Shown piece by piece: positions 1-64,000 of a stretch of DNA of 64,000 nucleotides. Position numbers and translations under genes: made by a program. The DNA is from Lama guanicoe. Lineage: Eukaryota. The notes under the pieces were generated by a model. That model saw only the letters and a program-made list of their open reading frames with translations. It was not told the DNA's origin and searched no databases. The DNA lies in contig MU054466.1 in the NCBI GenBank assembly GCA_013239625.1, positions 310,001 to 374,000 on the forward strand, read 5' to 3'. Position 1 is the first letter of the stretch. Every line of letters starts with the position of its first letter.

Positions 1-664
1 TTAAGGAGTCCGCCCTAACTGTCCACCAGGGTCTGGAGCCCACGTTTGGGCTGAGTGACCTAAGTAGAGTTGAAAAGGGGACAGTTCCCAGAGGTGTGGG
101 AAGGAGTTGGAAGGGAGCCCAGGAGGGGGCCAGAGCTGGGCCAGCGCAGGGGTGTGGAGCAGTGCCCAGAACCCTGGAAGGACAGCTGCCCAAAGAGGGC
201 CCTACTGGGGCATCCGGGCCGGCCCCAGGAGAAGGAGCTGGGAATCAGGACTCATGGCTCGCCGGCCTCCTCCTCATCACAGTCTCTTGAAGCCAAGCAA
301 GGATGCTGGAGCTGACGCCCGGGGCCTCCCATCGTCTACCCACCCCTCATGCAGCAGCTTCTGCAGTGCCCACCGTGAGTCCCGAGGGGCTGGCCTGGGG
401 CAGCCCTGACCCAGAGGAGGGCCAACCTGGGGCAGCCACTGGGACATGGCGTCTGGGCACCAGACACCTCACTGGTGCTCACAGGCCCACGACCTCCACT
501 CAAATGTTCATTTGCCTGACCACTGACAGCCAGGGCCCGCTGGGGCCCTTGTCCCCCACACTGCAGCCAGCTTCTCCCACTCAAAAGCCCAGACTGGGCC
601 AGCCCACCGGCCAACCGAGCACAGCAGTCACTTGACCCCGTCTGGTCCACGGCCTTGAGCAGGA

Positions 665-670
665 AATAAA
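665..670 (+). terminator. AATAAA poly(A) signal, possibly the 3' end of the upstream gene (MYADML2 by synteny)
   Basis: AATAAA at 665-670. No coding sequence is recognisable in 1-2600. The gene identity rests only on recalled human gene order. Confidence 0.3.
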
Positions 671-1476
671 CACCAACGCTGATTTGCGCTGAGCAGTTTC
701 TGCTGAGGAGGCGGTGGCCAGAGGGCGCGGGGGCCACCTGCAGCTCCTGGGTGCTGCCAGAGAAGGGCCTAGACTGGGCCTGGCTGAGGAAGGAGGCAGC
801 TGTCAGGGGCCAGGGTCCTCTGGCGATGAGGGGCAGCCTCCCAAGGAAGGGGTTCAGCAGTGTCCTCTGGGTGGGGAGCAAGGGGAGGAGGAGGGGGAAG
901 GAACCTGAGGCACTCACCAGCCCCACACGCCCTCCTCCGCCCCTTGGGCTTTCCTGCCTCCTGGCAGCAGAGCCCCAGCAGCTTACAGGCACAGGGTCCC
1001 AGGGCTCCCTGTGCTGGTGCTGTGCCCAGCGAGAGAGAAACTGCCCACCCGCCCACTGGGGAGGGCACACGCACAGGGTCCTTTAACCTGGAGAGGCTTG
1101 AGTTTAGCAGCAGATCCTGGAGGTGTGGAGCTGCTACTGTGTTTGGAGGTGTCCTGAGGACCCTGCCTGACGTCGGGGTGGGGTGCGTTATCAGGTGACC
1201 AAGCAATTTCTGGGTCACACCCAACCCTGACCATGGGGAGGCTGGGATGGTTTTCCTTCCTTGTCTAACCAAATTTCTGAAATGAGCTATCTGTCACCAA
1301 CTCCCCAATTTCCTCACTGTCCTGTGGACTTCTGCTCTCACAGCTCCATCCACCCTAAGCTTCTAAGAACCTGGTAGGGGGAGATGGAGGAGGGAAGTGG
1401 TTCCAGTCTCATGACAGGCACGGCAGATGTCCTCTGTCCTCTAAGAGGCTGGCCTGGGGATCGTCCTGATGATGCC

Positions 1477-1521
1477 CGCTCCCTGGACCAGGGACTCTCG
1501 CTCCCTGGACCAGGGACTCTC
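1477..1521. repeat. 22-bp tandem duplication, (CGCTCCCTGGACCAGGGACTCT)x2
   Basis: Two exact adjacent copies. Each contains the inverted repeat TCCCTGG-A-CCAGGGA. Confidence 0.85.
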
Positions 1522-2649
1522 ACTTCCTGGGGGAGGGGCCTATCTGCTCTTGCCACTTGAGAAACAACTCTTTTTAAAGGAGGGGCTCTGTACTTTGACG
1601 GTAAACATCTGGGTGAGAAGTGGTGGGAACCCCGCCCAGGTTTGTGTCTCTGGGTCTGAGTCTGGGCCACTCCCCCGAGCAGTCCATCCCAGACAGGAAC
1701 TTAATACAGCTCTCCCCTGCACCTGCATACGAGGGTGAGGACTGAAGGCCAGGACAGACGAACATCTGCGGAGACCTGGAAATCAGCCATGTACACATGC
1801 TCACTACACAGTGGTCTGGTGCTCCTGGTTATTGTGTCAAGGAGAACTCACAGCCCTGCTTCTGGGGCACAAACGTCCAAGCAATGCTGAAATTACTTTA
1901 GAACAGCCTGTCATCACTTAAGATAGAGAACAGAGAGAATAAAGCTGCTCACTCTCTCCCTGATGGGGGATGGGTTGTCAATGATGATTGCTCTTAACCC
2001 TGCTGCTGACTGGGACCCCAGACTATCCTGAAGCCCAAACAGACTCAGCGCATATGAACCCTGCACACATCCTCAGGGAGACAGGACTGGAGCCCTGTTC
2101 TCCTAAAAACCCAGGGCCAAAAAAGTTCCACAGATGCTGCAGACAAGATGTCAAGAGACACAGGGTGCTCGGTGGGAACTAGGGCACGACAGGATCATCT
2201 TCCTGTCTGTTAGCTGACACCACCCACCCCGAGCTTGAGGAGGTCCACGTGGTAACAGGCCTGTGGTCCCCCATGTCAGGCAGCTTCCAAAGGGCCCCTG
2301 AGCCTTAGAAGAGACTTGCAGAGGAGAGACTCCAGGCGGGAAGGAGTCCAGCTCTCAGGGGGTGACCTAGACTTCCCAGGTGCCTCCCGGTTCTGATATC
2401 CCGAGAAGGCATGAGATACCGTTTCTGAGCCTCCTGGAACAATAAAAAAAAAATTTAAGTGACGAAATATAGTATCAAAACAGTGATATACCGCAAATTT
2501 TTTTTGTAAATTGTGTTCAATTCTCTCCCCTCAAAAAAGCAAGAAAGCAAGCAAAACAGCAAAAAAAAAAAAAAAAGGCAATACAAGAAAGAAGAGAAAG
2601 AAAAAATGCTACTCAGTTGGGCTCCTCCAAACGCGACGATCAAGTTAGT

Positions 2650-3600
2650 AACAGTAAGCGTGGGCCACGTGGTCAGGGACGCAGCCTGACCTGTCGGTGT
2701 CCGTGGCCAACGACAGGGTCCCGTGTGGGGAGCCCCCGCCCAGGGCCGCTCTTTGAGGGCCGGGCTCCCGCCGCCCCTCCCCCGGCGCTCTCAGGTCCCA
2801 GGAGCGGTCCTGGGTCCCCAAGGAGGGGCCCAAGGGGAGGGGGGATTCGGAGGCCGAGGTCCAGAGGGCGGAGGTCGGGTGGACCAGGGTCCGCGGCCGC
2901 GGATCCAGGGGCGTAGGTCCCGAGGAGCGCGGGTCCGCGGGACGTTCCGAAGGGGCGCGGATTCGGGGGCATGGATTCCGGCGGGACTGGGTCTGGGGGC
3001 CGGCGTCCGAAGGGCGCGGGATCGGGACCGCCGGGGAGACGGGGCCCCACGGGAGGGGGCGAGGCGAGCAGATGATGCAATGGCTCCTCGGCACCGCCCG
3101 CGGCCTCGGATTGGTCGGCGCCAAGGCGACCGCGCCTCGGACTGGCTGGAGCGCCGAGGGCGGGGCCGCTGGGCGCGGGTGCCGCGTGGCGGGCGCAGTG
3201 CTTCGGAGAGGGGGCGACCCGCGCGGGGTAACTGGGTAACTCGGAGCCAGACTCCGGTCCGGCTCCGGCGGGCGGTGGTTCCGCTAGGCAGAGGGAGATG
3301 CGCGCCCGCGCCCTCGGCTCCGGCGTGGAGAGAGCTCTACCGGGGCTCTCAGACCTGGACAGGGTCCTTGGGCGTGGGGAGGCCGACTAGGGCTTGGGGG
3401 CGCCCGGGCGCCGATCGGGCCCCCTGCCCACGGCCAATTCCTGTCCCCTTACGGAGGCGAGCGCGCCCCTTCCTGCCCCTTGTCTGGGACCCTCGGGAGC
3501 GGGTCGGGAGGCTATGGTGGGCGGGAGCATCGGAGCAGGGGAGCATTAGACCGGCTGGGATGGGGGTGGTGGAGTGGCTAGGAGGCCTGGCACTGCCCGC
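2650..3600 (+). promoter_or_regulatory. PYCR1: PYCR1 CpG-island promoter
   Basis: CpG-dense and GC-rich. Contains E-box CCACGTGG 2665-2672, C/EBP-ATF element TGATGCAAT 3073-3081, inverted CCAAT (ATTGG) 3110-3114 and GC boxes. Confidence 0.8.
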
Positions 3601-3696
3601 CTAACTTCCTGCGCTGGATTCTGCCCCATTGTCCCGCATCTGCTCCTGCAGAGCCGGTGCCAGCTGTGAGGGCGTGGGCGCAAGCCTCCGGACACC

Positions 3697-7041
<3,345 letters not shown>

Positions 7042-7639
7042 GGTGCCCAACCTGCCTTCTCCTCCTGGGCTCAGAGCTCCTCGCTGGGTGTCTAGCTCCA
7101 GGCCGCACAGGGTATCTTCATCATGGCCCACTGCCCACGGCTCTGGTCCACTCGCTTCAGTGGGGCTGGAGCCAGGGAGGGGGCACGCCACTTTCCAGTG
7201 GGAACCTCCACAGCCCCTGACTGTCCTGGTCCAGAACAGGGAAGGATTCTCTCAGCTCAGTGCCCTCTTCCTCCACCCTCAAACCAAGTCACTTTCCTCC
7301 AGAGCTCAGGAGGCCTGGGGGTCTCCACCCCCCGCGGTCAGCTGGCTTGACCTTGAGCACAAAAGGTCAAGGTCCCCCCTCCACCCACCCCCCAACCATG
7401 AAGGCCCAGCCAAGGAGGGAACCCACTCCTGACCTCTCTCCACCTTCCAGTCACAACTCCTTCCTCAGTGTGGGAAGGACCCAAGGGTCCCTGGCATCCA
7501 GCAGGAGGGACTCTGGTTCTTGGCCAGCTGGACATTTGAAAAAGGGCTCTCAGAATGGTTCAACTTCCGAGGCCATCAGCACACTCACACCATCATCTTC
7601 TGTTCCTGACCCGACCCGCAGACGTCTGACTTTAGGTTA

Positions 7640-7645
7640 AATAAA
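7640..7645 (+). terminator. PYCR1: PYCR1 poly(A) signal
   Basis: First AATAAA ~600 nt after the stop codon. Confidence 0.75.
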
Positions 7646-8051
7646 TTGATTTCCAGTCCCAGTGCCCTGACTTCTAACTCTGTTGCCACATGTGGAGGGA
7701 GCCCCCCCGCCCTGTGCCAGAGGGCTGTCGCTGCCCAGTGTAATGCTGGAGACTGAGCCGACAGCCCACAGGCCTGGAGCTCTGTGTCCTGAGGCAGCCA
7801 TCCTGGCTGGTGGGGCTCAGTTTCCCAGTGAGCAGAGGACGAAGGAGCTTCTGGAAGGGTGCTGCCCCTTGGGCTGTGGTCACTAGAGGCATGACTGGAA
7901 GTGGGCACTGTAGGCTGGGCTTGGCATACCCTGCTGTGGGAGGGGCCCAGCCGCAGCATCTCCCGTGCCTCCCACTTTGGTGGGGGCAGATATGTCCCCA
8001 GCTCACCAAGGCAAGGCCAGGGGCAGGTGAGGAAGGAACACCCTAGGAAGG

Positions 8052-8124
8052 TGTGTTAGGGTTCACCAGAGCAACCACTTGTAGGAGATGGCCCAGTCAG
8101 GCTGACATAAAATTAACCATCACA
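8052..8124 (-). mobile_element. Internally deleted MLT2-like (ERVL) LTR remnant
   Basis: The minus strand starts TGTGATGGTTAATTTTATGTCAGCCTGACTGGGCCA, resembling the MLT2 5' end. It ends ...CTCTGGTGAACCCTAACACA, resembling the MLT2 3' end. Family assigned from recall. Confidence 0.6.
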
Positions 8125-10617
8125 GGAGACCCACAGAGGAGCTGCTGAGGGTCAGAACCCTTTATGGGGCCAGGATGGCTCACATTTGTTCAATCAACAA
8201 ACAGTTACTGAGCACAGAGACAGTAAAACAAGGCCCCTTGCCTCCAGAGGCTGATACTCACACACACACACCCCCTACCTGGGCGAGTATGTCAGAGGAG
8301 TGGGGCTGAGTGACTGTAGGGCATTAGGTGGGGGGTACCCAGGTGACGTGTTGGGTCCCTTGAGGGGTAGGGGTGGGGTTCAGGAGAGCTTCCAGGCAGA
8401 AGTTTTCCAGGAACACACTGCAAGGTCACATCTCCGATTCATTTCCTTCCCCTGGGCCCACTTAGAACCAAAGCGCAGTGCATGTTGGGTGGGTAGGGGG
8501 AGTTCTCTGGGGACAGGGACACAGCCTTGCAAATCTAAGGGAGAAAGGAGACACGGAAAACAAGAAAACACGTAACAGAGCAAGCGAGAGGCAAGACTGC
8601 ATCCCTCATCCCAGTCAGTCCCCATGTCCCAACTGCCGAAGGCTCTCGTGGGGCCTGGAGTCCCTGCAGGGTCCTCCTAAGGCATGAGCCCCCAGCACAG
8701 GCCCCCACCCTGTGCTGTGAGCTCCCTGGCAGAGACCTGGAGGTGCAGGGAAACCCTGGCACCCTCCCTTTGAGGAAAAGATTTCCCGGAAGAGATTGTC
8801 CCACAGGCCACACATCTGCCCAGGACCGAAGCTGTCCCCTAACTGTCCCCTAACTTTCCCCTTCAAGTCGAGGCCAGCCTCACTGTTTGAGCACCTGCTG
8901 CGTGTCAGGTGCTGACCAATAAGACGAGGGGGGCGTGCTGCTGTAACAGGTGCCCAGGGTCCAGGGTCTGGAGGAAGCCAGCAGGTGACTGTGGAGTGAG
9001 CGATCACACATCACAGCCTTGCAGGAGGCAAGGGGCCTGGGCGAGCTTTGCAGAGGCTTTGCACCAACCCATGAAGAACACTCCGGATTTCAGCAGGCAG
9101 GAGTGCAAGCCTTGGTCCCAAACAAAGCAAAGGCCAGGGGTGGGGAAGTGGGCAGAGTCAGACAGGCTATGACTTTTAAGTGAGCATCCACCATCCCCAG
9201 GGCCAATCACCTGGGCATCAGTGTTTCTGGATGGCACCACTGTCCCTGCTCAGGCGGGGTGACACTAAGTGAAGAGACAGGATCCACCATAACCCGTGTG
9301 GCCTGCCAAAGCCCTGCCACAGGGACTGTGTGTACACCACCCAAGGATAGCTTAGACCCACATGCCTGCTGAGCAGATCCAGGAGAAGGAGGTAGTGGCT
9401 GGTGGTGAGGATGCTGGCGGAGACGGGGCCTCTTTCTTGGCATCAGGAGTAAGTCTTTGTGGTTTAGTACATGAAGAGTTGCAGGCTTTAGAAGTCATGG
9501 CTCAGGTATATGAAGGCCCGAGAGTCTATGAGATGTGGGCTACACCCAATGCAGGGGGACACGCCTGGCGCTTAAAGAGCACAGGATGATCGGACAACCA
9601 CATGCAACCCTACAAAGCAGGTGACAAGGTGCTGTGGGATTCAGAGGGAAGCTACTGGAGTCCGGTAGGGGGAGCTTCTGACCCCGCGATGCCCCCTGGC
9701 TCTGGGGGCCTCCTGGGTTGGCCCTCATCATTCATTCACTGAACTCCCCTGAGGACTCCGCAGCCTGTCCCTCGCTCCTCCTCTTTCAGCTCACCTGATC
9801 ACACAAGCCTCCCTGGCAGTGTGGGTCACCCTACCTGGTTTTACGCCTGGGAAGGGAAGTCCAGAATTTGGAAGTAGAAACGGGATCCCTTCAAATTGCC
9901 TTCCTCTTTTGGCCACCTCTTTCTCTGGGAATTTCAAATAGCGGTGAGAACTCCTTACAGAAAGCGCAGGAGCAGACAGACTGGTGACCTCAGTTCCAGG
10001 CAGATGTTGATGAAACGGGAAAGGAAACATGCAGTTCCTACACCAACTATCATTCAACGAATGTTTACCGCACACCCACTCTGAGCAGGAGTCGTTCTAG
10101 GAGCCGCCTGAGCCCTTGTCACTAGTGTGAGATCTCGGGGCGTTGGGTGAAGGCAGACCACGCTACTCAGAGGACCCTGGAGGTGGTCTTGAGACCTAAG
10201 TTTGAATCCTGGACAAGCCCTTCACCACCCGGAGCCTGCGGGTCATCTGTGAGCCAAGCCACTGTTCCCGGCAGGGCTGAGGCCCGCTCCACAGTTGAAG
10301 AGGCAGTGCGTGCAGAGCCTGCCAGGTGGTATCAGAAACACCATGAGAATCTTCTGCATTATGCGTGGGTACTTCGGGTCCGCACCTGGCCCCCGCACAC
10401 GTGGCTTTTAAAGTCTCTACTCACAAGGCTCAGGAAAGCAGCTGAGCGGCTCCAGGAGGCCCCGCCCGGAGGGGGCGAGGCCAGCGCGGAGCGCGCGCCC
10501 GTGCTAGTCCCGCGAGACCTCACTCGGCGGGCGCGGCGCGCGTTGCCCAGGCAAGGGCGGCCGGGCGCGCAGGCGTAGTGCGGGCGCGCCCCGCCCCCGC
10601 CCCCGCCCCCGCCGCCG

Positions 10618-11169
10618 NNNNNNNNNNNNNNNNNNNNNNNNNNNNNNNNNNNNNNNNNNNNNNNNNNNNNNNNNNNNNNNNNNNNNNNNNNNNNNNNNNN
10701 NNNNNNNNNNNNNNNNNNNNNNNNNNNNNNNNNNNNNNNNNNNNNNNNNNNNNNNNNNNNNNNNNNNNNNNNNNNNNNNNNNNNNNNNNNNNNNNNNNNN
10801 NNNNNNNNNNNNNNNNNNNNNNNNNNNNNNNNNNNNNNNNNNNNNNNNNNNNNNNNNNNNNNNNNNNNNNNNNNNNNNNNNNNNNNNNNNNNNNNNNNNN
10901 NNNNNNNNNNNNNNNNNNNNNNNNNNNNNNNNNNNNNNNNNNNNNNNNNNNNNNNNNNNNNNNNNNNNNNNNNNNNNNNNNNNNNNNNNNNNNNNNNNNN
11001 NNNNNNNNNNNNNNNNNNNNNNNNNNNNNNNNNNNNNNNNNNNNNNNNNNNNNNNNNNNNNNNNNNNNNNNNNNNNNNNNNNNNNNNNNNNNNNNNNNNN
11101 NNNNNNNNNNNNNNNNNNNNNNNNNNNNNNNNNNNNNNNNNNNNNNNNNNNNNNNNNNNNNNNNNNNNN
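10618..11169. other. N gap (552 nt) in the MAFG CpG island
   Basis: Run of n. Confidence 0.99.
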
Positions 11170-11235
11170 CATCACTGCTTCATGAATGGAGCCCACGTGA
11201 CCAAACATCATGTGACGTCTGTGGAGCGGCAGCAG

Positions 11236-11262
11236 CGGCGGCGGCGGCGGCGGCGGCGGCGG
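11236..11262 (+). repeat. (CGG)9 trinucleotide repeat in the putative MAFG 5'UTR
   Basis: Direct count. Preceded by CGG-CAG-CAG. Confidence 0.9.
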
Positions 11263-11943
11263 ATCCCCAGCCCCGAGCCTGGTCCGACCCGGCCTTCCCA
11301 GCGCGCTCGGCCCGGCCCGCTCAGGCGGCGAGCCCCCACCCAGGGCCCGGAGCTCCCGCGCGGCCCAGCCCCGCGCGGCTTCGGAGTGCCCGCCTCGCCC
11401 CGCCCCGGCCTCGGCCCGCCGGGCCCGCAGTGTGGTGGGTGAGGGAGGCGGCCGCCCGGGCCGCGGCGGGGGCGGGGGCCGGGCTGGGGAGCGGCTCCTC
11501 CTGGCCACCTGGGGCCGCGCGGGCTGGGCGCTCCGGGCTTCGGGTCTGCCCCGCGCCGTGCTGGCGGCCCGTGCCTCGATTTCCCCACTGGTCAAGAGCG
11601 GCTCCTGGCCCCTGCGCCCGGGGTGCTGGGGTGGGCGCGGGGGTCCGCGGGGGGCGGCGCGGGGCTGCGTGGGGCTGGCTCCGTGGAGCCCGGGCGTCCT
11701 GGAGGGAGGGGCGGTGGGGGTGGCGGGAGGAAAGGGTGGGGTCGAGCGGGGCACCCAGGGCTCCACCGAAGAGCACGTCGGCCCCGGCCTGAGCTGCTGA
11801 TTCATCAGGTGTCTGTGTCAACGCCTCCCCGGCGCGGGGGTCCTCGGCGGGCTGGGGGAGGAGGCGGCACGTGAGGGGGCTGGGAAGACCCTGCTCGCGC
11901 CGGCTTCGCTCCGTCACACGCTGCCAGAGCCCAGAGGGAGACT

Positions 11944-11959
11944 TGCTGAGTCATCAGCA
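11944..11959. promoter_or_regulatory. NF-E2/ARE (CNC-sMAF) site TGCTGAGTCAT, within TGCTGA-GTCA-TCAGCA
   Basis: Exact match to the CNC-sMAF consensus in MAFG intron 1. A second ARE-like site TGCTGATTCAT lies at 11795-11805. Confidence 0.7.
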
Positions 11960-14872
11960 TGAGGTCACTCGATGCTTGTCCTGGTGCCTGGGGGGATTTG
12001 AGCTAGGGGCCTGAGAGGCCGGGAAACGTGGGGTGAGCGGGAAACGGTGGGGAGTGGGAAGGGGCCAGGCCCCGAGCTCGGTCTCCTGTTTAAGTTTGGG
12101 CTGATGTGCGGGTTGAAAAAAGGGTGAGTGGGCAGTAAATGAAGGGGTCTCAGTGCAGGTTTCCCCCAGGGTGGCAGGTAAAGTCCCTGGCCTGTCCATC
12201 CCCTCCCAGGCAGGCTCTTCGCAGGCTACTGGTCTCTGACCTGCGTCTGGGACAGTTCCCCAAACTGGGAAATAGTTCTCTGAGTAAGAAAGGGGAGGAG
12301 CTTAGGGGGGCCGTGCTTGCGGGGCCGGGAAGCAGGCCTCCCTTATGACTGGTCAGGTTGGCTAGGCTGGGCAGCCTCTGGGAAGGGAGGAGAGGGAGAA
12401 AGACGGGTGCCTGTCCTGGGTGACAGTGGACAGGGCAGGGGACAAGTAGGCGCAGCTGTATCAGGAAATTGCAAATGAGAGGAAGCAGCAGGACTTAGAC
12501 TTCAGGGGAGCGAGGTGTCTGGTGAGCAGGCCCTGCCTCTCTTTGTAGCCTGGCCTTGTGGTCTGGATTGAGGCTGAGGATGGTGGTAGCTTTGAGGCCT
12601 CCTAGCCTTCAGGGCGTAGCAGGTGGGCCGGTGTGGATGGCATGAGTCCAAGAATCCTAATCACCTCACAGTTGTCCCACTTGAGTTTGGGACTCAGTGT
12701 TGTGCAGGTTGGCAAAGAACGTGGCCCTGATGGGTGTTGGACCAGGTGGTGGGGACTCCCGGGGAGTGACAGCCTGAGGGTGGTGTGGCCTGAGCCACCT
12801 TTCCCGGGTGTGTGGGTGGTTTCTGGTCTCCAGAGGCGAAGGAGTGTTTCATCTAGACCAGAGCTGATCCTTTTTGCCCAGGAGTTCGTGGCTGGGTAAG
12901 GCTGACCTTGTGGTTGGTTCTTGGGGATGCCCCCCAACACCGTGCCCCCCCACGGAGCCCTGGGCTTTTAGATGCCAGATGTTTTAACATTTCTGCTGAT
13001 CTTTTGGCTGGATTTTATGCCCTAGAAAAATGCAGATTCCTGGAGGGTTATTTCTTTAAATCTTCTCAGTTACTTCTGTTTTGGTGGAAATTAAGCTCTA
13101 GAGTTTTTCCAGAGGGCTTCTGGAGGAGGCATTTCTGAAGGGCAGGGTAGGAGTGTGGCAGGCTAGATGGGGGTGCTAGAGCACCCAAGGCCATGCCCAC
13201 CTGGGAGGTTTGGCCATGGTGTTTGCAGGAAAGGAGAAGGCGCAGAGGCTGTCTGGTTTCCTTTCTGGTGTCCATGCTCTGGAGTTTGGGCCTAGGGGAA
13301 GGGGTTGGAGTGCTCAGCTTGAGTGGGTGGTCATAGGTACCTTGGAGGATTCAGGCCCTTTGGACCACCCATGCTTACTCCACAAGGTGGGCTCAGCCTG
13401 GGAGGGTTGGGGGCAGCTTCTCCTGGATCCAGCCTCTGGGATCCTCACCCTCTGGCTTCTAGAGATACTCTGAGCCATCAGTCCCAACCCATGCCCAAAG
13501 GCTGGCTCTGTCCTGCCATGTGTGTCCCCAGGTAGCAGAGACTGGGCCAGGAGGCTGGAAGCACCGGCTCTGCTGAGACCTGCCCCTCCCCCACCACAAC
13601 ACTCGCACACCTTTGATTCCGAGGCCGTTGGCTGCACTTGTGCTGAGTTCAGGGCTTCTGTGGAGGGTGAAATCTGTCGAGGAGGCACTTTTCGGCTCCC
13701 AGCCGCCACGCTCTGCACTTTTCTGTGCGATCTCTTCAGGAAGTCACCGTGTGCTCAGTGTCCGGGGGTGGAGGGAGGATGGCGGGTGGGAGAAGCTGCT
13801 GCCAGTGCTTTTTCTGTGGGCTGTCGGTGGTGGGACCAGTGCGGTGACCCTGTACCCCTACTCTGGCTCAAGGCCCCGAGGAGGTCTCTTCCAGCTCCTC
13901 CCGGAGGCCTTGCTCCCTGGGTAGGTGTGGGGTCCTGAGGCTCTTCTGACCTCCAGCTCGTCTGCGCCATCCCTGGCGCAAGGCTGGGTGAGGAGGGGTC
14001 TCTGCCCTGAGTGAGCGTGTGCCTCCCCCTCACCACGCTTTGCTCCCTGACAAGGGCAAGGAGGCATCCCAGTCCGGTCCGCATTAGGCCTCCACTTACC
14101 TCCCTGTGTCTGACTCGGAAGTCACGGTTGGAGTGGAGGGCGGAGGGGAACCAGGAATCCCAGGGTTAAGTGGATAAAAATGTTCCTGGCAGGGCTGCAG
14201 TAAGTGAGGGCAGGGTGTAGAAAGGGTGACCAAGTAGGTGGGAGGGGACCCTCTGGTTTTTGTTCCCTGCCTTGTGGGTGCTGACCCTGGTCAGGGTACT
14301 GGAGAACAGTTTGTGGCCCAGAGAGGGGCTGAGGTGGCCCCCTCTGGGCATCTTGTGGGCGCTCTTGTGAAACACCCTGGATGGGGTGGGGCAGGGGCAC
14401 AAGAGGCTGTAACCCAAAGCCACAGGATGGTTACTCCATCAGCAGCAGAGGTGGACAGACAGGACGGAGGGGCGTGGGGCCCGAGCTTTTCCGGCAGGGG
14501 TGTCTGCCACCGGGAGGTGGGGGACTCCCACCAGTGCGAAGACAGAGTCAGAGCTAGTTGGACAACCCTGGGTGATTCTCTTCACAGTGAGCAGTCTGGG
14601 AGGAGTCACTCTCCCACTTCTCCCCGGTGAGGACGGCCCCCCAAGCCTTTGTGGGAGCAGGGTTTTGTCCCAGGCTGGCTTAGGGGAGGTGGCTGCAGTG
14701 AGTAGAGCCTGGGAGTGCACACGCACAGGGTCTCTGGTCCAGCCCTCACCTGCCATTGGCCAGGCTGGCCTTTCTGGCCCCAGCAGCTTGCTGGGCTGAC
14801 AGTCCCCTGGGGCTGTGTTGGCTGGTGGCCTTGGGGAGTGCCAGGCCGGTGAGAGAGTGCGCGGGAGCGATG

Positions 14873-14885
14873 TGCTGAGTCAGCA
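14873..14885. promoter_or_regulatory. Perfect palindromic T-MARE TGCTGAGTCAGCA
   Basis: 13/13 match to the Maf recognition element, ~350 nt upstream of MAFG exon 2. Confidence 0.75.
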
Positions 14886-15251
14886 TGACTCGCCAGGAAC
14901 AGCCAAGCTCTGGGGCGCACTGGGGTTATTTTTAAAGCTCCCGGCTTCCTTCTAGGCTGGCCCCTCCCGCATCCTTCTAATCTCTCTCCTGGCCCCTCTT
15001 CTTGCTTCTGCCTCCTTAACAGTCGTCCAGTTCCCCTTCCCCCATCAGACCCTCCTGGCCTCCCACCTGGTTCCCTAGGGGCAGGGTGGACAGGGAGCAG
15101 CCCAGCTCGGGAGAGGCCTGAGGCCAGGTATCTGGGGGTGTGAGAGGGCTCAAGGGCTGTGTGTGGACTGGGGCAGGGCAGGGGGCAGCCTCCAGGGTCC
15201 TGACCTCTGCTCCCTATCTCGCAGAGTGCCTGTTTGCTGTGCCCCCAGGTT

Positions 15252-15837
15252 ATGACGACCCCCAATAAAGGAAACAAGGCCTTGAAGGTGAGCAGACAGG
15301 GTGGGCACTGTCTTGGGGCTGGGGCGGCATCTGGGCGGGTGGCCCCTACTTGGCCCGTGACCTCGTGCCCTGTGCTCTCCGCAGGTGAAGCGGNNNNNNN
15401 NNNNNNNNNNNNNNNNNNNNNNNNNNNNNNNNNNNNNNNNNNNNNNNNNNNNNNNNNNNNNNNNNNNNNNNNNNNNNNNNNNNNNNNNNNNNNNNNNNNN
15501 NNNNNNNNNNNNNNNNNNNNNNNNNNNNNNNNNNNNNNNNNNNNNNNNNNNNNNNNNNNNNNNNNNNNNNNNNNNNNNNNNGCTGGAAAAGCAGAAGGCG
15601 GAGCTGCAGCAGGAGGTGGAGAAGCTGGCCTCGGAAAACGCCAGCATGAAGCTGGAGCTCGACGCCCTGCGCTCCAAGTACGAGGCCCTGCAGAACTTCG
15701 CCAGGACCGTGGCCCGAAGCCCCGTGGCGCCAGCTCGAGGCCCCCTGGCTGCCGGCTTGGGGCCCCTCGTCCCCGGCAAGGTGGCCGCCACCAGCGTCAT
15801 CACGATAGTCAAGTCCAAGACGGACGCCCGGTCGTAG
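15252..15837 (+). CDS. MAFG: Small MAF bZIP transcription factor G (162 aa)
   Basis: join(15252-15287,15385-15837). [12 protein letters not shown]|VKR[gap][47 protein letters not shown]...KSKTDARS*. 489 nt including the gap. Exon 2 acceptor AG at 15223-15224. Confidence 0.96.
15394..15581. other. N gap (188 nt) inside the MAFG CDS (extended homology and basic region)
   Basis: Run of n. Reading frame is preserved across it. Confidence 0.99.
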
Positions 15838-16854
15838 GGACGCGCGCTGGCCCAGGCGGGTTTGCAAGGGGCCACTTGGCACGTGGTGAATCGGCAGCCC
15901 TGTCCCCTTCCTCCCCCTTCCTGTCCTCCTCTTCGCTCCCCTCCTCCTCCCTCCTCCCTCCCCTGCAAAGCACAACCTGTACCCCAGGGGCGCCGGGCTG
16001 AGCCCCTTGACCTCGTCGTTGTCATCGTGTGTTTTGTACGTTGGGATTGGTCGGTTCGGTGGTGACGTGCGGTCGCCCCAGCCTCCTTGGTACCAAGGGC
16101 AGGTGGGCTTGGCATCCAGAATTGGCCCTGTGGGAAGGCATGGAGGGAAGAGTTGAGCAGGTGCTCTGGGACATGTGTGTCCCTGAGCGGGGAGGGCTTC
16201 AGGGCAAGAGAGGCCCCCAGGCTAGCCAGAGGCCGGGTGCTTCACCCTCAGCTCGGCTGGCGGGCAGAGGTGGGCACTGCTCAAAAGAGTAGGGTGTCCC
16301 CGAGGGCCCTGGATGGGCAGGCCACCTGTCTGGCGCTGGGGCGGTGGGGCGTCGTGTGGCTGTGAGCCAGGGGCCTTGGCGCTCGTGCCTGACGCGTCGC
16401 ACTGAATAAGACCAAATCACTGGTTGTGAGCGTAGTGAAGGGTGTGTCCAGTGTCCTGCGATGGGTCCCGTGTCACTGTTTACATGACCTATTTGTGTGG
16501 TTACATAGCCCTTTATTTAAAAGAGAGAAGTTCCTTTTACGAAGTTATTAAATTATATGTTTAAAAGTTAAAGGAAAAAAAAGCTGCAGAGTATTTATAA
16601 AACTGTCTTTTTAAAAAAAGAAAAAAAGCAACAACATTTGACCACAAAAACAGAAAAGGGAAGAAAGTATAATAGAAATTTTGCTAGTTTAAAAAAAGAA
16701 AAAATCCTTTTCTTGTAAACTTGCAGACAAGTCTTTGTGGCTGTTGGAGTTTAGTTTTTATATACACAGAGTTATCAGATGTTATTTATAAAACTTAGTT
16801 TAAAAAAAAAGACAAAAAAAAAAGCCGAGCCGCGAGCGACCAAGGCGCGTCCTC

Positions 16855-17033
16855 NNNNNNNNNNNNNNNNNNNNNNNNNNNNNNNNNNNNNNNNNNNNNN
16901 NNNNNNNNNNNNNNNNNNNNNNNNNNNNNNNNNNNNNNNNNNNNNNNNNNNNNNNNNNNNNNNNNNNNNNNNNNNNNNNNNNNNNNNNNNNNNNNNNNNN
17001 NNNNNNNNNNNNNNNNNNNNNNNNNNNNNNNNN
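16855..17033. other. N gap (179 nt) in the MAFG 3'UTR
   Basis: Run of n. Confidence 0.99.
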
Positions 17034-20000
17034 TTTGTGTTCCGCATCTGGTTGTGGTTTTGATTCTGCCGGCTTGTCAGGCCCAGGCTGGGGGGCCAGG
17101 CCGCGCTCAATCCAACAGAGCTTGGGGGTCTGGGCTTGCCAGCCTGGCTTCTTCTGCCCCAGGGGTCAGATGTGGGGCACCCCCACCTCCACCTGCTGAC
17201 CCTTGGCCTTGCATGTGGGTCTCAGGCTCAGGCTGATCCAGCAGCAGGGTTTGTGAAATGGGGGCCATCCCCGGGACCCCCGGCACTACTTCCTTGCCCA
17301 CCACCTCTGGTCCTGGTGGGAGTTTTGCAAGGACCCAGGAGTCCCTGTTTGTACCCACAGGGCCAGAGCCAAGCTGCCCCCGGCTGTCTTCCTCCTGGCC
17401 TCCAGTCAACGAGTTCAGGCTCCAGCCACCGACCCAGGGTTTGTCCCTGTGGGTCTCACGTGGGCTTCGGCAGGGGAACCCCAGGAGCCCACTGCCCACT
17501 CGTCCCAGAACTATTTCCATGCTGCAGGGCAGTGCTTCCCAGGCAGAACCAGGTGGTTTCGGGGCCTACCTGGGCAGCCCCTTCTCCTTGCCTGGGGACC
17601 TGGGGGTCTCCGCCAGTGCCAGACAAGGGCTACGGTCTCCAGGGACAGGCCCTGTCCCTCGTCTCCCCCAAACATGCTGGCAGCTCTCAGCTTTGGGCCT
17701 CCTTCCACCTCCCTGTGGGGTCTGTGTCTTCCAGGGGCCCACCGCCTGGCTGGCGGAGGTGCTTCTCCGGGGCTGAGTCAACTCCCCCTCCTGGCCGCTT
17801 AGGGGAGGCAACCAGTCTTCCAGACTTGGCTTGGGCAGCTGCTTGTAGGCACATGAAGAGGCGACTCCCCTGACTCTGGCCACGTGGGCCTTGGCCACTC
17901 CTTGGGGTCACTAATTGGGGACCCTGAACCCCTGAAAAAGTACAGAAGTGGGCTGATGAAGAGAAGAACCATGTGGCCTGGTGAGGTTTGACATTGTGGG
18001 CAGCAAGATCTTCACCCCAGAGTCTGACCCAGTGTACCCAGGTCAGGGGTAGGAGGAGGGACACGCTGTCAGCTGCTGTCGCCTTGATGGGCTGCTCTTG
18101 GCACTAGATGCTCAGAGACTCCTGGCTGTACCCTGGTGACGTCCAGTGGAGATTTTGACAGTGGACTCTGAATCACTGAGTGGCTTCCTTCGCCTCCTGC
18201 AGTCTGGCTTTGTCTCCCGGGGCCTGGATGAGAGTGGTTGATGTTGGTTGTCGCAGCGAGTTGGAATCCCATCCTAGGAATCCGTAAAGAGGTCATGGCC
18301 TGTCCTGGACTGGGGAGGGACGGGCTCCCCATGTCTGAGTATGCTCCCCACTTTTTTCCTGGCTGAGAGGAGGTGGTTCATCTCTGTGCACCCCTGCCAG
18401 GCTGTAGACCTGGAGAGAGGAGGGTGGGCATGTGCTGAACAGAAACTGCAGGTCCTTGGTTTGGTTTACAGATGCTTCTGGAGTTAGGCTGTGTTTCCTT
18501 TGGAGGTTTTTGCATTTGGAGCAGTTATTCCTTGGGTCTGGTGAGCATCCTGCTCCCATCAACCAGCCTCGCAGGGCCGCTCAGCCCCCTCTCCCCTTTA
18601 CCTTGGTTCTTGACCTTGATCCTGTGTCCACATGTGAATGGTTGGCGTCTTTCTGATTCTCGTTGATTCATTTTTCCCAGTGTGAACGTGTTGTGTTCTC
18701 TCTCAACTTTTCTGACACGGCGAACTGAGGGCTTTGGCTGAGGCCAAGTCTTGCAAACTTGTTCGCTAAGTATAACGCTCACCGTTCTACACACCTTGCC
18801 CTTGCCTGACTCCACCCTTATCTGGACGTGGACACAGATTTCAGAGCAGAACCCTTTGGGAACAGGTCAGCCCCTGCCCAGAGTGTGGCTCCAGGGAGCC
18901 CTCTCCGTGGCCCCTGGCCCCTGCTCTGGGTGGCGCTGTTTGTGCAGGTGAGATGCTACGGCTGCTGTGTGGGGTGTTGGCTTCTGCTGAGTGCTAGACC
19001 TCCTGGTCCATGCTTTAGGTCTGTGCACAACCCTGGCTGTCAGCCGCAGCCTCGATGGTCAGTGCCTGGGCCCAGGGCTCTGATCAGCTGCAGCCTGCTT
19101 TGGGACAAGCTCCATCCCATTTCACCTGCCTCCCTCTCTGGGGTGGCGGAGTGGCCGGTTGGCCACAGTTCCAGTCCACAGCTGGGAAGCCTCAGCCTGC
19201 AGCACAGTTTCCGCTGTAGGATCTTGTAAGTTACTTTTTTAGGCTGTGGTTTGGTGAAAGGAACCAACACATTAACGATTTTTTCCCCCAGAAGCCACTG
19301 AATAATTCTTTTTGGCGCGTTTTCACCTTCCTGTTGGCTGTCTGGTTTTGGAGCAGATGGGAAGAGCGGAGGACACCCAGAGGCAGGGGTGTGCCCTTGA
19401 GACTAATGGCCTGTCCTGCTCTGGCCTGTGTGTCCTGAGAGTGTGCTGTACTTGTTGGGCCAGTTGCACCCATTCCTTCCCCACCCTGGAGCAGCAGCCT
19501 TGGTACGTGGGTGTCCCTTGAGTCTGAGCTGGAGTGTCGGAGAGCAGGTTCCCGATGACCTGTTAAGGGGGACCCCTCCAATAACCTCATGTCCCAGCCC
19601 CACCCTTCTCCCCATCCCCTCAGTCCGCTAGTCCCTGAAGCCTTTAACCAAACAGGAGTGGGTACAGAAAGCCTTCTCCTGGCATCTGAGGGCGGCAGGA
19701 CAAAGGCTGTGCAGTGTCCCGTCCTGCTGCCCTCCCAGCACTGAGAGGGTGGGCCAAGCGGAGTTGATCAGACCCTTCCTGCCCTGCCTAGGACTGAAGA
19801 CAGGAGGTGGCGGGGTACCTGCGATCTGCCAGGGCAGGTGGGGTTGTTGAAGGTCCAGGTGGGGAGGGGCCTCAGCTGGGGCACCTGGGCTGACCTGGGG
19901 TGGTGGTGGCCTCGCGCCCTCCCTGCCCTGTGCAGTATTTATTGCTAAATTATTGTCCAGGAGGGGCGGCACTGGACCGGGCCCCGGGTATTTATTGCTG

Positions 20001-20052
20001 TACATAGTGTATGTTTGTGATATATAAGGTTTTCTTTATTTTGTATATGATC

Positions 20053-20058
20053 AATAAA
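20053..20058 (+). terminator. MAFG: MAFG distal poly(A) signal (3'UTR ~4.2 kb)
   Basis: AATAAA preceded by a UGUA/U-rich block (TGTACATA 19999, TATTTATT twice). Confidence 0.75.
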
Positions 20059-20089
20059 AACCTTTTAAAGAGACTGGCAGGTGCTTCCT

Positions 20090-20190
20090 TGGGGCGGCGC
20101 GCGGGCGGGGCGGGGCGGGGCCTTGCGCGCATGCGTCGGCGCGCCGCCTGCCGGGAGGCGGAAGCGGAAGCTTGGGTCTCCCCGGGAGCC
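20090..20190 (+). promoter_or_regulatory. SIRT7: Compact SIRT7 promoter/5'UTR
   Basis: Tandem GGGCGG boxes, NRF1-like GCGCATGCG 20127-20135 and tandem ETS/GABP GCGGAAGCGGAAG 20158-20170. Confidence 0.7.
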
Positions 20191-23100
20191 ATGGCCGCCG
20201 GGGGTCTGAGCCGGTCGGAGCGTAAGGCTGCGGAGCGGGTCCGGAGGTTGCGGGAGGAGCAGCAGCGGGAGCGCCTCCGCCAGGTACGCCGCCGCCGCCC
20301 GCCCCGCGCCGCGTCCCCGGCCCGCGCCGCCCTCACCGCCCGCCCCGCGCCCGCAGGTGTCGCGCATCCTGAGGAAGGCGGTGGCCGAGCGCAGCGCCGA
20401 GGAGGGCCGGCTCCTGGCTGAGAGCGAGGACCTGGTGACCGAGCTGCAGGGCCGGAGCAGGCGGCGCGAGGGCCTGAAGCGGCGGCAAGAGGAGGCGAGT
20501 CCGGGCGCGGGCGGGCAGGGGCGCGGCGGCGCGGGGCGGGGGCGGCTGACGGCCGGCCTCGGCGTCTCGGCAGGTGTGCGACGACCCAGAGGAGCTGCGT
20601 AGGAAAGTCCGGGAGCTGGCCGGCGCCGTCCGCAACGCCAAGTACCTGGTCGTCTACACGGGTGCGGGGATCAGCACGGTAGGGAGGCGAGGCGGGGATC
20701 GCCGCACCCCAGGTCGGATCCCAGGTCCCGGGGAATCCGGGACTGCCGGGACGCGGGCTGGCGGGGGCGCCCCCTCCTGGCTGTCTAGGACCGAGCACGG
20801 TACTCTGTTGAGCAACACTAAAATGCGCAAAGAACTCACCTTAAAAGTACCTCGGAGGTTCTTTCTTTTCATACAGAAACTCGGTGTGACTCAATTTAGG
20901 ACTTCACTGAGTAAATAAACGTTCTTAAGCGCTCTAACTCTGTAATACCCACTTAGAGGCCCAGGGAAAGGAAGAGGGATGAAAACGGAAGGCAATAGTT
21001 TAGTGCTTACAGTCTCCTCCTGATTTAAAGTTAAGGACACAACGTTGTAAACCGACTATAACTCAATTTAAAAAAAAATAAATAAAGTTAAGGAGGTTAA
21101 TTCAGTGTCTCAAGGCTGTGTGGGCAGAGCTAAGCCCCAAACTCTGATTCTCCATTCATTGAGTGTTCTGAATATTGAGGAAAGGGAAGTAGAAAACAAG
21201 GCAGTATGAACTGGAGGGCACCAGGTAAGGAGCAGGCATGATTTCGGTTGGAGAAGCTTTATGGAGAAGCTACCTGGGCCGTGGACGATGACATGGCTTT
21301 GATGGCCTGGATAGCACGTTGTTTGCCTGATGGCTGGGTGTGAGTTGAGTGTGACCTACGTGCAGGCCCAGCAGAGGCAGAGAGTGAGGATTTCCGTCCC
21401 AAGAGAAGCCTGTAGGCGACGGTAAGAAGCCATGTAAGCAAACAGCTGTACTGGGAAGTTGGCAGTGGTAGGTCATTAGAATAGAAACACAAATACACTC
21501 TGTGGTCTCACAGAGCTGGGAAACCCATCTGGCTGGTGTTTTTGTGGGATGTAGCACTGAATCTGGGCCTTGAAGGACGAGTAAGGTTTTACAGGCACTT
21601 ACGAAGTAAGACACTCGAAATAGGGATGACTGAAGAGGCCCAGTAGCAAGAACGTGTAAGGTATGTTTATTGCTTTAACTTACAGGCACATGTGCATTCC
21701 CATCATGAAATTGTATAAAAGCAGTAATAATGCCTTTCAAAGAACTGTAAGTGGTTATTAAAACCACATGCTGCTCGTTACTTTGCTCTGAGTGTTACTG
21801 TTTGAGGTTCCCCTTTTCGATGTGAGTCAGAACCACTGTTCAGGGTGGGCATTTTTCTGAGTTTAAGCAGCAGGTGAGAGCTCCCCAGAAGGGAGGTTGT
21901 GCACAACTTCGGGAACACAAGACAACTTGATCCTGGCACCTTTTTGTTTTCTTCTCTCGGGGTGGCTTGGTTTCCCTGGATTGGGTACTTGGGAAATTCA
22001 GTAATGTTTACTCATCTGAAAAGGATGGCCTATCTTTACGAGGACAGGAGCCACTCACAGCATCAGGATGTAAAAACTTGGAGGGAGGAGTGCCTGTGGG
22101 CTCACTGTTTGCTAGCCCCTGAGCGCCGGCTGGGCCCTGGGGACACACAGATGAGCCCGACAAGTCCTCCCCCTCAGTGTAGAGGACAGATGTGGCCACA
22201 GAGCCCAGGTTGAACTCCATTCTAGAAAGGCTCCCACGGCGGGCGGGGTCCGGGCAGAGAGAAGGAGCCCCAGGGGTACACTCCATGTGGGTTGAATTGA
22301 GGCCGGTCTGTGGGCCAGGCTTGAACGTGCTGGGAGAAAGTCTTGGGAATTCTGCCAGTACCTACTGTGATGCCTTTTCACTGCGCTTCTCTCTCTGATC
22401 ACGCAGGCAGCCTCCATCCCAGATTACCGGGGCCCTAATGGCGTATGGACACTGCTTCAGAAAGGAAGAAGTGTTAGGTAAGCAGCCTGGCCCAGCCTCC
22501 CCATCTAGCTGAGCAGGAGCGGCACAGACCTGACCTCCGGCTCCCCTCACCTTGGCTTCCTTTCCACCCGGCAGTGCTGGCGACCTCAGTGAGGCTGAGC
22601 CAACTCTCACCCACATGAGCATCGCCCGCCTACATGAGCAGAAGCTGGTAAGAGCGCAGGGTGGCTAGCTGCTGTCAGTTCCCTTTCTGTATCGTCTTGG
22701 GTACCAGAATCTGAGGATGCTCCAGGCTCTTGTCTGAGATGGCATAGTGTTTGCATATAACCTGCTCACATTCTTTAAATCATTTCTAGGTCACTCTTGA
22801 TACCTAATGAACACAGTGTAAATGCTGCATAAACCGCTGTCCGTACAACGTAAAGGCTGTGCAGATGGCTGCCAGCGTGTGGCAAATCAGTTTTGCTTTT
22901 TGGAACTCTCTGGATTTTCCCCCCAGAATATTTTTGATTCTTTGTTGGTTGAATCCAAGGGTGTGGAACCTCCAGATACCAAGGTCCAGTTGTACTCAGT
23001 GGGTCCATGGTGCCGACTCATGGCGCCCCCTTGGTGCCCAGGTGACCCCTGCATCCTACCTCTGTCGGCCAGTGGAGCCTGTGATGAATACCCAGAGTAG

Positions 23101-25772
23101 TTTAGACTCCTGGTTTGAGCCTCCTCCTCATCCTCCCATGCTTCCTCTCCAAGAGAAGTGGCAGCCTCTCTGCAGCATCATCACGGATAGGGCCCCCCCA
23201 CCCTATCCACATTGTTCCCACAGACCTCAGGAGCCCCCTAGGTACAGGGGAGGCAAGGAGGAAACCTCTGGAGACCCTCTGCTAAGCACCTCCTGTGGGG
23301 AAGGGGTCGATCCTCCTGGGCCTTTAAGGACCTGAAACATAAACCCCTTCCCAGCCGAGGGGTGGCCATGCAGACACTTGCCCTCCCAGGGCTCCAGGTG
23401 TCTGAGTTGTTGGCACCTCCTGAGTCCTGCTGGGCCAGCCTTCTGCTCTGGGTTTGCCTTCAATGGTTTGCACAGGGTTGGAGTTGCCCCAGGTGTGGGG
23501 GTGGTGGGTCTGGCTGAGCCCAGTGTGGCTTCCCTCCACAGTGCTGCTTTCCCCCCAACTCCTGCTGACTTCCTCCCGCCCCACTTCCCTTCCAGGTGCA
23601 GCACGTGGTGTCACAGAACTGCGACGGGCTCCACCTGCGGAGCGGGCTGCCGCGCTCGGCAATGTCGGAGCTCCACGGGAACATGTACATTGAAGTGAGC
23701 GGTCCCGCGGGGGCTCAGGGACCCGGGCAGGCCAGCGGCTCCCGCTCACCCGCCCTCCTCTCCTCAGGTCTGCACGGCCTGCACACCCAACAGGGAGTAC
23801 GTGCGGGTGTTTGATGTGACGGAGCGCACCGCCTTGCACCGCCACCAGACAGGCCGAACCTGCCACAAGTGCGGGGCCCAGCTCCGTGACACCATCGTGC
23901 ACTTTGGGGAGAGGGGGACGCTGGGGCAGCCTCTGAACTGGGAGGCAGCCACCCAGGCTGCCAGCAAAGCAGACACAATCCTGTGTTTAGGCTCCAGCTT
24001 AAAGGTACATGTGGGATGGGGTGAGCCTGCCCACAGCTGGCCAGCTCAGCCTTAGACACCAGCTTCCTATAGCCTTGTTCCCTGGTGTCTGTGTGGTCTG
24101 TCTGTCTATCCATTCCCCAGGTTCTAAAGAAGTATCCCCACCTCTGGTGCATGACCAAGCCCCCCAGCCGGCGGCCCAAGCTCTACATCGTGAACTTGCA
24201 GGTAACTCGGGTGCTCAGAGCTGCCTCCTTAGACCTGGGCCTTAGAACAGGAGAGCCTGACGTTCCTGGGACGTTTATGTCCCACACTCAGGCGCCACGG
24301 AGGTCTGCTGAGCAGAGGCTGTGAGGTTCTGTCCTCACTCGCCTTCTGTCCCCAGTGGACCCCGAAGGATGACTGGGCTGCCCTGAAGCTGCACGGAAAG
24401 TGTGATGACGTCATGCGGCTCCTCATGGACGAGCTCGGTCTGGACATCCCCCACTACAGCAGGTGAGGGCGTGGGCGCACCCCTCCCGCCCCAGGCGCTT
24501 GGGCCATGTCTGTCATCCTTTGTGAGCTGAGCGTCGAGAAAGCTCTGGGTTGTCGCAGATGGCGTCTGAGGCGTGACTGCAGCATGGTGGCCTCAGCAGG
24601 GACTGGCCCAGTATTGGCCTAGGTGCCCTAGTTGGTGTGTCTCCCTGTTGGGAGAGGGAATCTGCCAGCGTGTGCCGGGATGTCCCCCTTCACCCCAGAC
24701 AGCTGGGGTGGGAAGGTGCCTTGAAGAGACGTGCTCTCGGCAACTCAGTTCAAGCAGGACTTGGTGCTCTTGGTGTGGGAGCTGGTGTACTTTGGGGAAG
24801 CTTAAACTGTGCCTTAATGCAGAATGTGTGATAATTTAGACGTGGTGTGTGTATTGAGTAAAAAGTTTACACTTTCTTTCTCTGTGAATTTTCAGGGTCT
24901 TATAGGGGAAATCAATAACTTCTTTTAATCAAAGGGTTCAAGAATTAAGGATCCCTTCACCTTCTGGGCCTGGCAATTCTTGTATGTTATGTTTGTGGTG
25001 TTCTGTAATGTGGGCCTATTGTGTACTGTACCTTTTTCTTTTTCATTTTACATTAACTTAGCTCATTTTTTTTTTTGATCAGTGCTTACCTGTATCTTAA
25101 GTTTATAATATGTGGTTCTACATCTCAGTCAGACACATGACCTCTTCATGGCGTAGTGCCGAGGCCGCACCTCCCTAGTCAGCTTCCCTCCCATCAAGTC
25201 TTGCAGTCTGGGAACGGGGAGAGGGTCTGGTCCACTTGCCCCTGGCCGTACAAGTGAAAGGTGGGGCCCAGAGCTGGCTAGTGACTCCTCCCTCCTGGGG
25301 CTACTGCCACCCCACCCTGTGTGGACACAGCCCCTTCAGTCACCAGCGAGGACACCGAGTTCTGCAGAGGCTGAGCTAGTCTGGGTGCTGGCCTTTGAGT
25401 CACTCAGGGAGCTTACCCCTCGTGGATGATCCGGAAGTGCCACTGAGCAAAGCCTGGCCATGGTTAAGATGTGGGAGGGAAGCAGGGTGACCTCAGTCAG
25501 CTTTCCCGTCCTGGGGCGGGTGTGGTTGTGAGGGGCTCCCAGGCACACCTGACCCAGCCTTCCATTTCTGTAGGTGGCAGGACCCCATCTTCTCCCTGGC
25601 AACTCCCCTGCGTGCAGGTGAGGAAGGCAGCCACAGTCGCAAGTTGCTGTGCAGAAGCCGAGAGGAGCCTGGAGCCTGTGACCGGGGCACCCCTCCGAGC
25701 TCCGCCCCTGTCCTGGGCGGCTGGTTTGGCAGGGGCTGCACCAAGCGCACAAAAAGGAAGAAAGCAACGTAA
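20191..25772 (+). CDS. SIRT7: NAD-dependent protein deacylase sirtuin-7 (400 aa, 10 exons)
   Basis: join(20191-20283,20357-20494,20574-20678,22407-22477,22575-22647,23596-23694,23768-24004,24121-24201,24356-24462,25574-25772) = 1203 nt. Motifs [28 protein letters not shown], CxxC...CxxC and GSSL. Intron 2 is GC-AG. Confidence 0.97.
22676..22994. mobile_element. MER2-like (Tigger/TcMar) non-autonomous DNA transposon in SIRT7 intron 5
   Basis: Contains MER2-type strings GATGGCATAGTGTTTGCATATAACC and GTTGGTTGAATCC...GGAACC, with CAGT...CAGTTG+TA ends. Family assigned from recall. Confidence 0.7.
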
Positions 25773-26227
25773 TCTGGTGCTTGACCGGGAACAATGATGG
25801 CACTTTGCAAATGGCCGGAACTTACTCAGGGGCACGTGGCACGGTGAAGGCTAGGACTGCACCTGAGATTTCTCGGGGTGACATTTTCACCCTGACACGT
25901 GTAGCCAGCCGTCTGTCCTTGTGGGAAGCCCCCTTGCACTGCTGCGGTTGCCCCCGCATGGGCCTGAGGGTGGAGGACACCTCACCCGTGCAGCCTCTTC
26001 ATGAAGAGGTGGCAGCCATGCTCTCAGTGAGAACAGAACTCGGGTTATTTCACACCTGGTTGGCCAAGGGGAAGCGCACGCTGCCTTACCTCGTTCACCA
26101 GGCTAGTCTCAGGGGCCTCAACCCTATTTCTACTACTTCTTAACTTTATAGAAGCCTTTTTCCGTATTGAATATGCTGCAAAGGAGTGGTTTTGAGCCTT
26201 GGCTCTCAAGCAGACGTTTTTATTATT

Positions 26228-26233
26228 ATTAAA
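26228..26233 (+). terminator. SIRT7: SIRT7 poly(A) signal (ATTAAA variant)
   Basis: ATTAAA in a U-rich context ~460 nt after the stop and just before the next CpG island. Confidence 0.7.
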
Positions 26234-26299
26234 CATCTCTGCACTGTCTTCCCTGCGTCACCGAGTGACTGCCTTGCGGAAGCCCAGCGAGATTCCTGG

Positions 26300-26650
26300 A
26301 GGGGCCGGCGCTCGACACGTGGTCCTGTCCCGCCCCTTCCCCAGGTGGGAGCGGAGCAATGGTGCGCGCCCGCCATTGGCCGCGCGCCGAGGGGCGGGGT
26401 CTCCAGGGGTAGGGCGGTGCGCTCCATTGGTTGGGGGCGGGGAGGCGGGGCCCGGCCCCAGAGGGGCTTGCCATTGGTCTCGAGGTTGGGGGTGAGGGGG
26501 CGTGGTTCCGCGCGCAGGGCGGGGCGGCGCTCGCCATTGGCCGCGCGCGGCGGGTGAGGCCCGCGTGACGGCGCTTGCGTGCGCGGGCGGGCGGCGGTGG
26601 CGGCGGCGGGGAGCCGGGCTCCTGTCGGGCAGCGCCGCCGCTACGGGGCC
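26300..26650 (+). promoter_or_regulatory. PCYT2: PCYT2 CpG-island promoter with four inverted CCAAT boxes
   Basis: CCATTGG with ATTGG at 26375, 26426, 26473 and 26536, interleaved with GC boxes. CACGTG near 26316. Confidence 0.8.
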
Positions 26651-32750
<6,100 letters not shown>

Positions 32751-33369
32751 CAGGAAGCAGGAGGTCACCAGGGGCCCCCCGAGCACCGGCCCTCGCCCAG
32801 CCGCATCTCGAGAGCGTGGTTCAGTTTTTAACAAAGCTGCGATGCCCTCTCCTCCGACCACTCGGCCTTGGAAGGGCTGATGTGGAGGATGCTGCCTCCC
32901 GGCCTGCCTGCACAGGGCCTGTCTCCCTGTAGGCCCTCGTGCCCTTCCTGCTAAGCGGCCAGAGAGGGTGTCTGGCACAGGAGCAGCCCGGTAGGCAGGA
33001 TGAGCAGGGGCACCTTCGGCCAGAGGGGTGCCACCCTGTGTGCCAGGGAGGCCCAGCTTCCATCTGCCCGGCTCCACAGCTGCTTCCCCGTCCTGCCCCC
33101 TGGAAGCTCCTACGGACCCTAGCCGCCCCCCCCCCACTCCTCACGGCATTCCTGCCCACTCAGCCTCTGGGGGAGCCCCAGGGGGCCCCTCCCGTCCTCC
33201 TCGGAGTGCAGAGCGTGCCCCCTCCCATATGGGCGGCCCCTGCCCCGCGGCATGTCCCTTCTGCCCCAGAGCCTGGCGCCCAGACGCCACGCCCATTGCT
33301 AGCCGGGCCAGCCTCGCTGCTGTCACAGACTGTTCTCGATTTTGTACCTGATTGGCTGGCCTGCAACTG

Positions 33370-33375
33370 AATAAA
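33370..33375 (+). terminator. PCYT2: PCYT2 poly(A) signal
   Basis: AATAAA ~620 nt after the stop, with an upstream TGTA. Confidence 0.75.
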
Positions 33376-35332
33376 CCTGCTGTGAGGTGCTCCGCGTCCG
33401 GCTCTCAGCCCTGCTGGGCGGGACCAGGGAACCCAGCACCTTGGCCCTGCTCCCCGGGGCCCATGCAGCAGGGTGGGGGCAGGAGGCATCAAGGAACCCC
33501 CAGATCTGCAGCCCCAGACACCTCGGGCTGCCTCCCACATGGCAGGCTACGGGAGAGGAAAGGAGGTGAGAGTGGGCAGAATCGCCCGGCCATGGGTCTG
33601 CCACGGAGAAGCGAAGGGCTGGCGCCTGCAGTGTGCAGGCCACCTGAGCTGGGCCCACAGCATCTCAGGGTCTCCTGCACCCAAGTCAGGGGCTTTGGCC
33701 CCCTCTTGGCAGGGTGCTGGGGAGGGTGGCAGTGGTGTGTCTGATCTCCTGGTGTTTAAAAGTAAGGGTTGTGGTGCTCTGTCAGCCTACTCCCCGTTCC
33801 GTCCAGAGTGGCTTCTGCCCTTCAGCAACTGGGCCCAGTGGGGCCGGAGTGGCCTGTGGCCTGGCGCCATGGGAACCCTGGGCCAACATTCACTCTTTCC
33901 AGAAGGTGACTGACCCTGTCTTGTCTTTTTAGTTTCCAAAGTCTGATAGAGAACCCCTTGCAGGACACTGAAGTGAGGTGGCTGTGCGTGAAGGTTCAGA
34001 CACACGGGCTGGGCAGGGACCACCCTGCTTTCCTTTCCTCCCAGGTCAGGGGCGGGCCTTCCCTTCATTCCCACCCCACCTGGCCCCCAGCTTTAGGAGT
34101 CCGGTGGTGCCAGATCTTCCCATGCACAGAACCCTGGGCTGCAGGGATCAGCCTGCCAGCTGTAGACCTAGTACGGGAAGGACACAGGCGTGGCCGGTGG
34201 GTTCCTCTCGAGACTGCGTGGCACCCCAAGACGGGCCTGGAGGACTGCCTGCAGCAGCAGACAGGAAGCCCCCGCTCGGCCATGGGTGAAGGAGACTCCA
34301 GGCCCGGGGGTTCAGGAGGTTGGCGCCCTGAATACTCGACCACCCGTGCGCAGCAGGCTTTTGGGTCCCACCCACAGCACTCAGGCAAGGGACCAGCGCT
34401 CGGGTCCCCACTTCATGTTTGTTCCCGCTGGGACCCAGCAGTCCCACAGGTCCCAGTTCATGCTCTGAAGGGAATTCAAAAGCCTGCTAAAACTTTGATG
34501 AGAAAAGGAGGTAATTAGCCTGAGTGTGGGGCGGGGGAGGCCACTCCCAGGACACGGCTTTTGCGCTCAGGGGACCCATGTCCCTGCACGGGCCCTCTAG
34601 GCAGGGCAGCACCCATGGCTTTGGGGACACTGGCTTCCCTGTGGTCAGAGGAGGGGTGAAGGAGGAGCTCCCAGGCTGGGGGCTGTGCTGTCTGCCTGAC
34701 ACCGGATTCTGGACTGCAAGCCGGGGCTGTCTGCACAGTTGTCAGTCCCTCCTGCTGCACCCAGCCTGGCCATTCGTTTGGCACAGGGTCTCACTGTCTG
34801 GTGCCAGGTGCTGTGCTGCGGCGTTTGGGAAGGCTCTGGAAAGGAGCGGCCCAGGAGCTGCCCCTCTAGTAAGGGAGGTCTTTGGCCTCAAGAGACCCAG
34901 GGTTGGGGGCAGGAGGGCCTCCTGGTGTGGGGTGTTCTGGGGAGGCTCCTATGAAGCAGGACATTTGGGCTGGCTGAGTAGATTTGACAGCTCCTGAGGG
35001 ACACAGGCACGTGTCCCAGGAGGACCCAGGAGCTGCGGGACAAGACCGGGAGAGCAGTCACAGTGGGGTTCCCAGCAGCAGGGTTTGGGGAGCATCTCGG
35101 GCCTGAGGGGCCTGTCTGTGCTCCCAGGTGGGCAGAATGGGGTCTGGAGACTCGGGTATGTGTCCACTCCCACATTCCCCGTGGCACCCACCCCTCTCAG
35201 AGGCTGCACGTCACTACTCATTAAGCTGTTTACTGCGGGGACAGGTGGGTGGTACTGGGTACCATCTCCTGCTGGGGCAGGGGCCGGGGTGCCCGCGGGA
35301 GCCAGGCCAGATCCAGGTTTCCAGGTTAGGGC

Positions 35333-35791
35333 TCAGGCACTGTGACAGTCGGCTGCGCGGAGTGACAAGAAGACGTCTGCCTCGCACTGGAAGGTGGCAC
35401 GGCCGTCGGGCAGCCGTTCGCAGCTCTGCAGGTTCGGGGTGACGTCCTCGACGCACACGGTCTAGGGGCAGGAGGGGGATGAGGGGGCGCCCAGCACTCC
35501 AGCGCCCTGCACCCCCACACCCCACACCCTCCAGTGCCCCGCACTCACGAGGCCCCGCAGCCTGGGGCGCAGCTCCCGGAAGGTGAAGGCTTGGCCTGGG
35601 GGTTTCGTGCCCAGGGGGGGCTCGGAGCGCCGTGCGTACGGTGACCTGCGGAGGCCGGACAGCAGCCCAGCGGCGCGGCCCACCGAATAGTAGCCCAGCC
35701 CCGCTGCCTGTTTGTACCACGCAAGGCCCGCAGGCGTCAGCATTAGGCACAGCGCCAGGGCAGCGACCACCAGCGTCATAGGCCGGGCCAT
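35333..35791 (-). CDS. NPB: Neuropeptide B precursor (123 aa, 2 exons)
   Basis: complement(join(35333-35461,35549-35791)). Hydrophobic signal peptide, then [32 protein letters not shown]-terminal exon [42 protein letters not shown] with 4 Cys. Confidence 0.95.
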
Positions 35792-35840
35792 GGGGACTCG
35801 GTGGCGGCGAGCAGCGGGGCGCGCAACAGCAGCACGGGCT

Positions 35841-35880
35841 CCTTATATCTGCAGCAGGGGCGGGGCGGGGCAGGGCGTGG
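35841..35880 (-). promoter_or_regulatory. NPB: NPB TATA-like box and GC boxes
   Basis: Minus-strand GATATAAGG ~50 nt upstream of the ATG, with GGGGCGGGG repeats just upstream of it. Confidence 0.65.
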
Positions 35881-37906
35881 AGGCGGGCGCTGGGGCCACC
35901 ACGCCTCCCCATCCCCATCCCAGAGGGAGAAGCCAGGGAAAAGCCGCACAGGGCTAGTGCCCTGGAGGCGCAGCAGACGGGCCCAGGGCTCGGTGGGGGT
36001 GGGATGCCCCCATCCTCTCCAGCCCGCCCATCATCTCCCCTTTTGGACCCTGCCTGCTCTTGCTGGGAGGGGCCCCAGGCTCCCCCTACTGACCTTAGTC
36101 CAACCTGAGTCAAGCCTAAGTGGGAGCAGGGGCAGCAGTGCTGAGGTGAAACCCCACAATCAGTGCCCCAGCCCTGAGTCACCCCGAGGGGTCCCCAGCT
36201 CTCATGAGGCTGGAGAACCACTGACCGCACTGTGCCCAAGGGACAGGGGACAAAGGAGCAGATCGCACCCTAAAGGGGAACTGACCACAGGAGACTAGAG
36301 TTTCTAGAGAAGGCAGGGAAGTCCTGGGGGCAGTGGCCAACTTCACACCTGTCGGAGGTTCTACCATTGGTCTGGTCCTTAGAGCCGGTGGCAGGACAGC
36401 CAGGATAGCTCGCCGGGCTGAGGGGGCGTTAGGGGAGTTGAGAATGTTTGCAAAGGTGGGTGCTGTGACCCTGTGCCTCCTTGTGGGAGGGAGAGCTGAG
36501 CTCAAGGGACCCTGAGAGGACCTTGCAGAGGGCTGGACTCCAGATGTGTGCAGGGCCCGGCAGGGCAGATGCCCGTCCAGCTCAAGAGGACCAATCAGGC
36601 CCTGGGAGGACCAGGCTGGATCCCAGCAAAGTGTGGAGAGGAGCACCCCAGAGCCCCACAGGGAAGTGGGGCCTGCCGCAAGCTGTGGCCTCCCTGCAGG
36701 GAAGTGCATGTCCCCACACGCGTGCTAAAAGCCCAGAGGCGGGGCTCAGGGGTTGGTGCCCCAGGCACATTGCTACTTCCTGACACAAGAGGAAATTTCC
36801 CAGGGAAGGCAGAACTCCAGGGAGGGGTGGTGGGCTGGGGGGCCACCAATGGGACGCTGCAGCCACCACAGCCCACCTTCCAGTGAGGACTGGTCTTCCC
36901 TGCTGGGCTGGCCTACAGGGCTCCTTGCTAACCCTGGATCTGGACACTGTACACAGAGGGCCCTAGAATACGGAGCTGCTGCCTAGAACCTAGCAGCCAA
37001 TGGGGGGCACCCAGGAGGCTGAGCCCAGGCCTGAGAGGGAGGGCACCCGGCAGGTGATGTCAGCCACAGGCTTTCCTCAGTGAGCTCTCCAAACGTCCTG
37101 GTCACCTCCCTTTCCCAGGACAGACACCAGCACAGGGACCCTGGTAGCTGGGTTTCTGGGTAGGGGGCACATGACCTCCAGGTTCTGTGAAGGTGATGGT
37201 CCCAAGGCCTCCTTTTCCCTGGGCACAATGCCTGATGGGAAGTATGCTGGCACACGGGGGACCATGCACCGCCCGGTCTTCTCCTCTGTGGACTGCAGAC
37301 AGGTGGAGGTGACTGGACAGAAGGGGTTAGGGTTAGGGTGACCCCAAGGGAGGAGGTTATCCAGAAGAGACTGGAAGGAGCCAGTGCCCAGAGACTCCCT
37401 GCAGCTCATGGGACACGCAGCCTGCAGCAGTCTCCATCCAGAAGCTGCTTGAGACTGCCGGGGTTGGAACTGTTGCCCCCGAAGGGCCACCACCCCATGG
37501 AGCTGTGGCAGAACAGAGATGCCCAAAGACCTCCCAAGAGCTGTCTTTCTCTCAGTAGGGAGGCCCTTGACACCTGCAGACACACATCCTGATGTCAAGG
37601 ACACCAGCACTGAAGAGTCAACCAGGGGACTGAGAGCCTTCCGGCAGGAGTAAACCTACCCGTGGCTGCCCACTGTGTCCAGCAAAGGTCCTACAGACCA
37701 GCCTGAAGGGTGGTCCCCAGGGCCTGGGCTGCAGGCCTCTGCTCCACTGTTCCTCCACCTCCCCCGTTGGCAGGAACATGCCCCAGGGCCTTGGCACCGC
37801 CAGGCTCTTCCAGCCCCCTGAGCTAGTCACTCCTGCCCCCTGCTCCTCTGGCTCTTTCTCTTCCAGGAGCCGTGACTCAGGGCCTCAGTGGCATTGCATC
37901 GAGATG

Positions 37907-38003
37907 TTTATTCATGAGAATTTTCATATCAACACACACACAGGCCGAATCAGCGCCAAGAAAACAAGCAGCTAGAGGCCTCCAGCCAGACTCGGGGTTT
38001 AAT
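37907..38003 (-). terminator. ANAPC11: ANAPC11 tandem poly(A) signals
   Basis: Minus-strand ATTAAA at 37998-38003 and AATAAA at 37907-37912. Confidence 0.65.
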
Positions 38004-38151
38004 GAGTTTTACTTATTGGATAAACTGTCAACGTTGTAATGAAAAAAAACACAAAGGCAACGCCAGGCCTCGTTTCACCCCATTCCAGCCCAAAGGGGGC
38101 CGTCGCAGGGAGAGGGGCCTGCGGTGGGGGGGGCGTCTGGGCAGCTGGTCC

Positions 38152-41100
38152 TCACTCCTTGAACTTCCACTCCTGGCGGCACATGGGGCAGTGCTGCTGC
38201 ACCTGCTGCGCGTTGAGCCACTTGAGGATGCAGTGCATGTGGAAGCAGTGTGAGCACTGGCCCCACACCAGCGGGCAGTCGTCACCAGGCACCTTGCCTG
38301 CGGGAGGGGCGGGGGAGTTACACAGTGAGTGACAGCCGGGAGGCCCAGGGCGCCAGCCCACTGACCCTGGGGGACGGGGACGTGAGCCCATGGCAGCCAG
38401 AGCCTCAGACATCAGGAGCGACACCAATGATGTGGCCACTCTCCCCCGCCCCCACCCCCACAGCCTCCTGCTGCTCCCACTTTCACTCTCCCCCCTCCCC
38501 AGGCAGGGCCGGGGCAGCTCGAGTGGCTCCGCGCAGGAGGAGCTCTGGCCCGGCCCACAGGCCCCACCAGCAGCCTCCCAGGGCCCTGGCCCACCTGCAC
38601 ACTGCAGCCCTGCCATCTGGCACCTGAGATGCCAGGAAGGGGACCGTGTCCATGTGCCCAGGCGACCGCAGAGGAGACACCTCTTGGTGAAGGCTAAGAG
38701 GCCTCAGGACCCCGAGGGCTCCTTTCTGAGGCAGCAGGGGTCCAGTGCAGTAGCAGGAAGCCGACTGGGAACACTGGTGCTTACGGCCCCGCCTGCCAGC
38801 AGCTGCGAGTGAGCACGGCAGGACCTCCCCTCTCTGCCCCCAGCCTGAAAGGATCCCAGCTCAAAGGCCAGGGTACCCGCTGCTGGCACCCCACCCCACA
38901 CACCTGGAAATGCTACCTACATGGAGGGGACTGGCACTGCCCATGGTCCAGAGAAGCAAGTGTCCCTCCGATTTTCAAGACTCTGGAAAGCCCTATCAAA
39001 CAGCTGGTGCCAGAAGAGTGCAACAGCCTCCCCATGCCCCAAGCCGGGCTGTGGGCACCAAGGAGCTACAGCTCGCTCTCTCAGGGGTGCTCCCCACCAC
39101 TGCCCTGGGCCTCCAGGCCCATCAAGCATGAGCCATATCCAGATGTCACTGGTGCACAAACACAGGGGGCAGGATGGACAGGCCAGGCCTGGAGGAGCAG
39201 GGGACATCTTGTCCAGGAGGTGGTTGAGTGCAAGTCTGGGACCAACCCCTGTGACCATAGGGCCAGCCTGGAGGCCTGTGTTCCTGGTCCTCACTCTAGA
39301 CACCAACCCCCCCCCCCAGGGATGCGTGATCCTGCAACATGTCACAGAGAGGACGACGCTCTCACAATCCCACGAAGCGCTGGCTCCACGCTCAACTGGG
39401 AGCTGGGAAGCCAGCCTCGAGGCCCGCCTCACGGGGGTCTGCAGCCTCCGTGTCCCTCCGCCCGGCAGACAGGAGGCCAGGGCCACACGGCTGATGCGGG
39501 AGCTGCCGCTTCTGAGGGGAGCATTTGAACCAGGTAGCTGGTGTGGGCGCTGGGTCCAAGGGTCCTTCGACAACTGAAAACATGCACCTCCTACGCAGCC
39601 CCCCGAGCAGCCCCTGCTCCGTGGCACACACACATCCCTCAGAGTCAGAGGAAAAAGGCCGCTGCCATCTGCTCGTCTGCTTGTCTGGGGTGGTGTTCCT
39701 CAATCTTAAAAAATCCTTTCTGTAACAAAAATGTCACTCCCTTTCTGAAACTTTTATGATAAAACAACCAGAAAATCATACACCTGCCATATACAAAGTT
39801 ATCTACCTCACTCCGCTTCCCAGCCCATGGGGATGGTGTGAGAGGACCCTGGGCTCACAGAGTGTGACGCCTGATTGAAACAAGCCCCCCACCGCCCACC
39901 TGCAGAGCCCTTCCAACCTCAGCAGAACTATGTTTGGAATCACCTCTAACACATGAGAGTCCCTTAAAAATGGAGGACAGAAAGGGTGGGCAGGGCCGGC
40001 GAGCCCACTGATGGGGGTCTGTGAGCCAGGCCGTCCCGTCCATTCCCACAGGGCTCGTCTGGGCGAAAGAGCCGCCTTCTCTCTAGTGACAGTGTGTGCA
40101 GGCAGCCTGTGGGGGACGTCTGATAGCACAGGCCAACCTTGGCGCTGACTCGCAGAGAAACCCAGTGTCACTTCACCTGCGCAGAAGGCACGCTGGGCTT
40201 GCCAAACACTCTGCTCCCGACAGCTGGCTCACTCTGACTCACAACTAGCAGGTCCAAAGCCCTCTTCTCGGCAACCGACACACCTGAGCCAGGCCCGCAC
40301 ACCGGGGATGCTCAGCCACGGGCCCCATCCCCCCCCGGGGCCACCTCCAACACACAGGCCCACTCCCCACATTTTGTGGCACAGCCACAAAACTGCTTTC
40401 GAGGACTTTTCAGAGGCCCAGTCTGCTGCTGAGGAAGCTGCAACTACATGCCCCTCAGGGCTCCCACTGCCTGTGATGCACCCTTAGGAAGGGCGGTTTT
40501 AAACGGATTAAACAAGACCAGGCCCAGTACTTCCTACTCTCCAGTTCACTGTAACGTGTAAAACCCCATCAAGCAGAAGCAGTCGGTGATTTCCTAAACG
40601 ACGTTGCACTGGCCTGATTACGTCACGAGGGGTTCACTCCTAGGTGGTGACGCCTCCTCTTGGCTGAAGCGCACGTGAAGATCACGCCTAGGATGACGTC
40701 TGCACTGAAATTCAATGATTTGGATTTCAGTGTGAGAAGGAAACTCTCATTATTATTCTGGTGCTCACCTGGCCCCACAAGACAGGCCTGGTCACTAATG
40801 GGGCTGCCAAGAGCTACTCAGTGGTCCCCAAGCCCCACCTCCCTCTTGGGGCCACCCTTGTGCCCTAGGCAAAGGCTCAGATCCTTTCTTCTGTGTCCTG
40901 TTCACTTGGGTCTGACTAAAAACTAAAGTCACTGATGCAAAACTCTGTTTTTGACCTAAATATGTAACCACGCACTTTCACTTTACAGCACTGGGGACAA
41001 AGGAGTAACGCAAAAGACGACAAAGAAGACACCTGACCAAACCCCACGGCAGGCATTCTACAAGACAACACTTTCTGAAAGAGTCAGACTGTCTTTTTAA

Positions 41101-41943
41101 AATGTGAGAGAAAAGTCAAAGCACAACTATTTTGGTTAAATAGCAAAGGGACAAGCAATCACACCTCAGGTTCTGGCTCACACCAACTTCTGATCAAGAG
41201 ACACTTGGGGACACTAAAGAAATCTGAACAAGGACTAGGAAAGGGGATGGGCAACAATAAAGAATTACTGTCATGTCGTCTGATGTGACAACAGTGACAG
41301 GTAAAAAGTCAGCACCACATTTAGAGACGCAGGTAAGGTGAGCGGGGTGACAGTAGCATTTACTTTATGACTAGTTTTTCTGTTTGTTTTTTGCTTTTTG
41401 TTTTCTTTTTTATGAACCCGGGACCTGCTGCATGCTAAGCACGTGCTTTACCGCTGGGCCACATCCACTCCCCTAGCATTCACTGTAAAACACTGGGGGA
41501 AACACACATGCGTGGCAAGATAATACTCAGTGTCCTTCTATGTGCTAGATGGGGGGCAACCTCAGACCACTGCGATTGTGTCTGCTTGAGAACTTTCAAA
41601 TAAGAGGCTTTGTTTTCCAGCGACGCTAATCAGGATAGGAACCTGTTCTATTTTTGTTATAAAAGTTTGGAAGAGGTCTCTATACAAATAGAAGCCCAAA
41701 TCGCCTGGCTTTTTCTAGTAACTTTTCTTGGCGAAAGGAAATCAAACCCCAGGGACGTTAATGCAGGTATTTTAGGAGACACGCCAGGGCCAGCGAGTAG
41801 GCAGAGCTCAGGAGAGCGGGCAGGGGGCACTCACAGTCCGGGCAGCAGCCGTTGAAGGCCATCCGGCAGATGCCGCAGTTCTCGTCGTTGGCCACCCAGA
41901 GCCAAGTGGCCACGCCGTTCCAGCACTTGATCTTCACCTTCAT
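38152..41943 (-). CDS. ANAPC11: Anaphase-promoting complex subunit 11, RING-H2 (84 aa)
   Basis: complement(join(38152-38297,41835-41943)) = 255 nt. MKVKIKCWNGVATWLWVANDENCGICRMAFNGCCPDCKVPGDDCPLVWGQCSHCFHMHCILKWLNAQQVQQHCPMCRQEWKFKE*. Upstream acceptor at 41955-41956. Confidence 0.97.
41368..41473 (-). mobile_element. tRNA-derived SINE (Vic-1-like), internally truncated
   Basis: Minus strand GGGGAG...GCGGTAAAGCACGTGCTTAGCATGCAGCAGGTCCCGGGTTCA plus an A-rich tail. Flanked by a near-perfect target-site duplication TAGCATT(T/C)ACT at 41354 and 41474. Confidence 0.75.
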
Positions 41944-41999
41944 GGCGCAGGAGCCTGCGGAGAGGGAAGAGACCACTGAGCTGCGCTGAGTCCGCGGGG

Positions 42000-46017
<4,018 letters not shown>

Positions 46018-46087
46018 ACAGACCAGCAGATCCGTGCATGGACCAGGACCCAGATGTCTCGTCCGTGCTCCCTGGAGGGACGGGTGA

Positions 46088-46333
46088 NNNNNNNNNNNNN
46101 NNNNNNNNNNNNNNNNNNNNNNNNNNNNNNNNNNNNNNNNNNNNNNNNNNNNNNNNNNNNNNNNNNNNNNNNNNNNNNNNNNNNNNNNNNNNNNNNNNNN
46201 NNNNNNNNNNNNNNNNNNNNNNNNNNNNNNNNNNNNNNNNNNNNNNNNNNNNNNNNNNNNNNNNNNNNNNNNNNNNNNNNNNNNNNNNNNNNNNNNNNNN
46301 NNNNNNNNNNNNNNNNNNNNNNNNNNNNNNNNN
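46088..46333. other. N gap (246 nt) over the ALYREF 3'UTR, probably hiding its poly(A) signal
   Basis: Run of n starting 70 nt after the stop. No AATAAA is visible nearby. Confidence 0.95.
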
Positions 46334-48354
46334 TTCGTCCCCATCGGAGTCCTCGTCTGGGCTGGAGCGCTGGTGTCAGTCCAGGGGGTGGGAGGGACAC
46401 GGCAGACCTGAGGAGGAAATGTGGGCAGCAGGCCTGCCGGGTGTGTGGCACCCGGCCTAGGGGTTGGAGTTAGTGCTGCGGGAGGTTGGTGGTGGCCACT
46501 CTTCCGTCTCTGTTCCGCAGACCCTAATTTGTTTCCCACCCGGTAGGGTGGGCATGGGAGGACGTGGAGCAGTGTCTTACGCCCGCAGCCGCCTGGTCAC
46601 CTGTACTTCGAGGTGTTTCTGCCACCCTGTGTTTCTGCCAGCCTTCAGATGACTGCTGACTGCTGGCTTGGGCCGTTCCTTTGTGGTCCTCAGGAACCTG
46701 GATTCAGCAGTTGTGACTTTGCAATGTAATTGTCTCATGTGTCTTGTGTCATCAGGGAAGGAGCATGGTGTCAGGGTGTCCTTTTTTTAATTCCGCACTT
46801 GGTGACGTAGCTGGTGGGAGCTGTGGCAGAATCTAATTTGACTTACAGAGAACCTCAGGGGCTGGCAGACACAGGTGCCTGCCCAGACCCCTTCTGGGAC
46901 GGTAGAGCAGGGCAGTGACGTCACCTGCCTCTACACCATGTGCCCAGCCATGCGGTCCCTGCGGTTCAGGAGGGGCGGAGACACCTTTGTGCGCCCCCTC
47001 CTAGGGCACGCTTGTCTGCTACTCGGTTCTGCCTGAAACCAGGCTGGAGAGAGGATCCTTGTTCCGGGCTCACAGGCACGTTCCAGGGCGGGACTGGGGA
47101 GGGCCGGGACGGGGCCTGTACTAAGGGGCGCCCTCAGCAGGCAAGACACACGGGGAGCTCTCGGCCTCGCCTCATCCCTAGGCAGCTGCCACTGCCTGCA
47201 GCTCGAGTGGCTTCCCGTCTTCCCTGTGTGGGAGGGGGCTGGGGTGCCTCACAAGGGATGGATGTGAGGAAGGGGTTACCGCGCTGTCACTGCAGGGCCG
47301 GCGGTTGCCGGTTGAGCTGCCCGAGGCGCGCTGGGCACCGAGTGGAAAGATGGGCCATCCCTGCCCTTGGCCAGAGGAGCTGGTCCAGCCGGAAGGGGTC
47401 GTTGTGCGCTTGGCTTTAGCAGCTGTGGTTGTGAGGAGTGGGTGTGGTTGAGGTTGCACACCTGGGCAGAGCTGGGCGGTGTCCCTGAGGAGCTGGCCTT
47501 GGGCTTGGCAGGCAGGTGCCAGGTGGGACACTGCTTTCTGGGGCGTCGGGAGAGGCAGCAGGACACCTTGCTCTGCTTGTTCGTTCCACCTGGAAGCTGA
47601 CGAGAGCATCTGACTGGGGCCTGCTGGGCCCGGGGCTGGAAGTGGTGGCACTGACGGCCCCTGGGATGGGGAGCCCTGTGGGGCGCTTGGGTCTTTGGAG
47701 GGAGTGGCTGCTGGGGTTTGGGGGCTCATGGGGCAGCATGAGGAGTGGCTGGGGGAACACGTTGAGGGATGTCGTTAGTGGAGAGCGGGTCACAGGAGGA
47801 AGCAAGCAAAGGGCAGGTGCCAGGCACCATCGTCAGGTGTCAGGGTAAGTGCTAAGGCTGTGGAGGAGAACAGAGCAGAGGGTGCCCAGGCGGAGGCAGA
47901 GACCCACGAAAGTCTTTGGGGGAAAGCTACCGACAGAAGAGCAAGCACCAAGGTCCTGAGGTGAGAACGCTGGGACAGGCCAGAGCCCCGGCGTGGCTGG
48001 GTGGACGAGGCAGAGGACCTGGGGCCTCACTGATGGCCTCTGCTGGGCCCCGAGGGAAGCCCTGTGGGGGCGTCTACCAGAGGGGCAGCCTGGTGTGGGA
48101 CAAGGGCCTGGGGCCCAGCACGTGGGGACTGACGTCAGTGAGGGACAGCCACAAACAGTGACCGAAAAGGCCGCTTGGAGTGGCTTTAGTGTTTCAGTTT
48201 CAGTGAGTGTTGAGTGTGAAATACTCTTAAGAAAACTAGCTTTTCACCTGAGAAAATAACACACCCGATCAGCATAAAGAAGCTGCCATAAACAGAACCG
48301 CCCTCCCAGCGTTGTCCAGACAGAGCCCTTGTTACTCCAGGGGTTTCAAAAAGC

Positions 48355-50800
48355 GGGAGCTTCACTGACGTATAATTCACACACTGCAAAGCTTGCCCAT
48401 GCACATGGTGATTTTACTATATTCACAGAGTGACAAATCTACCCCCACATTGAAATTCCAGAATATTCTCATCACCCCAGAAAGAAAGTCACCAGCAGCC
48501 CCTCCTCAATTCCTCCCCCGACCCCTGGCGTCCACTGGTCCACTCGCCTTCCATCTCTGGACCTGCCTGTCCTGGGTGTTTCAGACAAACTGAGCTGTAG
48601 GGTGTGCGACTTCCAGGTCCATCCTCTTTAACTCAGCATGATGTCGTCAAGGCTCAGCACTCAGGCCTTTTTCTCACCGAACATTCTAGGCTGGCTGTCT
48701 AACGCACAGTTTAGCCACTCACCAGGTGATGGACACCTAGGCTGTTTCTGGTTTTGACTTTTGGGGTAATGTTGCTGTGGGCATCTATGCACACGTTTGT
48801 TATGTAAACATGCATTTTCAGTTCTCTTGGAGTGGGATTGCTGGGTCATAGAGCAACTGAGTTAAATTTTTTGAGGAGTCAGGGGTCTTCCCACGGCAGC
48901 TACACACTCTTCCGTTCACCCCAGCGGTGATAAAGACTCCAGTTTCCCCACTTTCTTGACAACACTTTGCCTTTTTTATTTTGGCCATCTGTGGGGGGCG
49001 AAGTGGCATCTCATCATGGTTTTGCTTTGTAATTTCTTTTCTTTATAACCTGTTTTTCTTTTTTAAATGTCCGGATTGAATAACAGTTACCCTGGGTAGG
49101 ACATTGCTCCCTGTGCAGTTCGGAGGACTTTTCCCACACACTGATCTGTTTGAATGTGGTGAGTGCCACGACTCCAGTTTTACAAAGAAAAATATAAAGA
49201 TCTCTTTATATTGCTTTGTACTCTTTAAATTTTATAGAAGTAATAAAAATAATGTGATATTCCTGAAATGGACATAGCTAGCACCTTCCCTAATAATTTA
49301 TATGAACACCCACCTCTTTCTCCATTTAACTGTGAATGTCTTATAATTTTGATATTCAGATTTATAGAAAAAAGTGAGAATTGGACAAAGAATTCGGTGC
49401 CCTCCTCACCCAGACCCCAGGTGAGACCCTATTCCTCTTCACCCTCTGTTTTTCCGGAACTGATGGAGAGCAGGCTGCAGCAGGCTGCCATTTGACTCAT
49501 ACATCCGTGCCCATGCGTATCTCCAAAAGCAAGGGCATCCTCTTCCACAGTCAGCCGTGAACATTGACAGCGATACCGTTACCCGAACTGCAGGCCTTGC
49601 TCAAGTCTGGCCGGCTGTCCTAGCAGCCTGTGTGGGGAGCGCTTCTCCTGGTCCACGTGGAAAAGGAAGGCCTGGGCCGTGAGAGTGTCCAGCTGTTTTC
49701 ATTGCTTTAGCCCTCTGTGTGTTTTATGACCTTGACACTTTCTGAAGGTCGCTCCTGTTGGGGATTGTCTCACTCAGGTCTGATTAGACCGGGGCTATGG
49801 ATTCTCGGCAAGAATATCACTGATGGGGGTTCCCGTGCGCACCGGACGGCAGTCTGTCTGATTCCCGCGGTGTGAGTTTGCGCGTGTGGTTCAGGTGGGA
49901 GCTGCCAGGTTTCTCGACTGCACAGTTACACTTCTCCCCTTGGTAATCCATCAATTTGTTGGAGGAGAAACTTTGAGACTAAGAGAACACTTGTTTCTCA
50001 CAGTTTTGCCTGCTAATTTTAGCATCCTGTGGTGCAGTCATTATTACTCTGGTGTTTCATGGTTAGTTTTTACATTTCCCTCATTCCTTCAACATTAATT
50101 GGAACTATTTTCTAAGACAGAGCAGCCCCTTCTCTACCATTTACTCAGTCATTTGTATCGGCATGGACTTGTGGACCTGTGATTCTGTGAGACGTAATCT
50201 GGTGACTGCTATTCTGCTGCTCCGACGGTTAGGGATCCTCGTGTGCCCTTTTGACGTGCCATGTCCTTAAAAGCACTTCCTGACTTTCTGGCCCCAGGGG
50301 AGACTCCAGGCCCACCTTCTATTCTCTGGCTCACTTCGTGGAGACTGGGATTTAGCAACCAAGATCTGGACGTTGCTTGTGCTCACTGCCACTGAGCTGC
50401 TGTCACTGCTGAGTCCTCTCAGGACAGAGCTAGGAAACACACGTACTAACTCACGTGTATACCTCTGTATTTGTTTCTGAACCTATCTAGTTGCATATAC
50501 ACATTAAAAAAACTGTGAGTTCACACTGACGTCTCTGATTCCAGCCCAACTCCCGAGGATTCACTCTCACCTCCCCTTATTTGTAAATTCTTTCTCTGGC
50601 AGTGAGAAGCCTGGCTTTCGTGGTCCACGTGGTATCTGCTTAGACGACGTCAGTCCTTTAAGTGTCCGCCTAACCTGATCTTAGAGCTGCTGACCCACAC
50701 CTGTGAGAGACATTCGCTAACCAGGGTGCAGGACTGGGTTCTTGAATGTGTGGAGTCAGGGTACCCAGTGAAGGTACTGGTTCCCAAGGTTGCTTAGGCG
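48355..50800 (-). mobile_element. Old degenerate LINE-1 (L1M-type 3' end) fragments
   Basis: L1M 3'UTR-like strings in antisense, e.g. GATGGACACCTAGGCTGTTTC, GGGATTGCTGGGTCATA, GTGGCATCTCATCATGGTTTTG. Boundaries are approximate. Confidence 0.65.
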
Positions 50801-50814
50801 AGTGAGTCTCTCCC

Positions 50815-50906
50815 ACACTTTTTTAAGGTGGTTTCTGGCATCCGCTGGAAACCACTTTTGGTGAACTTCACTTCCTGCTGTGTGCCTGCGGCCGGGGTAG
50901 CCCCAC
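50815..50906. repeat. Dispersed ~92-nt direct repeat, copy B (intergenic)
   Basis: Second copy of 44280-44372 in the same orientation. Confidence 0.92.
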
Positions 50907-50909
50907 GCA

Positions 50910-51250
50910 CACCTCCCACCCCACACCCTGTCCCATGTGTCTCACGTGTGGCTGTGTCAGAATTGTGTCCTCTATAATAAATGGGTACCTGTAGATGAAG
51001 TGTTTTTCTGAGTTCTCTGAGTTTTAGTGAATTGCTGAACCTGAGGGGGCAGTTGTGGGAACCCTTGAATTTGTAGTTTGCTGGCAAAAATCTGGGTAGC
51101 TTATGACTGGTGTTTGAAATGCGAGCAGTCTTGGACCGAGGCCTCAACTTGCAGGGTCTGGGCTCACTCCAGATACTCAGCGTTTAATTGAAATGTGGCA
51201 CGTGTGGTTTCAGGCAATTGGTGTGAGGGAAAAAACCTGTCAGTGGCGCA
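50910..51250 (+). mobile_element. MER21-like LTR fragment
   Basis: TGTCCTCTATAATAAA...TTTTTCTGAGTTCTCTGAG...GAACCTGAGGGGG...GGGAACCC resembles the MER21 consensus as recalled. Confidence 0.55.
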
Positions 51251-51599
51251 TTGTCCAAGTGCATGGCGTGGACTCTGTCTGGATCCTGCTGTGGATAAAC
51301 CAACTGGAACAACAGTTCTGAGATGGGGAAATTGAACATGGACTGTTAAAGAGCTTATATAAACCAAAGAACACCAGAAAATCAAGATAAACCGAACAGT
51401 AGGAAACACAAGGGCATGAACAAGCAGTTCACAAAAGAAGTAAGACAAATATGCTCGCTCTTCTAGTGTTGCAAGAAAAGGAGTTACAATTATATGATGC
51501 CATCATTTTAGACGTTAAATTGGCAAATATGTATATATTCTAAAGAGATACACACACATATATTCTAAAACATTAACACAAACCTTTCTTGGAAAAGGC

Positions 51600-53480
51600 A
51601 AAACCAGGGATTTTCATATAGATGACATGATCCTACAGGTAAAAAATCTTAAGGAATCACACAAACTTTAAGAACTAGTAAACGAGTTTAGCAAGGTTGC
51701 AGAATATAAGGTCAACATACAAATAATCAAGCAAAATGAAAAATTCAATTCAAAATGAAATTCAGAATGAACTTCAAAAATGAAATTAAGGAAATTCTAT
51801 TCATGTCAATACTAAAAAGAATAAAATTCTTAGGAACAAATTTAACAATAGAAGTGCCAGACCTGACCATAGAGTGAAAACTATGAAATATTGCTGGGAG
51901 ACATTTAAGATTAAATAGATGTATAGAAATCTCACGCTTTGGGGTTGGAAGACTCAGTATCAATAAAATGTTAAGTCTCCCCAGATTGTTCTACAGATTC
52001 AATGTAATCCCTATCAATAGATGCTTTTGCAGAAATTGAGAATAGATTTTAACATTTCTATGGAAATTCAAAGGACCTAGAATAGCCAAAACAATTTTGA
52101 AAAGAATGTTAAAGCTGGAGAACCCACACTACAGGTTTCAAAACTTACAACAAAGCTACAGTAACCAAGAGACTGTGGTGTTAAGGATAAACATATAGAT
52201 TAAGGAACAAAGTTGAGTCTATAAATGAACCCTGAAGTTTATGGCGAATAAAATTTCAACAGAGGTGCCAAGACAGTTCAGTGGGGGAAATTACTAGGCT
52301 TTTCCACCTGTGCTGGGACAATCAGATATCCCTACACACGCGCGGAAGAACTTTGACTCAACTCATGCCTTACACAGGGATTAACTCAAAATGGAGCGTA
52401 CACCTAAATGGAAGCTGAAATTGTAAAAATAATAGGAGAAAATCTTTGCAGCTTTGCCTTAGGTAAATAGTTCTTAGACCCAACATCAAAAGCATGAGCC
52501 ATGAAGAAATTTTTTATAAACTTCACTAAAATAAAAGGTTTTGCTCTAACAGACATCTTTAGGAAGAGTCAAGTCAAGCCACAGAAGATGTTTATAAACC
52601 ATACATCTGACAAAGGACTGCTATCCAGGACCCATTAGTCGTCTTACAATGGACGACTAACCAAATTTTAAAATGGACAAAAGACTTGAATAGATACCTT
52701 ACCAAAGAAGACTCTTCAAGAAAATGCAAATTAACCCAGGAGACACCATGTCGCACCCACTAGGACAGGTTTAATCAAAAAGACAGACGATGCCAAGTGT
52801 TGGCAAAGGTGTGCCCCGTTGGAACCCTCTCACCTTGTTGCCAGGGTTGTAAAATGACGTCCACCTTGGAAAACATGGGGATTTCCACTGTGAGGAATCT
52901 ACTCAAGACAAATGAACATATGTTCACGCGAAGACAGATGCCGCTGTTCACAATGGACAAAAAGGAATCCAAAGGTCCAGCTGATAAATGAATACCAACA
53001 AAATGTGCAACACTTGCACAGCAAATGGAACAAAAGCACTGACCGCAGATGGACGGCAAGACGTCAGATATCACAGGCCCCCAGATTGCATGTTGTGTGA
53101 TTCCACACAAACGAAATGCCCAGGAAAGGCCAGCTTACAGCTGCAGGAAAGCAGGGCAGTGGCTGCCAGGGTCTGAGGGGGAAGGGGTGGCTGCAGCAGT
53201 GGACACTGACTCAGTTGTGCAAGGGAAGCTTGGTCAGAATGATGATTATGCACCTCTACGAATCTACTGGAAAATAGTTGAACTGTAAATTTTGTTTTGT
53301 TGTGGGAGTAATTAGGTTTATTTACTTACTTACTATTCTAACGGAGGTGTCAGGGATTGAACCCAGGACCTCGTGCATGCTAAGCACATGCTCTACCATT
53401 GAGCTACAGCCTCCCCCTGTATTGTGAACTCAATGGGTGGATTTTGTAAATTATACCTCAATCAAGCTGTAAAAAAAACA
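51600..53480 (+). mobile_element. Degenerate LINE-1: ORF2 3' portion and 3'UTR
   Basis: AT-rich. GATGACATGATCCTA (RT 'DDMIL' motif) at 51621, GGTTGGAAGACTCAGTAT, CTACAGATTCAATGTAATCCCTATCAA and AAAGCTACAGTAACCAAGA. Many stops and frameshifts. Confidence 0.88.
53290..53417 (-). mobile_element. Full-length Vic-1-like camelid tRNA-derived SINE inserted in L1
   Basis: Minus strand GGGGGAGGCTGTAGCTCAATGGTAGAGCATGTGCTTAGCATGCACGAGGTCCTGGGTTCAATCCC...TAAATAAACCTAATTACTCCC. Has Pol III A and B boxes and a Vic-1-type tail. Confidence 0.85.
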
Positions 53481-54009
53481 AAAATTACCTTGCTGCTCTA
53501 TGTCATTAAGTATTTTTATTTAAATCATGTGAAAAGATTTAATTCATCACGGATTTTTTAAATGAACATGTTAATATTAATTACAGTGCAAATGCTCCTG
53601 GGCTGTGCAGTAATACACTTTTGAGATCCGCTATGGAGATGTTTGATATCCTAAAAGTGCTGTAGTGAACATCCTTGTAAGGAAGCCTTTGTGCACAGCC
53701 ACCGATCTTTCTTCAGAACACCATTAAGGTTCAAGTTGTACCTTCTTGGCACTACCCCCCCGCCGCCCCGCCCCATCCTGCGCTCTCCCATCTCTCACGG
53801 TCTCTGCTAATTAGCTAAAAAGGTTCAAAATAGCATCCTTCCTCCCTCATGGTGGTGCAGAGTCATGTCACATCCCAAGGGGTCTAGTTCCTACAGGTCC
53901 TACCTGCACCCACAGAAAGGACGGAGGGCAGGGACTTGGTGTCAGCACTGGGGTGTGGTGTCAACAGCTGGTCTCGGCTGTGGTAGACTCTATAGGACCA
54001 GTGGCCGTG

Positions 54010-54077
54010 GTGGCCGTGGTCCTCCCACAGGGCACTGCAGGGAGTGGCCCTGGTCCTCCCACGGGACACTGCAGGGA
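54010..54077. repeat. 34-bp tandem duplication (2 copies, few mismatches)
   Basis: GTGGCCGTGGTCCTCCCACAGGGCACTGCAGGGA / GTGGCCCTGGTCCTCCCACGGGACACTGCAGGGA. Confidence 0.8.
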
Positions 54078-56029
54078 GCAGAGAGGATGATCTTGCTGAT
54101 GAAGACACACAATCGATGCAACATAAAAAGCTTAACTAGATTCTGATTCAAATAGAAAGTAAAAGAACTCAGTACAAGCAAGGAAAATACTGGTTAGATC
54201 TTTAATGTTATTTGTAAATTTTATTGGCCGGTATTCCAGGTACCTACTGCTCTGTAAGAAATTACTCCAAAACCCGGTGTAAAACATACTTTATTGTGCT
54301 TACAGATTCTGAAGGTAAGGGAGTGAGACGGGATGGTTCATCTGGCACCACAGGGCGGGGCTCCTAGGTCTTCAGCCCGTCTTCGGATTGAGAAGCCACA
54401 CCCCAGCCTCACCCTCAGCTGGGCCCTGAGCTGCAGCCACAGTGGGATGAGGTTAGGGGGCCCTGTGGGTGGCAAGGGTATTTTCCCGCAGAGGGCTGTG
54501 GGTCGCCGGGACACGGCTGAAGAGCCACACACCCTTTGCTTCTCTTCCCATTGGCAGGTGGAGTGTCTGTTATGATGTCACTTCTTTTGTGTTGGGATCT
54601 CTGCTCATCTTGTTTGAAACTTACAGGACTTAAGTAGGCTCTGTTCAGACAGGTTAAGTAGTTCAAAGTGGAGTCACAGTGGCCAACATGAGCTTCCATG
54701 CTGGTTGTTCTGAAATGTAATGTACACTGTAGGACTGGGAGTGTCCCAAGTGATAAACTGAGAGTGTTGCTTTAGATGAGAAGTTTGACAGGCCGTGTGT
54801 GTCACTGGCACAGAAGGAAAAATGGGGAGAGTGAAGCCCCCTCCCCAGGGGAACCGTTATTCCTTAGAAAGATATCACTGAGCTGAGTGAGTTGAAGGCT
54901 GTTTGCCGGAGGGCCTGACTCCACGCTGCTGAAAGCTGTTCCGGGGTCTGGATGCTGCCCGACGCCCTGTTGGGGCAGCCAGCAACTCCCCTGTCACAGG
55001 GTGGAGCTGTGCTGGGACGCCACCTCCGGGACTCCGCCTTGGAGTGGTCAGTGACCCCCCTTTCCCTACTTGTAGCGGTGACACACCAGGAGACTCCTGA
55101 ACTGAACACTGGCTGTTGTTTCGTGCATCGCCAATTCCGTGATTCCTACTGGCCCTTCCTGCTGGGCCCAGAGGCTCTGCCCTGGAACCTGGCCTGGCCT
55201 GAGTCACGGGCTTGCCCAGCAGAGCCGCAGCATAGTTCTGGTCCTTCCAAGTGGGCTCCCTCGAAGTCACAGAAGATGGGCCTCTTGAAACACTTGCTGT
55301 TGGAGACTAGCTGCCAAAACAACCGGGGGGCGTGTGGGAGAGCCTCGGCTGACAACCGTCTTGCCGTCCAGTCTTCAGGAGGCTGCGGCGCGGACCCAGC
55401 GGACTACAGCTGCATGGAAACCCTGTGCTCAGCCCACGGGGAGGAGAAGCATAAATCCGGGCTCCAGGCCAGTGTGTCTGGAGAGGTCTGCTAAGCCACA
55501 AGGGGCGGCGGGGATAACAGTACCCTGGCTGTTGTTTACCCTGAAAGGATTCCTTTCTTCCAAAATAAATGCATGTTGAAATATTTACAGTGGACATGAC
55601 ATCTGAGGTTTGTTTCAACGTTGCTGTGCGTTGGGAGATGAAGGCATTGATGAAACAAGAGCGACCACGAGCTGCTACCTGTTGAAGCCAGGAGCTAGGG
55701 CCCCTGGGGTTCATAATCCCGGTGCCAGGTGGTGGGCCCCGCCCACTGTACTGGGGAGGATCTGTGACCAGCAGAAGGGATGGCACTTCTGACACTAGGC
55801 TGTGAGAGCCACCGTGGCTGCATCCCGAGTACTTGTTGATTCCCTTGCTCGTTTTCTGCTTTTGAGGCCTCACTTCAGGGAAAGCAAGCTGCCCTACTGG
55901 GCGCAGCCCTATGGAGAGGCCAGGAGCTGCAGGTGGCAGGGAATCAAGGCCTCCAGCCAACAGCCCTCGAGGAAAAGAGTCTCCTGCCCCCAGCGCGAGC
56001 ACGAGCTTGGAATTCCAGGAGATCTTCAG

Positions 56030-56185
56030 AGATCCAGGCCCTGGCTCACAGCTTGACCACAACCTCAGGAGAGGCCCGGAACCAGAACCACCCTGCGGAG
56101 CTGCTTCCTGACTCCCACACAAATGTTGATCGTTTTAAGCTAAATTCCTGGTAAGTTTTCACACAGCAGTAGATTACTAATATAA
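56030..56185 (+). mobile_element. MLT1-like (MaLR) LTR 3' fragment
   Basis: Ends GTTTTAAGCTAAATT...CACAGCAGTAGATTACTAATA, like MLT1 termini. A similar antisense remnant lies at ~54230-54320. Confidence 0.5.
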
Positions 56186-56699
56186 CGGTGTTTGGAAATT
56201 TTAAAAGAGCCCTACGGTTATCAGAAAGCAGACTTTTCCTCCGCCAGTGACTCAGCAGTGCAGCAGGTCGCGCGGCCCTGGTGGTCTGGTTTTCAGGGAC
56301 AGGGTGCCTCAGAAGCACACACCCAGCACCAGATGAGAACGCTCTGCCTTGGGCCGACTGAACGTCCTTCACACAGCGCTGACAGTGTGACTCTTAGTCA
56401 CAGGAAAATCGCATTTATTCCTCAGAAACCGAGACATCTCCCAAAGATACCAAGCTTCAGGACTTCACATTACTTTCTACTGCCTAAAACCTGCAGGCGC
56501 GTGTGCTGCTGACGACTGCGGCCTCGACCCGGACTCGCTGAAGGCAGGCCACACAGACGGGTCCTGCCTTCCTGGGGCTGAAGAGCCACCGAAGGGGGCA
56601 GGGGCCCGTTTCCGAGTTCTCACAAGGGCTGCGGGTGGAGGTCAGGAGGCGCACCACGCCCAGCATCTGGTGTGCAGCACTTGGGGGCCAGGACCCCAC

Positions 56700-58100
56700 A
56701 AGGAGAAAGAGGGGTGGCGGCCAAGTGTCGGCAGCGCGGGCTTCGGCTGGGCCGGCCACGGGGGCCACGAGTCACGAGCCCCTTATGGCGCTACAGAGCG
56801 CTCCCGGGTGAGCGTGTGCGAGACGTCCGATATCCGCCAACAGTCGGAGCACGCGGGTGGAGAACCTGCGTGGACGGCGGCATCTCAGCCAGGAGCTCCC
56901 AGTGCCGAGACTCCCTGAAGCGGCTGGCGCTCCGGGCAGGGCGGCCGAACGCTGACCGTGTGGAAGGGGAAGGCCCGCGGCGCACGGACTCCGCTCCCGG
57001 AAGGGCGCCGTGGGCCGTCACCCGCGGACGACGGAACGTTCGGCAGTCACTTCCGGGAGGCCAGGCGGCCGGGCCCGCTCGTCCCCGCGGAGCGACGGCG
57101 GCCTGCTTCCGGGGACGCGCCCGCGCCCGACAGACGCGCGTCCCAGCACCTCGCGGAAATGCCACGCCGCGCCCGCGTTCCGCGTGGGTCGCAGCGAAAC
57201 CATGACACTGCCCGCCCCCTGAGTTCGCGGGCTGACCCGTTGGGTCGCCTGGGACTGAAAAATGCCGGCGGCAAAAGGCGCAGAAGCCGCAGCCGGACGG
57301 GTGTCCGCACGCGCCCCGTCTGCCGCGCCGTGCCACCCACGCGGACGCACCCACGAGGCCAGCCCCGCAAGATGGCGGCAGCGCGCTCCCGGCAGCCCCT
57401 CCGCGCGCATGCGCCCTCGCGGCCCGTCCCGCGCGAGCGGAAGTCGCTTGACCCCGGAAGTGGCGGGCCGGGAGCGCGCGGGCGGGGCGGCTACGTTCGT
57501 TATTCCGTGCGGGAGGGAGCACGAGAGCGGAGCGGTCGAGACTCCGGTGAGCGCGGGCGGCGGGGCCGGCGGGGCCGGCGGGCGGGGCCGGCGGGTGGCC
57601 GCGGGGGAGGGGGCGGTGGCCGCGCCTTTGTTCTCCCCGCTCGCCCCGCCCTTCGGCCCAGCCGGTGGGATCTGCGCGGGGCGGGGGCGGCAGTGACAGC
57701 GGGCGGTGGCCCCGGCTTAGGGCGGGCCCACGTGCGGGGCCGTGGTGCGGGAGACGGGGGCGCGGGCCCAGGAGGCGGGGGCGCGGAGCAGCCCCCTCCT
57801 TGCCGTTTCGCGGTGGCCGGGGCCAGGCCGGACGCTCCGTCTCCTGGGCTTTGTGGTCCCTGCGCCCCACCCTGCGCGCCGCGCCCAGATTGCGGGCCGT
57901 GCGGAAGTGCGGGCCGCGGCGATCGCACTTGGAGGATCCTGTCGCCTGCGGCCGCGCTTGGGTGGCGTTGGGGCGTGATCCTTATAGAGGAATTCGAGAG
58001 GAAGCTGCGGGAGGCTTGAGAAAGCGGGCCGGCCCCACCCCGCTGCGGCGGCCGGGCGGCTCCGGGTCCCCAGTGGCCTTTTGTAAAATCTGGACCTTCC
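56700..58100 (+). promoter_or_regulatory. ARHGDIA: ARHGDIA CpG-island promoter and non-coding exon 1 (donor GTGAGC at 57547)
   Basis: YY1 CAAGATGGCGGC 57368-57379, NRF1 GCGCATGCGC 57405-57414, ETS CGGAAGT twice and GC boxes. Confidence 0.8.
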
Positions 58101-59085
58101 GCATGTCCCGGTTGCCAGACTGGACCTGTGGGGCAAAGGTATTGAGTATCTTTCTAGGCAACCAGTGGCCCTTACCCGCCTCCCGCACTGTTGGGTAGGG
58201 TCTTAGCAGGTTTTAGGTACTTTTCAGGGATTTTGGGGGGGTGGCGGTGCGAGGGTCAACCTTAGTGAAGGAAGCCCAGTGGCTGCTCCATGCACTGCTC
58301 CTCCTTTTGACAGCACTGCTCCAGGCTCTTTCGGGCCAGGGCCCAGAAGGAGGGTCTTGAGGCTACCACATGGTTGCAGCAATTTTCAAATTCTAGGCGG
58401 CAGATCATCACAATTGGAGATAAGCTTGGCAGACACTTAGGGTCCTTCTGCTATTTCAGGACTTAGCTGTGGGATTTAGGCTGGCCCTGTTATCTGACTA
58501 CCAGGAGAGCCCTGTGTTTGCAGGCTGAGACAGAACCAGTCTGTGTTCTGCACCGAGGGTTTGCGTTGCAGCTAGGACAGGTCGTAAGGAGCATGGCTGG
58601 TCAGGGAAGCCTAGCAGGAGGAGTCCTTCGGAGTGAGGGCCTGGGCAGCTCAGAACAAGCAGCAGGGCTTGGTCCTGACCCTGCCTGGTGGGGCTGGGGT
58701 GCTGCAGCTTCCTGGGCAACAGAGGAGCTGTCACTGCTTTTCCCAAGGAGCAGGTTGCAGGTCCCATTTAGTCCTGGGTGTTGGACCTGAAGTGGACTCC
58801 CCTGAGGTGAACAGGGCAAGGAGGCAAGCGTGACCTCTTGAGTCGCAGGAGCCTGTGTGGGGACCCCTTGCGAAGTTCTGGCTGTCCTTGCCTTCCTGTT
58901 GCAGAAGATGCACCTCCCCTGGGGCCCACGTCGGGGCTTGGTCACCTGCACAGATCCAACACGGCCCCCTTGGGCGGCGGCAGGACCTGCAGAGGGTGGG
59001 AAGGGGAGACGCTGTGGGTCTCTCTTGGCTGTCACAGCCCTTGCCACCCAACCCACAGGTGTCCCAGACGCAGCTAGAGGTGAGT

Positions 59086-60240
59086 ATGGCTGAGCAGGAG
59101 CCCACAGCCGAGCAGCTGGCACAGATTGCAGCTGAGAATGAGGAGGATGAGCATTCGGTCAACTACAAGCCCCCGGCCCAGAAGAGCATCCAGGAGATCC
59201 AGGAGCTGGACAAGGATGACGAGAGTCTGCGCAAGTACAAGGAGGCCCTACTGGGCCGCGTGGCCGTGTCCGCCGGTGAGTGGGCCCAGCCGGGGTGCAC
59301 TGCACGGGCACCTGTCGCTTTCCCAGGTGTCCACCACTGTTCCCCTGCTTGGTGGAGCCCTAACCTGCTGTCACTCCGCAGACCCCAACGTCCCCAACGT
59401 CGTGGTGACCCGCCTGACTCTGGTGTGTAGCAGTGCCCCGGGCCCCCTGGAGCTGGACCTGACAGGTGAGGGGCACTCTTAAGGTCCCTGACTGCTGCTG
59501 CGCACCCTGCTGCATCCCCTAAAAATAGTTTTTAGGAGCATGGGCGCCCTCTTGTGTGGAGCACAGGAAGTGCAGCCATGTGGTCTTGCAAGGCACTGGC
59601 TTTGGAGTGACCTGGGGCTGGGGCTGGGGCTGGGGCTGGGTGGCTTTCCCTGGCCCATTCTCTTAGCGTGGCGTTCTTCTCAAACGCAGGTGATCTGGAG
59701 AGTTTCAAGAAGCAATCCTTTGTGCTGAAGGAGGGTGTGGAGTACCGGATAAAAATCTCTTTCCGGGTAAGGAGAGGTGCCGGGGGTCTGGGCTGCCTTG
59801 GGAGGGGTGGGGCGCCGGGGCTGGAGAGCCTGGCTGAGCCCCGCTCGGGGTGTCTCCTTGCAGGTGAACCGGGAGATCGTGTCCGGCATGAAGTACATCC
59901 AGCACACGTACAGGAAAGGCGTCAAAAGTGAGTGAGGGCGGGGCCAGCCCCAGGAGGGGAGTGGCCACCCAGGGACTTGGGGATCGGTTGTGGGGAAGGC
60001 CCAATCCTGCTTCCTGACTGTCACCTTCCTGGCACCGCAGTTGACAAGACTGACTACATGGTAGGGAGCTACGGGCCCCGGGCGGAGGAGTATGAGTTCC
60101 TGACGCCTATGGAGGAGGCTCCCAAAGGCATGCTGGCTCGCGGCAGCTACAACATCAAGTCCCGCTTCACAGACGATGACAGGACAGACCACCTGTCCTG
60201 GGAGTGGAACCTCACCATCAAGAAGGAGTGGAAGGACTGA
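59086..60240 (+). CDS. ARHGDIA: Rho GDP-dissociation inhibitor alpha (204 aa)
   Basis: join(59086-59275,59382-59465,59690-59766,59864-59927,60041-60240) = 615 nt. [34 protein letters not shown]...[15 protein letters not shown]. Confidence 0.98.
59612..59640 (+). repeat. (CTGGGG)~5 intronic repeat with G-quadruplex potential
   Basis: Five G-runs with 2-nt loops in ARHGDIA intron 3. Confidence 0.75.
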
Positions 60241-61373
60241 TCCCCAGCCAGGAGGCGGGCGGACGGACGGACAGACGGACGTGTCCCACCCTACCCCCAC
60301 CCCTCCCGACCCCAGACCAAAGTGCTGACAGGGCCCGGCCCACACCGCCACCATTCCCCGGGGCAGCCTCCTGCCGGCCCGTCCCTCCTCCTTCCTCCCA
60401 GCCCACAGGCCCCAGCCTCCTCGGTGGTCTCGTGTCGTTGCTGCTTCCGCCTGTGCTGTGGGGGGGGGCTCCAACCCAGGCCTCCACCTCCCCTTCTGTG
60501 TTACTTAAGGTTCCCCCACTGTCCTGACATGCCCCAAGGCCCTGGCTTTTTCGAGGTCTCAGGGTGTTCGGGTCCCTTGGGCCTTTATGGTTGCCCCGAC
60601 TCCCGATCTGTCTCCCCACCTTGGGGGTAGGGTGTACCATGGAGGGCCTTGTGCAGGGGTTGTTCTCAGCTTTCACTTCTCCTGGTCAGTCCACCCATCA
60701 CTGTCAGTAACCGTCTAACCATGATGCCTTAACATGTGGAACGTGTGCCGTGGGGGCGTCACTGACCTCTAACCCTGTGTCTGCATGAGCATGTGGTCTC
60801 CCCCAGTCCCCACCCTGTCTGCAGTCCCTGAGGCCCAGGAAGGTGTGGGATGTGCCCCTGCTGCTCCCCACCTGCCAGGGCTTGGCCAACCCCCTTTCCT
60901 CGGCCAGGGCTTCGGGGACGGCTCCAGGGGCTTGGGAAAGCCAAATTGCCAAAATTTAAGTGGCCTCCAGTCCCACCTGGGATGCTGGGTGACCTCACGC
61001 CTCTGCCTTCTCTGTCCCAGTGGGCAGTGCCTAGAGCCCCCAGACCCACCAGAGAGCCCTCGGCGGATACAGCCAGCGGCCGAGCCTTACTCGTCCCTCC
61101 TGGGCCTCCCGGCCTGGAGTCGTGTGCCTGGCCTGTCAGTATTTATTGCCTCCATATGTGCCGTTCTCTGGGCCCGCCGGCCTGCCGCCTCTGCCCCCAG
61201 GCTCGGTGCCACCGTCCCCAGCAGGCCCTCCCCGGACCCAGACAGGACAACTGTGGGACCAAGCTTGCACAGCTGGAGCCGCCCCCTGGTCCTCCCCTCC
61301 TGTCCCTTCCCCGGTCAGGCCCGGGCCTGGAACACACAGGAGCCTGTCCCTGCTTCTCCTTTTCTGACCGGGA

Positions 61374-61379
61374 AATAAA
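61374..61379 (+). terminator. ARHGDIA: ARHGDIA poly(A) signal
   Basis: AATAAA ~1.1 kb after the stop, followed by GU-rich sequence. Confidence 0.8.
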
Positions 61380-64000
61380 GTCCCCGTAAGGAGCCAGGGT
61401 GTGTGCCTCTCATCTCCTGGAGGGAGAAGGGGGAGCTGGGCCCTATGTCTCTGCTGCCCTGGGGCACAGGGCACGGCAGGATGACCAGGGCGGGTGCAGC
61501 AGTCTCTGCCCCTGTGACTGAAGGAGAATGGCTTTAAAGTCCTTCCTTGGTCACACCAGGCGGACCAGGCCGGTGCCGCCCTTTCGGCTGTGCACAGGTC
61601 CTGCAGGGGACGTGCAGGGCACAGTCAGACCCCCAGCCTCCTGGGGCGTCCAGTGCCCGGGGCGGGCTCCTGCGTCCTTGGGCACTGAGTCTCTGGGAGG
61701 AAGTATCCCCCAACCCGAGAGAAGGGAATCCTTGCTGGAGGCTTGGGAGCCCCACAAGAGGCAGGACTCAGGCACAAATAGAATGACTGGGTCCCAAAGG
61801 ATCCCACAGCAAGGACTCCAAGCCAGCAGGAGTGTGGAGGGGAAGTTGGTGCCATGGGCCGCAGGGCCAGCAGAGAGGGTGACGTGGGAGGCCAGCCAAG
61901 CCCCAGCACTCAGTACTGCTGGGCAGGGGCAAGGGTCCAAGGCTGGAATTGACAAGGTGAGGGGCTGGGAGACTGGGACCCTCGCTGCACAGAGGAGCAG
62001 TAGAGTGCGGGGGTACGGGGGCCTGAAGGGCTGCCAGGTGCCGTGCATGCCCCAGAGGTGGTCCTGCTGACCAGTGGGGTCTCTAGGACCTCAGGGTGGC
62101 AGGAACGGTGTTGCCCCCTCTTTGAGCACCACCCCAAGAGCCCCCAGTAAGACGCCACCTCCCCAGCCCCTAAACAGGAAAGGGCCCATGGGAAACTCCA
62201 GCTCCAGACAGTCTGTTCAGGAAACCCCCTTTAATAGCTTCATGCTGGTTGCGGAATTTCCTCCCTCTGGTCTGAGCTGGTGAGCAGTGTCAGGCTAGGC
62301 AGCAAGGGCAGGGCCTGCCCTGACCACACCTCCCAGGGCCTGTCGGCAGGGTGAGCCCTCCCAGGAGCCTGCCACCAGCTGGGGCGGACCAGGAAGCAAC
62401 CCCCAGCCCCCATGTCGGGGACGACGTGCTATGCCAGGAGGATATGGCTCCCACAGGGCTCCCGTGGCCTTCCTTACCAGGGCCCCTGTGGGGTTCTGGA
62501 GACGGCCCTGTGATGGGTGACAGGACAAAATGCCACTTCCTGCAGCAGCTGGCCCAGGCATAAACCCAAGAGCCACAGTCCCTGGTCCTGAAATCCACAG
62601 GGTAGAGACCCCAACCGGCTTCTCCCAGAACTGGCCTGCCCCTGATGGGAGCAGGCAGGGAGACCGCACAGCTCTGGGCTGTAAGGCCCAAGGCCCGTCC
62701 CACTAAGCTCAGCCCTACATTTGGAGGGAGCCCCAAGCCAGGCACAGCCACTCCCTCTCCCAGTCCAGTTCCTGAAACGTCCAGTGAACATCTTCAAACC
62801 CAGGGTCAGCCTGTGTTGACAGCATTTTGGTTTATTGGGCCGGGGCCTTCTGAGGATCTGTCGGGCCAAAAGATCTACTATTTTTGTGCTTGGGTTTTCC
62901 AAGCCTTTGTGAGATGTGTGAACTCGGGCCCTGAGTGCCAGCTTGTCCAGGCACACTGCCAACAGCCAGGACTTTGCTCTGGCTCTTCCCCTGGTGAAGG
63001 ATGACACAAGGTGGCACCTGCTGGACCTGCATGACGTGTCTCTCAGGTCCCAAGTCTGAGCTGATTCTCCTGGTCCCTTCTGAACCCCTCTGTACAGCTC
63101 AGTGCTTGGGGCCTGGCCTCCCTGCTAGGTGAGCCCCTGCCTGCGCCCCTCCCTCTCCACTCCCTCCCTCCATCCGAGCCTCCCAGTCATCCCCCAGCTT
63201 CTGCCTCCCCAGCCACCCCCAGATGGCTCCTTCTTCCACTGAGGAGTGTGGCAGTGACACCAGGTCAGGGCCTTTAATGTGATTAACCAGCAGTTACTGT
63301 AGTTTACGAGAATCTCCGTATCCAGCACCACTCGGCTCTGCAGTCAGGGCCCACTTCAGTCCCTCTGGGCCACGCTCCCCACGGCGCCTGCTCCCAGTTC
63401 TCACCAGCGCCCCAGCTCACCCACGTGCAGGCAGCGTGGCCCATGGCACAGCTCTCCGTTTCCGCTGCTGCTCCGCAGTGGGCACGCACAGCCAGGGGTG
63501 TCCACCAGCCCCCTCATTAACTCCCTGCAGACCTCAAGCTTGATCCACAGGTTGAAAGGGAGTTGTTTTATTCTGAGAACTCTATTTTCGTGAGTAGTAT
63601 TTATCAAAACGTTTGATCACTCAGTTGTTCAACCAGTACTTAATGGGCACCTTCTCTGAGCATGAGAGGCCCCTGGAGGACGTCCTGAGGTCACCGTGCT
63701 GGGTCCAGAGAGACGCTACAGCTACAGGGGCGGGAGAGCCCTGACCTGCAAGGGCATATTCCACTGGCCTCTCCCTAGAGCTGTCCTCCAAAGGCATGTG
63801 AGCAGCCTGAGGAATAAGGAGACTCTCAGGGGTCCTCTCAGGGCTGAGGCTTGTAGAGAGGTTCAGTGAACCAGCCTGTGTTCTGGGGGCACCATGCACT
63901 CCTGCACCTCACCCAGCTACTGACCAACCCCATGGAGACTGGGAACCCCACTTTGCTGTTCCTACAGGGGTCTGTGTGCAAAGCGACTCAGGACAGGTGT

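Follow-up and report, generated by a model that had tools for sequence, protein, structure and literature searches.

The window analysed here is a stretch of 64,000 nucleotides in which MAFG-like exons, the SIRT7 gene on the + strand and PCYT2-like exons follow one another, as located via tblastn with fused named models; MAFG ends upstream of SIRT7 and PCYT2 starts shortly downstream of it. SIRT7, a deacylase of the nucleolus, has links to ageing, cancer and the control of chromatin, and its gene model in the window comprises 10 exons (20191-25772) encoding a product of 400 residues. The camelid source is evident from exon 7, which has 100% identity to the alpaca and dromedary entries, together with the last 70 residues, which equal those of the alpaca models. 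Five runs of N (assembly gaps) are present in the window at 5883-6054, 10618-11169, 15394-15581, 16855-17033 and 46088-46333, none of them inside SIRT7.

Several parts of the gene have features of their own. Intron 2 (20495-20573) is a GC-AG intron whose GC donor, GAG/GCGAGT, is required for the 400-residue frame. Intron 3 (20679-22406; 1728 nt) is the probable counterpart of the human intron with an annotated SIRT7 poison exon. No equivalent of that human exon was located in the window; a separate AT-rich stretch lies within the intron at 20801-21200. Intron 6 (23695-23767) is 73 nt long in the window, which is not a multiple of three, and is read through in frame (24-25 residues) in many mammalian SIRT7 models, as is intron 7 (24005-24120; 42-49 residues). 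Exon 9 is fused to PCYT2 exons (24462 to 28486) in camel, bat, marmot, tree shrew and bird models, and these fusions may be read-through transcripts or a recurrent prediction artefact.

Intron 9 lies between the constitutive exon 9 (24356-24462, + strand), which matches named SIRT7 proteins and ends in phase 2 at the donor CAG/GTGAGG, and the last exon, whose coding part (25574-25772) provides residues 336-400 and the normal stop. The preliminary description had placed an AT/U-rich island in this GC-rich gene, and the composition bears it out, with 34.5% GC at 24790-25125, compared with 53% across intron 9 and 58% across the window; the island is one of 11 stretches in the window with a 300-nt GC content below 0.40, of which 5 overlap runs of N. 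Within it lies a cassette exon of 86 nt (24896-24981), and all of its coordinates were reproduced from the gene model. Joined to exon 9 it reads AG/G GTC TTA TAG, which puts an in-frame premature stop at 24903-24905, 76 nt upstream of the cassette/exon 10 junction and thus beyond the distance of the 50-55-nt rule. The predicted product of 337 residues was likewise confirmed: the alpaca RefSeq isoform X3 (P0003) is identical to it letter for letter over all 337 residues, counted from an internal Met.

With its 86 nt and a TAG at codon 3 the window copy does not qualify as a protein-coding exon; the exon of lemur and pika is probably 87 nt long. Relative to lemur, pika and vole, one base is missing from the window at 24942-24946, a shift site deduced from the frame change that is needed to align the read-through peptides. 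Read-through of the camelid stop into exon 10 was considered and rejected, as the frame shifts at this site and read-through would therefore not restore exon 10.

The acceptor of the cassette had been called strong, and it ranks first among the 78 AGs of intron 9. Its U-rich polypyrimidine tract and 3' splice site (24871-24895), used by 7 orthologous models, have 16 pyrimidines in 20 positions, 13 of them T, while the acceptor of exon 10 is lower (14, with 6 T). The motif TTTAC at 24866-24870, a candidate branch point by its consensus, lies inside a 29-nt AG-free zone with its A (24869) 26 nt before the end of the acceptor AG. The 5' splice site (CTT/GTATGT; 24982-24987) is of moderate strength: it has 6 of 11 matches to the U1 consensus and none at -2/-1, and it is tied with 7 other GTs of intron 9, the constitutive SIRT7 donors scoring 5-8. 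From 24982 to 25076 the sequence and a motif scan show tracts rich in UG and in U where splicing regulators may bind, proteins of the TIA1, CELF, TDP-43, hnRNP C or PTBP types being candidates.

Other splice-site-like signals are also present in the intron. A second acceptor-like site (TTAAC, a T11 tract and CAG; 25053-25082), a possible decoy, lies 101 nt past the cassette donor and ranks second among the 78 AGs, and its acceptor at 25083 is used by none of the 19 alternative tails in the orthologous models. The TAG at 24903-24905 was also considered as a downstream acceptor and was rejected, with a matching tail in 0 of the same 19. A second candidate cassette of 104 nt with the donor AAG/GTGGGG (25157-25260) is less conserved; 24 of 37 residues are identical to ground-squirrel model P0069, the sole model using it, and in the window an in-frame TAG at 25176-25178, some 80 nt upstream of the donor of this cassette, takes the place of a Gln codon in the squirrel. 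The acceptor of right-whale model P0008 corresponds to window position 24600. On the + strand GCTTACCTG at 25084-25092 is a consensus donor for the - strand, and it could pair in cis with the donor of exon 9.

By sequence alone the pattern of the cassette is near chance, and the orthologues decide the case; of 2000 dinucleotide shuffles of the island, 246 contained an exon of equal grade whose stop is of the NMD type. A second copy of the island elsewhere in the window was not found by the self-similarity scan, nor a meaningful tandem repeat by the tandem-repeat scan. A stable RNA fold was rejected, as 24840-25130 folds more weakly than its shuffles (z = +2.21, with an equal or better fold in 199 of 200 shuffles). 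Structured non-coding RNA (snoRNA, miRNA) was rejected on the Rfam scan of 24400-25700, which gave 5 matches far below the gathering score (best E 0.11), and long-range inverted repeats around the cassette on 17 short pairs, none convincingly bracketing the exon. Intronic polyadenylation was rejected too: AATAAA and ATTAAA are absent from intron 9 and a single AGTAAA, at 24857, precedes the exon.

The orthologue set consisted of 96 named SIRT7 models, kept from the best 120 of 374 protein matches. These are predicted protein isoforms, so the exon was read through their translations; predicted gene models generally rest on aligned RNA junctions. After exon 9, 68 of the 96 continue normally into exon 10, among them alpaca P0005 and P0006, so that a productive skipped form is present; 16 continue in a non-standard way and 12 have no anchor. 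The cassette is used in 7 of the 16 non-standard models (alpaca, gorilla, Onychomys, elephant, lemur, pika and vole); as the matches stand for clusters, the number of species is a lower bound. The other 9 comprise four fusions to PCYT2, a fragment and four events seen once each.

Acceptor use is visible in all 7 orthologous models and donor use in 3. The X3 isoforms of alpaca, gorilla and Onychomys (grasshopper mouse) end Val-Leu-stop and that of elephant ends Val-Phe-stop, its assignment to the cassette being probable and by resemblance. These four stop-ending models reveal the acceptor only, since the sequence past a stop is invisible in a protein, and those of gorilla and Onychomys also retain intron 7 or intron 6. 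The X1 models of Lemur catta and pika are full-length proteins that carry the cassette as a 29-residue in-frame insert followed by exon 10, and vole X2 reads through the cassette, shifts frame and joins exon 10 at the predicted point. Both splice sites are confirmed by these three read-through models, whose peptides join exon 10 exactly where the donor at 24981 predicts.

Among the placental models the exon is strongly conserved. Allowing frame shifts, the window exon agrees with lemur at 25/28 residues, with pika at 24/28 and with vole at 26/28, a match of 86-93% against 28-67% for all 15 controls under the same alignment treatment; the controls were picked from 47 read-through segments as those at introns 6 and 7. 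Without frame shifts the match drops to 13-14 of 26 for pika and lemur. The vole reads its coding exon 10 in a shifted frame, which feels synonymous changes, and matches there at 15/25 only; at the nucleotide level the cassette thus appears to be better kept than the coding exon next to it. Neutral evolution simulated at an assumed distance of 0.3 substitutions per site gave a mean of 14.6/27 and 24 or more in 0.015% of 20,000 runs; the values observed in this comparison were 24 and 23 of 27.

The indels differ in place, the window lacking one base at 24942-24946 and the vole one elsewhere, and the camelid copy matches lemur at 12/12 residues after the shift in spite of its stop and frameshift. 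As substitutions are rare while the reading frame is unprotected, with indels at different sites, the comparison of sequences points to selection on the RNA of the cassette rather than on its protein. The preliminary description had proposed vertebrate conservation of the island as a check. The exon is strongly conserved among the placental models, and none of another 48 named models, of which 40 are non-placental, shows it (best 120 of 444, with a query that favoured exon-10 forms), which argues weakly for absence of the cassette outside placentals.

The stop itself varies. Of the 7 species, 4 have a stop at this cassette codon (the camelid, gorilla, Onychomys and, probably, elephant, spanning three superorders) and 3 have Glu (lemur, pika and vole), a sample biased toward Glu among peptide-bearing models, as only species without the stop can show the cassette peptide. 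On the species tree, both states occur intermingled within the primates and within the cricetid rodents, so repeated change at one site is needed under either history. Three independent stop losses all leading to Glu have a probability of 0.0004 under a simple substitution model, and any one residue arising thrice 0.05; Glu may be ancestral in Euarchontoglires. The products of lemur, pika and vole would not be NMD targets, that of vole ending in the last exon.

In this species the testable marks of a poison exon are present in the cassette: it is conserved, its splice sites are used in orthologous predicted models, a skipped form exists and its stop is of the NMD type. We consider it, with a probability of about 0.6, to be a conserved alternative cassette whose inclusion in camelids likely leads to NMD and so likely to a lower SIRT7 dosage. 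The strong U-rich acceptor would capture U2AF inside the GC-rich intron, and with a donor of moderate strength inclusion would depend on proteins that recognise the U/UG tracts alongside. UPF1-dependent decay would then be set off by an exon junction complex remaining where the cassette joins exon 10. Inclusion would add 29 residues in lemur and pika and give a shifted C-terminus in vole.

The splicing-controlled off-switch for SIRT7 that had been proposed stands in part, as a real conserved cassette in the models of 7 placental species; it does not stand as a universal poison exon, which the Glu at the stop position in the lemur, pika and vole models makes impossible. The off-switch by NMD is likely, judged by the 50-nt rule only. 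The same earlier account had a product escaping decay lose the C-terminal basic tail. Such a product would be without residues 336-400, and the loss is larger than a tail: in the accessible description of the SIRT7 cryo-EM model the segment 331-362 is ordered and in contact with the catalytic domain, and the tail proper, which is disordered and bears a localisation signal, spans 363-400 (PMC11790868). The cryo-EM structure 9GMK was matched to SIRT7.

The main rival of the poison reading is that the cassette works as a decoy, its splice sites stalling the spliceosome so that intron 9 stays unspliced and the RNA nuclear, with inclusion and NMD as a side product. This we regard as rather unlikely, but it would explain why constraint on the RNA persists even where the stop is lost, and it would give a role to the strong acceptor-like site at 25083, for which no use was observed. 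Two of the stop-ending models also keep another intron, as would be expected of nuclear RNA whose splicing is incomplete, Sirt7 intron retention has been validated by RT-PCR in mouse liver, with the intron unnamed in the accessible text (bioRxiv 10.1101/2020.02.10.941435), and decoy exons are described, in the part of the source available, in PMC6097662. Against this, the lemur, pika and vole models have full inclusion with both junctions spliced, and the retention that is common in other SIRT7 models concerns introns 6 and 7, not 9. A lower place goes to a coding exon, present or past, of 87 nt adding 29 residues after Arg335, in which the stop and the camelid frameshift are later losses. The full-length lemur X1 and pika X1 models with the insert speak for it, as do the improbability of three stop losses all to Glu and the absence of stops from the remaining 27 codons together with a length divisible by three, a combination that chance would give about 6% of the time. 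It is made improbable by the stop in species of three superorders, by the vole, which has Glu yet a shifted frame, by the 12/12 agreement of a camelid copy with both stop and frameshift, by an insert that would land inside the ordered segment 331-362, and by a search with the insert sequence, which returned only lemur, pika and vole (3/3 candidates).

It is also conceivable, but very improbable, that the island is conserved for another function, as an enhancer for the PCYT2 or MAFG promoter or an element of an antisense RNA, and that the exon is low-level splicing noise. The neighbouring start of PCYT2 and end of MAFG and the consensus-like minus-strand donor near 25092 would fit such a function, and noise would fit both the 12% of shuffles that give a pseudo-exon of this kind and the other intron-9 acceptors, each of which appears in single models only. 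Noise would hardly lead 7 species to the same acceptor and 3 to the same donor, when the other intron-9 events occur once each. Finally, the role of the exon may have switched at one codon, being poison in camelids, apes, elephants and some rodents and coding in lemurs and pikas; we offer this tentatively and think it unlikely as a whole.

A conserved unproductive exon, if true, would be an undescribed way to set the dose of SIRT7 and a ready antisense target to raise or lower it. The surprise is moderate, since poison exons are a familiar class and automated annotation already includes the isoform; the surprising part of the case is the stop-versus-Glu switch among mammals. A role switch, if true, would give lemur and pika a form of SIRT7 in which 29 residues rich in aromatics are inserted beside the catalytic domain. 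The difference between stop and Glu is a natural test of whether selection on poison exons keeps the signal for decay or the sequence of the RNA.

The cassette is already visible in automated annotation, as RefSeq predicted isoforms, and is undescribed in the literature searched. One curated human SIRT7 isoform is reported in the accessible part of PMC7824890. SIRT7 is absent from the portions available of the AS-NMD and poison-exon supplements of PMC7726792, PMC8091538, PMC11632617, PMC7347940, PMC11188260 and PMC13247117, and is not mentioned in the main text of PMC13187750 as far as that text was accessible. The intron-9 exon is absent from the available part of the PMC10123112 supplement, where the SIRT7 rows concern a different exon. 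No description of the intron-9 exon was found among the listed papers on SIRT7 splicing, and its human counterpart may already be catalogued, for example in GENCODE or VastDB.

The SIRT7 cassette resembles the AS-NMD class in its nucleotide conservation above the neighbouring introns and in a host gene that is a nuclear regulator. It differs from that class in a stop that is not invariant (Glu in 3 of 7 species), in a frame kept in two species and in an exon conservation seen in placentals only, and no autoregulatory RNA-binding loop is known for SIRT7. AS-NMD is reported to tune chromatin modifiers, and the poison exons of TRA2B, U2AF2, PTPRA and PHIP are, as given in the accessible part of the same source, likewise short intronic cassettes with a stop more than 50 nt before the junction (PMC8091538); BRD2 exon 3b belongs to the same class of conserved poison cassettes in the available part of PMC10789245. 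The human SIRT7 poison exon at hg19 chr17:79873934-79874015 lies in the same gene, has 82 nt and carries a stop within the exon, but its intron of 1.9 kb is by size intron 3, not intron 9; it is listed in rows of tables ST2 and ST7 and marked not significant in ST7, in the part of the supplement available (PMC10123112). The cryptic conserved poison exons of PMC11632617, in the portion accessible, are likewise conserved intronic elements with a rarely seen exon of about 90 nt and a flanking intron that is also conserved and prone to retention, but that set excluded exons annotated by GENCODE or RefSeq, whereas the SIRT7 exon appears in RefSeq predicted isoforms of several mammals. The decoy exons in SF3B1 intron 4, as described in the accessible part of PMC6097662, share with it a conserved cryptic exon and a host intron of about 1 kb with several signals that resemble splice sites, from which the SIRT7 cassette is set apart by its full inclusion in the annotation of three species.
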